64,000 nt of DNA. Origin: an uncultured virus (IMG/VR IMGVR_UViG_3300011434_000001) (lineage: Duplodnaviria > Heunggongvirae > Uroviricota > Caudoviricetes). The stretch's first letter is position 1. Each line of letters starts with the position of its first letter. A program made the translations under genes and the position numbers. Shown here piece after piece: positions 1-64,000 of this stretch. The notes beneath the pieces were generated by a model. That model did not search any database. It saw only the letters and a list, made by a program, of their open reading frames with translations, and was not told where the DNA came from. The stretch lies in IMG/VR virus record IMGVR_UViG_3300011434_000001. One strand, given 5' to 3'.

Positions 1-639
1 GAGCGTGGGGCTGACGAAAAAGGTGTTGACGTTCACCCACGCAAACAACGGGACGTTCGGGAGCACGAACACGGGGGTTGACCACTGGGTCACCGGATCA
101 GCGTTGCCGGTGGTATACGCGGCTCGGGCGAATTTACCGCCCGCACCACCTAAGGCCAAATTCAACGGGGACTGGTCTACGGGATATTCAAACCCGTTAG
201 TCCAACCACTAACCCCGTCCTCGGAGGTCTGAATTAAAACATAGTGAGTGTTCAGATAAGCGCCGGGGTCTGCAATCTGCGCTTCCTCATCAGCGATGGA
301 TACCATCACCGGACCCTCAGGCAATAAAGGGAGCGCCAAAACTTTCAACCACAGATCGTGAACCGAGTCACCGCATTTCGGGCACACACCCTCTGCTTGG
401 AGCCATTCGACAAGAAGGTCCCACTCGTTGTCGCCGGGCTGCGGCGTGCCGCCTTTGATGATCACCACCTTTACCAACAGATTGTAAAAGTGATCCCCTT
501 GCGCGGGAGTTCCACCGATGTCACGCAGATAACGCGCGAGCAGATCGCGAAGCGAGTCGCCTTGACGGGGGACGCCGCCTACCGACTCGACGAGTTTCCA
601 AAGGATGTGATATTTTCCGTCACCGGGTTGTGCTGCCAT
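1..639 (-). CDS. Hypothetical repeat protein, runs off the window start
   Basis: Manually translated from ATG at 639: MAAQPGDGKYHILWKLVESVGGVPRQGDSLRDLLARYLRDIGGTPAQGD...; open to base 1; follows the protease stop on the same strand; missing from the ORF track because no stop lies in the window. Confidence 0.75.
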   Translation of the reverse strand, partial: MAAQPGDGKYHILWKLVESVGGVPRQGDSLRDLLARYLRDIGGTPAQGDHFYNLLVKVVIIKGGTPQPGDNEWDLLVEWLQAEGVCPKCGDSVHDLWLKVLALPLLPEGPVMVSIADEEAQIADPGAYLNTHYVLIQTSEDGVSGWTNGFEYPVDQSPLNLALGGAGGKFARAAYTTGNADPVTQWSTPVFVLPNVPLFAWVNVNTFFVSPTL

Positions 640-641
640 AA

Positions 642-1445
642 TTAATTTACACTAAAGGTTTTCACTTGCACTTCCCTGTTCGCCAGCCCGTTCAACAATC
701 CATCGCCGGGGCACCAGTCGCCACGCACCGCCCAATGCAGCACCGCGCCGTTTGCAAAATCTTCGATCACGCGCACGGGCACGAAGTTCATGAACCCGGG
801 GCCGACGACGCCACCACAGGTGAGGCCGACAACATCTCCATTGTGCGTGCGAAAAATTGGACCACCACTTGAACCGAAGTAAGCAGCGAGTGCCGCTTGA
901 TCGGTCATCTCCCATGGCCAACCCTCGGGCTTGAGACCCACCTGTGAGAGGATGCCATTACTGACACTATCCTCGAACGCGATCCCTTGAACATTGCCGA
1001 CATGAGTGAGCGGAGTTCCCACGGCGATTGGGGCCGAAGGCGCAAACTCAGCGGCGCGAAAATATTTAGCCGGAGCATCGAGCCATAGAAGCGCAACGTC
1101 GCGCGCCTTGTCTCTGCCGATGACGACCGCAGTGAACTCAGCCTGCCCGGCACGATGGCCTTCGGTGCGGATGTTCTTCACGATCTTCACCTTGTTGTCA
1201 TTCTCAACGACGTGGTTCGCGGTCCAGATGAACACGCGCGTTCGGCCCTGCTCGTTGACACGTTCCATCACAACGCCAGAGCCTTGACCATCGCTGGCCT
1301 GAATGAGCACAACCGACTGTTGCATGCGACAGTAGTCCACCTTTGTCGAAATGGTCCGGCTGCCGACCATAGAGGCGGTAACCAGCAATGCAACAGTCCA
1401 CGCGCCGAGGCGCGACTTCAGGAATTTCTTCAGTCGTGTGTTCAC
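642..1445 (-). CDS. Trypsin-like serine protease (S1 family) with N-terminal hydrophobic segment
   Basis: Catalytic triad motifs TANHVV, RDVALL and GSSGGP; GSGVV strand. Confidence 0.9.
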   Translation of the reverse strand: MNTRLKKFLKSRLGAWTVALLVTASMVGSRTISTKVDYCRMQQSVVLIQASDGQGSGVVMERVNEQGRTRVFIWTANHVVENDNKVKIVKNIRTEGHRAGQAEFTAVVIGRDKARDVALLWLDAPAKYFRAAEFAPSAPIAVGTPLTHVGNVQGIAFEDSVSNGILSQVGLKPEGWPWEMTDQAALAAYFGSSGGPIFRTHNGDVVGLTCGGVVGPGFMNFVPVRVIEDFANGAVLHWAVRGDWCPGDGLLNGLANREVQVKTFSVN

Positions 1446-1479
1446 ATTAAACAGTGCAGTGCAGGAATGAAAATGGCAA

Positions 1480-1505
1480 GGGATTCCCGCCGAAGCGGGA
1501 ACCCC
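1480..1505 (-). terminator. GC-rich hairpin with TTCG loop, probable terminator or stability element
   Basis: GGGGTTCCCGC-TTCG-GCGGGAATCCC then TTGCCATTTT, just after the 1513 stop. Confidence 0.55.
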
Positions 1506-1512
1506 GAGAGGA

Positions 1513-1785
1513 TTACGGAGTGACCGTCTCGACGACCGGCGTGCCCGGCTTCGTCGGAATGTCAGGACCGTTACCGATGTCAGACTCAGGCCCGGGACCG
1601 GCCACGTTATGCGCCTTCACTTTGAAGCGATAGACGCCCGTGCCGACCGTCACGTCGCGAGACGTAGCGGGATTCAGACCCAGCGATGCGAATGCCCCAC
1701 CGTTGGCGGATTGGAACAGTTCGTAGTTGAGCACCTGATCAGCAGGCGGATTGGCGGGCCAAGAGACCCTCAGTGTATTTGGCAT
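1513..1785 (-). CDS. Single fibronectin type III-like domain protein
   Basis: LRVSWPA...YELFQS...YRFKVKAHNVAGPGPES is a typical FN3 pattern. Confidence 0.8.
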   Translation of the reverse strand: MPNTLRVSWPANPPADQVLNYELFQSANGGAFASLGLNPATSRDVTVGTGVYRFKVKAHNVAGPGPESDIGNGPDIPTKPGTPVVETVTP

Positions 1786-1968
1786 AGGTTTCCTTTTGGT
1801 TACGACTCGGATTATTCCGCGTCACCCAACAGTGCAAACCTCAGTGAAGATCGTCAACGAAATCTCCGGCGTCTTCCAAACATTTTATGAAGCCGAGATA
1901 TTTCGTGTTATTTTCGTTGTGTCTGATCCACAATCGGAACGCTTTTCGGATGCGTTTAAACAGTGCTT

Positions 1969-2313
1969 TCATTTTTTCACCAAAAGTTGGATCAGAAGCC
2001 GGATCGCCTCTTTCATCTCTTGGTCGCAGAGACTCCCCGCAGCCAGTAGCTTCAGACGTTCTATGGGCGGGAGTTTCAAAGTCGCCTCGCGATCATCGCG
2101 CATTTTCTTTGCCTGCGCCGTGGCTGCCTCCGCATAGACGCCGATGCCGATTACAATATAACCGTCCGAGCAACGCAAGAATTGTCGCCAGTAGCCCGGC
2201 GTGGGGTGCCCCATGCAATCTGTATCCGGGGCCATCCAATGCGGCGGTTCATCAGAGAGATGTTTCGCAGCGGCGAATGTTTGTCCAGCAATGCTTCCGT
2301 ATAGTCCGATCAT
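1969..2313 (-). CDS. Hypothetical protein
   Basis: 114-aa ORF with sigma70-like promoter TTGACA-N17-TAAGAT directly upstream. Confidence 0.6.
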   Translation of the reverse strand: MIGLYGSIAGQTFAAAKHLSDEPPHWMAPDTDCMGHPTPGYWRQFLRCSDGYIVIGIGVYAEAATAQAKKMRDDREATLKLPPIERLKLLAAGSLCDQEMKEAIRLLIQLLVKK

Positions 2314-2344
2314 GGAGTGATCTTACCAGATTCCGGCGCGCTTG

Positions 2345-2824
2345 TCAAGAATATCTTCCGACGTGGTCCCACTGGAACCGGCGCGTGTAATCAACCATGA
2401 TCACCGGCGACATTGCGCAGATATCCGGCGACAACACCGAGGACTCAGCGCGCTCTTGCAACGCTACCTCGGCAACCTTCGCCGCGTCCGCGCCGAACTC
2501 GCTACAGAAGTATCGAGACGCGCTGCGACGCTGCCGGATGCCAATCAGAAAACAAATGCAGCCCCAGTAGTCGTAACCGGTGCCGAGTTCCGACTCGCAA
2601 AATTTCCGAGCCGCTTCCGAGTTTGGTCGCGCGCCCATCTTATAGCAGAACGGTGTAACCCCCTCGGTGGACTTCAACGTGCCCTTGATGACGCCCTTAC
2701 CGGGCACGGACTCGTAGACCGTGCCGTCCTCGAAAACGACAGCCATGTGTGCATACTTGCTGCGCGTGAACCAGCGGATCAGCGCAGCCCAAATTCCCTT
2801 GCCCCGGTAGAAATAGAATCTCAT
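2345..2824 (-). CDS. Permuted papain-like amidase (YiiX/YebB-like NlpC/P60)
   Basis: IRWFTRSKYAHMAV (His first), YDYWG, YFCSEF (Cys last); start moved to ATG 2824. Confidence 0.85.
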   Translation of the reverse strand: MRFYFYRGKGIWAALIRWFTRSKYAHMAVVFEDGTVYESVPGKGVIKGTLKSTEGVTPFCYKMGARPNSEAARKFCESELGTGYDYWGCICFLIGIRQRRSASRYFCSEFGADAAKVAEVALQERAESSVLSPDICAMSPVIMVDYTRRFQWDHVGRYS

Positions 2825-2903
2825 AAGAAAAAGATTGCGAACGACAGCGCAAACGCGATGGTGGCGATGACCGCGAGCAGGATGCGTGTCAGGATTGTCG
2901 GTC

Positions 2904-3083
2904 TCATACGCCCATCTTCTTTCTGATCGCATCCCGGTGCGTGGGCTTGAAGCCATGCTCCACTGCTTGGAGCAAACGGACCTGCTTCTTCGCGTTCTCG
3001 GGCGTGCTGCCCTTGGACTTCACCCCATTCGGAGAGGTGACGCGGACCTTGCCGTTTTTCAGTTTGCGTTTGGTGTAGGGCAT
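2904..3083 (-). CDS. Small basic hypothetical protein
   Basis: MPYTKRKLKNGKVRV...AKKQVRLLQAVEHGFKP; start overlaps the upstream stop. Confidence 0.65.
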   Translation of the reverse strand: MPYTKRKLKNGKVRVTSPNGVKSKGSTPENAKKQVRLLQAVEHGFKPTHRDAIRKKMGV

Positions 3084-3295
3084 TACTTTATATCTCCCAT
3101 GTTCGGCGGAAACACGGTCGTCTTCAAACACGCAAGCGCCGATACCTCTCCAGTGTATGGATTGATCGGCGGACGTTCGAGCGGGGCTTTCTCCCCATGC
3201 TTCAAGACCGCGTGGGTCATGTCCACGGTCCAGCCGAACTTCTGCCCTTCGAGATAGGGCATGAGGTCGATGATATTTCCGGGATCAAGCGACAT
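3083..3295 (-). CDS. Hypothetical protein
   Basis: MSLDPGNIIDLMPYLEG..., tightly packed with neighbours. Confidence 0.55.
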   Translation of the reverse strand: MSLDPGNIIDLMPYLEGQKFGWTVDMTHAVLKHGEKAPLERPPINPYTGEVSALACLKTTVFPPNMGDIK

Positions 3296-3453
3296 AGCTG
3301 GTCTTCGTAACCTTGAAGCAGAGGAAGTAAAAAGTCCACTGCGCGGGACCAGCAACGGTGCGCACCGGTTTCAGATGCCACGTGCCGGGTCGAATGTCGA
3401 GGATGTAAGCGGGTTTATGATTGTGAGTCGTTGCCATACATCAAACAGTGCGG

Positions 3454-3966
3454 TCAAATCGACCGAGATGTCACGAACGAAATGAAAAAATTCTTTTCGC
3501 CAGTTATCGGCACCGGAACTGGAAAAGACTGGCCCCGGTAGAAAATGATGATCTGTCCCTGATAAATTTTTAGGGAGGGCGGGGTCAGGGCCGGGAACAC
3601 CGTCTCATCTGCCCGGAACACTTCCAGTTTCGTGAGCGGCTGCCCATTGAATTGAAGCGTAGGCGATTCGAGCACAGACACCTCGGCAACCTTTGGGCGA
3701 TACACGAGGTAAGCCGGATCGCTCTCGTATCCGCCGACGTTCACCGCAGTCAGCCACGCAAAGTAGTGCGGCGGCATGTTCAGCGCGCCATGCGTGCCTT
3801 GAATGAGTTGCGGAAACGAATTGACCGGCATCCCAATCGTCGGCCCATAGTAGAGATAGTAGCCCGCGAGATCGGGCTCGGTGTTGGCCCGCCACGAGAA
3901 CGCGACGTTGTCGGCGTGGAGGATGTTTAAACAAGTCAGTAATATACTTACTATTAGTTTTTTCAT
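3454..3966 (-). CDS. Secreted FN3-like domain protein
   Basis: Signal peptide MKKLIVSILLTCLNILHA, then FSWRANTEPDLAGYYLYYG...TAVNVGGYES. Confidence 0.75.
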   Translation of the reverse strand: MKKLIVSILLTCLNILHADNVAFSWRANTEPDLAGYYLYYGPTIGMPVNSFPQLIQGTHGALNMPPHYFAWLTAVNVGGYESDPAYLVYRPKVAEVSVLESPTLQFNGQPLTKLEVFRADETVFPALTPPSLKIYQGQIIIFYRGQSFPVPVPITGEKNFFISFVTSRSI

Positions 3967-4025
3967 AAAAGGGTCGCGAGGCGTGCGGGCTGAACACCAG
4001 TTAGCCACAACTTTAATCGCCAGAA

Positions 4026-4163
4026 GCCTTTCACAAGGCGACGAACCTCGTTCCACAAAGTGGAGCTATTCAGCGTCCCCCTGAACAGCTACGGGGTTCA
4101 TCAGTGGCTTCCGAGGCCACGCCACCGGCGCGAGCCGGAGTGCTACATTTACACCATGACAAA
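4026..4163 (-). ncRNA. tRNA-like RNA with D- and T-arms and about 90 nt of structured insert
   Basis: D-arm-like TGGTGTAAATGTAGCAC, T-arm CGAGG-TTCGTCG-CCTTG, weak acceptor TTTGTCA/TGAAAGG, internal hairpins. Confidence 0.55.
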
Positions 4164-4164
4164 T

Positions 4165-4241
4165 TGGTTGCGGGAGCAGGATTTGAACCTACGACCTTCA
4201 CGTTATGAGCGTGCTGAGCTACCGGACTGCTCCATCCCGCA
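4165..4241 (-). tRNA. tRNA-Met(CAT), initiator-like scaffold with altered identity elements
   Basis: TGCGGGATGGAGCAGTCCGGTAGCTCAGCACGCTCATAACGTGAAGGTCGTAGGTTCAAATCCTGCTCCCGCAACCA: full cloverleaf, encoded CCA. Confidence 0.95.
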
Positions 4242-4247
4242 ATAAAT

Positions 4248-4349
4248 TGGCGGGCCGGGAAACACTCGGGACTCACGCGCGTGATTCCTCCGCTATTGCG
4301 TTTGATCTACTCAGCGGTTATGACCCGCCTTTCCTTCAAACTCCGGCCC
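4248..4349 (-). ncRNA. CCA-ending tRNA-like RNA (102 nt)
   Basis: Perfect 7-bp acceptor GGGCCGG/CCGGCCC plus G-CCA; internal stem ending in GCGG-GTCATAA-CCGC; no canonical D or T arm. Confidence 0.65.
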
Positions 4350-4370
4350 ATTAAATTTTCAAAGATCAAA

Positions 4371-4469
4371 AGACCGGGGAGGATTTTACCTCCGCCCCCC
4401 CCCCCGCGCCGCGCTACCTCATGAAACGAGTCCGCTCTGCCCGAGTGCTCTGACTTAAGCTACCGGCCA
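4371..4469 (-). ncRNA. tRNA-like RNA with extended anticodon arm
   Basis: GGCCGG/CCGGTC acceptor, D-arm TAGCTTAAGTCAGAGCA, T-arm GGAGG-TAAAAT-CCTCC, about 50-nt middle region, no encoded CCA. Confidence 0.6.
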
Positions 4470-4474
4470 AAAAT

Positions 4475-4542
4475 TGGTGGACGCTATCGTGGCCCTGACG
4501 CCGTGCTCAACGGGGGCGCATCCACTCGCGCAGATATCGCCC
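4475..4542 (-). ncRNA. Short CCA-ending structured RNA (68 nt)
   Basis: GGGCGATATC pairs with GATAGCGTCC (one mismatch, one G-U), followed by ACCA and an AT-rich spacer. Confidence 0.5.
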
Positions 4543-4618
4543 ACTAATTTTGCGGGGACTTCCCCGCTCTGCCGCTCGCCCGTTTCTGGACCTACCCGGC
4601 CTAGTGCCGAGTGTGCTT

Positions 4619-4648
4619 AACCTACACTATCGAGCAATCACTTGTCAA
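4619..4648 (-). promoter_or_regulatory. Sigma70-like promoter for the RNA array
   Basis: TTGACA-N18-TAGGTT pointing into the ORF-poor array. Confidence 0.6.
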
Positions 4649-4749
4649 GTCCCTCTTATCGAATGGTGCCCTTCACCACTCTAAGCTACCAAACTGTGCA
4701 GCCCCCGGAGAAAAAATACCACAACTTTCTGACGGGGGCCGCACAATTT

Positions 4750-5145
4750 TTAGTTGTTCTGGCTGGGGTTGTTCACGTGGCCGGGCGGAACGAATTGAGT
4801 GCCGCCACCTGTGCTAGTGCCACCATTGGCAGTTGCAGCGGCATTACTCGTGCCCGAGACGGAAGTGGAATTCCGCGAAGGACGAAGCAGTGCAGCGCCG
4901 CCAGCGATCCCGCCCGCTTGCGCGACGGCAGGGACGAACCCGGGGCCATGCGCGGCGGAGAGGACTTGGAGGTCTTCGACGTTCTTCGCACCGTTGGCTG
5001 GCGCGGCGATGAGCGTGGTAGACGACGGCGAAAAGACTCCACGGGCAGTGGCCCGATAAATCTTCACGTCACCGATCTGGCCCGACTCACGAACCGAGGT
5101 GCAGCCAACAAGAGCGAGAGCGAGAAGTATACAGTATGATTTCAT
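4750..5145 (-). CDS. Putative lipoprotein
   Basis: MKSYCILLALALVGC lipobox, low-complexity C-terminus. Confidence 0.7.
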   Translation of the reverse strand: MKSYCILLALALVGCTSVRESGQIGDVKIYRATARGVFSPSSTTLIAAPANGAKNVEDLQVLSAAHGPGFVPAVAQAGGIAGGAALLRPSRNSTSVSGTSNAAATANGGTSTGGGTQFVPPGHVNNPSQNN

Positions 5146-5178
5146 GTTTTTGCTTTTGTTGTTGTTTGTTGGGAGGTG

Positions 5179-5553
5179 TTAGCAGGAAATATATTCCGAG
5201 AGGCGCGCGGAGTAGTGCGGCTTGCGCGCATTCGCACGAGTAGTTCGCACCACGGTGCCATGGCCAGACCGGAGATCAGTCTTGATGTCGAAAACCAGAT
5301 CGGTGTCAGCATCCAATGGTTCCCGGACGACCACTCGTTCGATGGAATCGGACGGCTTCAAATATTGCGCGCTGCCGACCTCGACGATGTTGGTCCACGT
5401 CACATCGATGCCGCCACGGATCGGCAGGGCATCATGCTTCGCGTGCTCGCGGGCGGTCGGCGCATAGGTCAGTTGAATGTGCTTCTGCTTTGACAGTTGC
5501 AACAGGTCCTCGGGGAAGAAGATATCACGATGGTAGAGATGATTTGGTTTCAC
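5179..5553 (-). CDS. Hypothetical protein
   Basis: 124-aa ORF with its own promoter TTGTCC-N17-TATGGT (5590-5618). Confidence 0.7.
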   Translation of the reverse strand: MKPNHLYHRDIFFPEDLLQLSKQKHIQLTYAPTAREHAKHDALPIRGGIDVTWTNIVEVGSAQYLKPSDSIERVVVREPLDADTDLVFDIKTDLRSGHGTVVRTTRANARKPHYSARLSEYISC

Positions 5554-5662
5554 TTTTTGTTTCGAATAGTTGTTTCATTTGTTAGGCACACCATAGCAAA
5601 CGCGGTCGAGAGGGACAATAGGAAGACTGCTTACCGCGAGGTAGGGGATTCACGGAGAAGAA

Positions 5663-5680
5663 TGACACCAATTGGTGTCA
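5663..5680. repeat. Palindrome TGACACCAATTGGTGTCA, copy 1 (intergenic)
   Basis: Read directly; same 16-bp core at 9095, 25874 and 46307. Confidence 0.95.
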
Positions 5681-5710
5681 AAGCGGTGTAAATAATTAAC
5701 TATTAGTTAA

Positions 5711-6508
5711 TTAGTGCTTGTAGAAGCGTCCCCATGAGCCACGTTTCGCAGTGACCGCTGAGGCATTTACTTCGGAGCGGAACTTGAGAATAATATTCCC
5801 AGCATTGGAACCATTCTCAATCGTTCCAGAGATGCGCGCTTCCAAAACAGTAGCGAGCCCTGCGGTGCCGACGAGAGCGACGCCTTGCGCGCCGGTGAGA
5901 TTCCGAATGACCGTGGCAGTCTCGAAGGTGGTAAAGGAAATTTGGCTGGCTGCTGGTGAAGCGGGCGAATCGACCTGCACCACCAATCCCGTAGTGGAAG
6001 CGGCGGTCAGAAAATAAACGATACACTCAAAAGACCACACCTCATTTGCCAGCACTGCCTGCGAAAAAATATTCGTGAACGACGAATTACTTGAGTTCTG
6101 AGAATCAGCGTTTAAACGAAATAATACGGGAAGACCGGCGTGGGTATGAACAGAAGCAGCCTTGCCCGCGAGATCAGAAACCAGATTGGTGATATCAGAT
6201 TGGGAATGAGTGTGCGAGGAAGAAGCTTTGCCCGCCAATGCTGACACGAGATTGGTGATATCAGACTGCGCATGAGTATGCACTGAAGCGGCTTTGCCCG
6301 CTAAATCGGACACGAGATTTGTGATATCAGATTGCGCGTGGGTGTGGGAGAGATCAGCCTTTGCCGCAAGAGCGGATGCAACAGCCGAGGCGACAGCATA
6401 GCCTTGATCCAGCATGTAGGACTTTGACACTGCGTCATCGTTCTGCTCTGGATCGGCGATGGGGCCTACCGTCTGCCCGCTTGCTGGAAATCTGCCGTTA
6501 GATGCCAT
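5711..6508 (-). CDS. Tail fibre-like protein with HTH(A/S)QSDITNL repeats
   Basis: Three or more 22-aa repeats HTHAQSDITNLVSDLAGKAAS (phage tail repeat-like), DAVSKSY motif, beta-rich C-terminus. Confidence 0.75.
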   Translation of the reverse strand: MASNGRFPASGQTVGPIADPEQNDDAVSKSYMLDQGYAVASAVASALAAKADLSHTHAQSDITNLVSDLAGKAASVHTHAQSDITNLVSALAGKASSSHTHSQSDITNLVSDLAGKAASVHTHAGLPVLFRLNADSQNSSNSSFTNIFSQAVLANEVWSFECIVYFLTAASTTGLVVQVDSPASPAASQISFTTFETATVIRNLTGAQGVALVGTAGLATVLEARISGTIENGSNAGNIILKFRSEVNASAVTAKRGSWGRFYKH

Positions 6509-7007
6509 TGATCACTAAACGGTGCGATATGCAGAAAGATTTGACAACGCGGCTCGTCCTTCCGCCATTCCGCCATCATGGCGTCTCGCCGGAAAGTCTT
6601 ACCGCCGTATCGCCGGACTGCCGTGTAAACGGCAACTTCGTCCATCTCACACCGGGCATAAGCTGCCTCGATCTCGATTTTTCATCTCGCGGTGACCTCG
6701 GTAAGCGGCCTTTCAGGCGCGCGAACCCCCCCCAAGCCCAATTCCGAACTCGGCGACATGGCTAAGTGGCTGATTGGCAACAGGTTACGAGGGCGGTTCG
6801 GCGGATCGCCGTGTAGCCGTTCTTTAGAATGTTGGTAGGCAAATACTGCCGGGGTCGATCTGGACCCTGTGAAACCGTGTGAAATCCTCAATGAATCGCT
6901 TAAAAGTTAGGTGAGCCGAAGATTGTTTCGCTTACCTATGGGCGTAAATACAATGTAAATACATTGTCAATACAGGGTCAAGTGTTAGACGAGCCTAACT
7001 TTTAACG

Positions 7008-7661
7008 TTACTGGCTCTTGGCGTCGTCGGCCACCTCGGCAGCAATGGCAAGCTGTGCGTCCAATAGCTGCGCCTGTGGTGACTTGCTCCGGGCTGCCTC
7101 TTGCATCGCTCGCGCAAGCTGCACGTGCAGTTCACCGGCTGCTACTTCATCCTTGCCGCTGCTGTCGCGCTTGATGCGCTCTTGCGTCGTGTCGTTGAGC
7201 GCAGCGTAGGACATGGCGTGACACTTCTCAATTGCGGATGCGAGGTCAGCCAGTTGTCGCGTGGTGAGTTTCTTGTAGTTCACCGGGTTCTCAGATGTCC
7301 CGATGTTGGCTTCGGTGAATAAGTATTGCTCCAATTCTTCATCGCTCATGCCGGTCAACTTGCGAATCACGCGCTCGATGATGAGGCGCATGCGGTGGGC
7401 CTGCACGAAATTCAACGCGCGATTGATTGCGCGCTCGATATCACCGGGCTTGCCGGACTTCTTCAAATCAAGGATGCCTTTGAGCTTCTCGTTCCATTGG
7501 TCCTCGTTGGCGATGTTGAGCACATCAATAGTGCGGATGCCCAGCGCGTGCGCTGTGCGCTCCAGATCACCAGTGAACGCAGCGTAGAGCAGGAACGCGT
7601 TCTCGCGGTCAATGTGTGCGACGTTCTTCTGTAGTTCCTTGACGTAGCTTTTCTCGGGCAT
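7008..7661 (-). CDS. Helical DNA-binding protein, possible terminase small subunit
   Basis: N-terminal HTH-like segment (DLERTAHALGIRTIDVLNIANEDQW), helical body, near the start of the leftward arm. Confidence 0.4.
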   Translation of the reverse strand: MPEKSYVKELQKNVAHIDRENAFLLYAAFTGDLERTAHALGIRTIDVLNIANEDQWNEKLKGILDLKKSGKPGDIERAINRALNFVQAHRMRLIIERVIRKLTGMSDEELEQYLFTEANIGTSENPVNYKKLTTRQLADLASAIEKCHAMSYAALNDTTQERIKRDSSGKDEVAAGELHVQLARAMQEAARSKSPQAQLLDAQLAIAAEVADDAKSQ

Positions 7662-7849
7662 ATTCGGATCGCTTCTTCATTCGAAGATTGTGCTTCGCGG
7701 TGCGGTGGAGATCGCGGACCTGATGATGGTCACGAAAGAGGATCGCGTCATTGTCCACTGGCGCTTTGCATTTCTTCACATCAAACTGTGCAGTTTTCGT
7801 GGACACTCGGCCATAAGAAAATGCCGGAGCGGGAGCCAGAGTTTTGTTT

Positions 7850-8040
7850 TGTTATATGTTTCTAATTTCTGGAGGTTCCCTATATATTCTCATATTGAAT
7901 ATTATACTATCTCTATAGAGAGGCCAAAAAATCAGAAACCCAATAGGCAAGGGCTGCGGTTAATAGCGTGATAAAAAAGAGGGGGGTATGGGGTCTGGGG
8001 TGCGCACCGGAGCAAAAATTAACATAGAATAAATCTATTT
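7850..8040. other. AT-rich divergent intergenic region, candidate origin or packaging region
   Basis: Strand switch point; TATATATTCTCATATTGAATATTATACTAT; A-tracts; GGGGGGTATGGGG. Confidence 0.45.
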
Positions 8041-8191
8041 GGGCGACACGGCGACCCGGCTATCCGCCTCTACGCCCACATGCCATTACGTCTCAAATTG
8101 GGCACTCCATGAGACACTTGCTCGCGCACGAGAAGAATTTAGAAATAATTGTGGTAATCATCTGCGCGAACCTGCACAGTTTGATGACGAT

Positions 8192-9175
8192 ATGGGCAGA
8201 CAAGCCAAAGACTCAACGCTACATGCGCTCGCGTGCAAGCTGAAGACACCCGGCATCTTCACACAATATTCCGCTCTCAATGATGAGGCCAACGACATCT
8301 GGCACGCTGGTGATTTGCGCAACCTGCAACTGATGAAGGATGGCAAGACCTTCGCTGTTAAATTATTTATAGGTGATGCTCAGCGCATCATCGGTTACTC
8401 GATCATTCTCGCGGACGCATGCCGATTCGCCGATCTGGCGCGATGGCACTTCGCCAAATATCGCATGCGTGATCGACGCGAGCCCACTGAGTCGGATTTG
8501 AACTTTCCAATCCAGCAGGTGAAGAATGATCTGGAGCACGAGCCAAAGGCGATGGCTCTCATATTGGAGATCGAAAAGTATCTCATCAGCATCGATGTGC
8601 TGTGCGCTGAAACGCCTGACTCTGCGGTGCGCATCACTGAGCGTCGCTACACAGTGCGTGATGAATTCATCGCTCGCTTCGCTGAAGTGGAGAAACATTT
8701 CTTCAATCTCGCTGAACTGATGAAGAAAGAGTTCGCTGATCTAAGGGCCGAACTCGCGCTGTTTAAACATGGCCCATTTCCGTATAAGCGCATTGACATT
8801 GTGGATGCGGAAATTGTAAAGTCCGAACGTGCAGACGAGAACACGGCAATGACGAAAGTGAATTCAGAATGGTATTCGCCTGAGGCCGGTGAAGTCACGG
8901 GCTTCGCGCTCGGTGCTGACAAAAGCTTGGAGCCATTCGAAGTGCATATCCCGCATCCACGGGACCCATCCATGATTCATCACACCGTGACGATCCAAGT
9001 GCCAGTGCGTTATGATTATGAGAATGGTCAGTCGATCCTCACGCCTGAGGCGCATAAGATGATCGACGATTTGAAACACGAGCACATCGCTGCTTTGACA
9101 CCAATTGGTGTCAATCCTGTTGAAGATATTTTCACTACCACTAACCAAAACCCTACCACCACCCAACCACAATGA
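8192..9175 (+). CDS. Hypothetical protein
   Basis: Long ORF; ATG 8192 lies just after the GCACAGTTTGAT motif. Confidence 0.7.
   Translation: MGRQAKDSTLHALACKLKTPGIFTQYSALNDEANDIWHAGDLRNLQLMKDGKTFAVKLFIGDAQRIIGYSIILADACRFADLARWHFAKYRMRDRREPTESDLNFPIQQVKNDLEHEPKAMALILEIEKYLISIDVLCAETPDSAVRITERRYTVRDEFIARFAEVEKHFFNLAELMKKEFADLRAELALFKHGPFPYKRIDIVDAEIVKSERADENTAMTKVNSEWYSPEAGEVTGFALGADKSLEPFEVHIPHPRDPSMIHHTVTIQVPVRYDYENGQSILTPEAHKMIDDLKHEHIAALTPIGVNPVEDIFTTTNQNPTTTQPQ
9095..9114. repeat. Palindrome TTGACACCAATTGGTGTCAA, copy 2 (in CDS)
   Basis: 20-bp perfect palindrome read directly. Confidence 0.95.
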
Positions 9176-9588
9176 GCCTAATCATCACACCCGGCCAGCC
9201 TGAGAAGGCACCGGAACAAAACGACACCACCGAAAACATCGGTGAGGTCCTCGACATCAACGTTGCCACGCGCATCGCTGGTGCGCTGGATAACCTGAAC
9301 CAACTCGAAGCGCAGACCATCCTGACTCCTACTGCGGAGGCCACGAAGCGCGCCTTGAAACAGTTCCTCAACAACTCTTTTCAAAAGCACGGCGGTGAAC
9401 TGCTCGGCGCTTTCTTTTCTCTCAAGGGCGAGTATGAGCCGTTGATCGGCACCCTCGCGATTCTTTTCCGTCGTGTCACTGGCACGATCAACCACATGCG
9501 CCAGCAAGAGGCAGCTAATCGCGCTGCTCAGGCGAAAGCCGTGCAGGCTGATGCGAAATCTCCCGAACCAACCGCACCCGCGAACTAA
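9172..9588 (+). CDS. Hypothetical protein
   Basis: ATGA overlap with the upstream gene. Confidence 0.7.
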   Translation: MSLIITPGQPEKAPEQNDTTENIGEVLDINVATRIAGALDNLNQLEAQTILTPTAEATKRALKQFLNNSFQKHGGELLGAFFSLKGEYEPLIGTLAILFRRVTGTINHMRQQEAANRAAQAKAVQADAKSPEPTAPAN

Positions 9589-9656
9589 ATAATTGGCGCG
9601 CATACACCATGCGCCGTCTCATCCGTGTGGTGATGCGCGCCGATTTTAAAAAGAAT

Positions 9657-9950
9657 ATGACACCAACACTCAATCGAATCCTTGTCACACCACCTGCCAC
9701 TGAGGAAGTGGATCAGAAAAGTTCTGGTGGTCTTTTCATCCCGCAGCAGGCCCGCGAAGCGAGCAGGTTCGTTCAAGGTCGCGTGCTCGCTGTCGGCCCG
9801 GACGTGAAGCAGATCAACGTGGGTGATGAAGTCCTCTACTCGCGTGAGCAGGGCAACGACATCTCCAGCGGTGCGTCAGTCGTCGCGGTGTTGATCGAAG
9901 ACAAGCACATCGCTGTCGTGGTTACAGGAGCAGGGGCGTCTCGTCAATAA
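9657..9950 (+). CDS. groES: Co-chaperonin GroES (Cpn10)
   Basis: PTLNRILV...SSGGLFIP...GRVLAVGPDVKQINVGDEVLY. Confidence 0.9.
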   Translation: MTPTLNRILVTPPATEEVDQKSSGGLFIPQQAREASRFVQGRVLAVGPDVKQINVGDEVLYSREQGNDISSGASVVAVLIEDKHIAVVVTGAGASRQ

Positions 9951-10052
9951 GGCGCTCATCTCGCGCGATGCACTTCAGTTGTTCAAGAGCGATCTGGAAG
10001 ATTTGCGCGCTCGCATGATTGCGGCGGGTGAACCTGTGCCCGGAGAAAACTG

Positions 10053-10268
10053 ATGAAAGTGGTGGTGAATGATCACGGCGGTTGTTTCGAGATCAGTCTC
10101 GAAGCAGAGACGATGTCGGAAGTCGCTTCCTTGGTCCGCATGGGCATGAACCACACTCGTGACTTGCGCTGGACTGGTGCAAACGTATTCAAGGGTGGGA
10201 AAACCTTTTTCGGCATCATATTGGGGGAGAGCAAACGCTCTGATTCAATCGTGCCGCGTCGCAAATGA
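10053..10268 (+). CDS. Hypothetical protein
   Basis: 71-aa ORF in the plus-strand gene run. Confidence 0.55.
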   Translation: MKVVVNDHGGCFEISLEAETMSEVASLVRMGMNHTRDLRWTGANVFKGGKTFFGIILGESKRSDSIVPRRK

Positions 10269-10486
10269 TTTGGGGCATCACAATCACTATCGTGGCAGTA
10301 TGGCTGCTCGTCGTCGTGGCGCTACATTTCGCTGGCCCACCAAACATATGAAATGTCTGAAAGAATTGTTCATCGTCCTCATGGGCCTCTCGCTCGTGAT
10401 TCTCACGTTGTGCGCCCTGCTCATTGCGATATTCGCAACCATCCGTTTTATCAACAACGCATGAACGCCTGTAAACGACCGCCCGA

Positions 10487-10912
10487 ATGATTATGACACC
10501 AAAAGATGAAATGCCGCGCACTGCGGTCCAGCAATTGGAGGAACAGACGCGACGCAACGAATCAGAGCGGTTGCGTGCTGACTTGGAAGCGCGCGTGAAG
10601 ATCGATCAAGAACGACTGAAGCCCGGCCCGGGTCTGATCGTGAGTGAGGAAGACGCGAAGGCGATGGGCATGCTGATCAACTCTGCGCCGCCACCTGCCT
10701 CGACTACCACACGAGTATGGGTGCGCTCTGGCCCGCCGTATGATGAAGTGGGCCGATTGAAGTGGACACTCAAGTCACAGCTTGAACAACTGCGCGCGCT
10801 GAAGGGCCACTTCATAAACGAAGACGCCCGGCACATTGCGCTGGCTATCACTCATCTGGAGGATTCGCTTTTCCGTTTGAACTCCATCGTGGTTGTCGAG
10901 CACGGCTGCTGA
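10487..10912 (+). CDS. Hypothetical protein with C-terminal Acb2/Tad1-like helical motif
   Basis: ARHIALAITHLEDSLFRLN. Confidence 0.5.
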   Translation: MIMTPKDEMPRTAVQQLEEQTRRNESERLRADLEARVKIDQERLKPGPGLIVSEEDAKAMGMLINSAPPPASTTTRVWVRSGPPYDEVGRLKWTLKSQLEQLRALKGHFINEDARHIALAITHLEDSLFRLNSIVVVEHGC

Positions 10913-10949
10913 CGAGGGCCTCGTGCAAAGTTTGCCGTGAGCAAATAAT

Positions 10950-11180
10950 ATGAACATAAACATCACGATGACCGAAGCTGAGTTCGATGAGTATCGAGTT
11001 TGGCGCGAGCACAAAAAGAAAACGGACTTTACGCGGCTGCGTCAAGGCATCGGTGATGCGGTGAAGAACTTCGTCACGAGAGTTGAATTTTCGCACATAC
11101 ATCCGTTATCGCTGGGGAATGACATTCGAGAATTTCGGCGCGAGGTGGATGCCGCTCTGGAAGACTTTAAAAAGCAATGA
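10950..11180 (+). CDS. Hypothetical protein
   Basis: 76-aa ORF coupled to the NUDIX gene. Confidence 0.6.
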   Translation: MNINITMTEAEFDEYRVWREHKKKTDFTRLRQGIGDAVKNFVTRVEFSHIHPLSLGNDIREFRREVDAALEDFKKQ

Positions 11181-11647
11181 CGCAACAGCATAAGGAATAC
11201 GTCCTCGGCTTCTGCTTCGCGCCTCGCACTGAACTGCGCGGCACTGATCCAGACCCAATGGCCAACCACAAGGTCGTGCTGATACGGAAAAACAAACCGG
11301 ACTGGCAGCGGGGCTTGCTCAATGGCGTGGGCGGGAAGATTGAGCCCGGCGAATCTCCAGATGAGGCGATGGCCCGCGAGTGGAAAGAAGAAACGGGCAC
11401 CATTGTCGATGACTGGGAGCCCTTCGTGGTCATGCGCTTCCCCGGTGCAACCATTTTCGTTTTCAAGAGGATGGCCCACGCGCTGCCCGATGTGTTCACC
11501 GCGACGGACGAGCCGGTCTCTGTTTGGGTTGTGCGCGATGTGATGCGGCACTCAGGAAAAATTCCGAATCTCAATTGGCTGATACCGATGGCGCTGTTCG
11601 ATGCGCCGCAGGATATGGCCAAAGCCCCGAACATTTTTTATTTATAA
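11177..11647 (+). CDS. NUDIX hydrolase
   Basis: Nudix box GGKIEPGESPDEAMAREWKEETG. Confidence 0.93.
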   Translation: MTQQHKEYVLGFCFAPRTELRGTDPDPMANHKVVLIRKNKPDWQRGLLNGVGGKIEPGESPDEAMAREWKEETGTIVDDWEPFVVMRFPGATIFVFKRMAHALPDVFTATDEPVSVWVVRDVMRHSGKIPNLNWLIPMALFDAPQDMAKAPNIFYL

Positions 11648-11653
11648 AGTGAA

Positions 11654-11890
11654 ATGATCGACGAGATCGTCATAAAGTTTTCGGAAGGCAGAGGCAAACA
11701 TTTTATGAGTAGTGATAAAGTAAATACACACAAAGTCGAAGGCCACCCCGGTGCAATGGTGTGGGAACTGAAAGAGGAACCGGGTATTTTCTACCTGACG
11801 AATTCGCGCGGTTCTAACAGACACACGCACCAGCTTGAGGCATCGAAGCTGGTGCACGCCCTGAAAGAGGCGAAGGACTGCCTGTCATGA
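11654..11890 (+). CDS. Hypothetical protein
   Basis: 78-aa ORF in the gene run. Confidence 0.55.
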   Translation: MIDEIVIKFSEGRGKHFMSSDKVNTHKVEGHPGAMVWELKEEPGIFYLTNSRGSNRHTHQLEASKLVHALKEAKDCLS

Positions 11891-12652
11891 CGTTCTGGCA
11901 GTGGCTCTGCGGGAAACTTGGCGGTCATCGATGGGGCGATGAGTGGTATGACCGTGGTTGGGATTGCAGGCGATGCGAGTGCTGCAAGCTAATCATGTAT
12001 CGCCGAAACAAAGAAGATTACGAAAGGTGCTGGAACAAATGATCTTCACCACGTGGAATTTTGGCCCCGAGCATCAAGCGCCTTGGACGTGGACACGCGG
12101 GCTACAAAAATCCCCGGGCGAATTAGGCCGTGAGGCCGCAAGACAATATGCTGCTGACATTTTTAACTGGTGCTCTGCCAAGCGAGACTATCCATGGAGT
12201 GATCACCCGCTACCTGCAATCCCGTGGCCCCTTCACTGGTGTGCAGCGGCGGAGATTCTACACAATTGCACCCGCGAATTCAACAGGTCAAATCCCGATG
12301 CGGTCATCTCAAGTCCTACTTTTTAACTTCATGTATGGCCGCATCTTCGAGACACCACTCAACGATGTTGCTTTGCGCAAGCGCCCACAGTTCACCGTGG
12401 ACAAAGCGGTGCAAGCATGGCGAAACGGCGAGAGGGCGACAAACCCGCACAGCGATAAGTATCGGAAGGTGGGCGACTCGTGGTGCAACCCGCCAGAGCG
12501 GGGCTGCATGGCTTTCGTGAACGCGCAATGAAAACACTTATCCCGCAACTGTGGTTTCTCGTTGGTAGCATCTGCTTACTGATCGGGACCATCCTCAACA
12601 TCATCAACACCATCCGAAAATAATATGGCAAAACGCAGGCACCCACGCGGCA

Positions 12653-13306
12653 TTGGCCTTGTTGGCACTGGAGCAGGCAAGGGCGACAAAGAACGCAGCA
12701 CCGACTGGAGGAAAAATTATGATGACATTGATTGGCCAACTGGCGGACGCGGCGAAAAGAAGTTTCATAAAGTTTATGGCCCGACCCCGCAAGTCACGAA
12801 GCACGACGAAGCGCCGAAAGCAATCGTCCATTGAGGTCGAGATATGGCAGCAACGCTGCTATGAACTAGCTCGTGAGAATGAGCGATTGAAGATCGAAGC
12901 GCAGGACGCGCGCCAGCAACTCTGTCAGCTTCGCATAGATGGCGGGGCTTACGGGGAGGGGGTCCACAAGCGCATTGGATATATGATCGGCACTTTCATC
13001 CCCGAAGGCGCGCTGGAGAAACTCAGGAAGCATCCTGAGCGCGTCGCAGAGTTTAAACAGCACGTGCTCGAAGCGATGGTGAACAGCGCCATAAATAAAA
13101 TGCTGCACGTGAACGACAATGGCAAGCAGGTCGCTATGATATTTCTTCCGCACGGTGCGGGCGATAAGACAAAGCGCGCCAACATTCCCGTGTTCGAAAC
13201 CTCCAAAGGTTTTCAGATGATCGTGCCCGAGAAATTGCAGCACGAGATCGATAAAATGCTGGAGTATCAGGCGCAGGAGGAACGCCGTAAATTATTACAG
13301 TATTGA
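12653..13306 (+). CDS. Hypothetical protein, true start probably near 12776
   Basis: Coiled-coil-like ORF; its 5' part overlaps another plausible small ORF at 12625-12834. Confidence 0.55.
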   Translation: MALLALEQARATKNAAPTGGKIMMTLIGQLADAAKRSFIKFMARPRKSRSTTKRRKQSSIEVEIWQQRCYELARENERLKIEAQDARQQLCQLRIDGGAYGEGVHKRIGYMIGTFIPEGALEKLRKHPERVAEFKQHVLEAMVNSAINKMLHVNDNGKQVAMIFLPHGAGDKTKRANIPVFETSKGFQMIVPEKLQHEIDKMLEYQAQEERRKLLQY

Positions 13307-13328
13307 CCGATCTGTTATACTCCCGACA

Positions 13329-13625
13329 ATGATACGTTATATACCGGGCTGGACCTATGTTAATAAGCGAGGTGGGCGCGCCACTCTTATTAGTGTGGAC
13401 AACGACCGCGTGAAGTATCGCCAGCATCCGAGCAACCACCGCAGTCCGATATCGATCCTTGAGACCAGCCTGAAGAACTTTCAACGCTGGACCGATGAGG
13501 CGCGCACTTTTCGGTTGCACTTGAAGGTCGCGCAACGCGTGGTGACGGGGTGCTTTACTTTCAAGCGCAATTCCGGCTACGCCGTTCAGCTTGTGGCAAA
13601 TCAACCCCTCGCCAAAGCAGCATGA
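13329..13625 (+). CDS. Hypothetical protein
   Basis: 98-aa ORF after TGTTATACT, coupled to the sulfotransferase. Confidence 0.6.
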   Translation: MIRYIPGWTYVNKRGGRATLISVDNDRVKYRQHPSNHRSPISILETSLKNFQRWTDEARTFRLHLKVAQRVVTGCFTFKRNSGYAVQLVANQPLAKAA

Positions 13626-14353
13626 ACGAGATTTTTATTTTCGCGCAGACGCGCAGCGGTAGCACTTTGTTGCAACGTGCGATTAATCAGAACCCCGGCG
13701 TGCTGATCTATGGCGAGCATGGCGGTATGCTATCCGGCTATGCGCGCGCCTACTATGGGTCTGACCTCCAGTGCCTCGCAAAGCACTCTCGCTTCGAGCC
13801 GGAAAAGCTGCGGGACCTGAACGGCTTCGTGCCCTGTCAGAGTTGCATCACCGTGGGCAATCTGCGCGGGAACATGCGCGACTTTGTAGAGGCGACGTTC
13901 AATCCTTCCCATTCAAGACGCTGGGGCTTCAAGGAAGTAAGATATGGCCGGGGCCAAGTCGCGTTCGATCATCCCGTGGTGGACTTATTGATTGAACTTT
14001 TTCCATCATGCAAGTTCGTGCTGCTGATCCGGGACCCACGGGAGCAAATCGCATCACAGATCGGCATGGGCTGGTCTCCTGCCAATGCGGCTTTCTATGA
14101 TTGGCATAAGCAATTCGAATTCTATTCTAGACTGCGGCAGGAACATCAGGACCGTTGCCGATTCTATCACTATGAGCAACTGCGGGACGTGTCCCGGATG
14201 TTCGCATGGTTGGAACTAGACTGCCCGCAGAAAAATCTTTTCGAGTTGCCGGTGACTGGTGCGACTCCAAGCAAGTCACCAATCACGGAAGTGCTCGCGA
14301 AGAACATCGAAGAAGTATTAATGCCCACATTTCAAAATCAACAGTATGATTGA
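13622..14353 (+). CDS. Sulfotransferase family protein
   Basis: PAPS-binding motifs TRSGSTLL and LLIRDPREQIAS; WGFKE. Confidence 0.88.
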   Translation: MNEIFIFAQTRSGSTLLQRAINQNPGVLIYGEHGGMLSGYARAYYGSDLQCLAKHSRFEPEKLRDLNGFVPCQSCITVGNLRGNMRDFVEATFNPSHSRRWGFKEVRYGRGQVAFDHPVVDLLIELFPSCKFVLLIRDPREQIASQIGMGWSPANAAFYDWHKQFEFYSRLRQEHQDRCRFYHYEQLRDVSRMFAWLELDCPQKNLFELPVTGATPSKSPITEVLAKNIEEVLMPTFQNQQYD

Positions 14354-14726
14354 TCCTGCGCCAGTTAATTCGATGCCGCCGCCCGAGCCCTTACGCCCAC
14401 TCATGGGCTGGCTGACTATTCCCTCGATTAAAATTCTCGGGAAGGACAGGTATCCAGTCTTCCGGAGAGCGCAGAAGGCGTTCAACGCGGAAATTGATAT
14501 CATCATAGGCTGGTCTCAGTTGCAAAGAACGGTTGAAAGACTAACGCCACTCGCAGGGCTTGTCATCTATCACGATCCCAATAAACAGATCGCGCGGCCC
14601 TTTGCGCAGGTGATCGATTTTTTCTTTGGCCGCGACAAGCAAGAGGCATTGGTTTACATATGGCAGCCATTCGAGGAAAATTTTCGGCTGGTGGACCGCG
14701 ATTGGTTACTAAGGAGGCGCGTATGA
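14346..14726 (+). CDS. Hypothetical protein
   Basis: 126-aa coupled ORF. Confidence 0.6.
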   Translation: MIDPAPVNSMPPPEPLRPLMGWLTIPSIKILGKDRYPVFRRAQKAFNAEIDIIIGWSQLQRTVERLTPLAGLVIYHDPNKQIARPFAQVIDFFFGRDKQEALVYIWQPFEENFRLVDRDWLLRRRV

Positions 14727-15113
14727 GAAACAGAACGTTGCGTAAGTTAAAGCCGGTGGACCTCGGCAACCCCGCTGAGTATAACGCATACCTTGCGGGG
14801 GTCCAAGCTGCCGCCGAGTTCGCCGGGCAGTATAATTCACTTACACATCACCCGGCGCGCTTGGATGATTGCATCCTCGCCAAGTTCAATCAGATCAAGG
14901 GCCGTCCACGCCGCAACAGAAAGATGAAGTGGTGAGACCTTCGAAGACACAACGTAAACGAATCGAGCGCAGCATCCGCCGAACGTGGGGCACGCTCAAG
15001 CCGGTCACGCGCGTGAAGCAGTCGAAGAAGCTTTACCGCCGACCCAGTCCACGCTGGGATTGGCTGCTTCCAGACTAGGGGAATCCCCTATCCCACGAAC
15101 TGTAAGAACCGTA

Positions 15114-15142
15114 TTGACGCTGTTTAAACGCCATGCTATAAC
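15114..15142 (+). promoter_or_regulatory. Sigma70 promoter with GTTTAAAC in the spacer
   Basis: TTGACG-CT-GTTTAAAC-GCCATGC-TATAAC, ATG at 15149. Confidence 0.8.
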
Positions 15143-15148
15143 TAGAGC

Positions 15149-15484
15149 ATGACATATTTCAAAGCGCAGACAATCATCGGTAACCGCGACAGCAAAAAGA
15201 TCGGCAACAATACCTATCTGATCCGCCGCCCGGAAGGCTTCGCGATTCGCTTACACGACACGGACATCCTGCTGTTCCGCCCCGACCACTCCGTGGTGGT
15301 CCGCACCAATGGCTGGACGACTGTCACCACCAAGGCGCGTATCAACGAGCACCTCCCACTGCGCGGTATCTTCCAGAAGGCGGGCGCGTGGTTCTGGTCC
15401 CCTCGCGGCAACGAGACCAAGCCCATCGAATTCCGCGAGTGCGACATCCTCACCGTGGATGGTGGGATCGTGCGCGGTCAATAA
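15149..15484 (+). CDS. Hypothetical phage protein
   Basis: 111-aa ORF right after the promoter, probably leaderless. Confidence 0.75.
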   Translation: MTYFKAQTIIGNRDSKKIGNNTYLIRRPEGFAIRLHDTDILLFRPDHSVVVRTNGWTTVTTKARINEHLPLRGIFQKAGAWFWSPRGNETKPIEFRECDILTVDGGIVRGQ

Positions 15485-15895
15485 TTTTATGAAATACCGA
15501 GGTTTTAAGATCACGAAAACGGGTGATGTATATCGCGTCACCACCCCGAGTGGGGAAAAGTGGGCGGAGGTGGCGATAAATCGCGCCACCGCCAAGCGGT
15601 GGGTTGATGTCTACATCAACGAGGTGCGAAGCATCGAACGAAGGAAAACAAAATAAATGTATATCATCAGTTACGACGACATCCAAAGGGGTGACGAAGT
15701 GACTGTTTTGGTGCAGTGCGGGCCGCAACAGTCTAGGGTCACCGGGACAGCAATAGGTGACAACGGAATGTGGATTACTTTGAAGTGTGCAGATGGAAGA
15801 AAGGTGCCTTGCGACAAGGTCAATTTTATGTGGGCACGTAGATACCCTAGGAACGGTAAGGGAATCCCCTATGACCCGATCAGTGGAAATCCCAT

Positions 15896-15924
15896 TTGAC
15901 ATCGTTTAAACATTCTGCTATTAT
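15896..15924 (+). promoter_or_regulatory. Sigma70 promoter with GTTTAAAC in the spacer
   Basis: TTGACA-TC-GTTTAAAC-ATTCTGC-TATTAT. Confidence 0.8.
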
Positions 15925-16087
15925 ATGGGTGACACCCGGGTGTCTATCCGCGTGTATGCAATCAACGGCTGCGTTTATCACGGCACCTACTACAAGTCAG
16001 CCGGGAACTATGCCCGGGTGAAAATTTCTGCAAAAAGTTTGCGTCGGGCTCTTGACAAACGCGCTCGATTCTGATATAAATATCGCC

Positions 16088-17770
16088 ATGAATGACATTG
16101 CTCTCGCCCCTACTCCAGCCGGACTCGTGGAGATTCACGGCAATACGTATCCCGTGAAAGACAAACTTAAGGCGCTCGGCGCGCGCTGGAATTCGGCCTA
16201 CCGTTGTTGGATGATTGCCGCCGACTTAGCCGAGAAGGCGGCTGAAATCGTGGGCGGCACCGCACTCGTTGGCAAGGCTGGCCCTACATACGCCGGGCAA
16301 GTTACTTCCCCGGAGCCCGAGCGCGTTTGGTCCGACGAGCAGAAGGCCATCTTTGCGTGGTTCGCCACCGGCACCGGCAATCTCGTTGTGCAAGCGCGCG
16401 CTGGCACTGGCAAGACCACCACCATCAAACAGGCTTTTTCGTGTGCGCCAGAAGCGAAAATTCTCTATGCGGTCTTCAACAAGAAAAATCAGAAGGAAGC
16501 TTTGGAGAAAATCGTGGACTCGCGTGTTGAGGTGAAGACCCTTCACTCTCTCGGCTTTGCTTACATCAAGAACATGTGGCGTGATGCCCGGCCCGATGAC
16601 GGCGTGGAATATGACCGCGTGGATCAAGTGGTGCCCCGCATCGACGACGACACGCGCAACGTGATTGTCAAGCTTGTGGGCTTCTGCAAGAACCTGACGG
16701 TGGGCATCCCCAGCCTGAACGAGGTGTTGGACATTATTGACGCGCGCGACATCTACGCCGCTGACGCGACGCAATTTTCCTCCGCCACACTGGCGAAGAT
16801 CGCGATTGACGTATTGCACGCTTCCTTAATTCGCGACGACCGTGGCCGCATTAGCTTCAACGACATGGTTTGGTTGCCGGTGGCGGCTGATTGGGTTCGC
16901 CCTTGGTTTGATTTAGTGACCGTGGACGAAGCGCAGGACATGAACATGCCCCAGCTTCTCATGGCCGAACGCGCGTGCAAGTCCAATGGACGCATCTGCG
17001 TGGTGGGCGATGACCGCCAAGCCATCTATGGTTTTCGCGGTGCAGCGTCGGATGGAATGCACATGATGCGGCAGCGTTTAAACGCCACGCAGCTTGGATT
17101 GACCACGACTTACCGCTGCCCCCGTCTGGTGGTTGAGATTGCGCAGACCATCGTCTCGGACTACACCGCCGCCCCGAGTGCTCCCGAGGGTGAAGTGATT
17201 TATACGACCGTGGAGAAGATCATTGAATCTCTCCAAGTGGGTGACGCAGTTGTTTCAAGATTGAATGCCCCACTGATGGGCATTGCGCTGAAGCTTCTGC
17301 GCAACAACATTCCCGCGCGCATCGAAGGACGCGACATCGGCAAGCAGATCATCGCGCAGGTCCGTAAATTTAAGGCCAAATCAGTGCCGGACTTCCTGAA
17401 GAAAGTTTCCGCGTGGGCTGAGAAGCAAACCAAGCGCATCGAATCGAGCGGTGGACGGCACGTGCAATCGAAAGTCGAACTGGTGATGGATCAGGCGCTT
17501 ACTCTCACGACCGTGGCGCAGGACTGCACCAGCGTGGAGAATATCGAGCAGCGCATCACGAATCTTTTTGAAGACAGCGACAACTGCCGCCGCGAAGCGG
17601 TTGTCTGTTCCTCGGTGCATAAGGCGAAGGGCCTTGAATGGAATCGCGTGTGCATCATCGAAGATACTTTCAAGAACAAAGACAAGTCCAACGAAGAAGC
17701 GAACATTTTTTACGTCGCGGTCACCCGGGCCAAAAAAGTTTTGGTCCGGGCCGCGCAACCGAAAGAGTAA
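16088..17770 (+). CDS. UvrD/Rep-like SF1 helicase with small N-terminal domain
   Basis: ARAGTGKTT, VDEAQD, VGDDRQAIYGFRGA, TYRCP, HKAKGLEW, YVAVTRAK; promoter TTGACA-N17-TATAAA at 16052-16080. Confidence 0.95.
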   Translation: MNDIALAPTPAGLVEIHGNTYPVKDKLKALGARWNSAYRCWMIAADLAEKAAEIVGGTALVGKAGPTYAGQVTSPEPERVWSDEQKAIFAWFATGTGNLVVQARAGTGKTTTIKQAFSCAPEAKILYAVFNKKNQKEALEKIVDSRVEVKTLHSLGFAYIKNMWRDARPDDGVEYDRVDQVVPRIDDDTRNVIVKLVGFCKNLTVGIPSLNEVLDIIDARDIYAADATQFSSATLAKIAIDVLHASLIRDDRGRISFNDMVWLPVAADWVRPWFDLVTVDEAQDMNMPQLLMAERACKSNGRICVVGDDRQAIYGFRGAASDGMHMMRQRLNATQLGLTTTYRCPRLVVEIAQTIVSDYTAAPSAPEGEVIYTTVEKIIESLQVGDAVVSRLNAPLMGIALKLLRNNIPARIEGRDIGKQIIAQVRKFKAKSVPDFLKKVSAWAEKQTKRIESSGGRHVQSKVELVMDQALTLTTVAQDCTSVENIEQRITNLFEDSDNCRREAVVCSSVHKAKGLEWNRVCIIEDTFKNKDKSNEEANIFYVAVTRAKKVLVRAAQPKE

Positions 17771-18021
17771 ATATGAACAAGCGAAAGATGGACATCATCG
17801 TGGTGATTGAGCGGACAAAGAAAAAGCACGCTCATATGAACCGTATCATTTTTGGAACTGAAGATCAGAACGCGATTGAGAATGTGATGGCCAACCTCGG
17901 TTACGGATGTGGCCAGTATTGGCTGTCATTTATCCCGAAACGTCATCGTGGTTGGAAGTATCGGCTGAACTTAACACATCACTAAGAATATGAACTTGAC
18001 ACGTCTGCTATACTACCCAAT

Positions 18022-18228
18022 ATGGAACTAAAACAAATTGCACTGAAACTGATCGTCCTGAAAGGGGAGATTGAAGACTTGAACAATGCGTTGCGCAAAC
18101 ACCGGCATCTGGAAACCGTTCCAGCGAGGCGCGCTCTCGTCGGCGCTGCCGCAGATGCGACCGGCGATGCGACCGCTGCACTTCACTCCGCGCTGTTCTC
18201 GCTCGACATACTGGAGGACACGAAATAA
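18022..18228 (+). CDS. Hypothetical protein
   Basis: ORF after TGCTATACT. Confidence 0.6.
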   Translation: MELKQIALKLIVLKGEIEDLNNALRKHRHLETVPARRALVGAAADATGDATAALHSALFSLDILEDTK

Positions 18229-18234
18229 TAATCT

Positions 18235-18846
18235 ATGAAACACACCTACATTTTTATCCCCGACCATGTCGTCACCGAGATGAACCTTTTTCATCTCGCA
18301 CGCGCGGCCAGACGATACTCGGTCTCGTATAAAACCGAGATGGCCGACACCAATTACACTAGCGTGCAGGTCTTCACCGACAACATCACTATGCACCAGA
18401 TTGCGAGCAGCACGGGATGGTCCGGCGAACAATTGCGCGATTCTATTCCGGCAGCACGGCGACGTGGCGAAACGGCCACCCTAGAGGCGGCGAAGCGGCT
18501 GGATGACCTCCGCCGCAAAGCTTCAATCCGGAGTGGAAATCTGCGCCACCTTCGTCCCCCGTCTCCGTCCGCTCCTGATAAAACGCTGCCACCTTGGGCG
18601 CAGGTGCGAATAGAGCGCGTGCAGGCCGCAGGCTGTAAAATCTACATGGTTCCCATCGATGTTAGCTATCGCATTTTCGATGTGGTTGTCTTCGATGAGT
18701 CTTTTACACTCACTGCGGAAGAAGCGATTGGTTTTCTGCAAGGTCTGGAGAAAGGTTTTACGTCAGCGCCTATGTGGGCCAGCGTGAAGCAAGTCGTCCT
18801 TCACGGCAGCACCAAGGCCACGCGCAGAAGCAAGAGGTCAGCATGA
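18235..18846 (+). CDS. Hypothetical protein
   Basis: 203-aa ORF. Confidence 0.6.
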   Translation: MKHTYIFIPDHVVTEMNLFHLARAARRYSVSYKTEMADTNYTSVQVFTDNITMHQIASSTGWSGEQLRDSIPAARRRGETATLEAAKRLDDLRRKASIRSGNLRHLRPPSPSAPDKTLPPWAQVRIERVQAAGCKIYMVPIDVSYRIFDVVVFDESFTLTAEEAIGFLQGLEKGFTSAPMWASVKQVVLHGSTKATRRSKRSA

Positions 18847-19111
18847 CTAGCGGACCAGATCGAAACGACAAGCTAATGAAGCGCGCGGGCTTTAAACGCT
18901 GCCCCCGGTTGGACCACCCATCGTGGAATAGGTGTGGCGACATCACCTACTGGGTCAATGAGTTTGGTATTCGGGTCATCACCGGCAAGACTCGCGCCAT
19001 ATCCCTCCGCGAATTGCTGACGCGGGTGATGAACCAAATCGGCCCATAAAACGCGGGGGCGAATCAAAAGCAAAATCGCGAATATCGAGTTTGGTGTGGA
19101 AGGTTTTATCT

Positions 19112-19663
19112 ATGAAAAAGATCAGTCCTGAAAAATTCCTGTTCGAACTCTACATCGGCAGAGTCGGTTACTCTGTAAACCAAGTGATCGATTCCTTTGA
19201 CCAAGTCAAGCCGGGCTTCAAGGCGCTCGGCTACTGCGACGCGCGACGCCTGCCCGTCCGGCCCCGCACCGAAGGATATGCCCTGATGGTGGAGGACACC
19301 CAGTTGCCGGAGCAGACGCAATTCTGGTTGCATGTCGATAATATCAAAGGCGTGACCACCCCGACCAAACCTCCGGCGAAGTCGGTGCCCTTCCAGCCAA
19401 AGGGCAAACAGAGTTACACCATGGAGGAATTCAACAAGGCTTACTGTGAGTTCCGCATGGAAAAGATGGGCAGCAAGAAAGAGATGGAAGACATGAAAGG
19501 AATCATGCGCGCCTACCGCTCCCTGCTTCACATCTACATCAACACCGAGGGGATGGAGAAAGAGGAAATGGTGAAGGTGATGATGCAAGGGCTCCAGACG
19601 GAATTCGCGTTGCGCATGACTTACATCCACGGCGAGCTATGGATGGCCGAGGCTGTAGTGTAA
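19112..19663 (+). CDS. Hypothetical protein
   Basis: ORF from ATG 19112. Confidence 0.65.
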   Translation: MKKISPEKFLFELYIGRVGYSVNQVIDSFDQVKPGFKALGYCDARRLPVRPRTEGYALMVEDTQLPEQTQFWLHVDNIKGVTTPTKPPAKSVPFQPKGKQSYTMEEFNKAYCEFRMEKMGSKKEMEDMKGIMRAYRSLLHIYINTEGMEKEEMVKVMMQGLQTEFALRMTYIHGELWMAEAVV

Positions 19664-19725
19664 GGATGTGTTTAAACGCTCTCGAAAGATTTGACACCAA
19701 ACCAATAAATAACGCACATTGTAGT

Positions 19726-20019
19726 ATGCAGAATATGATCGGCGGCGAAGTTAAGCAGGTGAGCAAGATCGAGTTTTGGGGTTTGTTCAGCCCCGAGGCG
19801 CAGGACCAACTCGCCCGCAAAGCCGCTGAAGAAGGCATCACCGGGTTTGTCTGCTATGAGTGTCTTCAAATGGATTCATCGCACTTCGGCAAGCGCGCTG
19901 CGGTTACATTTGGCCCGGCGTGCTCCGCGCGATCCGAAAACGAGGTGCTCGAAATCTTTCCGAGGCTCGGCTCGTTACCATCTAATTTCCAGTATCCAAC
20001 TCAATATTGCCTAATATGA
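19726..20019 (+). CDS. Hypothetical protein
   Basis: ATG immediately after TTGACA-N17-GCACATTGTAGT. Confidence 0.6.
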   Translation: MQNMIGGEVKQVSKIEFWGLFSPEAQDQLARKAAEEGITGFVCYECLQMDSSHFGKRAAVTFGPACSARSENEVLEIFPRLGSLPSNFQYPTQYCLI

Positions 20020-20914
20020 TCCCATCCTATCCTAGCATCTACGCACTTGGTCATCGCTTCATCGCGGATTTATTTTCCGGCGCAGTGATCATCGAAGAAA
20101 AAGTTGACGGCTCGCAGTTCTCATTTGGCCTGTTCGATGGCCAGCTTGAGTTTCGCTCCAAGGGCCAGCAAATTCACGCCGGTGGTCCCGAGAAGATGTT
20201 CAACAATGCCATCACCGCAGTGCAAATCATGCATCAATCACATGGCCTGATCCCGGGATGGACCTACCGTGCCGAGTATCTCAGCAAGCCCAAGCACAAC
20301 TGTTTGGCGTATGGCCGCACCCCGCGCAACTTCCTCGTGCTGTTCGACGTGATGATCAGTGAGGGCGAGCACTATCTCGACCCAGCCACGAAGCAAACTG
20401 AGGCGGAGCGCCTAGGGATGGACTGCACGCCCTGCTTCTACTCTGGCGCAGGTTCCGAAGTTGAGGTTTCGCAACTCGATGTATTTTTCGGGCGCGAAAG
20501 TTTTCTCGGTGGTTGTAAGATCGAAGGCGTCGTGGTGAAGAACTACGACAAGTTTGGCCCGGACAAGCACATCCTCGTCGGCAAATTTGTGAGCCCGGCT
20601 TTCAAAGAGAAGCACGTCGGCGAGTGGAAGAAATCCAATCCAACGAAGGCGGACATCGAAGAACGCCTCATTGCCGAACTCACCTCAGAGGCGCGCTGGC
20701 GCAAGGCCATTCAACACCTGACAGAACGCGCGCTGATCAATGGCACGCGCAGGACATTGGCCCAATCATGAAGGAAGCGGCAGCCGATATTCTGAAAGAG
20801 GAAGCGGACTATATCAAGGACGAATTGTTCAAACACTTTGCATCGAAGATAGTGCGCGGTGCGACGGCTGGGATTCCGGCGTTCTACAAAAAAGAGATTG
20901 GCATCCTGCAATGA
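20016..20914 (+). pseudogene. RNA ligase-like nucleotidyltransferase with a frameshift near 20747 (real or sequencing error)
   Basis: EEKVDGSQF (motif I KxDG), LFDV, EGVVVK, GKFVSPAFKE; C-terminus QDIGPIMKE...DILKEE continues in another frame. Confidence 0.8.
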
Positions 20915-21096
20915 TCATTACCAAAGAAAGAGTTGATACGGCGAACGCGGCTCTGACCGAGATGTTCGACGCGATCCCGAAAACGAAGCGGTTCAGCTAC
21001 CTCGGGCACCTTAACGAAATTTCTCTCGTGCTGGAGGAACTCCAGCGTCAGGTCAAAAAGAAAGGCGAACTGTTCAATGAAAAGAACCCTAGCTGA
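20911..21096 (+). CDS. Hypothetical protein
   Basis: MIITKERVDTANAAL..., ATGA-coupled. Confidence 0.55.
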   Translation: MIITKERVDTANAALTEMFDAIPKTKRFSYLGHLNEISLVLEELQRQVKKKGELFNEKNPS

Positions 21097-21316
21097 ACTG
21101 AAGCGCGAAGCCCGGGAAGCTGCCAGCACACGCGGGCATGACCTGATGCACTTTTCCAAAATCTCTGCCCGGCTGCATGAGGCGACTTGTTCAAAGTGCA
21201 AGCGCAAGGTCCAGATCAATACCGACCCGACCGCGAACGAGATCGACATAGGCGGCGAGCCGTTAGCAGTGGACTGCGACTCTCCCCGCACTGGTGAAAA
21301 TATTTTCGTGATATGA
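21077..21316 (+). CDS. Small Cys/His-containing protein
   Basis: GH...CSKC...C pattern. Confidence 0.6.
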   Translation: MKRTLAELKREAREAASTRGHDLMHFSKISARLHEATCSKCKRKVQINTDPTANEIDIGGEPLAVDCDSPRTGENIFVI

Positions 21317-21468
21317 AGCGGAAGAAACAGAAACTTGGCGAGTTTGAATTCACTTGCGAGAAGTGCAAGAAGGTTCAAAAGAAGGATGTTTACTGCATCG
21401 CACAGCAGGCGATGGGGCACACGATGATCTTCACTTGTAGCTGTGGCCACAAGCAAAGGGTCCCATGA
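21313..21468 (+). CDS. Small zinc-ribbon protein
   Basis: Manual translation MKRKKQKLGEFEFTCEKCKK...FTCSCGHKQRVP, coupled on both sides. Confidence 0.65.
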   Translation: MKRKKQKLGEFEFTCEKCKKVQKKDVYCIAQQAMGHTMIFTCSCGHKQRVP

Positions 21469-21860
21469 AAAATCTAAATGAAGTCCAAGTCGGCGACGAA
21501 GTTGTCTACGTGAACGGCCACTACAGCCCGGGCAAGATCGTGAAGGTCGAGGCCCGCACTCCCACTGGGCGGTTGCGGATTGGGTCCGAATATTTCGAGC
21601 CCAACACCGCTGGGGATTACGCGTGGAAGCGCGGAAGAAATTTATACCCGCGCTGCAACCTCAAACCCGTCACCCCGGACCTCCGCCGTGCCATCATGAG
21701 GCACGAGGCAATTGAATTTCTTAGCAATGCGAGTAAGGAGCAGTGGGCAAAGCTTTCTGACATCGACCTCCTAACAATCAAAATCAACCTAAAAAATGGT
21801 GGACAAATTGAAACCAAAAACACTGGGTCTGCGCCAACGAATTGCGCAGGCGAAAACTGA
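21465..21860 (+). CDS. Hypothetical protein (KOW/SH3-like N-terminus)
   Basis: VQVGDEVV...VKVEARTPTGRLRI. Confidence 0.65.
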   Translation: MKNLNEVQVGDEVVYVNGHYSPGKIVKVEARTPTGRLRIGSEYFEPNTAGDYAWKRGRNLYPRCNLKPVTPDLRRAIMRHEAIEFLSNASKEQWAKLSDIDLLTIKINLKNGGQIETKNTGSAPTNCAGEN

Positions 21861-22067
21861 AACCGACATTGACGCCCTGAACCGCGAGGCAGAATCCTAT
21901 AAGGATGTGAGCCCACACACGCGACGACGATGGGCTAACACTGCCGACCGAAGACTGGCGCAACTCAGACATGGCAAGTAATCCATTCATCGCACACACC
22001 TGCCTCGTTCTCTTTGCTTTCGGATTTTTCGTCGGCTGGGCGGGCGTAACCTTCATCCAAAATTTAA

Positions 22068-22583
22068 ATGACAAAAACTAAACAGAACCTCAAAGTCGTT
22101 CCCTCTCAGGTAGACGGGATTCCAATCGAAGTTGCCAACGAAATGCTTTTCTCGCCCAAGGTGAGATTGAGCAACCGCATGCGGAAGAACTGCATGAAGG
22201 CCCGGGAGAAAGTTTACTCCAGTGACCTGCCCATTCGGAAAGTGCGTGTCCCCGATGATACCATCGAAGGCGAGGAAGTGGAGTTGCAATATTTGCCTAA
22301 TGCAAGGAAGCCCGAGGCGATCAAACTCGCTGCGAAGGCGGCAAAGCTGACTTACGTGCAGCTTCTCTCCCATCACAAGCGGGCCGACCGGCGCAAGGCC
22401 CGGGCGCAGAAGAATTATCTACGGCTCATGCAGAGCGATGCGCCCGAGAAGATCAAGCGCCACATGGGCGCAGCACTCACTGCGCAGGCGGAACGATTCG
22501 AGCGAGACAAGGCCGTTCTGGCCACGGAAATTCAAATCCGGGGCGTGAATGCCACTTCGTTTCGGCGAGACCGCTGTAAATAA
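22068..22583 (+). CDS. Basic hypothetical protein
   Basis: 171-aa ORF. Confidence 0.65.
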   Translation: MTKTKQNLKVVPSQVDGIPIEVANEMLFSPKVRLSNRMRKNCMKAREKVYSSDLPIRKVRVPDDTIEGEEVELQYLPNARKPEAIKLAAKAAKLTYVQLLSHHKRADRRKARAQKNYLRLMQSDAPEKIKRHMGAALTAQAERFERDKAVLATEIQIRGVNATSFRRDRCK

Positions 22584-22685
22584 TTCAGGCAAACCAACCA
22601 TCAAATCTGCACTGTTTTGTGAACACTTGGCAGGAAGCCTATTGGGAGCTACTCGAAACCGAGCAGCCAATCGAATTACCAAATT

Positions 22686-23690
22686 ATGAGCGACAAATTC
22701 ACCCTAGCGCCGAGGCAACTCAATATCAAACCACGAAACGAGAACGCAGGTCTCAGCAGCTTCGTGGAAATGTTGAACAACCCCGAACTGGAACTCGTTG
22801 GAGGACCATCGCCGGACATCCCGCCCGAACTGGCGCACCAAGCAGAGCGCCCGGGGCAGGAATCCCCGCCACCTGAGCAACCATCCCGCCCGGTGGCCCC
22901 GCCCACCCCCGTTCGTCCTGCGAATCGAAAGCCGGTAGGCTCGTGCCTGTTGCTCTCGGGACGACTGACGGCAGGGAAGGACTACGTCGCCGAAAAGGCG
23001 GACGCGAAGATCATCGGGTTTGCCGATCCGATGTATGCCATCGCCACTTATCTCTGTGGCGTGGAGGTCACCAGCACGCAGAACAAAGACTTGCCCGGCA
23101 TGCGCACTTTCCTCCAACAGGTGGGCCAGTGGGGGAAACACGTCGTCAACGCGCAATATCCTTACTCCGCTGAGCGCGCGGTTCTCGTGCAACTTGTCCG
23201 CGCCATTGGGAGCCGTGGTATTTTCGGATTCCCGGACGTAGACTGGACGAAATTCGGATTGGACCCGGACCTGTGGCTCAACGCGGCGTTCAAACGCATT
23301 TCTGCTTTTCAGAATGAGAATCCCGGCAAGCGAGTTGCGATTACGAATGCGCGCTTCGAGAACGAAATCAAATACTTCCGTGCCATCCCGGCGTGGGATC
23401 ACTGGCACGTCATGTGTTCTCTGGAGACGTGGACCGAGCGCCTCGCGAAAAAGAAACTCACCCCGCAATCGAAAGAGGTGAACGACTACAGCGAGCAGCT
23501 TGCAATCGCGTTGGATCGCGATGTCTATGCGAAGATCAAGAAACAACCGCAGGGAAACATGCTCCGGGTTATTTGGAATGACCATCGCCCTGTGCCATCA
23601 AAGCGGCTCTACACCCTGCCGATGTTTTTGCGGGAAGTCGCCATCGCTGAAGCCGTGCCAGAATTCAAAACCGATTTAGAAGTTCAATGA
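22686..23690 (+). CDS. Deoxynucleoside monophosphate kinase-like protein
   Basis: LSGRLTAGKDYVA P-loop, FADPM, RTFLQQVG, ITNARFENE. Confidence 0.8.
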   Translation: MSDKFTLAPRQLNIKPRNENAGLSSFVEMLNNPELELVGGPSPDIPPELAHQAERPGQESPPPEQPSRPVAPPTPVRPANRKPVGSCLLLSGRLTAGKDYVAEKADAKIIGFADPMYAIATYLCGVEVTSTQNKDLPGMRTFLQQVGQWGKHVVNAQYPYSAERAVLVQLVRAIGSRGIFGFPDVDWTKFGLDPDLWLNAAFKRISAFQNENPGKRVAITNARFENEIKYFRAIPAWDHWHVMCSLETWTERLAKKKLTPQSKEVNDYSEQLAIALDRDVYAKIKKQPQGNMLRVIWNDHRPVPSKRLYTLPMFLREVAIAEAVPEFKTDLEVQ

Positions 23691-24211
23691 ACCCGAAAGT
23701 ATACCTCGCTGGGCCAATTACAGGATGTTCCTTTGGCGAATGCACGGACTGGCGTCAGGAAATGATTCGACGCTTGCATGTCCATGGCATCATCGGTTTA
23801 TCTCCCATGCGTGCCAAGGATTATCTCAAGAATGAACAGTCCATCACGGGCTCCTATGAGGATAAGGTCATGTCCTGTTCGCGCGGGATCATCACCCGGG
23901 ATCGTTTCGACACGATGCGGTGCGATGTGTTGCTCGTGAATTTTCTCGGCGCGAAGAAGGTCAGCATCGGCACCGTCATGGAGATCGCGTGGGCGGACTC
24001 GCAGCGAATTCCAATCATCCTTGTAAGTGAAAGGGAAGGCAACCCGCACGAGCATCCAATGATCGAGCAGGTCACCGGCTTCCGCGTTTCGACTCTGGAC
24101 GAAGCGTTTGATGTGGCCATCAAAATTCTCGCGGTGTCGGCCCCGGTTCCGATGATAACGGACCTCGTGACCGGTCAACGAATTCCTGACTCCCGGTTCA
24201 TCATATCATGA
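23687..24211 (+). CDS. Nucleoside 2-deoxyribosyltransferase / dNMP N-glycosidase family
   Basis: VYLAGPI, D...CDVLLVN, SIGTVMEIAWA. Confidence 0.88.
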   Translation: MNPKVYLAGPITGCSFGECTDWRQEMIRRLHVHGIIGLSPMRAKDYLKNEQSITGSYEDKVMSCSRGIITRDRFDTMRCDVLLVNFLGAKKVSIGTVMEIAWADSQRIPIILVSEREGNPHEHPMIEQVTGFRVSTLDEAFDVAIKILAVSAPVPMITDLVTGQRIPDSRFIIS

Positions 24212-24858
24212 AGCGCGGGACCAAGTCAGTTCTTTTCGGGGTGCATCAATTCATCTGGCACCCGCTAACAGTGGCTTATGCGTGGAAAACGCTCTATGGC
24301 CAGTGGCCGAATCTGTATGAATGGATCGCCATCTTCTGCCATGACATCGGTTACTGGGGTAAGTCCGCGATGGATTCTCCAGAAGGGCAGACGCACCCGG
24401 AACTGGGCGCGAGGGCGGCACGGCGACTTGCCTACAGGATAGCACGGCTGCGTCACAATCATAACTTCGCCTCAGCGTTGGCGGAGGAAGTCTATGAACT
24501 GACCCTCTATCATTCAACCCACTACGCGACTAAAAGAAGCGCGAAGGTCAGCCGCCTTTATCTGCCAGACAAAGCCTGTGTGCTAGTAGAGCCGATGTGG
24601 TTCTATCTTCTCCGCGCCTCTCTTTCAGGAGAACTGAAAGAGTATGTGGATAACGATAACCACAAACGCTGGCTCGTTGGTGAGTCAGAGCAAACTTCCC
24701 GGGAATGGTTGCAAGGATACCGCACCCGAATCCGGGCCAAGGTTGCCGCTCATTTTGCGCAACTGGCAAAGCGTAGCATTCACGAATTACGCTTGCTGCT
24801 GGACCGGGCTCTCGGCGACACGCGAAAATGCGAGTGCGACATCTGCCTTGAAAAGTGA
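24208..24858 (+). CDS. HD-superfamily-like protein
   Basis: H...CHDIGYWG...HPELGA...YHS...PDK. Confidence 0.6.
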   Translation: MKRGTKSVLFGVHQFIWHPLTVAYAWKTLYGQWPNLYEWIAIFCHDIGYWGKSAMDSPEGQTHPELGARAARRLAYRIARLRHNHNFASALAEEVYELTLYHSTHYATKRSAKVSRLYLPDKACVLVEPMWFYLLRASLSGELKEYVDNDNHKRWLVGESEQTSREWLQGYRTRIRAKVAAHFAQLAKRSIHELRLLLDRALGDTRKCECDICLEK

Positions 24859-26360
24859 ATCTAACGCCCGAAATTCGGGAGAGGCTCCGGCCACATCAGA
24901 TCGAACCTGCCCGGCACCTGCTGGATATTCTCTCATCGTCTCGCACTGCGTGCGACTTCAGCGATACCGGGACTGGGAAAACTTTTGTAGCGGCAGCCGT
25001 GGCGGTCGCGATGAAACTCCCGACCCTCGTCATCGTGCCGAAAGTCGCGGTGAGCCAATGGCATCGGGCGGCTGAGCATTTCAGCGATTCCCTCTCGGTA
25101 ATCAATTACGAGATGTTGAGGACGGGGCGCACTCCCTATGGGAGATGGGATAACACTCCGCCAGCCGGATACACAAGCGACGAGGTATACAAATGCCAAT
25201 GGTGTCAACTCAAAGTAAACTTTCAGAAGTTCGTTCCCTGTTACTGTCACCCATCCGGGATTCACTGCGTAGAGATAAAAAAGAAGCCGTGGAAGTATGG
25301 GGACTTCCACTTCGCGCCACAGATCAAGATGACGATTTTCGACGAGGGCCATCGCTGCGGCGGCTTGGATTCTCTCAACGCCGACATGATGATCGCCGCC
25401 CGAAGGGGAGTTCCTAAATCCTTGGTGCTCTCCGCCACCGCTGCCACTGACCCGACAAAGATGCGGGCACTGGGCTATTTTCTGGACCTCCACACGCTGG
25501 ATCACGACATGCTTTTCGGTGGTAAGGACCGGTTTGAGATATGGGCTCGGCAGAAAGGTGTTCGCAGAGAGCCAATGCGGGGCTTGCAATGGCGCGTGAC
25601 TCCTGCTAAACAATTGGAGGTAATGGCGGAGATTCGCCGGAGTATCATCCCTGCCCGTGGAGTGCGGGTTTGCGTGGAAGATATCCCGGGATTTCCAAAG
25701 AGAGAAATTGTAAGTGAATTATATGACCTCGATGAATACAACGAACTTAACCGGCTTTACGATCAAATGGCGGAGGCACTGGAACGACTTGATCTTCGGT
25801 CAGCGGGGGATGTCGATCCAGACCATCCGCTCACTCAGATTCTCCGAGCCCGACAGAAGATCGAGCTACTTAAGACACCAATTGGTGTCGAATTGGCAAG
25901 AGACTACTTGGACAAAGGATATCAAGTCGCGGTCTTCGTCAACTTCAAGGAAACCATGGCCGAAGTCTGCGCGCGTCTCTCAACTAGTTGTTCTATTAAG
26001 GGACAGCAAAGGGAGGGTGACCGACAAAAGTGCATTGATGATTTTCAGGCGGGGAGATCGCGAATTATCGTCGTCAACAATGAAGCTGGTGGTATTGCCG
26101 TCTCACTTCACGGCGCGAGAAGAATCGGCCTAGTGTTCCCGCCCGAGAAGGCTATCACACTGAAGCAGGTGTTCGGCAGGCTACACCGCGACGGCGGCGA
26201 GAACTGTCACTACCGGGTGATGTTCGCCGCGAAGACGGTGGAGGTCCGAGTTCACAAGAACTTGCAGAGGTGTTTAAACAACCTCGACGCGCTGAACGAC
26301 GAGGACTTAAATCCTTTCAATTTAATGTGGTCAACCGCCTTAGGGAACTGCACAGTTTGA
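24855..26360 (+). CDS. SF2 (SNF2-like) helicase
   Basis: LRPHQ, DTGTGKT, FDEGH, LSAT, QVFGRLHR. Confidence 0.9.
   Translation: MNLTPEIRERLRPHQIEPARHLLDILSSSRTACDFSDTGTGKTFVAAAVAVAMKLPTLVIVPKVAVSQWHRAAEHFSDSLSVINYEMLRTGRTPYGRWDNTPPAGYTSDEVYKCQWCQLKVNFQKFVPCYCHPSGIHCVEIKKKPWKYGDFHFAPQIKMTIFDEGHRCGGLDSLNADMMIAARRGVPKSLVLSATAATDPTKMRALGYFLDLHTLDHDMLFGGKDRFEIWARQKGVRREPMRGLQWRVTPAKQLEVMAEIRRSIIPARGVRVCVEDIPGFPKREIVSELYDLDEYNELNRLYDQMAEALERLDLRSAGDVDPDHPLTQILRARQKIELLKTPIGVELARDYLDKGYQVAVFVNFKETMAEVCARLSTSCSIKGQQREGDRQKCIDDFQAGRSRIIVVNNEAGGIAVSLHGARRIGLVFPPEKAITLKQVFGRLHRDGGENCHYRVMFAAKTVEVRVHKNLQRCLNNLDALNDEDLNPFNLMWSTALGNCTV
25874..25889. repeat. Palindrome GACACCAATTGGTGTC, copy 3 (in CDS)
   Basis: 16-bp core read directly. 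Confidence 0.93.
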
Positions 26361-26378
26361 TGTAACTTTGAATTTATT

Positions 26379-26552
26379 ATGATCGTGATTTCTAAAAGTC
26401 CTCGACGCAACCACCAAATGGTAGTCTTCCACAACACCGATGCCGCAGGCAAGAAAGCTTCTATCACCCGCCACCTTCCAATCGACGAATCCCGGCCCTG
26501 CATCCAGCGCAAATGGCTTGGTAAGGCCGCAGCTAAAGGCAACCTCCGATGA
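26379..26552 (+). CDS. Small hypothetical protein
   Basis: Manual translation MIVISKSPRRNHQMVVFHN..., downstream of the GCACAGTTTGAT motif. Confidence 0.5.
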   Translation: MIVISKSPRRNHQMVVFHNTDAAGKKASITRHLPIDESRPCIQRKWLGKAAAKGNLR

Positions 26553-26713
26553 CTAAGAAATTCAAAGTCCATCTTCTATACCGGGGCAGCGTCAATATCG
26601 ATGTCGTGGCTGCCGACGAAAAGGCTGCTGAGCAGGAAGCCATCAAGCTTGGCGACGACATCATCGGCGCAAACCTCCACGTCCATGACGTGATCATCGA
26701 GGAAGTCGAATGA
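26549..26713 (+). CDS. Small acidic hypothetical protein
   Basis: MTKKFKVHLLYRGSVNIDVVAADEKAAEQEA..., ATGA-coupled on both sides. Confidence 0.65.
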   Translation: MTKKFKVHLLYRGSVNIDVVAADEKAAEQEAIKLGDDIIGANLHVHDVIIEEVE

Positions 26714-27966
26714 GCGCCGCTGTTACTCCCACCGCAACCGAGGAAAGGGCGCACCATCCTTATTCCCCATCTTCGCTCCAGCCCACTGAAGTGTGCCCAC
26801 ATTACAAGAGCAAGTCTAGCACGCACATCCGCACCATCATTGGAACGATCTCGCACAAGGTCACGGAGACGCGCGAAGATGATGCGCGCCTGAGCGATGA
26901 GGATGCCGCAGCGGCAGCGGAGTGTTTGGACTTTTATGACGGTCGCGTGCGCCTCGCAATTGATGCCCGAACCGAAGCGGTGAAGGCTCTCGCCGCAACG
27001 CTGGATGGCGCGGACGATCACGAAACATTTCAAATCGCTCACGAGCGAACGCCGCAGATCATCGAACTGACCGAAACCTATCTGCCCATCGACGACCTGA
27101 AGTATGAGGACGCTGAAGCCACCACCGCTGGATTCGTGGACCGGGTTTTGATCACGCACGACCGCACTTACGCGGAACTTTTCGATTGGAAGTTCGGCAT
27201 GTGGCCGGTGGAGAAGGCCGAAAACAATTTGCAGGGTATCGCTTACGTGCTCGGCCTGTTCCGGCGCTACGCCTCGCTCAGAGGGGCTCGATTCTTTTTC
27301 AAACAGCCGAACACCAACGTCATCACCAATCATTACTTCGCCCGGGAGACCGTCGCAAAAAACTATCTGCGCATCATGGCCGTGGTGGAGCGCGCTCGCA
27401 AGGCTCGGCAACTCGCCACCAAGGGTGATTGGTCTATGGCCAACCCCACGATCCCGAACTGTCTTTTCTGCGCGAACATCGCGGACTGCACGAAGGTGCT
27501 GGACATTGCTTTTGTTCTCGGCAAGAAATTCGATCCGTTGAAAATCCCGGACGACATCACGCCCACTAAAGTGCATAACGCGCGCGACACGAAGCATGGC
27601 CTTGCGCTTGCGGCAGTCATGGCGGTATGGGCGGCTGCTTACCGTGGCCGCATCACTGACCGGGTGGTCCGGCGAGACGCCGATGTGCCAGACGGCTTTA
27701 CGTTGGCTACCGGCTCGAAGCGCAGCGTCACGGACGTGAAGAAGCTTCGCGAAGTTTCACAGCAATATCTGACGAAGGAAGAATACGATGCGCTGTTATC
27801 ACAGGAACCGCCGTTCGGAACTCTGGAAAAAGCAATTGAGAACAAAGCCCAACGGGGCCAGAAGGCAGCCGCCCTCCGGGAATTTCAAGCCAAGATTATC
27901 GAGAATGGCGCGGTGACGAAGGGCGATCCTTACACCTATTTAAAAGCGGTCGCAAAGAGCGACTAA
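26710..27966 (+). CDS. PD-(D/E)XK Cas4-like exonuclease (DUF2800-like)
   Basis: HHPYSPSS...CP, GT..H, GFVD, DWKFG, NLQ...Y, CLFC...C. Confidence 0.85.
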   Translation: MSAAVTPTATEERAHHPYSPSSLQPTEVCPHYKSKSSTHIRTIIGTISHKVTETREDDARLSDEDAAAAAECLDFYDGRVRLAIDARTEAVKALAATLDGADDHETFQIAHERTPQIIELTETYLPIDDLKYEDAEATTAGFVDRVLITHDRTYAELFDWKFGMWPVEKAENNLQGIAYVLGLFRRYASLRGARFFFKQPNTNVITNHYFARETVAKNYLRIMAVVERARKARQLATKGDWSMANPTIPNCLFCANIADCTKVLDIAFVLGKKFDPLKIPDDITPTKVHNARDTKHGLALAAVMAVWAAAYRGRITDRVVRRDADVPDGFTLATGSKRSVTDVKKLREVSQQYLTKEEYDALLSQEPPFGTLEKAIENKAQRGQKAAALREFQAKIIENGAVTKGDPYTYLKAVAKSD

Positions 27967-27990
27967 TCAACAAAGAAAGAAAAACAAAAT

Positions 27991-28905
27991 ATGGCAAACG
28001 TAACGTTTGGTCCTGAATCGGGCGCGAGCCCGGCTCCCGTCTTGGAGCGAACCGAGACACACGAGACGCCCGTGCAAGGCGTTACTGTCGAATCGACGAC
28101 CTACGTGGCCCCTTCTCAACCGGCGACTCAGGCTCTTGCGGTTCGAAATAACAACACGGCGATTGCTCCGGCTGGCATGGTGCTCGGTGATAAGATTCCC
28201 GAGATGAAGGAAATCATCCTGCCCCGCCTGAACATCGTTCAGAACATCGGCGATCTGAAGGACACCTTCGCTCCCGGGTCCTTGGTCTATGATCAGAAGG
28301 TCGAGTTGTTCGTTCCGCCCGTCATTAAAGACGGCGAAGTAAAGAAAGCGGGATCGCCGCCCGTTTCGCTGATCGTGCTCGGCTTCCGCCCGACACGCTA
28401 CGTGGAAAAAGTTGAAGGTGGCGGTCGCGGCATGATCGTGGACTCCGAAGACGCTGTTCGCGCCAATGGCGGCACGCTCGACTACAACGAGTGGAAGTCG
28501 AAGAAGGCCGCTGGTATGAAACGCTTTGAATGCCTCGCTGAGGCGCTCATCGCGATTCAACGCCCGGCGCATCTCGTCGCCAAGGGCTCGAAGCCGGAAG
28601 ACCCGGACCCGGTCTTCACCTACGACATCGACGAACTCATCAAGGGCACTCCCGGCCCGCGCAAGTTCGCGCTCGGTCTGTGGGGCCTGAAGGGCACCTC
28701 CTACACCGTCGCCAAGCGCGCGTTCTTCACGGCTCGCGCGATGGGTTGCCTGAAGCGTGGCGGTTACCCCAGCTACGTTTTCGCGATCACGAGCAAGGAA
28801 GAATCGTATCCGGGCGGTAACAAGGCGTGGGTCCCGGTCTGTATTCCGACCGGCCCGACCGACGAGACCCTGCTGGAATTTGTCCGGCAAGTTCTCCATA
28901 GTTAA
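27991..28905 (+). CDS. Putative ssDNA-binding or annealing protein
   Basis: Position between the nuclease and polymerase; LPRLNIVQ motif; function inferred from context. Confidence 0.5.
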   Translation: MANVTFGPESGASPAPVLERTETHETPVQGVTVESTTYVAPSQPATQALAVRNNNTAIAPAGMVLGDKIPEMKEIILPRLNIVQNIGDLKDTFAPGSLVYDQKVELFVPPVIKDGEVKKAGSPPVSLIVLGFRPTRYVEKVEGGGRGMIVDSEDAVRANGGTLDYNEWKSKKAAGMKRFECLAEALIAIQRPAHLVAKGSKPEDPDPVFTYDIDELIKGTPGPRKFALGLWGLKGTSYTVAKRAFFTARAMGCLKRGGYPSYVFAITSKEESYPGGNKAWVPVCIPTGPTDETLLEFVRQVLHS

Positions 28906-28911
28906 TCATCT

Positions 28912-28940
28912 GAGTGGGGAGCCCGTCAGTCTCCCCACTC
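28912..28940 (+). terminator. Hairpin after the SSB-like gene
   Basis: GAGTGGGGAG...CTCCCCACTC, weak U tail. Confidence 0.5.
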
Positions 28941-28956
28941 TAACCCATTTACAAAT

Positions 28957-29187
28957 ATGCTGAAAATGATTCTCCGCCGTTTGTTCCCGCGCCGTTACAG
29001 CGACATCATCGCGCCGCTGGAACACATCGCCAACGAACTCGCTGCTCTCCAAGTCCAGAATGACGAAGACAATCGTCTCGACAATCTGGTCATCGCGAAG
29101 CTGCAAAATTCGGTGAGCGAACGCCACGCCGAAATCTCTCGTGCGTCCGCGACTCGGTCACGCGTCCTGTCACTTCTGGCCCAATAG
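28957..29187 (+). CDS. Hypothetical coiled-coil protein
   Basis: 76-aa ORF. Confidence 0.6.
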   Translation: MLKMILRRLFPRRYSDIIAPLEHIANELAALQVQNDEDNRLDNLVIAKLQNSVSERHAEISRASATRSRVLSLLAQ

Positions 29188-29195
29188 TAGGAGAC

Positions 29196-29224
29196 TTGAC
29201 AGAGTTTAAACAATCTGCTATAGT
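29196..29224 (+). promoter_or_regulatory. Sigma70 promoter with GTTTAAAC in the spacer
   Basis: TTGACA-GA-GTTTAAAC-AATCTGC-TATAGT. Confidence 0.82.
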
Positions 29225-29236
29225 GTTGCAAGCTAC

Positions 29237-29878
29237 ATGAAACAAGATAGCAAATTAAAACATACAACTCGGGAGGGATGGCTGCTTGCAGCCGTCTCTC
29301 TCATGCGTCCCTTCTTTACCGAGAAGGGTTACACCGTCCCGGAAGTCCGCGTCTCCTGCGGCTGGCCCTCTCACAAAGCTTTGAGTGCCAAAGGCCGGGT
29401 TCTTGGCCAAGCATGGTGCAAAACCGCTGCGTCCGATAAGGTCGCGCAAATTTTCATCACGCCGTGGCTCGACAAGCCGTCTGATCCCCAAGGCATCCTG
29501 CCTGTGTTGATCCACGAATTGGTTCACGCCACCGTGGGCAACGAGGAAGGGCACAACAAGGTTTTCGGCAAGTGCGCCCGCGCGATCCTGCTCGAAGGCA
29601 AGTTGACTTCAACCTACGCCAGCAAGGAATTGGTGGAGATGTGCAAAGACTGGCACGAGAAACTCGGCCCGTTTCCGCACGCCAAGTTGGACGGGAACAA
29701 GCGCCCGACCAAAAAGCAAACCACGCGCCTCGTGAAGTGCGAGTGCAAAAAGTCCGGCTACGTCTGCCGCGTTACGCGAAAGTGGATCAACGATCTCGGC
29801 GCGCCTTTATCTCCGGTGACGAAGAAGCCCATGGAGTATGAAATTCCCGAGGAACTGGAAGGTGACGACGATGAATAG
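29237..29878 (+). CDS. SprT-like zinc metallopeptidase
   Basis: LIHELVHA...GHNKVF; C-terminal CEC. Confidence 0.8.
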   Translation: MKQDSKLKHTTREGWLLAAVSLMRPFFTEKGYTVPEVRVSCGWPSHKALSAKGRVLGQAWCKTAASDKVAQIFITPWLDKPSDPQGILPVLIHELVHATVGNEEGHNKVFGKCARAILLEGKLTSTYASKELVEMCKDWHEKLGPFPHAKLDGNKRPTKKQTTRLVKCECKKSGYVCRVTRKWINDLGAPLSPVTKKPMEYEIPEELEGDDDE

Positions 29879-30251
29879 TTCTGTTCTCGACAAGCCGGTG
29901 ACCGGCGACATCATGGATGGGTTGGACCTCGCCTCTCTGCGGTTCCTGAACAAGTCCGCCATCAAGCAGCACGCGCTGAACTGCGCGCAACGGCTGCGCC
30001 CGAAGTTCACCCGAGTGGGTCAGGACTTCATCGATGAGGTGGAAGCCGATGTCGAATCATTTGTCCGGGGCCTGCGCACCGACTCAATGAAGGACGTTGC
30101 GGCATCCGGGGTCCTAGAGCCGGTGGATGACTTTCTTACCGGGGCTTTGATCGAAAAACTCAAGCCCATTATCAATCGGCAGGTTGCTCGCATCATCCAA
30201 TCGAAGGTGTGGCGGCAAACCACCGGCGTGACTCTTGGTGCAACGCGTTAG
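29871..30251 (+). CDS. Hypothetical protein
   Basis: ORF from MNSSVLDK. Confidence 0.6.
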   Translation: MNSSVLDKPVTGDIMDGLDLASLRFLNKSAIKQHALNCAQRLRPKFTRVGQDFIDEVEADVESFVRGLRTDSMKDVAASGVLEPVDDFLTGALIEKLKPIINRQVARIIQSKVWRQTTGVTLGATR

Positions 30252-30327
30252 CGTCGGCACTATACCCCGTGGCGGAGGGTAAGACGCCCGCGATGTGGTC
30301 CCCGCGTGAAGGGACCACGTAGTATCT

Positions 30328-32352
30328 ATGGACCATTTATCAATTGACTTCGAGACTTTTTTCTCGAAGAAACTGAAGTATTCGCTCACGACCATGATCG
30401 CTGAGCAGTATTGCCGCAGCCCACACTTCGATCCCTATCTCATTTCCGCCTGTGACGGCACACGATGCTGGGTAGGCAACCCACGAGAGTTTAACTGGGG
30501 CTGTCTCGCGGGCCGCGTCGTTGTCGCCCACAACATGTATTTAGAAAAAGCCGTCATGACCGAAATGGAGCGTCGGGAGTGGATTCCCAAGGGCACCATG
30601 GCGAGCATCAAAGCCTTTCATTGCACCGCGAACCTCACCGCTTTTCTTTGCAATCGTCGCGCGCTCGCGCAAGCGGTAGAATTCCTATATAAGCAGAAGC
30701 TTGCAAAAGAAGTGCGTGCTAACGCGGACGGCAAGCACTGGCCGGATGATTTCAGCCCGGAGGAACGCCAGCAGATGATTGAATACGCGCGTCCAGACGG
30801 GTTTTGGTGTTGGAAGATTTTCAATGATCATTTTCACAAGTGGCCGGAACTGGAGCGTGAAATCAGCCGCATTACCATCGACCAAGGTTTGAAGGGCGTG
30901 CAGATCAACACGGACCTGCTCGATCAATTCATCGTCCAGACGCACGAGATGAAGATGAACACCGAAAAGGTGATCCCGTGGATGGTGGAGGCCGAAGACA
31001 AGGACGACGACTCGTGGGAGGAATTCAACGCGAAGCCCACTTCCACCAAGTGCATCGCGGAGCAATGCCGCCGCAGCGGGATACCCTGCTGCCCGGTCAA
31101 GAGCGAAGACGAGGAAGCCTACGAGGAATGGGAACTCGCCTACGCACCGAAGCATCAGTGGATTTATGCCGTGTCGGCATGGCGATCCGTCAACAAGCTA
31201 TACAAAACTTTTCTGAAGGTCAAAGCGCGACTCCGCCCGGATGGCACCATGCCCTTCGCGTTGAAGTATTTCGGCGCGCACACCGGACGCTGGGCAGGCG
31301 CAGAAGGCGTCAACATGCAGAACATGCGCAAGCGCCCTGTGTTCTGCAACGAGCATGGCCTGATGGAGACTAATCCCGCGCGCGAGGAAGAAGCGATGGG
31401 CTGGAAGAAGAACACCGGCACGTGGCCCGAGTGGGTTCGTCACGCTATTGATTTTCGTCATCTGATCATTCCTCGTCCGGGGAAGAAAATGATTTCTTCG
31501 GACCTGAGTCAGATCGAGCCGCGCGTGCTCTCGTGGATTGTGGGTGATATAAAGATGCTCGCCCTAATGGCGAGTGGGATGTCTCCATATGAGGCGCACG
31601 CCCGGGCGACGATGGGTTGGAACAAACCCGGCGACTTGAAATTCGTCGCGAAGAAGGACGCCGAGGCGGCGAGTATCTACCACCTCGCCAAGGCGCGCAT
31701 CCTTGCGCTGAGTTACCAAGCTGGGTGGGAGAAATTCATTCTCATGGCGAAGGTCCTCGCGGGTCTCGACATCACGGTGGACGACCCCGAATTCGTGACT
31801 GTGCAGACCCTCACCGGCGAGAAGCAGGTCAGTGGCTATGGTTACAACAGCAAAAAGATCGTGGAGAAATATCGTGCGGATAATCCGCTCATCGCCGATA
31901 AAGAGAAGGGCATATGGGCGAGACTGGACGCGCAGTTTAAACGCTCTGTCGGTTCGGACTTCACGATGACCTTACCATCCGGGCGCGTGATGACCTACAA
32001 AGCGGTGCGTTGCGAGACTCGCATCGAACCCGACAAAGAGACCGGCCTGCCTAAAAAGAAATCGGTCTTCACCGCCGATGTGGGCGGCAGGCGCATGATC
32101 TTCTACGGTGGCAAGCTGACTGAGAACATCACCCAAGCGATAGCGCGCGACATCCTCGCGTGGCACATCGTGAACATGGATAAACGCGGGTGGTGGAACT
32201 TGTTCAATGTTCACGACGAAGCAGTCCTTGAGGTCGATCAGGACGTGACAGATGCCGATATCCACGCAGAGATGTCCAAGACACCTCCGTGGTTGGTTGG
32301 CTGCCCGGTAACGTGCGACGCGGGCGAAATTCCGCATTATTTGAAAGAATGA
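30328..32352 (+). CDS. Family A DNA polymerase with 3'-5' exonuclease
   Basis: IDFET, VAHN, HTGRWAG...NMQN, motif A DLSQIEPR, motif B KARILALSY, motif C VHDE. Confidence 0.95.
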   Translation: MDHLSIDFETFFSKKLKYSLTTMIAEQYCRSPHFDPYLISACDGTRCWVGNPREFNWGCLAGRVVVAHNMYLEKAVMTEMERREWIPKGTMASIKAFHCTANLTAFLCNRRALAQAVEFLYKQKLAKEVRANADGKHWPDDFSPEERQQMIEYARPDGFWCWKIFNDHFHKWPELEREISRITIDQGLKGVQINTDLLDQFIVQTHEMKMNTEKVIPWMVEAEDKDDDSWEEFNAKPTSTKCIAEQCRRSGIPCCPVKSEDEEAYEEWELAYAPKHQWIYAVSAWRSVNKLYKTFLKVKARLRPDGTMPFALKYFGAHTGRWAGAEGVNMQNMRKRPVFCNEHGLMETNPAREEEAMGWKKNTGTWPEWVRHAIDFRHLIIPRPGKKMISSDLSQIEPRVLSWIVGDIKMLALMASGMSPYEAHARATMGWNKPGDLKFVAKKDAEAASIYHLAKARILALSYQAGWEKFILMAKVLAGLDITVDDPEFVTVQTLTGEKQVSGYGYNSKKIVEKYRADNPLIADKEKGIWARLDAQFKRSVGSDFTMTLPSGRVMTYKAVRCETRIEPDKETGLPKKKSVFTADVGGRRMIFYGGKLTENITQAIARDILAWHIVNMDKRGWWNLFNVHDEAVLEVDQDVTDADIHAEMSKTPPWLVGCPVTCDAGEIPHYLKE

Positions 32353-32393
32353 CGTGGACAAATCTCTAAGCAACTTGCACCATATGATATCTA

Positions 32394-34601
32394 ATGTCGT
32401 TCTACGCAGTTGATAACGGCTTCGTTCTGACGCAATCGGTGGTTCCATACAACCCTTGGGAGTTCTCACCTTCTCCCGAGCAGTCCGCGCAGATCACAGC
32501 CCAAATACGCCACGACAAGGACAGTCGTCAATTGTTCTACCGGAACTTTAACACGAAATGGAATTTCTACACTCCGCTGGAGGGATGCAATCCCAACCAA
32601 CGGATTTCTAAAGAGGATAACCCGCCTCGCTTCAGTCACGGCATCGCGCTCGACTTCGACGTAAAAATTGCAATCGAGTATGTGCGTCAGCAAATAGAAC
32701 AGATGGTCATCAAGCCATCGTGGATCGAAACATCTCTCGGCGGCAAGGTCCGCCTCGTTTGGTTGTTCGAGCAGAAGCTACTGATCGACACCTGTGACTT
32801 CTACGAATATTTTCAGCGGGCTGCCGCAAAGTGGTTGAAAGCCGAACTGCTGCCCGGGCTCGACGAGGGCGCGCTCACTGAGGCGTCGCGTCTGCTATGC
32901 AACGGCGCAGTTTGGGAGAGCACCGGGGCCGGGCCGATCCCGCACGAGAAGCTTCAAGCCTTTTTCGTCAAGACGGCGGGCTCGTTCCGATTCAAATCTT
33001 CCGACACGGTCAAGATTCCGCTTGATGTGGTGGAAGCAGGGCTCAGGAAAAAATTCGACAACTTCAACTGGCCGGTCAACTTCGCGGTGGACTCGCAGGG
33101 GCCTTCGTTTTGGATTCCCGCGTCTACGTCGCCGCTGTCCGCCATTGTGAAGGAAGAAGGCATGGTCACCTTCTCCGCGCACCGGGACAAAACCTTTTAC
33201 CCATGGGGTGACGAATCTCTGCTCGGCAAGGAATTCGTCCAAGCCTACACCGAGACCTCGATCTCCAAGGCGACCTCGAACATCTATTACGACAAGAAAA
33301 ACTACTGGCAGTGGATGGATACTTATTGGGATAGCGTTCCGCCTGCCGAGATGAACAACTATCTGGAAAACGACTGCGGCTTAAGCATGACGAAAGACAA
33401 AACCGGCAAATCCACACTGCGCTCCGCGCTGTCGCACATTCACAAGAAGAACCGCGTCATTGGTGGCGCGCCGTTCTGCTATCGTCCCTCCGGGCCGATC
33501 ATCTATCAGGGCAACCGCATCATCAACACCTATCGCAATCGCGCGATCAAGCCCGCGACCGGGACGCAGAAGATGGGACCGCACGGAAATTTTCCGTTCC
33601 TCTCGGCGCACTGGGAGACGCTGCTCATCACGCCGCTCCAGATGTGGTATTACCTCGCGTGGGGCAAGCATATGTATATGTGCGCCATCGATGAGGTGGC
33701 ACGCTCCGGCACTAACGTGTTCCTGTTGGGCGAAGCGGGAAAGGGCAAGACGATGACCGGGCGCGGCATATGGGGCAAGTTGATGGGCGGATGGGTGGAC
33801 GCGTCGCGATACCTTCTGGAGAACGCGCACTTCACCTCGGAGTTTCACGAGGTGCCACTGTGGTGCTCCGACGACGATTCCTCCACTGACAACCCAGCCG
33901 CGCAAGCACGCTTCCAATCTAGCTGGAAAAAAGTTGCAGCCAATCAGGAATTCCTCTACCATAAGAAATTCGAAGTGCCCGTGACCATCGTCCATCCCGT
34001 CAGAATTCATGGCTCTTACAATCTGGATCAAAGTTCGATCCGCATCGTCGGCCCCATGGATAACTCATCGAAAGACAAGTCCAACCTGCTTCGCTGCGCG
34101 CCGGGCCTGATGAAGCTTCCGCCCCGAGAAGAACTGGAGAAGATCATCGAGAACGAGTTGCCGTATTTTGGCCGCTGGCTTTATGACGTGGAAATCCCCG
34201 ACTTTGTCGAGCGCGATGTGCGCTTCGGATACAAGTCATACCACGACGAATCCCTGCTTGACTCCGCCCACCAGAGCAGCAAGTGCGGGCCGTTCAAAGA
34301 ACTGCTTCTGGAGTATTTGGAAACCTTTTTCAAGACGGAAACCGCTGCCACCCGTTGGCGCGGGACCGCGACTGCTCTGCTACGGTGTCTCCACAGTCAC
34401 CCATTCAACGAGCAGATCATGAGGTCCATGAAGCTTGAGCAGGTCACCCGGTATCTGGAGATGATCCAGCGCGAGGGCCTTGTCAAATGCACCTCGGAGA
34501 CCAACGAAATGAAATGCCGCGTGTGGGTGTTCGAACGCTTCGGCTCTCCGGCGACTCCGCCACAAACAATTCCACCGTTAACAAACCAACCACTAACATA
34601 G
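32394..34601 (+). CDS. Primase-helicase (PrimPol-like N-terminus, SF3-like helicase)
   Basis: ALDFD, ETSLGGKVRL, Walker A GEAGKGKT. Confidence 0.8.
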   Translation: MSFYAVDNGFVLTQSVVPYNPWEFSPSPEQSAQITAQIRHDKDSRQLFYRNFNTKWNFYTPLEGCNPNQRISKEDNPPRFSHGIALDFDVKIAIEYVRQQIEQMVIKPSWIETSLGGKVRLVWLFEQKLLIDTCDFYEYFQRAAAKWLKAELLPGLDEGALTEASRLLCNGAVWESTGAGPIPHEKLQAFFVKTAGSFRFKSSDTVKIPLDVVEAGLRKKFDNFNWPVNFAVDSQGPSFWIPASTSPLSAIVKEEGMVTFSAHRDKTFYPWGDESLLGKEFVQAYTETSISKATSNIYYDKKNYWQWMDTYWDSVPPAEMNNYLENDCGLSMTKDKTGKSTLRSALSHIHKKNRVIGGAPFCYRPSGPIIYQGNRIINTYRNRAIKPATGTQKMGPHGNFPFLSAHWETLLITPLQMWYYLAWGKHMYMCAIDEVARSGTNVFLLGEAGKGKTMTGRGIWGKLMGGWVDASRYLLENAHFTSEFHEVPLWCSDDDSSTDNPAAQARFQSSWKKVAANQEFLYHKKFEVPVTIVHPVRIHGSYNLDQSSIRIVGPMDNSSKDKSNLLRCAPGLMKLPPREELEKIIENELPYFGRWLYDVEIPDFVERDVRFGYKSYHDESLLDSAHQSSKCGPFKELLLEYLETFFKTETAATRWRGTATALLRCLHSHPFNEQIMRSMKLEQVTRYLEMIQREGLVKCTSETNEMKCRVWVFERFGSPATPPQTIPPLTNQPLT

Positions 34602-34603
34602 AA

Positions 34604-35374
34604 ATGCAACTTAGTTATAACAACTTAACGTTTACAAAACTGGCCCCGTATAGCTTCCCCACAGCGAACGAATCCCTGCTTCGCGGTTTGCCGAAAAAGC
34701 AACTCTCTGTCCAGCAGGAAGATGAACTCGCGGGCCGGATTCAAGCTGAGAAGCAGCAGGAAGGCACGGACCTGACCTCGATCAACGAATTGGCCATCTA
34801 CAACATGCGCGAGGCGTTCGCCTACACCATGGCGTGCTCCCGTGGTCATGGATTCGACCCGGGCACGATCTTCAGCATGTGCTGGAAGGCGCTGTGCTAC
34901 GCAGCGACCAATTTTCAGCCGGGCCGCATCCGGTTTCTCGCGTTCGCCAAGCCGTATCTTCGCAGCGAACTTTACAAGACTCATGATGAGTTGAAGGTGG
35001 TCCGTCACGCGGAATGTCAAACGCTGTCGCCCGATGTTATCCTGCAAAACGAATGTGCTGATGACCACAACGAGGCTGCCTGCCAGACGCGCGACTCGGA
35101 CACGTATCTCGAAGCCAAGGCGGATATCGTTGAGTCGGACATGGAAGGGATTATGTCCCGCGACGAGTGGAACGCCATGGTGCCGATCCTCCAAAGCCGC
35201 CTCAGTGAAAAAGAGCGCATGGTTCTGGAACTCAAATACCAGAGCGGATTCAATTTTCGCCAGATTGGCGACCTGCTGCGCGTTTCCCGGTCTGATACTC
35301 AGGCCACCCACACCCGGGCGATAAATAAAGTCCGTGGCGCTTTGAAGGGCAAGCGCGCACTGTTTAGTAGATGA
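34604..35374 (+). CDS. Phage sigma70-family factor
   Basis: Region 2-like ALCYAATNFQPGRIRFLAFAKPYLR; region 4 LSEKERMVLELKY...NFRQIGDLLRVSRS...HTRAINKVR. Confidence 0.85.
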   Translation: MQLSYNNLTFTKLAPYSFPTANESLLRGLPKKQLSVQQEDELAGRIQAEKQQEGTDLTSINELAIYNMREAFAYTMACSRGHGFDPGTIFSMCWKALCYAATNFQPGRIRFLAFAKPYLRSELYKTHDELKVVRHAECQTLSPDVILQNECADDHNEAACQTRDSDTYLEAKADIVESDMEGIMSRDEWNAMVPILQSRLSEKERMVLELKYQSGFNFRQIGDLLRVSRSDTQATHTRAINKVRGALKGKRALFSR

Positions 35375-35913
35375 AGATTCTCGCGCTGGACCTCGCCACA
35401 AACTGCGGTTACGCGTTTAATGATGGTGCAGGCTACCAGTGCGGCACTTGGCTACTGGCCACCGACAAAGAATTGAAAGCTGCCCGCGCCCAACGCATGA
35501 ATCGCCGTCTCGACCCCCGCGTGACCAAGCTTTTCACCCTCGTGGAAGGTCTCCAGCAACTCCACGGATTCAACGTCATCTCTTTTGAGGATGTGGAATT
35601 CGCCAGCTACACTTTGCAGGTCCAGCTTTGGTCCTCACTCCGGGCAGCGATGTGGACGGGAGCGTTTAAACACGGTCCTACTTTCGACGCCGTTCCTGTC
35701 GCCACGCTCAAAAAGTTTGCGACTGGAAATTACAAGGCGACCAAAGAGCAGATGGTGCGCGCCCTGATCAAAGAGGACCCGCACTTCACAAAGAACGAAG
35801 ACCCGACGTGCGCTTACTGGCACCCGGATAGTCATACCAGCATTCGAATTGACGACAACGCAGTGGACGCAATCTGGCTCTGGAAACGGGCCGCACAACT
35901 TTTCATACGATGA
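35371..35913 (+). CDS. RuvC-like Holliday junction resolvase
   Basis: ILALDLATNCGYA, FEDV, LKKFATGNYKATKEQMV, DNAVDA. Confidence 0.85.
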   Translation: MKILALDLATNCGYAFNDGAGYQCGTWLLATDKELKAARAQRMNRRLDPRVTKLFTLVEGLQQLHGFNVISFEDVEFASYTLQVQLWSSLRAAMWTGAFKHGPTFDAVPVATLKKFATGNYKATKEQMVRALIKEDPHFTKNEDPTCAYWHPDSHTSIRIDDNAVDAIWLWKRAAQLFIR

Positions 35914-36638
35914 ACAAAGTCATTCCAATCCAGAGTCGTGACCAAGTGACGCAGACGCAAGTCGGCACCGTGCTCAGCGCAATTGTAACCGTGCTCCCAT
36001 TGCTGAATCGGCATGAGGCGTTCAATAATCAGATGGACGAAGGCACCGTCGCGGTTGTCGAGGGAACCCTGATCAACGCGTGTGACCGGCTCAACAAAAT
36101 TCTGAACGATGACTCGCGCTGGGGCATCGAAGGGCAGTGTCGTCTGGAAAATCATCTCGCGAATTTCTACCACGAGCACACGAAAACACTTAAGCTTCAG
36201 CAGCAACAGATTTACGAACTCGCCAAACCGCATACCCGGCACAATCCGCAACTCGGGCGGTTGAATGATGGCACGTGGATCGCATTCCTCGGCGATATCG
36301 ATGATATCAACAATGCCATCGTCGGCGTGGGCGGATGCCCCGCACAGGCGCTTGAGGCGTTTGACGAGATGTTCAATGGACGTGTGCCCTCGCACTTGCA
36401 GGCTTGGATCGCAGTGCGCGAAGAAGCTTTACAAAACGGCTTACAGCCACCCACGAAAGACCAATATGACAAATCGCAAAACTTGGACGGAGCAGGAACT
36501 CACGGAACTGAAGAAATTGAAAACGGCGGGCCTAACGGCTCGCCAGATCGCGGAGAAGCTGGGCCGGACCACGAAAGCGGTGGAGATCAAGCTGGACCAC
36601 CTCCCGCTGGACCAAAAGGTCCAGTTGTCCCTAGCTGA
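35910..36638 (+). CDS. Hypothetical protein
   Basis: Coupled ORF; its C-terminus overlaps the next gene. Confidence 0.65.
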   Translation: MNKVIPIQSRDQVTQTQVGTVLSAIVTVLPLLNRHEAFNNQMDEGTVAVVEGTLINACDRLNKILNDDSRWGIEGQCRLENHLANFYHEHTKTLKLQQQQIYELAKPHTRHNPQLGRLNDGTWIAFLGDIDDINNAIVGVGGCPAQALEAFDEMFNGRVPSHLQAWIAVREEALQNGLQPPTKDQYDKSQNLDGAGTHGTEEIENGGPNGSPDRGEAGPDHESGGDQAGPPPAGPKGPVVPS

Positions 36639-37749
36639 CGCTCTAGCTGACGCTCCAGTCCCTTCGGACGCGCCCGCCCGGGCAGAGTTCTGGCGCAAAC
36701 GGGCTGCCGAATTGGGGCGAGCCCTCGAAAAAGCGCAGGAGTCCCAAACCGCCGTGGAGATGCTCTGCGAGCACGTGCTGGACATGGCACCGCGTTCTTA
36801 TAACCCCGCCCCGGCTATCGTCAAAGACTGCGCGCTGAAGACTCCACATTCATCTCCCCAATCTGCTGTGCTGGCATTTTCTGATACGCACATTGGCGCG
36901 GTCGTGAAGCCCGACCAGACCCTCGGGATGGGGAACTACAACTTCGAAATTTTTCTCCGCCGTCTGCAACGGTTGGAGAGATCGGTGGGCTCGATCCTGA
37001 AGGATCACACCACCACGCAAATCTCTGAACTCGTCGTTCCGATTCTCGGCGATATGCTGGATGGCGCTTTGTCACATAGCGCGGAGTCGGGCCAGCCCAA
37101 CACGATCCTGACTCAGTTCTACGCGGGCGGTCACGCCATCGCGCAGTTCCTTCGCAGCTTGTCGGTGTTCGCGCCCTTGCGTTTATATGGTTGCGTTGGT
37201 AATCACACCCGCTGGCAGAATCAACACCGCATGCCCTCGAAAAATCGCAACAGCAATTACGACATGCTGCTCTATATGTTTGTCGAGGCGCTCACCCGGG
37301 ACATCCCCCGCATCAAGTGGACTCTGGACTGGCAGCCGTTCGCAGTGTTCGATGTGCAAGGCTACACCTTCTACTGCGGCCACGGCGATAACCTCCGAGG
37401 CGGCGACAAGGCGCTCGGCATCCCATCGCACTCCATGGGTCGCATGGTGAGCACCACCTCACAGCTTTTCACGCGCAATGGCAAGTCGGCCCCGGATTAT
37501 TACCTCGTTGGCCACCTCCATCGCCCCATCTCGATCCCGCACTCACGCGGCGAGGTGATTGTCAATGGCGCGTTCCCCGGGATCGACGGTTACGCATTGG
37601 GTGAGTATTTCAATGCCTCGCATCCTTGCCAGAAGTTCTGGCTGATGCATCCGAAATTTGGCCGCTCCGCAACGTATGATCTGCGGCTGGATCGTGGCGA
37701 TGAGACACCTCATTCTTACACCCTCCCCGAGGGATTCGAGTGTCAGTAA
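36466..37749 (+). CDS. Calcineurin-like metallophosphoesterase with N-terminal HTH
   Basis: WTEQE...ARQIAEKLGRT; SDTHIG, LGDMLDG, GNH, HGD, GHLH. Confidence 0.88.
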   Translation: MTNRKTWTEQELTELKKLKTAGLTARQIAEKLGRTTKAVEIKLDHLPLDQKVQLSLADALADAPVPSDAPARAEFWRKRAAELGRALEKAQESQTAVEMLCEHVLDMAPRSYNPAPAIVKDCALKTPHSSPQSAVLAFSDTHIGAVVKPDQTLGMGNYNFEIFLRRLQRLERSVGSILKDHTTTQISELVVPILGDMLDGALSHSAESGQPNTILTQFYAGGHAIAQFLRSLSVFAPLRLYGCVGNHTRWQNQHRMPSKNRNSNYDMLLYMFVEALTRDIPRIKWTLDWQPFAVFDVQGYTFYCGHGDNLRGGDKALGIPSHSMGRMVSTTSQLFTRNGKSAPDYYLVGHLHRPISIPHSRGEVIVNGAFPGIDGYALGEYFNASHPCQKFWLMHPKFGRSATYDLRLDRGDETPHSYTLPEGFECQ

Positions 37750-37955
37750 CTTGTTCTGGATGCGGTTGGGAAATCGACCCCGAAAATTGTCACTGCGGGG
37801 AAGCGATGGACCGGCATCACTGTGGAAGCGGGCATAGTCCAGTGCCAATGGGTTGCACCTGTGGTTACGCAGACGCGCCGAAAAGGGATCGGCGTTTTTC
37901 CTTTTATAACAAAAAATCGGCGGCAAGGACCTTCTCGATCTCTGCCGCCAACTGC

Positions 37956-38201
37956 TTAGTGGCGAATGATGATTATGGCGGGCGGACTGCACTCGCCGGT
38001 CGGACCCACCGCCACGACTTTGATGTCCATGTCCCGCTTTGGTAGAATCACTCGGGGAGTAGTTACGCGTTGGAACAAGGTTCCATCGACGAAAACGTCC
38101 CAAGCAACGGCCCCGGGGTCCGGCTTCCAAGTCATAGTCCGGGTCTGAGGTCTCGCCACACATCCCGTCATTAACAACATGATCAGTATTAGTTTTTTCA
38201 T
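37956..38201 (-). CDS. Small lipoprotein with FN3-like strands
   Basis: MKKLILIMLLMTGC lipobox; TWKPDPGAVAWDVFVDG. Confidence 0.65.
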   Translation of the reverse strand: MKKLILIMLLMTGCVARPQTRTMTWKPDPGAVAWDVFVDGTLFQRVTTPRVILPKRDMDIKVVAVGPTGECSPPAIIIIRH

Positions 38202-38288
38202 ATTAGGTGGTGGCAGACAATTTCAAACCCGGTCTGCCAGCGGTTCCGCGCCTTGCCAGACAATCCTTTGTGGCAGCGCGGTGAACTA

Positions 38289-38570
38289 TCAATCGTCGAA
38301 TCCCCAAACAACTTCGATTCCAGCCGCCTCAAAGTGCCTTTGAGTGGCGTAGAATTCTTCTCGTTGTATCCGCCTGAGTTCTTCCTCAGTCACGGGCATG
38401 CCTTCCGCCCACGGCATGCGACTGACCAGCACTAACTTTTTCCCCATCTTTTTAAAGACTAGACCGCATCGTGGAATTGCCCACACTGCGTTTTCTGTCA
38501 AGCCACTAAAAAAATTTCGGCACCATACGATGTTTTGTGAGTCCATGGTTAATAGAGACCCAGCCCCCAC
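38289..38570 (-). CDS. Hypothetical protein
   Basis: 93-aa ORF, start possibly at MDSQ. Confidence 0.5.
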   Translation of the reverse strand: MGAGSLLTMDSQNIVWCRNFFSGLTENAVWAIPRCGLVFKKMGKKLVLVSRMPWAEGMPVTEEELRRIQREEFYATQRHFEAAGIEVVWGFDD

Positions 38571-38591
38571 TTGGGGCTGGGCCTTTGACTG

Positions 38592-38783
38592 CTACCGGCG
38601 ATGCCCCGCGTTGTAACTCCAATCCATCGGAGCCGTTACCACTCGCGGGATTGCCGCGAACGGAATCGTGTGCGCGAACGGCTTGCACATCCGCGCCCCC
38701 CGTTTGCACTTCATCTGGCGCTTGACCTGATCCCACATTTCCGCCGCGTTCCACATCACCGAATCATTTACTTTTCGAGCCAT
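38592..38783 (-). CDS. Hypothetical protein
   Basis: 63-aa ORF. Confidence 0.5.
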   Translation of the reverse strand: MARKVNDSVMWNAAEMWDQVKRQMKCKRGARMCKPFAHTIPFAAIPRVVTAPMDWSYNAGHRR

Positions 38784-38810
38784 AACTGTATCTTTGGTCA
38801 GGTGTTTCGG

Positions 38811-39494
38811 TTACAGGTTGGTGATGATCTCGCGCACAGCCTTAATGGCGTCGCGAGCCGACAGGATGTCCATCTTCTTCCCCTTGGTTTTTTCCCAAGC
38901 GGTGAGGGCACCGAGGACTTCAGACCGGCGAATCAAATCACCGGCGCTAGGGCGACGACCGTTGGTCTTCACCTTTTTGAACGCGCTGGGCACAACCTGC
39001 CGCGCGACGGTCTGCACGAGGCGAGCCGTGACGACGCCACGACCGGCAATCGGCGGAGGCGCTTTCTCAACCACCTTGCGCATGACCTTCTGCTGCTGCT
39101 TTGGCGTCAGTCCAGTCAAGGGACGCACTGCGGACTCGCTGAGATGCTCGGCGATGTCTTTGCTTTCCTTCACCTTCACGATGTTGTGAATGACTTGTGC
39201 CGCCGCAATCAAACGGTTGGCCTGAGTCTTCGACATTTCCCACCGCTCACGGCAGTAGTCTTCGAACGTGCCGTGCGTTTCGCGATACAGCCGGTTGTCC
39301 CGGATTTCCACGAGCGCGTCACCCGCTTTCGAAAACGACTCGAAGTGGTTTTGGATCACCTTTTCCGCTTCCGTCAAGCGATTCCGCTCTGAGGCACTGA
39401 GTTCTTTGACTTTGCGAACCGACTTGGCCGCAGGTTTGCGAGGCGCTTCTGCTATCGCGGTGCCCCCGCCCATTGTTTCTTCATTTGGTCTCAT
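38811..39494 (-). CDS. Phage HTH DNA-binding protein (DUF3102-like)
   Basis: GDALVEIRDNRLYRETHGTFEDYCRERWEMSKTQANRLI. Confidence 0.65.
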   Translation of the reverse strand: MRPNEETMGGGTAIAEAPRKPAAKSVRKVKELSASERNRLTEAEKVIQNHFESFSKAGDALVEIRDNRLYRETHGTFEDYCRERWEMSKTQANRLIAAAQVIHNIVKVKESKDIAEHLSESAVRPLTGLTPKQQQKVMRKVVEKAPPPIAGRGVVTARLVQTVARQVVPSAFKKVKTNGRRPSAGDLIRRSEVLGALTAWEKTKGKKMDILSARDAIKAVREIITNL

Positions 39495-39645
39495 CTTTGG
39501 TCTTTCTGTTTTACGATCCGCTATTGAATCGTAAACACAGCATAGCAAATTGCTACAATGAGGAAAATAGGGTATTTCCCCCCATGTAAATAACTTATAT
39601 GGGGTATTTCCCTACCGGAAAGAAGGTGGCATGGAACCTGCTGTA

Positions 39646-40245
39646 TTAAACAACAGGCTTGAGGATGTTGTTCATGATGCGACCTGCGCCGGGGGCGGGG
39701 CCGCTCGTGGGAGAACCGGGCTGAATGTTTTTGATTCGCGCCGTGGCCTGCTTGTTCTGCACGCTGGCGGGGGTGGGAGTCGGGGGGACGGCTTGCGGGG
39801 CGGCAGTCTTAGGACCGCCCGGGACCTGCGCAGAGAGGCTGGGATGCGCTTCCCCGGAGCCCATGACCTGCTGGGTGACTTGATCGAAGGGCGGGGCCAC
39901 CTCCAGTAGCTTCCCGGCCTTGTCGGCTTCCTGTAGGTCTTGCCCGGCGATATGAAGCTGATTGAACAGAACACCTAGGTCGCCACCGAGGCTGCGATAG
40001 AAGCCGATACCGGCCTTCATTAGCTCGTCCTTGTGCTCGCCCAAAAGCTTCGCCTCGGGCCGTTTACCAAAGTCCTGTAGGGGTGTGGAAAGGGCTGGAG
40101 GGGAACCGGCGAAAAGGGCCTGCATAGCCGGGATTTGCAGTAGCTCGTCAGAGAACCCGCCTTTGGACGCCGGGGCCTTGGTGCTAGGATCGACAGATGG
40201 GGGCGTTACGGGGGCTTCTTTGGGTTCGATGACGATGTCGGCCAT
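39646..40245 (-). CDS. Hypothetical protein, probably virion-associated
   Basis: Starts right after GCACTGTTTAGT. Confidence 0.7.
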   Translation of the reverse strand: MADIVIEPKEAPVTPPSVDPSTKAPASKGGFSDELLQIPAMQALFAGSPPALSTPLQDFGKRPEAKLLGEHKDELMKAGIGFYRSLGGDLGVLFNQLHIAGQDLQEADKAGKLLEVAPPFDQVTQQVMGSGEAHPSLSAQVPGGPKTAAPQAVPPTPTPASVQNKQATARIKNIQPGSPTSGPAPGAGRIMNNILKPVV

Positions 40246-40416
40246 ATACTAAACAGTGCGTCCCCTACCGAGGTTTGACCATGTTCTTCTGACGAACATC
40301 CATCCGCCCGCGGACGGCTTCCCAAAAGACTTGGTTCTCGATAGGCGGCTGCTTCGCGATGCGCGCGGCCTTGAGCAGGTCTTTTTTCTTCTCAATAGTA
40401 ATCTTTTTCATATAGG

Positions 40417-43400
40417 TTATCTCGGTTGAATGAGGCCCAAATCTAGGGCTTCTGCTGGCCTTACCTTAGCAGATTTCTTCTCCGCCGTCAAGCGGCTCTG
40501 GAAGCCCTGTCGCATCATGGGCAGCTTCTTCATCTCCTGCCGAAAATCTCCGAGGTCCAACGGACTCCAGCCGTTCTCCGCCCATAGCTTCTTCTCTGCG
40601 AACCACAGAGCAGCCTGTAGGGAACTGGGCTTCATACCCAGCCGCTCGGCGGCAGCGCGGTATGCCTTTTGGGCGAATGCAAAATCCTTGTCGGACACTG
40701 GGCCGATGTTCTTAGGGAGAATGCGCCAGCGTTCCTGCCCCGCATAGCCAATGCGCCGCATGGTGCGATCAGACCATAAATCGATGGTGGCTTCCTCACC
40801 CTTGCCGAGAAGGTTCTCCACGAAGTTCAAAGTCTTTGGCCCGCGCGCTTCAGTCAACCATTTCCGAGCGAGCACCTGAAGCACCGGCAGGGAGTGGATG
40901 CCGTATAACTTCCCGTTGCTCTGACGCGGCTTGAGATCGTGCTTGAAAATCCAGTGCTCAAGGAACGCGGCAGGCGTAGGATTTTTAGGCGGCTCGGGAA
41001 TGTTGGGCAGTTCCTTGTTATACCACTTTTCCCATGCGCCAGTCGCAATCTTTTCCAAGCCTTCGTTGAACTTGGGGATGATCTTGTTGAATCGGCCCGC
41101 CTTAAGGCTCTCGATGGCGTCCACCGCGTAGGCGAAATTGGTCTCTACGCCAGTTTGTGGGGATGTAGCCGCAAGTAACTCGGCGAAAAGGTCTGCATGC
41201 TCTCCGAATTCCTTTTTCAGCATGGGCGTGAATTCGTCATACCATTCGACACCGGCTTTGAAAACGGGATCGTTCCGATTCTCGCGAGCGAACTTCACGA
41301 GTCCATCTGCAAAAGCTTTGACGGCGGCTTCCTCATTACCAGCACGTTTAAACAGAGGCGAGCCAGTGATATCCGAAGGAATGGCTTCGTCCTTCTGCTT
41401 GGGGATAATTGCCTCGGGGAACGCTTCCTTCAATTCCGCGCGCGTCATCTTCGATACCTCGGACTTGGTATAGGTCGGCTTTGCACCGAACAGGTCCTCA
41501 TCCGCGCGACGGGGTTGGAACTGCGCGCGCACTTCATCCAGTAATTCATCCGGGATCACGAGGTTCTTCTGCTCGGCAAATTGGCGATCCGGCAGTGCGA
41601 CGTAATCCTTGTCGCCCTTCGCCGGGATGCTGCCATCCGTGCGGCGAATCTGCTTGCCGAAGTTCACCCAAAAGTTTTGTGCGAGAGTCTCCGCAGCTAA
41701 TGCCCCTTGGGCATCTGGCGAATACATTTCCGAGTGGACCTTCCACGCATTGAACCCGCCCTTGGGTCCGAATTGCAATCCCTCTTTGGCGTGTCCGAAA
41801 AAGTCATGCACTGCGCGGAACACATCGTTCACGAGCAGATCATCGATGCCGGACGGTTCGAGCATCGGGTTCTTGCGGCTGCGATCCGTTTCCTCTTTGC
41901 CAAAGCTGTCCTCAGTGCGGCGGAAGAAAAGGTGCTTGTTCTCGGTCACGTCTTTGACCATGTCGGCGCTAGACTTGTAGGGCTCGCCCTCGCCGGTCCA
42001 CGGTTCGATGGTATAGCCCGCATCCTTCATGGCGCTGTATTGGGCCAGCGTCTCTTTGGCCAACGCCTCATAGGACTTTTTCACCTCCGCGTCCTCTGGG
42101 CTATGTGAGGCCGCTTCGTAAAAATCCGCTAACTTCTTTGCAGTCTCCACTGGCACCTCTGAACGAGTGGTGCTGGGGGTGTATTTGATGCCCGCCTTCT
42201 TGGCGTAGTCCTCAGCCACCTTCTTAGGCTGGAATGATGCGCCGAGGTCAACCACGTCAGTAGAATCAATCTTCCGGTCGTTGAAATACAGGATACGCCC
42301 GGACTCAACCGCTGCATCTTCCATCTTCTCGCGCTGTGTGCGCGGGATGTCTTCCCATTTTCCCAAGCCTTCGACCGCGAGGATATCAGGACCCACGTTG
42401 TAGGCGCGCAGATACTTCTTGGCATTCATCGCGTGGTAGACGGCTTCACTGCCGATCTTATCCATCTCGCGCTGAAGCTTGTCCAAATCCAGACCAAGCT
42501 TGCGAGCATTGTTGATCTCGTAAGCAGTCATCTCATGTGAATCAGGGGCTTGGATGAACTCGCCCTTGGGGTCAACCCAGTAGCCTTCACCATCCACCGT
42601 CGTCAGACCTTTTTTGAAAGACTCAGCCGGAGCCTTATTTGTGCTCTCGACCGCTTTTTGAAATAACCGATCCGAGGCATCCCCAGTGGCGCGCTTCGTG
42701 TCCAAATCGAGGAACGGAACCATTGCCGGTTCCTCGATGTCATCCAAGGTGAAAACTTTCGCTTCATCCTGATTCTTGATGCTCTGGACCGTGTCATCGA
42801 AAAGGTAGACTTTGATCCAGTCGATCTTGTCTGCGTTCCGCTCCACAAAAGAGCGAACCGCTTCCCGCTGCTTGGGCCAGTCCTTTTCACGCGCTTCGAT
42901 GGTAATGCGCCCGGATGCGTCGGCCCAATTGACCCGGACGAATCCCTCTTTCAAGGCTTCAATCCGGTTCTGCTCGGTGTTCTCGTCCATCGGCAGACCA
43001 TACTTGCTGCGAAGTTCGGGAGACTCGTTAATGAATTCGTGATGCCACTTGCCGCCCAATTGCACGGGTGTGCCGTCCGGCAGAATCCATGCTTTGCTGA
43101 ATCCGGCCTGTGCAGGCTTCATCTTGAACTCTTTCTTCGCAGCCTTCTTCGGCTGTAGTTGGGTGCTCATATTACCCCCATCATCTGAAATTTCAGGAGC
43201 CGAGTCAAGAACTTTCTTTTGTAAATTAGTCTCAGAGGTATTTACATTTACTGGAAACTTAGGTTGATAACCGGGCTTCTCTTTACGGAGAGAGTATCCC
43301 GCAGAGCCTTCGCCTGTGGCGGCTTGCCATGCCTCATTGAAAAACTGCTGCTGTGCGGCGAGGATCATCCCTTCCTCGGGATTGGTCGAGATCAAGTCCA

Positions 43401-46400
43401 AGGCCCGCTTGCCGAACGACTCTGCCGCGATGTTCAAAAACTGAACGAACTCTTTGCTGGGGGCATTTAATCCAGTTTGATATGCTGCTTCCGTCAAACC
43501 ATCTGGCGTCTCATGCGCCCACTTGTCGAATTCTTTGGGTGTCATCTTGGCGACCGACTTCACCAGTTCTTCCGCCTGCTTCGCCGTCTTGGGTGGCTGG
43601 AATCCAGCGGACAGCGTGAGAGTATTACCGCGAAACTCCGGCACCTCCGGGGCGATCTGAACCTCTTTGATGTTCTCCAGATTGAGCCGTTGGATTGCTT
43701 CCAGAAATTCCGGCATAGGCACGCCCTTGGCTTGCGCGGCGGCTTCAATCTGTTGACGCAGAGGATTGACCTCTTTGATCGGACGACCTTCAATTCCTTG
43801 ACGTGCTGCTTCCGCGCCCTCGAACGATCCACGAGGAATAATCGGGATGGCAGTGCGGCCCGGCTTTGTGGCTTCGCTGACATCCTGACCGGCGATGTTA
43901 AGGGGCAGCTTGCCCTTCTGCACCCGGGCAGTATCCGGCAATCGGAAATTGAAAAGCATGTTGATCAGGTCCGCTTTAGTCTGATCGAGTGCGGCAGGCT
44001 GGCCCTTCTCCGGGGGAGCAGTCATGCCCGGCATCTTGGGGACCACCAGTGATTCGCCCGCGCCGGTGCGACCGCCCATTTGATTCTGGACGAACTTCTG
44101 CACGTCGCGGTAAAGTTCCTGCCATCCCTCCGAGGTGAACGAGCCCTTCTCAATCGGATACGGTGATGCTTCAGAAACGCCGAGTTCCTCCAGCTTCGCC
44201 GCTAACTTGTGCGCATTGGCGGCGAACACCTCGGGAGCCCAACCGAGCACCTGATACTTGTCGCCCTTCAACTTCAAAACCTTCTCCGGGAAAAAGGTCT
44301 TCTCCCACAGCGAGCGCGCCTCGGGCGGCATCGTGCGGAAGGTTTCGATCATTTGTCGTCGGACATCTCGGTTTGAAGTTGTAGCTGCTGCCGGTTCTTC
44401 CGGTGCTGAGAGATAATTGATTTTAACTCCTGCTCGCTGAGCGATAGCTTCCGCAATCGTCCCGAGTAGTTCTCGGGGCGAAGCTGTGCCACCTGCAATA
44501 GGTGTTGTAGGCGCTTCCGCAGCGATCTGTGCCGGGTTTTCTTCGGTGATGGGTTCTTTGACTTCGGGCTTGGGCTCATTGGGCTTGGGAGACGGAAGCA
44601 AGGGTTCACTGGGACCTTTCGGTTTAACGACGGGTAAAATCTCCGGTTTGGGTGAACCGGCTTTGGGTTGAACGAGGTGCGGAGCAAGCCGGACTGCCTC
44701 AGTCACTTTGAACTTAGGCGAGACCTGACCGATTTGAGACGTGACCTCCGGCGACAGTGGCTCACCACCAAGGGTGCTGACCAAGTTCGCCACAACGCGC
44801 GCGAGACGGCCCGGGAGCCCGGGATTCTGCAACGCGGTGCTGAGGTTCTTAAAGACCATGTCGAAATTCTCTGCCGCGAGTTCGCGAGCGAGATATGAAT
44901 CCGCAATCGCGGTAGCTTCCTGCGGCGAGAGGATGTCGCGCCACACTTGCTGAGAAATCTGATTGGGATCAACGCCCTGATTCGCTTCCAGAGCGGCGTC
45001 CATCTTCTGGCCCAAGATTTCTTTCGTGCGAGCCTGCACGTATTCAGCCGTAGGTTCGGCACCGGTGATATTCCGATACTCATTGCCCACCGACATCGCG
45101 ATCTTTTCCTTCGCGTAGTCCAAGCCGGTGCCGGTCGAGTCTAAAATGATCTCGCGCCAGTCTCCGCCCGGGGCGATACGATTGGCGTAACGCTGACCCT
45201 CTTGCTCCCACTGAGGACCATACTCTTGACGGACGATCTGATCGATGTGCTGATTCGCGTCCTCACCGAGCACATCCTGAATCGCATGAAAAGCTTCGTG
45301 GGGCGCGGCATCCACATTGCGGGCGATGATCACGCGCCGGGTGCCACCGTTCTTGCCGGGGATGTTCGCGGTGAAGAACCCTTCCTGTTGGGAAAGAGTT
45401 TTCGCTTGCGCATCGCTCACGCCGTTTTGCTTCAGAGTATTTTCCAGCGATGCAGAGTCCTTCGCGAGGAACACATCTGCGTCCGCATGCGAGCCCTTGA
45501 GGAATTGACGGATGGCGTTTAAACGAACCTTCACCGCTGGCGACGCGTCCTTCGTTGCAGCGATATGCATGTTCTCGAAGCTGGAATCAACCTGCCCGGA
45601 AGGCGGAACATACTTATCAACACCCCATTCGCGCGGTGCGACGATCTGACCGCTCATGATGCGCCCGCCCGCCCGCTTGGCTGCGTTCATGCCGCCGAAA
45701 AAAGCGCCAATACCCACCGATTGGGTGTCGTGCGGGGATTCAGAGGTCAACGCGGCTGTGCCGATGTCGAACGCGAGGCCCTTGCCGATCTCAGCGGCAG
45801 TGCTGGGCACGGAACTGGCCACGTCCTTCGCAAGCTGCGCTGTGGCCGACGTAACGGGAGTTTCTCCAGCCACTTCTTTACCTGCGGCTTTGATACCTTC
45901 ACCGATCTTGGAAACTTTGCTTCCCAACTTCGCCGCGATCTCGCCGCCCTTCAAACCTGCGAGGGCTGCGATGGGTCCGCCCGTCATCGCACCCTTAACA
46001 AACCCAGCAGTGGGTCCAGCGACCTTAACAGCGCGTCCCCCGAGGTCCACAAGATTTCCAGTAGCCTGAATCGCTTTACCAGCCGCTTCTTCAGCCGTGG
46101 GCAGCTTCGCAGCAGTCGCTTGAACTGCTTTCGTGACGCCTGCGGGCAACGCAGCACGAACTTCCTGAGCAGCGCGGCCAACAGCCTTACCTGCGCCACC
46201 AAAAGCGCGGCCATATGTATAAAAAGAAACGGGATCACCCGCTGCAAGGGCCTGAACTTCCTCGGGGCGGATCGGTTTGCCTGCGGCTTCGAGTTCCTCG
46301 CGCACATTGACACCAATTGGTGTCAAAAATGCGCCTTTGCCTTTCGTGATGTCCTCGGCGATATCGCCGACACCGACATCAGACCATAAATTACTTACTT

Positions 46401-46971
46401 TTTGCTCCGGCGTGAGATTTTCCTCGACCCCGCTATACGCGAGCGCCGATTTCTTCACAGTGTTGAGGGCTTTCTTTCCAAGTTGAGCGACCCCAAACAT
46501 GCCGGACTCAGTTCCCGCGACGTTTTCCATCACCCGGCGCTGTCCTTCCTGCGCGAGTTCCGTATGGAAGCCCGGGTTCCTCGCATCGCCGGTAATTTCA
46601 CCAATCGCGCCCGCGACGGGAACGCCGATCAGCGCGTTAGCATAGTTCCACGCCTGTTTCCCGAAGCCCTTCGCGATGCCGAAGGCAGTGTGCGCCATTT
46701 TACCGGGGCCGGGGATATCTGAAAGTTGAAAACCGCGCTGCTTGATGCGCTCATGCACGTCAGCGACCTTGCTGACGAGATTCTGATCCCCCCACAAGTC
46801 CTTGTTACGGCGAAACTCGTTGACGAGATCGAATTCCTTGTCCTGAGTCGCAAGAGAAAACAAATCGTCCGCCGAAAGGTCCCGGAGCGGGTTGATCGAG
46901 GCAGGCTGCTGTTGAGCAGCCGCTTCATACGCCGAGATTTCCTCGGGCGTTAGCTGGAGCGGTTCGGACAT
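40417..46971 (-). CDS. Large polyvalent protein / putative DNA ejection protein (2184 aa)
   Basis: Ala/Gly-rich N-terminus, HEAFH zincin motif, two W-x-x-P-x-G...H domains, HDFFGH domain, C-terminal glycosylase-like region. Confidence 0.8.
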   Translation of the reverse strand: MSEPLQLTPEEISAYEAAAQQQPASINPLRDLSADDLFSLATQDKEFDLVNEFRRNKDLWGDQNLVSKVADVHERIKQRGFQLSDIPGPGKMAHTAFGIAKGFGKQAWNYANALIGVPVAGAIGEITGDARNPGFHTELAQEGQRRVMENVAGTESGMFGVAQLGKKALNTVKKSALAYSGVEENLTPEQKVSNLWSDVGVGDIAEDITKGKGAFLTPIGVNVREELEAAGKPIRPEEVQALAAGDPVSFYTYGRAFGGAGKAVGRAAQEVRAALPAGVTKAVQATAAKLPTAEEAAGKAIQATGNLVDLGGRAVKVAGPTAGFVKGAMTGGPIAALAGLKGGEIAAKLGSKVSKIGEGIKAAGKEVAGETPVTSATAQLAKDVASSVPSTAAEIGKGLAFDIGTAALTSESPHDTQSVGIGAFFGGMNAAKRAGGRIMSGQIVAPREWGVDKYVPPSGQVDSSFENMHIAATKDASPAVKVRLNAIRQFLKGSHADADVFLAKDSASLENTLKQNGVSDAQAKTLSQQEGFFTANIPGKNGGTRRVIIARNVDAAPHEAFHAIQDVLGEDANQHIDQIVRQEYGPQWEQEGQRYANRIAPGGDWREIILDSTGTGLDYAKEKIAMSVGNEYRNITGAEPTAEYVQARTKEILGQKMDAALEANQGVDPNQISQQVWRDILSPQEATAIADSYLARELAAENFDMVFKNLSTALQNPGLPGRLARVVANLVSTLGGEPLSPEVTSQIGQVSPKFKVTEAVRLAPHLVQPKAGSPKPEILPVVKPKGPSEPLLPSPKPNEPKPEVKEPITEENPAQIAAEAPTTPIAGGTASPRELLGTIAEAIAQRAGVKINYLSAPEEPAAATTSNRDVRRQMIETFRTMPPEARSLWEKTFFPEKVLKLKGDKYQVLGWAPEVFAANAHKLAAKLEELGVSEASPYPIEKGSFTSEGWQELYRDVQKFVQNQMGGRTGAGESLVVPKMPGMTAPPEKGQPAALDQTKADLINMLFNFRLPDTARVQKGKLPLNIAGQDVSEATKPGRTAIPIIPRGSFEGAEAARQGIEGRPIKEVNPLRQQIEAAAQAKGVPMPEFLEAIQRLNLENIKEVQIAPEVPEFRGNTLTLSAGFQPPKTAKQAEELVKSVAKMTPKEFDKWAHETPDGLTEAAYQTGLNAPSKEFVQFLNIAAESFGKRALDLISTNPEEGMILAAQQQFFNEAWQAATGEGSAGYSLRKEKPGYQPKFPVNVNTSETNLQKKVLDSAPEISDDGGNMSTQLQPKKAAKKEFKMKPAQAGFSKAWILPDGTPVQLGGKWHHEFINESPELRSKYGLPMDENTEQNRIEALKEGFVRVNWADASGRITIEAREKDWPKQREAVRSFVERNADKIDWIKVYLFDDTVQSIKNQDEAKVFTLDDIEEPAMVPFLDLDTKRATGDASDRLFQKAVESTNKAPAESFKKGLTTVDGEGYWVDPKGEFIQAPDSHEMTAYEINNARKLGLDLDKLQREMDKIGSEAVYHAMNAKKYLRAYNVGPDILAVEGLGKWEDIPRTQREKMEDAAVESGRILYFNDRKIDSTDVVDLGASFQPKKVAEDYAKKAGIKYTPSTTRSEVPVETAKKLADFYEAASHSPEDAEVKKSYEALAKETLAQYSAMKDAGYTIEPWTGEGEPYKSSADMVKDVTENKHLFFRRTEDSFGKEETDRSRKNPMLEPSGIDDLLVNDVFRAVHDFFGHAKEGLQFGPKGGFNAWKVHSEMYSPDAQGALAAETLAQNFWVNFGKQIRRTDGSIPAKGDKDYVALPDRQFAEQKNLVIPDELLDEVRAQFQPRRADEDLFGAKPTYTKSEVSKMTRAELKEAFPEAIIPKQKDEAIPSDITGSPLFKRAGNEEAAVKAFADGLVKFARENRNDPVFKAGVEWYDEFTPMLKKEFGEHADLFAELLAATSPQTGVETNFAYAVDAIESLKAGRFNKIIPKFNEGLEKIATGAWEKWYNKELPNIPEPPKNPTPAAFLEHWIFKHDLKPRQSNGKLYGIHSLPVLQVLARKWLTEARGPKTLNFVENLLGKGEEATIDLWSDRTMRRIGYAGQERWRILPKNIGPVSDKDFAFAQKAYRAAAERLGMKPSSLQAALWFAEKKLWAENGWSPLDLGDFRQEMKKLPMMRQGFQSRLTAEKKSAKVRPAEALDLGLIQPR
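46307..46326. repeat. Palindrome TTGACACCAATTGGTGTCAA, copy 4 (in CDS)
   Basis: 20-bp perfect palindrome read directly. Confidence 0.95.
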
Positions 46972-46973
46972 AA

Positions 46974-48428
46974 TTACTGAGCAGGGTAGAATTGACCGTC
47001 CGGGCCGCGCCGCACTGGGCCACGACCGGGTAAATTGATGACAGGACCCATCTGGCCTTGCGGAGCCGCAGGAGCAGCCGCAGGGGCCGCACCACCGGGC
47101 TTAACCGCTGCGTTCGCTTGATCGAAAATGGATGCGCCTTTGGGAGACACGCCGCGCAACACCTGACTGTTGAGGTCCAGCATTTTGTCCCACTGATCAA
47201 GATAGCTGTTCCACGTAGGCTCGTCTGATGTAAGGCCCGGGAACGATTGCTGCAAAAAGCGAACGTCCTTGTCGGACAGATTGCCTTTCATGGCCTGCGC
47301 GCCTTCGAGCACTTTCTTGTTGATGAGTTGCACCAGCTTTTGCTGAGAGTTATATTCCGTTTCACGAATACCGAGAGCCGCCCCAACCTGATTCAACGTC
47401 TGAACCACCGAACTACCCGCGCCGGGTCCGACGATGTTAGCTTGCATCAAAAGTTTCTTCGCTTCCGAAACGTTCTGCTTCAGTTGATCGTTCACCGCGA
47501 GGTTGCTCGCGACGCCCGCAGCTTCTTTGCGCTGATTTTCTTCCTCCGTGAGGTTCGCACCGAGACTGATGCCAACGCCGGGAATCTTCGTGCCTACGGG
47601 TTGCACCGCAGTAGTGGATCGCGCTGGTTGAACAGAAGGCATCGCCGGAGCCTGAGCAGCCGCTTTCGGCTGGATGGCAGTCGGTAACAACTTCGAAAGC
47701 TGTTGATCACGGGCAATCGCCTCTTGCTGCGTGCTCGCGGGTCCAGAAAAATTGGGCGTCACCGCTGGCACAGCCGATTGAGCGGTAGGAGCGGCTTGCT
47801 GAACCGGGGCGGCCTGCACCGCACCGGGCTGAACACCGGAGAACGGAGTCATCACGCGCGTGTGAAGTTCATTTTCCAACTCGGGAGAGATCAACTCGCC
47901 GGACTTGTTGAACTTGAGCAGAACCTTCTGGCCATTTTTAAGTCCCTCTTTCCACTCCACGGGAGTGAGACGATCAACGGCGGTCTGCTTCTGGATTTTC
48001 CAGTTGTAAAGTTGCGAGCCGAGTTCGGCCATCTTCGCGTAGTCGGGTTTTCCGGTGCTCGTGACCGGAGCCGGGATGCCCGCCTCAGGGGCGAACTGTT
48101 GAAAATACTGAATCGCGGGTCCATACTTGATCTGTGCCTCTTTGGCTTCGATGTCGGAGCCCGCCAGATGCGTCGCGCCCGCGCGCACAGCTTGCGCCTC
48201 GGGAGACTGCCCTTCCTTCGCGATCATCGCGGCCAGCTTTTGCTGCTCCGTAATCGCGGGGTTAGCGGCAATACGGCCCTTGATATCCTCCGCCGTGATG
48301 AATCCTTGCCGCACAGCGTTTGAAAGCTGCTCAACGGCAAGGGGCGTGATCACATGGTCCGGTTTCGCCACGATGGACGACGGATCAATGCGACCGATTG
48401 ATTGCTGAGGTGCTGATTCGAGACCCAT
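46974..48428 (-). CDS. Putative internal virion / ejection protein
   Basis: Ala/Gln/Pro-rich, KGNLSDKDVRFL motif, gene position. Confidence 0.6.
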   Translation of the reverse strand: MGLESAPQQSIGRIDPSSIVAKPDHVITPLAVEQLSNAVRQGFITAEDIKGRIAANPAITEQQKLAAMIAKEGQSPEAQAVRAGATHLAGSDIEAKEAQIKYGPAIQYFQQFAPEAGIPAPVTSTGKPDYAKMAELGSQLYNWKIQKQTAVDRLTPVEWKEGLKNGQKVLLKFNKSGELISPELENELHTRVMTPFSGVQPGAVQAAPVQQAAPTAQSAVPAVTPNFSGPASTQQEAIARDQQLSKLLPTAIQPKAAAQAPAMPSVQPARSTTAVQPVGTKIPGVGISLGANLTEEENQRKEAAGVASNLAVNDQLKQNVSEAKKLLMQANIVGPGAGSSVVQTLNQVGAALGIRETEYNSQQKLVQLINKKVLEGAQAMKGNLSDKDVRFLQQSFPGLTSDEPTWNSYLDQWDKMLDLNSQVLRGVSPKGASIFDQANAAVKPGGAAPAAAPAAPQGQMGPVINLPGRGPVRRGPDGQFYPAQ

Positions 48429-48432
48429 AAAA

Positions 48433-49071
48433 TTATAGTCCCCACGTTCCGGGCATGGCGGGACCGGTCCAACCGCTGCGCTTCGGCACAGAGTAGTTAG
48501 ATTGGGGCATCGTCAACCAGTTAAGGTCTTGACCGCTCTGAAGAACCTTCAGGCGATCATTATACCGCTGCGTGAGAATGTTTCCGACACTGCCGGTCGT
48601 GTATTTCGCTGCGTCTTTCAGTTGGCTTTTCAGATAGTCCTGTGCAGCCATATTAACTTCGCGGTTACGAGCCGCTTCATTATCGCGTGCCACCTGCATC
48701 GCTTGCTGTTGCGCGAGCACCGTTTGCGCCTTGACCAAATCCGGGTCCTGCTTCTGGCCACCGATCAAATCCTGAAGCATCGAAAGTAAATCCTGTTGCG
48801 GATTCGTAGACTGATTCTGACCATTCAAAAATGACGGAGCGTTTGTGGGCGCGGGTGTAACGTTGTCCACCGGATGCGTCGTCCCCGGAACGACATTGTC
48901 ACGACGAACATTTGCGCCGGTTCCGTTGGTAGCCGCTGGGACGATGGCATTCGTCAAAGCTTGACGAGTGACACCACCAGACGCCGCAAGTTTTTGCTCC
49001 GGTGTCATGGCCTGATTCACAGCATTGCGAATCATGGTCTTGGGTAGTAAGGTTGATGCAGTCCAGCCCAT
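48433..49071 (-). CDS. Putative virion protein
   Basis: Gln-rich ORF in the structural operon. Confidence 0.55.
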   Translation of the reverse strand: MGWTASTLLPKTMIRNAVNQAMTPEQKLAASGGVTRQALTNAIVPAATNGTGANVRRDNVVPGTTHPVDNVTPAPTNAPSFLNGQNQSTNPQQDLLSMLQDLIGGQKQDPDLVKAQTVLAQQQAMQVARDNEAARNREVNMAAQDYLKSQLKDAAKYTTGSVGNILTQRYNDRLKVLQSGQDLNWLTMPQSNYSVPKRSGWTGPAMPGTWGL

Positions 49072-49074
49072 AGG

Positions 49075-50022
49075 TTATACCGGGTTACGAAAATAATATT
49101 CGTCGTCGCTCATGGTCTTTGGCTTGTTCAGGATCGCATTCAAAAGTGACCCGGCCCCACTGGCCGCGCCACCGATCATGTTCCCGACAGCGTTGGCCTG
49201 ACCAATTGTTCCGCGAGAGGCAACGTCCGCCGCGCTCTGCGCGAGTTGATTCGTCGCGCCCACGCGCGCGAGCCAAAGATTCGCGATGTCCGTGCCGCCG
49301 AGACCCGCTTCGGGCACCATCTGATTCGATTGACTGAGCACGCTCTGCGCCGCGCCGAGTTTAGCAACCGACTTGTTTACGAGATTCGGAAAAAGCTGGC
49401 CGAGAACCGCTTGACGTTTCACGTCCATGTCCTGCGCCGCTTCCGCAAGCTTCGTGGCGCGCGCCTGACGGTCGGCCTTGAGTTGAATCGCAGCCGTGCC
49501 GATGATCTGACGTAAAATGTTTCCACCAAAACCTTTGGTAGTAGCGGACCCGCTCATCTGCCCGGTCTGTTCCAAACCCGCATTGACTAGTTCGGCCTGC
49601 ACATCCGGGGGGATGCTCGCACCCGCGTTAATCTCGCTGAGTGCCGCATCAATCAGTTTCGCTTTGACATCATTGAGCCCCGGAGTCCCAGCAATGGCCT
49701 CATCAGCCGCGACACCGGCAACCTTGTCAGCATCATCGCCGGTTAGACCTGCGAGACGATCAGAAATTTGCTTCTGAGAATTGTAACGTTGGTTCAGTAG
49801 CTCCGGGTCAATGATGCCCTGAAGACGAAGACGATCCTGCGCGCGCTGCTCGTCGGCGATGCGCGCCTTGTTGTTGATTTTGCTCGGGTTGAGTTGATCG
49901 AAAACAAACTGGCGCTGTTTCTCAATCGCCTCGATTTGTTTTTCTGTGGCGTCCTCGATAGCATTGGCTTGCATGTAGCCGCCAACGATGCTACCAACCG
50001 CGCCGAAAAGTGAGTCCCACAT
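49075..50022 (-). CDS. Putative DNA pilot / ejection protein
   Basis: N-terminal Gly-rich amphipathic segment LFGAVGSIVGG, Ala/Gln-rich helices. Confidence 0.6.
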   Translation of the reverse strand: MWDSLFGAVGSIVGGYMQANAIEDATEKQIEAIEKQRQFVFDQLNPSKINNKARIADEQRAQDRLRLQGIIDPELLNQRYNSQKQISDRLAGLTGDDADKVAGVAADEAIAGTPGLNDVKAKLIDAALSEINAGASIPPDVQAELVNAGLEQTGQMSGSATTKGFGGNILRQIIGTAAIQLKADRQARATKLAEAAQDMDVKRQAVLGQLFPNLVNKSVAKLGAAQSVLSQSNQMVPEAGLGGTDIANLWLARVGATNQLAQSAADVASRGTIGQANAVGNMIGGAASGAGSLLNAILNKPKTMSDDEYYFRNPV

Positions 50023-50025
50023 AAA

Positions 50026-50847
50026 TTAGTCTTTCTGCAAACACCAGAGAGCGATGGTCGCGGGGAACGAGGTGCTTCCACCACCATCCGCGATGTCCAA
50101 ACTCGTGCTCTCGCCGTAAGTTTCGAACGCAGCACGCGTCGCGAGCCCGGCAGCAACCGTCAACTCCGTTTCGGGAGTGGCCCCTGCATCTTTTGTCGCT
50201 TGCGAAATCCATCGACCGCGCACGCTCTGACTGCCTTCGCCGAAAACAGACCAGCCGGGATTCCGAGTGAGTGCTTCCGTCAAGACGGTGAACGCGACAA
50301 ACTTGATGTCACCCGGGACACCCGCCATTGTGCGCCACGCATTGCGCTCCCACCAAATCAAACACGCGATGTCCGTGTCATAATACTGCTGATACTCCAC
50401 CGGCGCATTCGGACGATTCGCAGTCGGGCCGGACAATACGATCCCGGAAAAAGGCACCCACGCAGCACCGTTGTAAACGTGCCAGCTAATCGGATTACCA
50501 ATGCTCGGGTCATCCTCAGTCGCGTCCTTATCGGTCTTTAGCCACACCGGAGGGTCGGTTTCGGACGGCGCATTCTTTCCAGTCTGAAACCAGCGGGTCT
50601 CGGAGTCGGAAATATCCTGCGGCACATACCGCTTCAACTCGTCATCGAAGACATACCACTTGCTGCCGTCTTTCAGCCACGGACCAACATCAGATGTCGG
50701 TTCCGTGTCGCCGATGAAGATGAAGTTTGACCCGCTCGGGGACACGATTTTCATCCGTTTGACGATCTCTTGGGCGAGATCGTTGGGCTTTCCTCGGAAA
50801 GTCACCGGGATTTGAGCCACTGAGATAATCAGGTTCGTGTCATTCAT
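50026..50847 (-). CDS. Tail-associated protein
   Basis: GPTANRP...YYDTD...W motif and tail-collar-like PGDIKFV...GW. Confidence 0.6.
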   Translation of the reverse strand: MNDTNLIISVAQIPVTFRGKPNDLAQEIVKRMKIVSPSGSNFIFIGDTEPTSDVGPWLKDGSKWYVFDDELKRYVPQDISDSETRWFQTGKNAPSETDPPVWLKTDKDATEDDPSIGNPISWHVYNGAAWVPFSGIVLSGPTANRPNAPVEYQQYYDTDIACLIWWERNAWRTMAGVPGDIKFVAFTVLTEALTRNPGWSVFGEGSQSVRGRWISQATKDAGATPETELTVAAGLATRAAFETYGESTSLDIADGGGSTSFPATIALWCLQKD

Positions 50848-50892
50848 GCGTAGTCACTAAAAGGTGGGTTTTTTGCCGCATAATCGCAACGT

Positions 50893-51852
50893 TTAATACG
50901 CCTCAACTTCCACGCAATCGGGGCCGGGCGAGCAGCCTGAAACCTTGAAATATTTACCTACTGGACCCTCACCTTTGGTCTTCGTGCCGGTCCAAACATT
51001 CTCACCAAACGAGCCGGTGATCGAGAAGGACCAACCGCATCCAGTTTCGTTGGCGGCACCAGACGTGACGAGCGCCGAACTGATGCAGAACCCGTGCAAC
51101 TTGTGCGGGGGCGGAATCACGCATCCGGGGCACGAGCCGGGAAAGCAATCGCCGCAACTCGGATCGGGTTCAAATTCCTGATCGATAAAATGTCCGTCGT
51201 TGACTTTCACAGGCCACGTCCCGGACCACTCAACCGCTTCAGCACAGTTAATCCCCGGGGGAGGGTCACTACCGGAAATTTCGCAGTTGACGCAGTTCGT
51301 CCAGAACAAACCGCAGTCCGTGATATCAAAGAGAGCGGAGTTGAAATTCTTGATTCGATACTGCGTGCCGGTCGAGCCATAGTCGCACGTTGTGTCGGTG
51401 CCTTCATTCGAACTGCACGGGTCCACGGGCGGAATGACGGGAGTTGTAACCGGGTTACTCGGCGGACCTTCGCCCTCGGTCGTGATCGGAGTGACAACAT
51501 ATGTATCGCCACCTTCGGGAGAGCCGGGCGGCAGCGGGACTCCACCTCCACCGGGCGGAGGCGTAACACATTCAGCGACGAGGATCAATTCTCCGCCCAC
51601 CACCTGATAAATGTTATAGCAGATGACCGGTGGGTCCTCGCCGGGTTCAGTTTCCCAGTTCAACGAAAAAGGACCTGCACCCTCCCCGAGCACAATCACG
51701 TTGCCGACTGGCCGGATGCGACCAAACGGATTGAGCACCGGCAGAATGAGGGACAGAAGTCCACTGCCGGACAGAATCACCTCGCACGCAGCGGGCGACA
51801 CATACTCAATCGGAGGACGACGAGCAAAAATAGTTTCGATTACAGAGTTCAT
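50893..51852 (-). CDS. Cys/Pro-rich structural protein with FN3-like segment
   Basis: SLNW...YNIY...YVVTPITTEGEGPPS; many Cys. Confidence 0.6.
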   Translation of the reverse strand: MNSVIETIFARRPPIEYVSPAACEVILSGSGLLSLILPVLNPFGRIRPVGNVIVLGEGAGPFSLNWETEPGEDPPVICYNIYQVVGGELILVAECVTPPPGGGGVPLPPGSPEGGDTYVVTPITTEGEGPPSNPVTTPVIPPVDPCSSNEGTDTTCDYGSTGTQYRIKNFNSALFDITDCGLFWTNCVNCEISGSDPPPGINCAEAVEWSGTWPVKVNDGHFIDQEFEPDPSCGDCFPGSCPGCVIPPPHKLHGFCISSALVTSGAANETGCGWSFSITGSFGENVWTGTKTKGEGPVGKYFKVSGCSPGPDCVEVEAY

Positions 51853-53846
51853 AGGGCTTCACCAATTCCAAGGATTCTCGGGAGCAGCGCGGAGAGTTCA
51901 ATCTCGGCGCGTTTTTGCGCGACTCGCTCAGCAACTCGATCTGCCGCATCCTGCGACACCACGCTCTCCCCGTATCCAACTCCCACGGACGTGATATTTT
52001 CTTGTGTGATAGAGACGGTCTTGTTCGCGGTGTAGATAACAATCTCTTTCGCTTCCATCTCGGTCACGAGCCCATCGCGGTCTTCGCCCTTGACTCCGGC
52101 CCCATCGAATCGGACGCCGTTGTAGCCGGTTTCGTTCTGGCACGCCTCGTTGGAACCATTTGTGTCCACCTGCTCATGCGTAGAGAAGGCGCGAATCCAT
52201 CGGATGGCCGCTGGACCGTGACCCACGATGAGTAACTGAAAGCTTTCATCGATATCTTCATTGTTCGAAGATTCCACAGGACATGAACCGCTCTCGTCAG
52301 ATTTCTGCCGGGCTTCTTCAGTGCGGGCCACGCGAGTCTGAGGTTTAAACGCAAAGATTTCGGTCTCCGCCGTGATCTCGTGCTCGGGCACAAGGTTACC
52401 GCGCTCCACGTTGAACCGCTTCGCGAGAATATTTTTGTAGGCCCCGCGCAAACCGCCAGCGTAGAACACGCCGAGGTCCAAATCTTCTTCGATGCCGACG
52501 AGCGCAACTTCCGCCCACCCGAACTTGCACATCTCCCCGGGAGGTTTGGTCTGCGAACTCTGACCAAAATATCCGCGCGTCTCCACGAACCATGTGATCG
52601 GGCATCCGTTGTCCAATCGATCTGGACGAAAAGCTTCCCACAGACGATTCTTGTCGTCCTTGTCAGTGGACACATGAAAAATTCGATCCTGACCGACGAT
52701 GTTCCCATACACCCACTCGACCGGGCGAGTCCCGGTCCAGTAGCTCGCCCACGAGGGGCCGGAGTCATCGTTGATCGTTTCCAAGCTGGCGTTGTTAAGC
52801 ACCCATGTGTGCTTGTTGAACGTGTCCTCAGCGGGCACGCTCATGAGCATGTAAGAGCCGAACGCTGCGCCTGCAACCGTGGTAAGGTCTTCCCCGAGGC
52901 GCGCCTTGCTGACCATCATCTCGTTGTCGCGAATCGGCAAGCGAGACGTAATCATACTCGCCTGCGCCGCATCGAGCATCACGACGCCACCAGCGGAACT
53001 GAACCACGAGAGGCGACCATAATGAGAGACGATGGACTTATGCGACGGCGTCCCAATTTTGAAAGCTTCCGCCTGCATGTTCGTGGTCGTCGGCCATGAA
53101 TCACGGTCGCGAATATATGCCTTGATCAACTCCGCTTCGTTCTGCGTGAACACAATCAAGTTCGGAGTGTCGGATGACGGAGTCACCGCAAGACCGGTCA
53201 CTTCCGACTTGAACGCAAACGCGCTAATGCCGCCGAGATATGTATCCTCACGAAAAGAAAATGGATTGGCAGGATCGCTGGCGCGAACAAAATTTCGATG
53301 CGCGACCCATAGGCGGTCGCCCACCCACGCCATCGGCCCGCCCACCGGCGTTTCGAATGCGTTGTCGCGGATGTGGCCGGACTGAGACCCATCGTAGTAT
53401 GCGGGGGCAGTCTCGCCGCCGTCTTGGATGATCAACACGTTGCGCGGGTCGATTACCTCGATGGCCGACGCAAAGTCAGTCGTTTTTCGGCGGGCGGATT
53501 GAACGGTCTGACACCAGAATACCTGCTTCGCCGAAGGAGACATCAGGACCCCGGGAATCTGTTTAAACGAGAGAAAGGGCCAGCCCGAGACGTAGAGCAC
53601 GCCAGAGATGCAGACCACAATCTGCTCCACCCCAAACTGGGGACGAAAAAGAGTGCCGCCTTGAAGCTTACCGTCCGGGAGTTCGGTGACGCATCGATAG
53701 CCGGGGCGACAGCCCGGCATACCGCCGACGTTGATCACGTTCTCACCGCACCAGTAATACCCGAGGGGTAACTGAGCGGGGTCCGTGTCGGATTTCATCC
53801 CACGGAAGAACGAGCCGTCGTAATCGTAAAAGGGTTGTGAGGGCAT
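51849..53846 (-). CDS. Putative tail nozzle / tubular protein B-like
   Basis: 665 aa, beta-rich, N-terminal G...D...LP...EN...RPG pattern, gene position. Confidence 0.6.
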   Translation of the reverse strand: MPSQPFYDYDGSFFRGMKSDTDPAQLPLGYYWCGENVINVGGMPGCRPGYRCVTELPDGKLQGGTLFRPQFGVEQIVVCISGVLYVSGWPFLSFKQIPGVLMSPSAKQVFWCQTVQSARRKTTDFASAIEVIDPRNVLIIQDGGETAPAYYDGSQSGHIRDNAFETPVGGPMAWVGDRLWVAHRNFVRASDPANPFSFREDTYLGGISAFAFKSEVTGLAVTPSSDTPNLIVFTQNEAELIKAYIRDRDSWPTTTNMQAEAFKIGTPSHKSIVSHYGRLSWFSSAGGVVMLDAAQASMITSRLPIRDNEMMVSKARLGEDLTTVAGAAFGSYMLMSVPAEDTFNKHTWVLNNASLETINDDSGPSWASYWTGTRPVEWVYGNIVGQDRIFHVSTDKDDKNRLWEAFRPDRLDNGCPITWFVETRGYFGQSSQTKPPGEMCKFGWAEVALVGIEEDLDLGVFYAGGLRGAYKNILAKRFNVERGNLVPEHEITAETEIFAFKPQTRVARTEEARQKSDESGSCPVESSNNEDIDESFQLLIVGHGPAAIRWIRAFSTHEQVDTNGSNEACQNETGYNGVRFDGAGVKGEDRDGLVTEMEAKEIVIYTANKTVSITQENITSVGVGYGESVVSQDAADRVAERVAQKRAEIELSALLPRILGIGEAL

Positions 53847-54793
53847 TAGACAATGTCGTAGTCATGTTTGTCCGTGAGCGCACCCGAACCGTCCATCACC
53901 TGAATCGGGCTGACGGTCGTATTCGGTTCCACTTTATTCTGCGCTTCCAACTCCAGACGCGTAGCGTTGACTTCATACGCCTGCGCCTCCGCCAACTTTT
54001 CGTTAGAGTAATATTTGCGCGCCTGAAGGCCGAGCAAAAATCCTACGCGGCTGCGGAGTGGGACGTGATCATACAGACTGGTGAAAACGGGATTCTTGCG
54101 CATGTATGCGATGCGCACCCACGAAGCACCGCGATTGATCTTGATGCGCCGGAACTGCGGAATTTCCTCGTCGGGCTCATACACTCCGAGCACGATGTTG
54201 TCTTCCGTCACCAGCTTGACCGAGCCTGCGGTCCTCGCTTTGAAAATTCCTGTGATGCGCGCGATAGTCGGCGCTTCTGTGTCCGGGACTGCAACGCCAT
54301 AGATGGTCGGGACCTGATAGCCGTCGAGCCACTGGCCATCCACCTGTCGGCGCAGCTTGTTTCCATTCGTGTCGTATCCGTAGACGATCAACTCTTTGCC
54401 GTTGTCATCAGCGGTCTGGAGGTGCGCAACAAGTCGGCGAGGTTCGCTGAGATCGCGATACGTGACGTGCCACGCGCCTTGATCTTGCCACGACCAATCG
54501 CACGAACACCGACAGTCGCCCATACCGTTGAGATGAAAATTGAAAAGCGTTCCGTAGCCAAGTGTGGGGCGTCCACCGATGTTCACCGCGATGACGGTCT
54601 CCACCTCGCGAGGGAGCGTGATGCAACGGTCGTCGCCGGACGTGCAGATATCAAGCCACGCCTTGAATCCCTCGAACTCGCCCTTGTTCGCAATCATCGT
54701 GACCGCGTCACCGAGCCATCGGAACAGCTTGGTGTCGTCACAGACCCCGATGATCTTGCGGGCTTCTTCTTCTACGTCGGCAACCCGAAACAT
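53846..54793 (-). CDS. Putative head-tail adaptor / tubular protein A-like
   Basis: ATG 54793 (MFRVADVEEEARK); position upstream of the nozzle-like gene. Confidence 0.55.
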   Translation of the reverse strand: MFRVADVEEEARKIIGVCDDTKLFRWLGDAVTMIANKGEFEGFKAWLDICTSGDDRCITLPREVETVIAVNIGGRPTLGYGTLFNFHLNGMGDCRCSCDWSWQDQGAWHVTYRDLSEPRRLVAHLQTADDNGKELIVYGYDTNGNKLRRQVDGQWLDGYQVPTIYGVAVPDTEAPTIARITGIFKARTAGSVKLVTEDNIVLGVYEPDEEIPQFRRIKINRGASWVRIAYMRKNPVFTSLYDHVPLRSRVGFLLGLQARKYYSNEKLAEAQAYEVNATRLELEAQNKVEPNTTVSPIQVMDGSGALTDKHDYDIV

Positions 54794-54794
54794 A

Positions 54795-55112
54795 TTAATA
54801 GCTTTCTTTTTCGCGAGCGGCCATGTGCGCGTCGAGGGCTTCCTCAGCAGACTTGTCGCGCTTGCTCGGGGCCTCAGTTTTCTTGGCCTCAACAGAGACG
54901 ATCTCCTGAACCTCCACGGTGCAAGAATACGAGCCGTCCTTTTCCTCGGTGCTCCGGGCTTTCTTATACCGAATTACCATCAGCCCTTCTTTGGGAAGGT
55001 CCAGCGGCTCATCCTCGTGAAAGGTGATCGAAGGATAATATGGGTCCTCCGGCCCGAGAGGCGATGGTCCTTTCATAGGTTCGCCGAGTTTGATGTTGAG
55101 ATTCATCTTCAT
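54795..55112 (-). CDS. Hypothetical protein
   Basis: Starts right after GCACCTTTTAGT. Confidence 0.65.
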   Translation of the reverse strand: MKMNLNIKLGEPMKGPSPLGPEDPYYPSITFHEDEPLDLPKEGLMVIRYKKARSTEEKDGSYSCTVEVQEIVSVEAKKTEAPSKRDKSAEEALDAHMAAREKESY

Positions 55113-55132
55113 ATACTAAAAGGTGCGGTTTT

Positions 55133-57745
55133 TTAGGGGTTGACGATACCCTCCAAATACTTGATCACGGCGAAATTCATCTGCCGCGCAGTGCCTGCGC
55201 CACCCACGGTGTTCTTCACACCCGCCACGAAGCGCATCGCAGTCGCGGAAGCAGGAAGTTGCACCGTCGCCGTTTTAACCAAAGTATTATTGATATAGAA
55301 TCGAACTTCAGAACCGCCGTTCTCCCACTCGATACGAAAATCCTGCGTGGTGGTTGTGGAAACGTTCACGCCCGTCGTGAAGACGTTCAAATTTGTGCCA
55401 TCATACGTGACGACCTTCCACTCCGAATCAGTTCCGGCTGAATACCGAAACCCAACGAACGTCGTCCCCGGCGTGTCACTATTATTTCCGAACAGGGTAG
55501 CACCCGTATTCGCAGCCCAACCAATCCAACATCGATTTCCCGATGTCTCATTCAAATTACACAGGATGACCGATGTCATCTTATAACTCAAAAAGAACGT
55601 GCTCGTTGATGGGGCTTCATAGAATGCTGAGTTGTTCAGCGTCGTAGAAGTGCGAAGATCACGACCTTCCAATTTTGTTGAAGTGGCCGCAACCGGATTG
55701 CCGGAAGAAGCCGTAGAAGTCATCGCATTCCCCAAGCTGGTAGTCCCGCCGTTGTAAAAATAAATCGCTCGCTCTACGGCTACGTTCCATTGCTTCGTTC
55801 CGTCCGCGCCCGCTGCACCGTTTGAACCGGCTGCGCCGGTCGCGCCGGTATCGCCCTTATCACCCTTCGGGATAAAGTTCACCTTAACGATGTCGTTATC
55901 GCTGAAGGAACCGTTCGACACGATTCCCGCCACAGTGAAAGTATCCCACGATCCGTTATCCGTCAGCGTCCCGCTAATGGAGAAGACTGCAAACACCGAA
56001 GGATCGCTGTCCTTCCGCATTGTGAGAGTCCCACGAATCGTGGAAGTCGAATCGTCCCATGACGCGAGGTAAGCCGCCAACGCGTTTGCATCTCCATCCG
56101 TTTCCGAGATGTAGAGCGCCGTCGCGGACAGGAGAGTGGTATTATTAAATTGCAATTTGCCGGAACCGGGATCAGTTGCGGTCGTGGTCGTATCGTAAGT
56201 ATACTTGAGACCCTGATTCCGGCCATCCGCACCGTTCGTCCCGTTGGACCCATTCGAACCGTTCGAACCGGCTGCGCCAGTCGCACCAGTTGCCCCAGTC
56301 GCGCCGGTATCGCCCTTATCACCAGTCGGGAAGAAATGAACCTTTACGACATCGTTATTAGCGAACACCCCAGTCGATGCTACGTGCGTTACTGAAAACG
56401 CATCCCACGCGCCATTGTCGGTGCGATTGCCAGTAATTTGAAAAATGGCGAACACTGAGGCGTCCGAGTCCTTGCGCATCGTGAGCACGCCACGAATCGT
56501 GGAAGTGCTGTCATCCCACGTCGCGAGATAGTTGCCGAGGGACAACACGTCACCATCCGTCTCAGAAATAAAGAGTGCAGTAGCGGAGGCAAGCGTCGCG
56601 TTGTTGAACTTCAGGAACCCGGAGCCGGGATCAGAGTTGGCGGTATTCGTGCTGTAAGAATACTTGATGCCAGCTTCACGACCGCCAGTTCCGCCAGAAC
56701 CGGGAGAACCAGTCGCGCCAGTCGCGCCCTTCTTTTGGAAGGTCCAAACGATATTGTCCGCATTCGCAAAATTCCCACCGCTCGTGGCCACGCATGTCAC
56801 AACGTAGTGGTGCCGGGCTCCCGCAACCGAATGGCTGACGACTTCAAAAATACCGTAAAGAGGAACGGCATCCTTGTTGTAGATGAAAATCAAATCGCCT
56901 GCGGTATCGGGGAGCCCTAGAGCGTCGTCATTGAAATTATTTTCCGCGTCCGTCTTGTTTACATAAATGTCGGTAACATCGCCGAAATCATTATCATTGA
57001 ACGTGATTTCCTGCGAGCCCGGATTCGTCGAGTTGTTCGTGTTGAAGACGTAAGGGAACGCAACCGCGCCGCCCGGACGACCATTCTCGCCATTTGCGCC
57101 ATCCGCACCGTCCGCACCATTAGTGCCGTTCGTGCCATTAGTGCCGTTGGTTCCATTTGTGCCAGCCGCACCCGTGTCGCCTTGGTCACCCGTGAAGGTA
57201 AAATTCAAAACCAGCGTGTCGCCGTCCACAAACGAACCGTTAGATGCAAACGGCAGAACCGAGAACGTATCCCACGCGCCGTTGTCGAGACGGGTTCCAA
57301 CAACGTTCATCGCAACGGACGTGGACGGGTCACCTTCTTTGTGAATAAACAGAGTGCCCTTGACTGTAGACGAACCGGTCGTCCACAGATTCAAGTAAAA
57401 CTCAAGGTCATTACTGTCCGCATCTGTCTCCGAGACGTAGAGGCTAGTAGCGAGATTAGGGTTCGCATTGTTAAACCGCAGTTTGCCAACTCCGGGATCA
57501 GAGGAAGCTGTTAAGGCGGAATAAGTATACCGCTGTCCCGCATCCTGACCGGCGACACCTTGAATTCCTTGCACGCCTTGCACGCCCTGCACGCCTTGCG
57601 GACCCTGCACGCCTTGCGCACCAACGAACTCGGGCGGAACGCGACGAAGCCGCCGAACGCCGGGGGAAATTTCCACCGTCGCGATTACTTCGCCTTCACC
57701 TGCCGGGATCGCTTGTTCCCATGTCGGGATTTCGCTCGTTTTCAT
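55133..57745 (-). CDS. Tail fibre with collagen-like G-X-Y runs and repeated domains
   Basis: GVQGPQ and GATGAT triplets; repeated DPG.G.L.FNN...SETD domains; lectin-like C-terminus. Confidence 0.85.
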   Translation of the reverse strand: MKTSEIPTWEQAIPAGEGEVIATVEISPGVRRLRRVPPEFVGAQGVQGPQGVQGVQGVQGIQGVAGQDAGQRYTYSALTASSDPGVGKLRFNNANPNLATSLYVSETDADSNDLEFYLNLWTTGSSTVKGTLFIHKEGDPSTSVAMNVVGTRLDNGAWDTFSVLPFASNGSFVDGDTLVLNFTFTGDQGDTGAAGTNGTNGTNGTNGTNGADGADGANGENGRPGGAVAFPYVFNTNNSTNPGSQEITFNDNDFGDVTDIYVNKTDAENNFNDDALGLPDTAGDLIFIYNKDAVPLYGIFEVVSHSVAGARHHYVVTCVATSGGNFANADNIVWTFQKKGATGATGSPGSGGTGGREAGIKYSYSTNTANSDPGSGFLKFNNATLASATALFISETDGDVLSLGNYLATWDDSTSTIRGVLTMRKDSDASVFAIFQITGNRTDNGAWDAFSVTHVASTGVFANNDVVKVHFFPTGDKGDTGATGATGATGAAGSNGSNGSNGTNGADGRNQGLKYTYDTTTTATDPGSGKLQFNNTTLLSATALYISETDGDANALAAYLASWDDSTSTIRGTLTMRKDSDPSVFAVFSISGTLTDNGSWDTFTVAGIVSNGSFSDNDIVKVNFIPKGDKGDTGATGAAGSNGAAGADGTKQWNVAVERAIYFYNGGTTSLGNAMTSTASSGNPVAATSTKLEGRDLRTSTTLNNSAFYEAPSTSTFFLSYKMTSVILCNLNETSGNRCWIGWAANTGATLFGNNSDTPGTTFVGFRYSAGTDSEWKVVTYDGTNLNVFTTGVNVSTTTTQDFRIEWENGGSEVRFYINNTLVKTATVQLPASATAMRFVAGVKNTVGGAGTARQMNFAVIKYLEGIVNP

Positions 57746-58023
57746 GCGTTGTCAATACAGATGTAGTCGTTGTTGGCTTCCTTCACCAATTGATTGTCGT
57801 CATCCTGCCAGATGTCGCAATCCCCAAAGTTTAGGGGGCCGTTGTTAATACCTAACACATACCCCGGAGTATGAACCGTCTTATCGCCGCCGACAGCGGG
57901 ATCACAAGACCCTGCGGGCAACCCAGTCAGTTTCGGCGGAGCGCATGGAGCGGTCTTGACCCGCACCGGTGCTGCCGAACCCGAAGACAAACCTTCACCG
58001 TCATACTTAGGCGAGTTTGACAT
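57742..58023 (-). CDS. Hypothetical protein
   Basis: Coupled ORF in the structural operon. Confidence 0.6.
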   Translation of the reverse strand: MSNSPKYDGEGLSSGSAAPVRVKTAPCAPPKLTGLPAGSCDPAVGGDKTVHTPGYVLGINNGPLNFGDCDIWQDDDNQLVKEANNDYICIDNA

Positions 58024-59032
58024 AAGTCATCGTAGTCCGAGTGGCGATGATGTTAACGCGCGCACCCGTGGTGCATTTCGCTTGGAGCCGCACTTCCTCA
58101 TTGTCCACAGAAGATGTGTAGATGACCGTAAAGCTAACAACACGATTCTCGTCTTCCGAAATCTCGGAGGTTTCAAACTGAGAGCCGTCCAACGTCGCCG
58201 GGACGGTATCGCGCAACTGAAGATAGACGATGTCCGAATCCACGATCCCGGTCAACCCAATCATTTGAGTTGAGACTGTGATCTGATAGGTGCCTGCGGT
58301 CGGAAGCAGCAGACGCGCGGACGAGTTGACGAAGTCCACCGCAGCAAACGTGACGGTGAGTTCATAGTCCGTCCCAACCGTGGCATGGTATTGACCATTC
58401 GTTTCCGTGTGCGATTCGCCGGGATCGCCCTGATCGCCTTGTGGACCTTGAATCCCCTGTGGGCCGACAATACTCTGCCCGGGAAAACCGGACGGCACAA
58501 CCAACTTGCCCGTGGTGACCGTAACGGGTGGGCTGCTGGCCGCCTTGACGAGCGTCAACCACAGTGTGCCAGAGCCGTCCTTCGCGGTGACCAGATACCA
58601 ACCCGAGTTTTGAATGAAAACGTAGAGTCCTTCAAGGATCGCCGGATTGTAGAGAGTCGAGATGACGATGTTCGGTGCGCCGAGATTCGGTTGCGTGAAG
58701 CTGGCCAGCACGACAGTAAAGGCGTTGGCCCCGTCGTCACCATCCGCACCAGCCGCACCCTGCGGACCCGTTGCGCCGATAATCCCTTCGTTGAACAGGC
58801 GCAGAAAATAGCAGGCGAGCCCTTCGCCCTCGGCGCGAGGATTATTTTCGAGACCGATATCGAGACTGCACGGCAGAGACCAAACGATCTCACCGTTCAC
58901 CTCGGTCTTGACTACGTCGCCGAAAAATTGCTGCGTGAAATTGGCAATCTGCGATGACAGCGATTCGCAATCGACTGTGTTCGTCTCGGACGACTGGCAG
59001 GGGCTATCCCCGCAATTACTTTGACAGGACAT
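58007..59032 (-). CDS. Collagen-repeat structural protein
   Basis: GATGPQGAAGADG and GPQGIQGPQGDQGDPG; Cys-rich N-terminus. Confidence 0.75.
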   Translation of the reverse strand: MSCQSNCGDSPCQSSETNTVDCESLSSQIANFTQQFFGDVVKTEVNGEIVWSLPCSLDIGLENNPRAEGEGLACYFLRLFNEGIIGATGPQGAAGADGDDGANAFTVVLASFTQPNLGAPNIVISTLYNPAILEGLYVFIQNSGWYLVTAKDGSGTLWLTLVKAASSPPVTVTTGKLVVPSGFPGQSIVGPQGIQGPQGDQGDPGESHTETNGQYHATVGTDYELTVTFAAVDFVNSSARLLLPTAGTYQITVSTQMIGLTGIVDSDIVYLQLRDTVPATLDGSQFETSEISEDENRVVSFTVIYTSSVDNEEVRLQAKCTTGARVNIIATRTTMTYVKLA

Positions 59033-59813
59033 GGAGTTTTCCTTTCAGTTCTCCGTGCCGGTGTGCGAACCAATATGCGAACACAGCGCCGACGCCGATG
59101 CACAGAATTAAAATTTCGTGGCCGACGATGAGCGACGGCAACATGATAAGCGCAATCCCCGCCGCACTTGCAACAAGGCTCGTGGTTGTGCTGCCAACGA
59201 TAACCTTGAGAGGGGGCCAGACCAACGAGGCTGCGCCAAAAACAAATAACGCGATGCCCACCCACACGACTCCCTTGAGGGAGGAAAGCTTCGCGCGCGT
59301 CTCGGCGGCGAAATCTTTTTGGGCTGCACCGATCTTTGTGTCGAGTTTTTCCTCGGTCACAACCACCTTGCCATCAGGCAAAAATTCCCGGGTGATGCGG
59401 GACAAATTCTGAGTCGTATCCGATTTCGGATTTTCCGACTGCTTCACTTCGCCGGACAAGCCGGACGGGGTTCGAAAACCACTGGAGCCACCCTTCTGCG
59501 CGAGCGCGCAACCATTTGCCGCGAGGGCCAACGTCAAACCGCCGATGATGAGAAGGTCCTTGCTGGGTTTCTTAGGGGACTTCACGCGCCGGATCACGTA
59601 GATGGCAGTTGCGATACCGATCACGATTTGAACGACGAGCAGTGCGATTCGCAGCCATGACTCAACACTCTCAGCAGGAGTTTTTGTGGCCTCTGCTACG
59701 CCTTGAGCGACTGCGCCGGAAACATTACCGGTGACAACCGCGCCGATCTTGAATTCTTCCAACCGGAAAAGTCCGGTGACCTTTTCAATCAGGGAGCGAA
59801 TGAGGTTGATCAT
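59016..59813 (-). CDS. Multi-pass membrane protein, possible lysis function
   Basis: Several hydrophobic segments, internal lipobox-like LALAANGC. Confidence 0.55.
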   Translation of the reverse strand: MINLIRSLIEKVTGLFRLEEFKIGAVVTGNVSGAVAQGVAEATKTPAESVESWLRIALLVVQIVIGIATAIYVIRRVKSPKKPSKDLLIIGGLTLALAANGCALAQKGGSSGFRTPSGLSGEVKQSENPKSDTTQNLSRITREFLPDGKVVVTEEKLDTKIGAAQKDFAAETRAKLSSLKGVVWVGIALFVFGAASLVWPPLKVIVGSTTTSLVASAAGIALIMLPSLIVGHEILILCIGVGAVFAYWFAHRHGELKGKLHVLSK

Positions 59814-59830
59814 ATTTTTCTTTCGATAAA

Positions 59831-59857
59831 GGGGAGTGGGCTTTCGACCCACTCCCC
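59831..59857 (-). terminator. Intrinsic terminator after the capsid gene
   Basis: GGGGAGTGGG-TCGAAAG-CCCACTCCCC-TTTAT. Confidence 0.75.
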
Positions 59858-59896
59858 GTGTTCACCTGATTGCTTAGAATCAGACTAAGCTTTCGC

Positions 59897-61174
59897 TTAG
59901 GCTTCTTCCTCGCACACCCCAACCGTGGTGAAGGTGTCCGCACCGGTGTAGCTCGACAGAGTCACCTCATCCGAGCACGCGACCAGACCGAGGTCTGCCG
60001 GGCAACGCTTGTAAGCGATGGGGATGATGTGCTGCGGGCGCAGCGGGCGATAGGCGCGACTGATCTGGTATTTGTGCCAGCCGAAGTCGCCCCATTGATT
60101 GCACTCGTTATCCTTGAGGTAGTGCCATTCGAGTTCGCCCATGTGCAACTGGGGCGCGAACTTGAAGCTGCCTTCGCCCACATACCGCTCGGGAACGAGG
60201 CGCTCGAACGAACCGTCAGCGATGAAAACGCCGATTTCGTAGCTGGCTTGCAGCCACGTGGGATTCGCTTTGGCATACGCGGTGCCCTTGGACGCGTTCG
60301 TCACAGTGGTCACCGGGTTGATCAGGTTCGGAACGCCATTCGTCATGGTGTTGAACCGGAGAGGACGCTGGTCCAGACCGAAGGAGATGCCCCGGTAGGA
60401 AGGAGACGACTCAAACCCGTAGGCGGTGAGCATTTCCTTGCCAAGCTGGTAGCTGCCTTGCGTGAGGACGTTGATCGCAGACGCATTGTCGGCGCTCAGT
60501 TCCGCACGGAAGTATTCGATCTGATCAGTGCCGCCGATGAAGCGGAAGCTGCCGTCGCTGTAGTAGTCGCCGAACAGAACCTCTTTCAGGTAGCGGGCGA
60601 TGTAATGCAACGCTTTGAACGTCATAGGACCGTTCGGAAGCTGCGGGAAGAACTTCACGCCGAGATCGGTTTCAGAACCACCGGTAAACAGCGAGTCGAA
60701 GTCCCAGTCAGCGTTCGCCACGAACTTCGAGGCGGAACGGAGATACAGTTGCGCGCGGATGTCCGCGTTGGCATACTGGGTCACCAGTCGCTTCAGAGAG
60801 TCCTCGGCAACCGAATAGCTGCCCTTGAACGCGGCGTAACCCTGCTTCACGCAGATGTTCGGACCACGCCCACGGAAGCCTTCCAGCCGGACGTTGAATT
60901 CCGTGGTGTCGGTCTTGTCTTGGTGACCGGCCTGACCACAGAGTTCGGTTTCACAAACGAAGGTCGGGATGGCGAGAGAGTCGCCGGGAGCCGCCTGCAT
61001 TTGCACGACGGAACGGATCGAGTCAGAGACTCCAGCGGGGAAGGTCCCGCCTTGAATCACGTTCATATAAGGAGAATTCGCAGCCAGAGTCTTCGCGATA
61101 GTCCCGACAATGCGGTTCGTATCTTTACTAGCTACGTCCGAGATTGCGCTCGGATCGTCACAGAAAAATGCCAT
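59897..61174 (-). CDS. Major capsid protein (probable)
   Basis: 425 aa, strong codon bias, own promoter and terminator, head of the structural operon. Confidence 0.75.
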   Translation of the reverse strand: MAFFCDDPSAISDVASKDTNRIVGTIAKTLAANSPYMNVIQGGTFPAGVSDSIRSVVQMQAAPGDSLAIPTFVCETELCGQAGHQDKTDTTEFNVRLEGFRGRGPNICVKQGYAAFKGSYSVAEDSLKRLVTQYANADIRAQLYLRSASKFVANADWDFDSLFTGGSETDLGVKFFPQLPNGPMTFKALHYIARYLKEVLFGDYYSDGSFRFIGGTDQIEYFRAELSADNASAINVLTQGSYQLGKEMLTAYGFESSPSYRGISFGLDQRPLRFNTMTNGVPNLINPVTTVTNASKGTAYAKANPTWLQASYEIGVFIADGSFERLVPERYVGEGSFKFAPQLHMGELEWHYLKDNECNQWGDFGWHKYQISRAYRPLRPQHIIPIAYKRCPADLGLVACSDEVTLSSYTGADTFTTVGVCEEEA

Positions 61175-61318
61175 TTTGGCCTTTCAATCGGAGCAAATTT
61201 ACCGTGCTCCAGCCGGGCGAGGGAAAACACAACCTCTCTCGCAGGGCGATGATTCACTTGCTTGGGGCCAACAAGCGTAGGCCGTTCCGGCGACGCCACT
61301 TCGGAGCGATAAGGCTTC

Positions 61319-61352
61319 ACTAAACGGTGCGCCGGGGGGAAAAAAGTGTCAA
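61319..61352 (-). promoter_or_regulatory. Putative phage-sigma (late) promoter of the capsid gene
   Basis: TTGACA-N16-GCACCGTTTAGT; related motif upstream of 10 or more other genes. Confidence 0.75.
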
Positions 61353-62068
61353 CGCCCGATTAGCGCGGTGCGAGCCCAGTGGTAAAGACTGTCGTCTTTC
61401 ACGCCGTGGACGAATGCCCAGCCGTGAGTGCGGAGCCAGTCAAATTCCTTTTGCTCCATGGTGCGTTGTCCGCACCGATTGATGATCTTGGACGAGAATC
61501 CAACGCCCCACTGGGTGAACTTGGGGAACAAATAGATATCCCACGGCTCTTTGCGCGGGACCCCCGTGACCGTCACGCTGCGGATCAGCCATTGGAGAAA
61601 ATCTAAATTACTTGTAGCCATCAAATTCCCGTTCAGATGATGCTGCCAGTGGAAAGTCTCGGACCCAACCAACGAGGTGTTTAAACGCATGAACTCATCG
61701 TGACACTCGTTAATCCACGTGTGGGAGATCGGGATGCAGTCCGCCTCGAACGGGAAAATCCACTTATACTCCGGCAGCTTCCCGGACTGACGCCCCAAGT
61801 AGAACCACTCCATCAGCGAATACCACAGGACCCAGCAGCCCCATGGGTGCCCAGCCGCGCGCGCGACGCATTTCAGTTTTCGGACGTTAAACTTCCGGGA
61901 CACATACTGCACTGCCGCTTCGTCGTGGTCACAATCCGCCCGCGCGATGAACACGAAATCGATATCGTCGCGTCGTGTGGGTTCGAGGTCGGCGATGAGT
62001 CGAGCGAGGCGCATGGCCTTGTCGATGTCGCCGCGCCAGTATTGAATTGCGATGACGCCTTTTTTCAT
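61349..62068 (-). CDS. Glycosyltransferase-like protein (GT-A)
   Basis: FEADCIP DxD-like motif, HLNGN, VHGVKD; glycan gene cluster. Confidence 0.55.
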   Translation of the reverse strand: MKKGVIAIQYWRGDIDKAMRLARLIADLEPTRRDDIDFVFIARADCDHDEAAVQYVSRKFNVRKLKCVARAAGHPWGCWVLWYSLMEWFYLGRQSGKLPEYKWIFPFEADCIPISHTWINECHDEFMRLNTSLVGSETFHWQHHLNGNLMATSNLDFLQWLIRSVTVTGVPRKEPWDIYLFPKFTQWGVGFSSKIINRCGQRTMEQKEFDWLRTHGWAFVHGVKDDSLYHWARTALIGR

Positions 62069-63018
62069 GATGCGAATTCCTTCAGGAGGTTAACCAGCCG
62101 ATGCTTCTCAGCGCGAAGGTCAAAAGCGCCCTGCGGAATCCACGCATATGCCCCATTAATCCAATCGCGAAATTCGTCGATAGAAAATTCTGAGGGGCGA
62201 CACGCCCACCCGCCGAGCCGCCGAACCATCTTGACTCGACTATCATATGCGATCCCCCATGAGGGCGCGCCCCTTGCTGCCACGACTGCTGCGCCGTGAA
62301 GCCGATGCCCAAAATACTGTGCCGCATTCGAATAGAGTTCCAGATAATCCTCCGGCTTCTCATAATGATGAATCCGACTGTCGCTCCACCCAAGATCATG
62401 TGCTAGAAGTCGCTCTCCCCTAGTGTGTGCGACGAAATCGAACCCAGCATTCCAAAGCGTTGCGAAAATGGTTTGCTGCTTTGACATCCACGCTTTTGTT
62501 TCTTTCTCCGACGCTGCGTGTGCGAAGTGCCCTCCGTCCATCATAAAATTACAAAGCCGCTTGTGCCCCAACCCTTGACGGATCGCAAACGCCGAGGGGC
62601 AAATGCTCTCGATGATTTGAGGATGGTCAAAGACTGGCTCGCGCGTCGTCAGCTTCCACACTTTCTGGATCACGTAATTGATCGAAAAAACATACTTCGC
62701 AAAGTTTGGAATGTCGTCGAGCAAGACGTGACCAACGCCCAGTGCCATAAGCTTACGACGATCCTTCGCAATCCAGTCTTCAAATATTTTATCCCACCAC
62801 CAAATGTCATAATTATCCTGTTCCGTCGCCCAAAACAGCGGCATGCCGCAGATCACTGCACGGTCGAAATCGCGCGGGCAGTAGTGTTCCGGGTTTTCCT
62901 TGTTCAACAGATCGAACTCTGCACCCTTGTCCACCTCTCGAATGAGATTTTGGACGCCGATGCGAGCGAACTCGTCGCCGGGATTCGTTCCCAGTGTAGT
63001 AATCAATAGCCACTTCAA
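62065..63018 (-). CDS. Polysaccharide pyruvyl transferase family protein
   Basis: NPGDE, LGVG, TTRE, CPS, RLHGAVVA...YDSR. Confidence 0.8.
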   Translation of the reverse strand: MKWLLITTLGTNPGDEFARIGVQNLIREVDKGAEFDLLNKENPEHYCPRDFDRAVICGMPLFWATEQDNYDIWWWDKIFEDWIAKDRRKLMALGVGHVLLDDIPNFAKYVFSINYVIQKVWKLTTREPVFDHPQIIESICPSAFAIRQGLGHKRLCNFMMDGGHFAHAASEKETKAWMSKQQTIFATLWNAGFDFVAHTRGERLLAHDLGWSDSRIHHYEKPEDYLELYSNAAQYFGHRLHGAAVVAARGAPSWGIAYDSRVKMVRRLGGWACRPSEFSIDEFRDWINGAYAWIPQGAFDLRAEKHRLVNLLKEFAS

Positions 63019-63707
63019 TCAATGATCCTCCAAGGGCCGCGCAACTCTGGCCAGCGCGAGTGGCCGGGGTATTGTTTCGCGTAGCGATGAAATACCAATG
63101 CTGTGTTGGGAAGAACGCCCATCGCGTGCATCGACTCCGCCAAGTTCAAGAAGGATGAGTCGATGAAGTGCAATTCCTTCGCGGCGAGTATCTCCGGCAT
63201 CCAATCTAGGATGGACGGGCGCTTGTTGATGCGAAAAATTTCGAGATCGTTGGGCAGAGCGTTGGGCCGGATCAAAAAATTCCGGTCGTAGTCCTCGTGG
63301 ACGAGTGCGATGTTCCTTTTGGGCTCTTTCCACCCGCGCACGAGTCGCGCCGGGAGCCGGAACTCCGTCCACCGTGTGTCGAAGGGAATTTCTGCCTGCC
63401 GATACATCTCGCTGTCCCATTTTGCTTCGTTGAATCCAAGCTGATTGAAGTATCCGAGGCAAAGACTGTTCGGGCACTGGGGAATCCACCGTCTTTTCAC
63501 TTCCTCGTAGTCGATTGCGGCGAGAACCTGCACGTTGGGCACGTCTTCAATAGTGGCGCGCACAGCACGGACGTAGTCGGTTTTTGTAATCCACTTCACA
63601 CGAGCGTGCTTGCGCGCCAAAACGCGGATGAGCCCGTTCAGCACGAGCGCATCACCAAATTCTAGGTGCCCGAAGACGTAAAAATTTTCAGGAATCTTTA
63701 CTGCCAT
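63015..63707 (-). CDS. Glycosyltransferase-like protein (GT-B)
   Basis: HLEFGDALVLNGLIR, AKELHFIDSSFLNL. Confidence 0.6.
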   Translation of the reverse strand: MAVKIPENFYVFGHLEFGDALVLNGLIRVLARKHARVKWITKTDYVRAVRATIEDVPNVQVLAAIDYEEVKRRWIPQCPNSLCLGYFNQLGFNEAKWDSEMYRQAEIPFDTRWTEFRLPARLVRGWKEPKRNIALVHEDYDRNFLIRPNALPNDLEIFRINKRPSILDWMPEILAAKELHFIDSSFLNLAESMHAMGVLPNTALVFHRYAKQYPGHSRWPELRGPWRIID

Positions 63708-64000
63708 AAATTTTCCGGGTAAACTCGATGTCCAACGTGCCCGCAGACGAGCCCCATGTCCACGTAGACCTGATGTCCAGCCTCGCGGGCGCGCCGACAG
63801 AAAATTACGTCCTCTCCCACGCCCATATTTGAGACTTTTGTCGCGTGCGCTTGCGCGTTTTCCAACATTTGCAAAGCCTTCAGGGCTTTTTCACCGTCCA
63901 TCGGACCTTCGCCGAGCATTTTCACGGTGGCATCGACATCTTCGAGCAGCCGGTGCTCGCTACTGGTGAACCAATGACCATTGAGTGCCGGATATTTCTT
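63698..64000 (-). CDS. Glycosyltransferase family 2-like protein, C-terminal part
   Basis: GEDVIFCRRAREAGHQVYVDMGLVCGHVG; 5' end lies outside the window. Confidence 0.8.
   Translation of the reverse strand, partial: KKYPALNGHWFTSSEHRLLEDVDATVKMLGEGPMDGEKALKALQMLENAQAHATKVSNMGVGEDVIFCRRAREAGHQVYVDMGLVCGHVGHRVYPENLWQ

What the first reader, a model, noticed from the sequence alone, without database searches (positions are those of the whole stretch)
4020..4650. Array of non-canonical tRNA-like RNAs around a single tRNA-Met
Seen: behind a TTGACA promoter, five GC-rich structured units lie head to tail on the minus strand, separated by short AT-rich spacers as in tRNA operons. Only one (4165-4241) is a normal cloverleaf. 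Two end in a terminal stem plus NCCA but lack D and T arms (4475-4542, 4248-4349). Two keep D and T arms but replace the anticodon arm with about 50 and about 90 nt of structured sequence (4371-4469, 4026-4163). Compensating stems and retained CCA ends argue against simple decay. Established: phage tRNAs can offset host tRNA-targeting defences. Inference: a processed set of tRNA mimics acting as decoys or inhibitors of anticodon nucleases or tRNA-modifying toxins, or tRNA scaffolds displaying functional RNA domains. This is my best candidate for an undescribed system.
Basis: partly seen in the sequence, partly recalled or inferred. Interest (0 to 1): 0.9.

Follow-up and report, generated by a model that had tools for sequence, protein, structure and literature searches.

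The report
Phage operon of tRNA-like RNAs
Next to its one real tRNA gene, this uncultured phage carries several small RNAs that imitate parts of a tRNA; one belongs to a widespread, uncatalogued phage family that builds a tRNA-like CCA end with a knot-like fold, and what it does is unknown.

Summary
The observation largely holds. Window 4648-3971 (minus strand) is a non-coding operon behind TTGACA-N18-TAGGTT. It holds one initiator-like tRNA-Met (4241-4165), the only ARAGORN/Rfam hit, and four tRNA-derived units.

Unit A (4542-4475) is the solid result. Its last 39 nt belong to a family found in 28 distinct copies from phage and metagenome contigs: a T-arm-like hairpin, then an H-type pseudoknot that assembles a 7-bp acceptor-stem mimic (G1-C72, G2-C71, G3.U70, then A73-CCA). 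This is the topology of plant-virus tRNA-like structures, with the acceptor sequence of a tmRNA carried by related phages. Pairs covary (98.7% of cells paired vs 82% in shuffles). No Rfam family matches, six full-text searches found no paper on it, and 1 of 8 hits in 185,579 reference genomes was genuine.

Unit B (4468-4372) keeps acceptor, D and T arms in three diverged phages, with a variable rod in place of the anticodon arm. Unit C (4349-4248) has a perfect stem, GCCA and a CAU loop, but no homologue. Unit E (4160-3971) has only a tRNA D arm and a partly conserved 3' end.

Function is untested. My best guess is stable acceptor-end mimics matured by host tRNA enzymes. A pure processing role is nearly as likely.

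The parts
4619..4648 (-). Promoter-like site: TTGACA (4648-4643), 18-nt spacer, TAGGTT (4624-4619); transcription start expected near 4612
   Evidence: Read. The same TTGACA-N18-TAKGTT layout heads arrays in L103, L106 and L113, and TTGACA also heads those in L111, L112 and L116. The consensus scan tool did not call it.
4546..4612 (-). Leader with two GC-rich hairpins (CUCGGC-ACUAG-GCCGGG; GCGGGG-AAGU-CCCCGC), ending AAAAUUA
   Evidence: Fold of 4546-4625: -29 kcal/mol, z -2.22. No comparative support. The hairpin GUGU-AGGUUAA-GCAC upstream overlaps the -10 element and is probably not transcribed whole.
4514..4542 (-). Unit A, hairpin HP1 (GGGCG...CGCCC)
   Evidence: MFE hairpin abutting the T-like hairpin. 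A hairpin in this position is found in 19 of 28 family members against 131 of 560 shuffles.
4501..4513 (-). Unit A, T-arm-like hairpin CCGU-UGAGC-ACGG
   Evidence: Helix 1 of alignment A6: all 4 pairs covary and 100% of cells are paired in 28 sequences.
4475..4500 (-). Unit A, H-type pseudoknot acceptor mimic plus ACCA: S1a CGU 4500-4498, L1 CA, S2a GGGC 4495-4492, L2 C, S1b ACG 4490-4488, L3 AUAGC, S2b GUCC 4482-4479, A73 4478, CCA 4477-4475
   Evidence: Model R1 match at 43.2 bits, E 4.8e-8. S1 pair 3: UA 12, CG 10, UG 3, other 3. S2 pair 4: CG 21, UA 6, none unpaired.
4372..4468 (-). Unit B: tRNA-like core (acceptor GGCCGG/CCGGUC, D arm 4460-4447, T arm 4393-4378) with about 50 nt in place of the anticodon arm, including an 11-G run (4405-4395); no encoded CCA
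   Evidence: Stem table for the window, G005 and G009. The G005 copy scores 28.6 bits on RF00005. G-run length differs in L001/L002 and in two DNA runs.
4350..4371 (-). Spacer UUUUGAUCUUUGAAAAUUUAAU containing the recurring motif (A/U)UCUUUGAAA
   Evidence: The same motif follows unit B in G009 and precedes units in L103, L106, L111 and L113; L112 has CUCUUUGACAA. Seen by eye and not tested statistically.
4248..4349 (-). Unit C: 7-bp perfect stem GGGCCGG/CCGGCCC, G73, CCA; long arm ending in a 5-bp stem with the 7-nt loop GUCAUAA (4329-4313); a third hairpin 4288-4269
   Evidence: Fold -38.4 kcal/mol, z -2.06. Model R2 finds no credible homologue in 37 phage records (one 18.6-bit, 32-nt hit) and none in 91 other loci.
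4165..4241 (-). tRNA-Met (CAU), initiator-like body, encoded CCA
   Evidence: ARAGORN; RF00005 60.8 bits. This is the only part with BLAST matches in GenBank phages and in related records.
3971..4160 (-). Unit E: D-arm hairpin GUGU-AAAUGUA-GCAC (4154-4140), several GC-rich hairpins, 3' end ...CCUCGCGACCC, 4 nt before the ATG (3966-3964) of the next gene
   Evidence: Fold of 3968-4163: -78.7 kcal/mol, z -2.64. The D-arm motif is that of ordinary phage tRNAs. The 3' end resembles ...CUUCGCGACCA of a large unit in G011. The structure is not resolved.

Best explanation
This is a phage tRNA-type operon. One promoter drives a head-to-tail row of one decoding tRNA (an initiator-like tRNA-Met) and several tRNA-derived RNAs that cannot decode. 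Each unit keeps the parts that the host's tRNA-maturation enzymes read: an acceptor-type helix, often a T-like hairpin, an encoded NCCA, and an AAUUU spacer. The transcript is therefore most likely cut into stable small RNAs by RNase P, RNase E and 3' exonucleases (inferred, not shown).

Unit A is the best understood. It consists of a hairpin, a T-arm-like hairpin, and a 3-bp plus 4-bp H-type pseudoknot. The pseudoknot stacks into a 7-bp acceptor mimic ending in ACCA, as in plant-virus tRNA-like structures. Its sequence matches the acceptor stem of the tmRNA carried by related phages (G1-C72, G2-C71, G3.U70, A73).

I think these RNAs most likely act in trans as acceptor-end mimics. They would be substrates or competitors for factors that read only that end of a tRNA: AlaRS, EF-Tu or SmpB for unit A, and CCA-end-modifying defence toxins in general. 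That would place them in the phage-host conflict over translation.

Shown here: the fold of unit A's 3' module, its spread among phage and metagenome contigs, its near-absence from bacterial reference genomes, and conservation of unit B's core.

Inferred: processing, stability, aminoacylation, and any trans function.
For: Only tRNA-Met matches tRNA or any other Rfam model.

Unit A family: 19 viral contigs carry the 3' motif. Of 33 distinct versions collected from the viral, genome and metagenome scans, 24 sit in tRNA-type arrays with an A/T-rich trailer. Model R1 finds 28 distinct copies in 24 sources, some as second copies not anchored by my pattern.

On alignment A6, 98.7% of cells pair against 82.2% in shuffles (0 of 500 reach it). 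Controls with the 3' partner slid by 1-3 columns give 34-45%. All 4 T-stem pairs covary. S1 pair 3 is UA 12 / CG 10 / UG 3 / other 3. S2 pair 4 is CG 21 / UA 6 with none unpaired. S1 was not part of the model's structure.

The tmRNA of related phages G007 and G008 (RF00023, 53.3 bits) has the acceptor GGGCGCG/CGCGUCC-ACCA. This is the helix that the commonest unit A pseudoknot assembles.

The review table in PMC9976931 lists A73, G2-C71, G3.U70 and G4-C69 as the bacterial Ala identity set, and its text describes the TYMV 3' pseudoknot (passages).

The distribution looks like an accessory gene: R1 hits 1 of 29 polymerase-related records, yet the family occurs in contigs of 44-71% G+C.

Unit B's acceptor, D and T stems are kept in three phages, with changes such as C11-G24 to U-A.

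The phage also encodes an RNA ligase (PF09414, 49.3 bits, window 20007-20768). In T4, an RNA ligase repairs cleaved tRNA (recalled).
Against: No experiment and no usable expression data exist. Contigs from two RNA libraries cover parts of the array at depth 2-2.5 and could be DNA carry-over.

My search pattern fixed GGG/UCC, CG/CG, CGATA and ACCA. The invariance of G3.U70, A73 and loop 3 in A6 is therefore partly built in, and each pseudoknot stem has only one covarying pair.

The G4-C69 Ala determinant is not met (C-G or U-A).

A loose pseudoknot descriptor is not specific: 127 hits against about 100 in shuffles.

Unit A's own fold is not better than shuffles (z -0.21).

Unit C has no homologue and may be young or decaying. 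Unit E is unresolved.

Tandem tRNA-like units ending directly at a start codon fit a pure processing role equally well.
Confidence: 0.4

Rival explanations
1. The units are processing and stabilising signals only. The tRNA-like modules, the pseudoknot-CCA of unit A included, would exist so that RNase P and RNase E cut the polycistronic transcript at defined places and leave 3' ends protected by a tRNA-like cap. The products would have no function in trans. The last unit would release a nearly leaderless mRNA for the downstream secreted protein.
For: Every unit is followed by AAUUU-type spacers. Unit E ends ACCC-UUUU-AUG, and the G003 unit ends ACCA-AUUU-AUG, directly at the start codon of the homologous gene, with no Shine-Dalgarno sequence seen. 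A pseudoknot with a 3' RCCA is an RNase P substrate cut in loop 1 (PMC12710915, start of abstract in the listing). Earlier agents of this scan reached this reading for similar RNAs in other phages (these are leads, not evidence).
Against: Four or five different units in tandem are more than punctuation needs. Cleavage in loop 1 would destroy unit A. Yet its hairpin HP1 (19 of 28 against 23% of shuffles) and its T hairpin (28 of 28) are kept as one compact module. In L106 and L113 nothing but this module lies between the preceding tRNA-like unit and the pseudoknot, so there is no cargo to release.
Confidence: 0.3
2. The units are decaying duplicates of tRNA genes. Under this view units B, C and E are pseudogenes left by duplication and drift in a fast-evolving phage tRNA cluster and have no function of their own.
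For: Array content differs in every relative examined. Related phages hold a continuum from canonical to degenerate tRNA-Met-like genes, for example in G011, G013 and G007. Unit C is confined to one lineage. The G-run in unit B varies in length among near-identical genomes. Unit E's D arm is an ordinary tRNA D arm.
Against: Unit A's family is conserved with covariation across very different phages. Unit B keeps three stems, with compensatory changes, across phages whose polymerases are only 56-60% identical to the window's. Unit C's 7-bp stem and GCCA are perfect and identical in three contigs, though those contigs are almost identical overall.
Confidence: 0.15
3. Unit E is the 5' untranslated leader of the downstream gene (3966-3454). 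It would be a cis-acting structure controlling that gene's translation, not a separate RNA.
For: Unit E ends 4 nt before the ATG, and no convincing terminator lies between them. Of the 2 terminator-like sites in 3400-5300, one lies within unit B and one within the downstream gene; shuffles give 2.0. The fold has z -2.64.
Against: No Rfam cis-regulatory family matches. In G003 the homologous gene is preceded by a 76-nt tRNA-like unit with ACCA instead. No covariation data exist.
Confidence: 0.1
4. The conserved 3' core of unit A is a DNA-level integration site (attP) that copies the 3' end of a host tmRNA or tRNA-Ala gene.
For: The core ends in GUCCACCA, like tmRNA genes, which are common integration targets. 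Serine recombinase-like genes lie upstream of the arrays in G005, G007 and G015; I recognised them only by reading the translated sequence.
Against: Only 1 of 8 pattern hits in 185,579 reference genomes is genuine, and it lies in a 1.9-kb phage-like tRNA array; the other 7 are coding-sequence chance hits. A real tmRNA end has no 15-nt insert between positions 68 and 69. Covarying stems point to selection on RNA.
Confidence: 0.02

Closest known systems
Plant-virus tRNA-like structures with a pseudoknotted acceptor arm (TYMV TLS-Val type)
   Same: Both have a 3'-terminal NCCA, an acceptor helix assembled from two short stems of an H-type pseudoknot stacked on a T-arm-like hairpin, and a chain that enters from the 5' side, so no free 5' end is needed in the acceptor (TYMV described in PMC9976931, passages).
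   Different: Unit A is encoded by a DNA phage inside a tRNA operon, not at the 3' end of an RNA genome. It has no anticodon arm. Its acceptor sequence is of the Ala/tmRNA type, not Val/His/Tyr. No Rfam TLS family matches at E<=10.
tmRNA tRNA-like domain (including the one-piece tmRNA genes in related phages G007 and G008)
   Same: The acceptor helix is the same (GGGCGCG/CGCGUCC, with G3.U70, A73 and CCA), and the position in the same variable tRNA region of related genomes is the same.
   Different: Unit A is 68 nt long and has no mRNA-like reading frame and no PK1-PK4. Its acceptor 5' strand lies between the two parts of the 3' strand. RF00023 and its clan do not match it.
T4 RNAC and RNAD (species 1 and 2 stable RNAs of the T4 tRNA region)
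   Same: These are small non-tRNA RNAs transcribed from a phage tRNA cluster. [quoted passage not shown]
   Different: There is no sequence similarity to any GenBank phage outside the tRNA-Met: 114 records matched, none over more than about 12% of the query. That the T4 RNAs have tRNA-like ends is recalled, not checked here.
RNase P substrates made of a pseudoknot plus 3' RCCA (engineered aptamer substrates; TYMV TLS cleavage)
   Same: The pseudoknot, a single-stranded loop 1 and a 3' ACCA are all present (PMC12710915, start of abstract in the listing).
   Different: Whether unit A is cut at all, and where, is untested. The base before the expected cut is A in 27 of 28 copies, not the U preferred at -1 (the preference is recalled).

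Membership tests
tRNA (RF00005 / ARAGORN cloverleaf) | Score at or above the Rfam gathering threshold, or an ARAGORN call with an anticodon | tested here: not met
   Only 4165-4241 is called. Units A, B, C and E are not reported even at E<=10. The G005 homologue of unit B reaches 28.6 bits against a cut-off of 29.
tmRNA (RF00023 and permuted forms in clan CL00001) | Ala-type acceptor end (G3.U70, A73, CCA) | tested here: met
   Unit A: G1-C72, G2-C71, G3.U70 and A73-CCA through the pseudoknot. The invariance is partly forced by my search pattern.
tmRNA (RF00023 and permuted forms in clan CL00001) | mRNA-like tag reading frame with pseudoknots; a match to an Rfam tmRNA model | tested here: not met
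   Unit A is 68 nt long. There is no tmRNA-clan match in the window, and ARAGORN finds no tmRNA.
TYMV-type tRNA-like structure | 3' NCCA preceded by an acceptor arm built from an H-type pseudoknot stacked on a T-like hairpin | tested here: met
   Both stems and the T helix are supported on 28 sequences. There is one covarying pair per pseudoknot stem.
TYMV-type tRNA-like structure | Location at the 3' end of a plus-strand RNA virus genome; anticodon-arm mimic matching the charged amino acid; match to an Rfam TLS model | tested here: not met
   This is a DNA phage operon. The hairpin HP1 loops are not conserved. No Rfam match.
Bacterial tRNA-Ala identity set (A73, G2-C71, G3.U70, G4-C69, G20; table in PMC9976931) | A73, G2-C71, G3.U70 | tested here: met
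   28 of 28 rows of A6, with the pattern-bias caveat.
Bacterial tRNA-Ala identity set (A73, G2-C71, G3.U70, G4-C69, G20; table in PMC9976931) | G4-C69 | tested here: not met
   The pair is C-G in 21 rows and U-A in 6. The phage tmRNA of G007 also has C4-G69.
Bacterial tRNA-Ala identity set (A73, G2-C71, G3.U70, G4-C69, G20; table in PMC9976931) | Actual charging by AlaRS | not testable with these tools
   This needs an aminoacylation assay.
RNase P pseudoknot substrate | Pseudoknot with a single-stranded loop 1 and a 3' RCCA | tested here: met
   Loop 1 is CA and the 3' end is ACCA in the window. Loop 1 ends in A in 27 of 28 copies.
RNase P pseudoknot substrate | Cleavage by RNase P | not testable with these tools
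The RNA-library contigs cannot show ends.
T4 RNAC/RNAD-type stable RNAs | Non-tRNA RNA gene inside a phage tRNA cluster, co-oriented with the tRNA | tested here: met
   The positions and strand of the units relative to tRNA-Met.
T4 RNAC/RNAD-type stable RNAs | Sequence homology to the T4 genes | tested here: not met
   blastn against 50,697 GenBank phage records matches only the tRNA-Met segment.

The most novel reading that the evidence does not exclude
Unit A represents a widespread, uncatalogued class of RNAs encoded by DNA phages. It would be the first tRNA-like structure of the plant-virus (pseudoknotted-acceptor) type found in bacteriophages. It would be charged with alanine through its G3.U70/A73 acceptor and would act as a minimal tmRNA/tRNA-Ala mimic. 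In that role it would interfere with trans-translation or soak up host defence toxins that attack tRNA acceptor ends. The neighbouring units B, C and E would be further specialised tRNA mimics of the same counter-defence operon.
Probability: 0.2. Interest if true: 0.9.

Novelty: new variant of a known kind. Interest (0 to 1): 0.68.

Why it matters
Phage tRNA genes are now read mainly as codon-usage aids or as replacements for tRNAs destroyed by host defences. A conserved family of non-decoding RNAs in the same operons would add a third class: RNAs that keep only the end of a tRNA read by processing enzymes, synthetases, elongation and rescue factors, and several toxins.

The pseudoknot solution was known from plant RNA viruses. 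Finding it in DNA phages would be a striking case of convergence. It would also give a compact, testable RNA for several questions: RNase P specificity, minihelix aminoacylation in vivo, and phage interference with ribosome rescue.

On the practical side, such units are invisible to tRNAscan-type tools and to Rfam, so phage tRNA regions are under-annotated.

Tried and rejected
Own genome: the window's assembly is not held. The nearest record, G001, is a fragment without the region.

Near-identical contigs L001 and L002 gave no variation except in the G-run.

blastn of the region found only the tRNA-Met, both against GenBank phages and against 28 related records.

A pattern built on unit B's 5' end returned mostly ordinary tRNAs. 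A second unit B pattern was mis-specified by me: it matched only G009, while its reversed control hit 3 records, so it says nothing. MAFFT could not align the three unit B copies, so I built no model for B.

Unit C: a first alignment had wrong coordinates and was redone. Model R2 found nothing credible. A single-sequence model is weak, so absence is not proven.

The unit E motif scan returned 39 contigs. Nearly all are ordinary tRNAs sharing the D arm UGGUGUAANNGUAGCAC. The motif marks tRNA ancestry, not a new family.

The generic descriptors are not specific: stem plus NCCA and the pseudoknot descriptor.

Expression: 2 of 24 listed runs are RNA libraries holding about 0.2 of the sampled words. 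Laid out, they give four 151-nt contigs at depth 2-2.5 (4431-4578 and 4642-4792 in X23; 3900-3994 and 4052-4202 in X24). One of them lies largely upstream of the promoter. DNA carry-over cannot be excluded, and contigs show neither ends nor strand. This gives no verdict on transcription.

Rfam searches of 29 related loci found only tRNAs and the tmRNA.

Literature: six full-text searches found no paper describing phage pseudoknotted tRNA-like RNAs. AcrIIIA1 (PMC11662646, passages) uses fragments of host tRNA and tmRNA, not phage-encoded mimics.

I rejected an intron reading of the unit B inserts. They are 40-50 nt stem-loops with no group I features, and nothing suggests splicing.

I rejected a two-piece tmRNA reading of unit A. 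No coding piece follows it, and no permuted-tmRNA model matches.
Full report
WHAT IS THERE

The window is phage DNA, with PHROG hits to DNA polymerase, helicases, exonucleases and tail fibres. Between a small lipoprotein-like gene (5145-4750, minus) and a signal-peptide gene (3966-3454, minus) lie about 780 nt without a credible ORF.

ARAGORN finds one tRNA in the whole 64 kb, tRNA-Met(CAU) at 4165-4241 on the minus strand. Rfam finds the same and nothing else at gathering thresholds. At E<=10 on 3700-5000, 7 matches appear and only the tRNA is significant.

Reading the minus strand gives this order:
- TTGACA (4648-4643), an 18-nt spacer, TAGGTT (4624-4619)
- a leader with two GC hairpins
- unit A (4542-4475)
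- unit B (4468-4372)
- a spacer containing UCUUUGAAA
- unit C (4349-4248)
- tRNA-Met (4241-4165)
- unit E (4160 to about 3971)

Units A, C and the tRNA each end in NCCA followed by AAUUU. The promoter scan tool calls no site, because the -10 is weak. Even so, the same TTGACA-N18-TAKGTT layout heads comparable arrays in L103, L106 and L113, and TTGACA also heads those in L111, L112 and L116.

IS IT MORE THAN CHANCE?

Not on the single sequence. A 7-bp stem (G-U allowed) followed by NCCAWWT occurs 13 times in the window, against a mean of 7.1 in 200 shuffles. Folding z-scores are -0.21 (A), -1.65 (B), -2.06 (C), -1.34 (the true tRNA), -3.06 (E, 138 nt) and -3.45 (whole 651 nt). The question had to be settled by comparison.

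RELATIVES

- Two IMG/VR contigs (L001, L002) are nearly identical. They differ only in the length of the G-run in unit B: 11 G in the window against 7 G followed by an A (L001), or 8 G (L002). Two DNA metagenome runs show the shorter form too.
- GenBank phages match only the tRNA-Met: 114 records, and none covers more than about 12% of the query.
- A DNA polymerase alignment (A2) retrieved 40 viral contigs. Of these, 29 have a polymerase 50-100% identical to the window's.
- tRNA genes were found in 5 of 7 and 13 of 21 of these records, usually a tRNA-Met. The flanks show that many carry other CCA-ended tRNA-like units beside it, a different set in almost every genome.
- G007 and G008 carry a one-piece tmRNA (RF00023, 53.3 bits) in this region.
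- BLAST with the window's array finds only the tRNA-Met in these records, so the other units evolve fast at the sequence level.

UNIT A

Its 3' part (...CGUCAGGGCCACGAUAGCGUCCACCA) recurs in G029.

A 22-nt pattern found it in 19 viral contigs. A looser pattern gave two further results. It hit 8 times in 185,579 reference genomes, of which only one, a 1.9-kb phage-like tRNA array, is genuine; the other 7 are coding-sequence chance hits, close to my expectation of about 9. It also hit 34 times in metagenome contigs.

Of 33 distinct versions, 24 sit in tRNA-type arrays with an A/T-rich trailer and 9 are coding-sequence chance hits.

A covariance model (R1) found 50 matches at E<=1 in 75 sources. 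In 24 selected sources it found 28 distinct copies at E<=1e-4. These include second copies that my pattern had not anchored (in L106, L111, L112, L131).

The common architecture runs 5' to 3' as follows:
- a variable hairpin HP1
- a 4-5-bp hairpin, often with a T-loop-like 7-nt loop (UAGAAGU, UUCAAGU, UAAAAAU)
- S1a CGY
- L1 (N)A
- S2a GGGY
- L2, usually C
- S1b RCG
- L3 AUAGN
- S2b RUCC
- ACCA

S1 and S2 cross, which makes an H-type pseudoknot. Stacked, they give a quasi-continuous 7-bp helix. Its interrupted strand reads CGY|RUCC-ACCA, which corresponds to positions 66-72, 73 and CCA. Its continuous strand reads GGGY(C)RCG, which corresponds to positions 1-7.

On alignment A6:
- 98.7% of cells pair, against 82.2% in shuffles (0 of 500 reach it) and 34-45% when the 3' partners are slid by 1-3 columns.
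- All four T-stem pairs covary, and 100% of their cells are paired.
- S1's third pair is UA 12, CG 10, UG 3, other 3. S1 was not in the model's structure.
- S2's fourth pair is CG 21, UA 6, with none unpaired.

HP1 abuts the T hairpin in 19 of 28 copies, against 131 of 560 shuffles.

Caveats. The pattern fixed GGG/UCC, CG/CG, CGATA and ACCA, so their invariance is partly built in. One row (the second copy in L111) is misaligned by one base. A loose structural descriptor alone is not specific (127 hits against about 100 in shuffles).

In the window the parts are HP1 4542-4514, T-like hairpin 4513-4501, pseudoknot 4500-4479 and ACCA 4478-4475. However, its 5' strand is also the 5' strand of HP1, and it is absent from the other family members.

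WHAT UNIT A RESEMBLES

The topology is that of the pseudoknotted acceptor arm of plant-virus tRNA-like structures (TYMV; PMC9976931, passages).

The helix sequence in the commonest version, GGGC(C)GCG with CGC...GUCC-ACCA, equals the acceptor stem of the tmRNA of related phage G007 (GGGCGCG...CGCGUCCACCA).

It carries A73, G2-C71 and G3.U70 of the bacterial alanine identity set, but C-G or U-A instead of G4-C69 (table in PMC9976931). Alanine minihelices are known AlaRS substrates (Francklyn and Schimmel 1989; I saw this only as a reference in that review).

Unit A is 68 nt long with no tag reading frame, and no tmRNA or TLS model matches it. It is therefore a member of neither family.

Its distribution is patchy. 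Only 1 of 29 polymerase-related records has it, yet it occurs in contigs of 44-71% G+C.

UNIT B

Homologues exist in G005 (L014 1580-1689) and G009 (L090 1300-1385). All three keep the following:
- a 6-7-bp acceptor
- a 4-bp D stem (GCUU/GAGC, GCUC/GAGC, GUUU/AAAC)
- a 5-bp T stem with a UAAAAU / UGAAAAU / UGAAAAUA loop

The anticodon arm is replaced by an imperfect rod of 35-55 nt with no sequence conservation. In G009 it ends in a GCAA tetraloop.

The window's copy lacks an encoded CCA, and G005's has GCCA. The trailer UUGAUCUUUGAAA is shared with G009. The G005 copy scores 28.6 bits against the tRNA model (cut-off 29). G005 also has a second expanded tRNA-like gene (46 bits, with a 28-nt insert). 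Three sequences are too few for statistics, and I could not build a usable alignment.

UNIT C

Its features are a perfect 7-bp stem, G73 and CCA; a long arm ending in GGCGG-GUCAUAA-CCGCU, which is a 5-bp stem with a 7-nt loop that has U33-like and CAU positions like the neighbouring tRNA; and a third hairpin.

Model R2 finds no credible homologue in 37 phage records (one 32-nt, 18.6-bit hit) and none in 91 other loci. The unit is lineage-specific, so its status is open.

UNIT E

The hairpin at 4154-4140 is the D arm common to many ordinary phage tRNAs. I found no T arm.

The 3' end...CCUCGCGACCC, lies 4 nt before the ATG. It resembles ...CUUCGCGACCA, the end of a unit of about 300 nt in G011. 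In G011 and G013 that unit's 3' domain is closed by an 8-bp helix with one compensatory change, which I read by eye. The window has no equivalent 5' strand.

The 196-nt fold has z -2.64. The structure remains unresolved.

CONTEXT

The tRNA-Met looks derived from an initiator. It has A11-U24 and the CUCAUAA loop, but a U1-A72 pair and only two G/C pairs next to the loop (read from the alignment; the initiator hallmarks are recalled).

Other genes in the window:
- an RNA ligase (PF09414, 49.3 bits, 20007-20768)
- a protein with sigma-70 region 4
- a protein with GcrA-like and metallophosphatase domains, the former pointing weakly to an alphaproteobacterial host

The region is held at 0.92 or more of sampled words in 22 DNA runs labelled freshwater sediment, groundwater or sediment metagenome.

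HOW IT MOST LIKELY WORKS

The shared features are the substrate signals of bacterial tRNA maturation (established knowledge): an acceptor helix, T-like hairpins, NCCA and AU-rich spacers. I therefore infer that the transcript is cut into stable small RNAs.

What the products then do is not shown. I rank the options as follows:
1. Acceptor-end mimicry in trans (0.4). This is favoured by the compact, self-contained, tmRNA-like design of unit A and by its accessory-gene distribution.
2. Processing and stabilising signals only (0.3). This is favoured by the units that abut start codons and by the known RNase P cleavage of pseudoknot-RCCA substrates (PMC12710915, start of abstract).
3. Pseudogene decay for B, C and E (0.15).

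An attP role is disfavoured.

EARLIER NOTES OF THIS SCAN

After I had derived the pseudoknot, a word search showed that other agents had described pseudoknot-CCA acceptor mimics in tRNA arrays of other phage genomes. They also found them absent from Rfam, also compared them with TYMV, and mostly favoured an RNase P processing role. These are unchecked AI notes, not independent evidence. They made me raise the weight of the processing rival. No stretch like unit A or unit C was on record.

NOVELTY

T4's RNAC and RNAD show that non-tRNA RNAs in phage tRNA clusters are an old and still unexplained observation (PMC3014915, passage). The pseudoknotted acceptor and the Ala/tmRNA-type helix in a DNA phage are, as far as six full-text searches and Rfam 15 show, not in print or catalogued. 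I file this as a new variant of a known kind (viral tRNA-like structures and tRNA-operon small RNAs).

Noticed in passing
L020 1311-1624 (record G007) and L016 (record G008): Related phages carry a one-piece tmRNA gene (RF00023, 53.3 bits) that ARAGORN misses. It is followed by an HNH-like ORF, another CCA-ended tRNA-like unit and two FN3-like secreted proteins. A serine-recombinase-like gene lies upstream.
   Followed up: partly
window 20007-20768 (+): RNA ligase family protein (PF09414, 49.3 bits against a cut-off of 27). In T4, RNA ligases repair tRNAs cut by host nucleases (recalled), so this fits a conflict over tRNA.
   Followed up: no
window 4395-4405: The 11-G homopolymer inside unit B is polymorphic. 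L001 has 7 G followed by an A, L002 has 8 G, and two DNA metagenome runs show a 4-base deletion plus C>T at 4395-4396.
   Followed up: partly
window 3964-3977; L015 about 1395-1420: The downstream signal-peptide gene starts 4-5 nt after the ACCC/ACCA end of the last tRNA-like unit, with no visible Shine-Dalgarno sequence, both here and in G003. tRNA-type processing would leave a nearly leaderless mRNA.
   Followed up: no
L103, L105, L106, L111, L113 (about 250-330 nt after the unit A motif): A strongly conserved element of about 70 nt, GUCGAGACGGGGUUUCGCGAAGUYGC...CCCGAAAGGACGCAUGGCCCCGCACCAGCUCGAC, recurs in arrays of different phages. No Rfam match in L103, L106, L111 or L113 (L105 was not scanned).
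   Followed up: no
L039, L042, L043, L030, L031, L034 (unrelated IMG/VR contigs): These contigs hold tRNA-like genes with a canonical 5' end (GGCCGGTAGCTCAA...) but expanded, shortened or replaced anticodon regions. Non-canonical tRNA-like genes therefore seem common in uncultured phages.
   Followed up: no
L094 and L095 (records G013, G011), downstream of the tRNAs: Structured RNAs of about 200 nt (G013) and 300 nt (G011) end in AACCA/GACCA plus AAUUUU. Their 3' domain is closed by an 8-bp helix (GCAGAGUG/CACUCUGC against GCGGAGUG/CACUUCGC) with one compensatory change. No Rfam match.
   Followed up: partly
window 36265-37746 (+) and 34487-35371 (+): One protein combines a GcrA-like domain with a metallophosphatase domain (both hits weak; the GcrA hit, 24.1 bits, is below Pfam's 26.9 cut-off). 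Another carries sigma-70 region 4. The GcrA hit hints at an alphaproteobacterial host.
   Followed up: no
window 10487-10909 (+): Weak hit to the Acb2/Tad1 hairpin domain (22.8 bits, below the cut-off of 27). This could be an anti-CBASS/Thoeris sponge candidate.
   Followed up: no
window 4690-4750 (-): A long hairpin (GUGCGGCCCCCG...CGGGGGCUGCAC) lies just after the stop codon of the upstream gene and before the TTGACA. It is probably that gene's terminator, and it is identical in L001 and L002.
   Followed up: no
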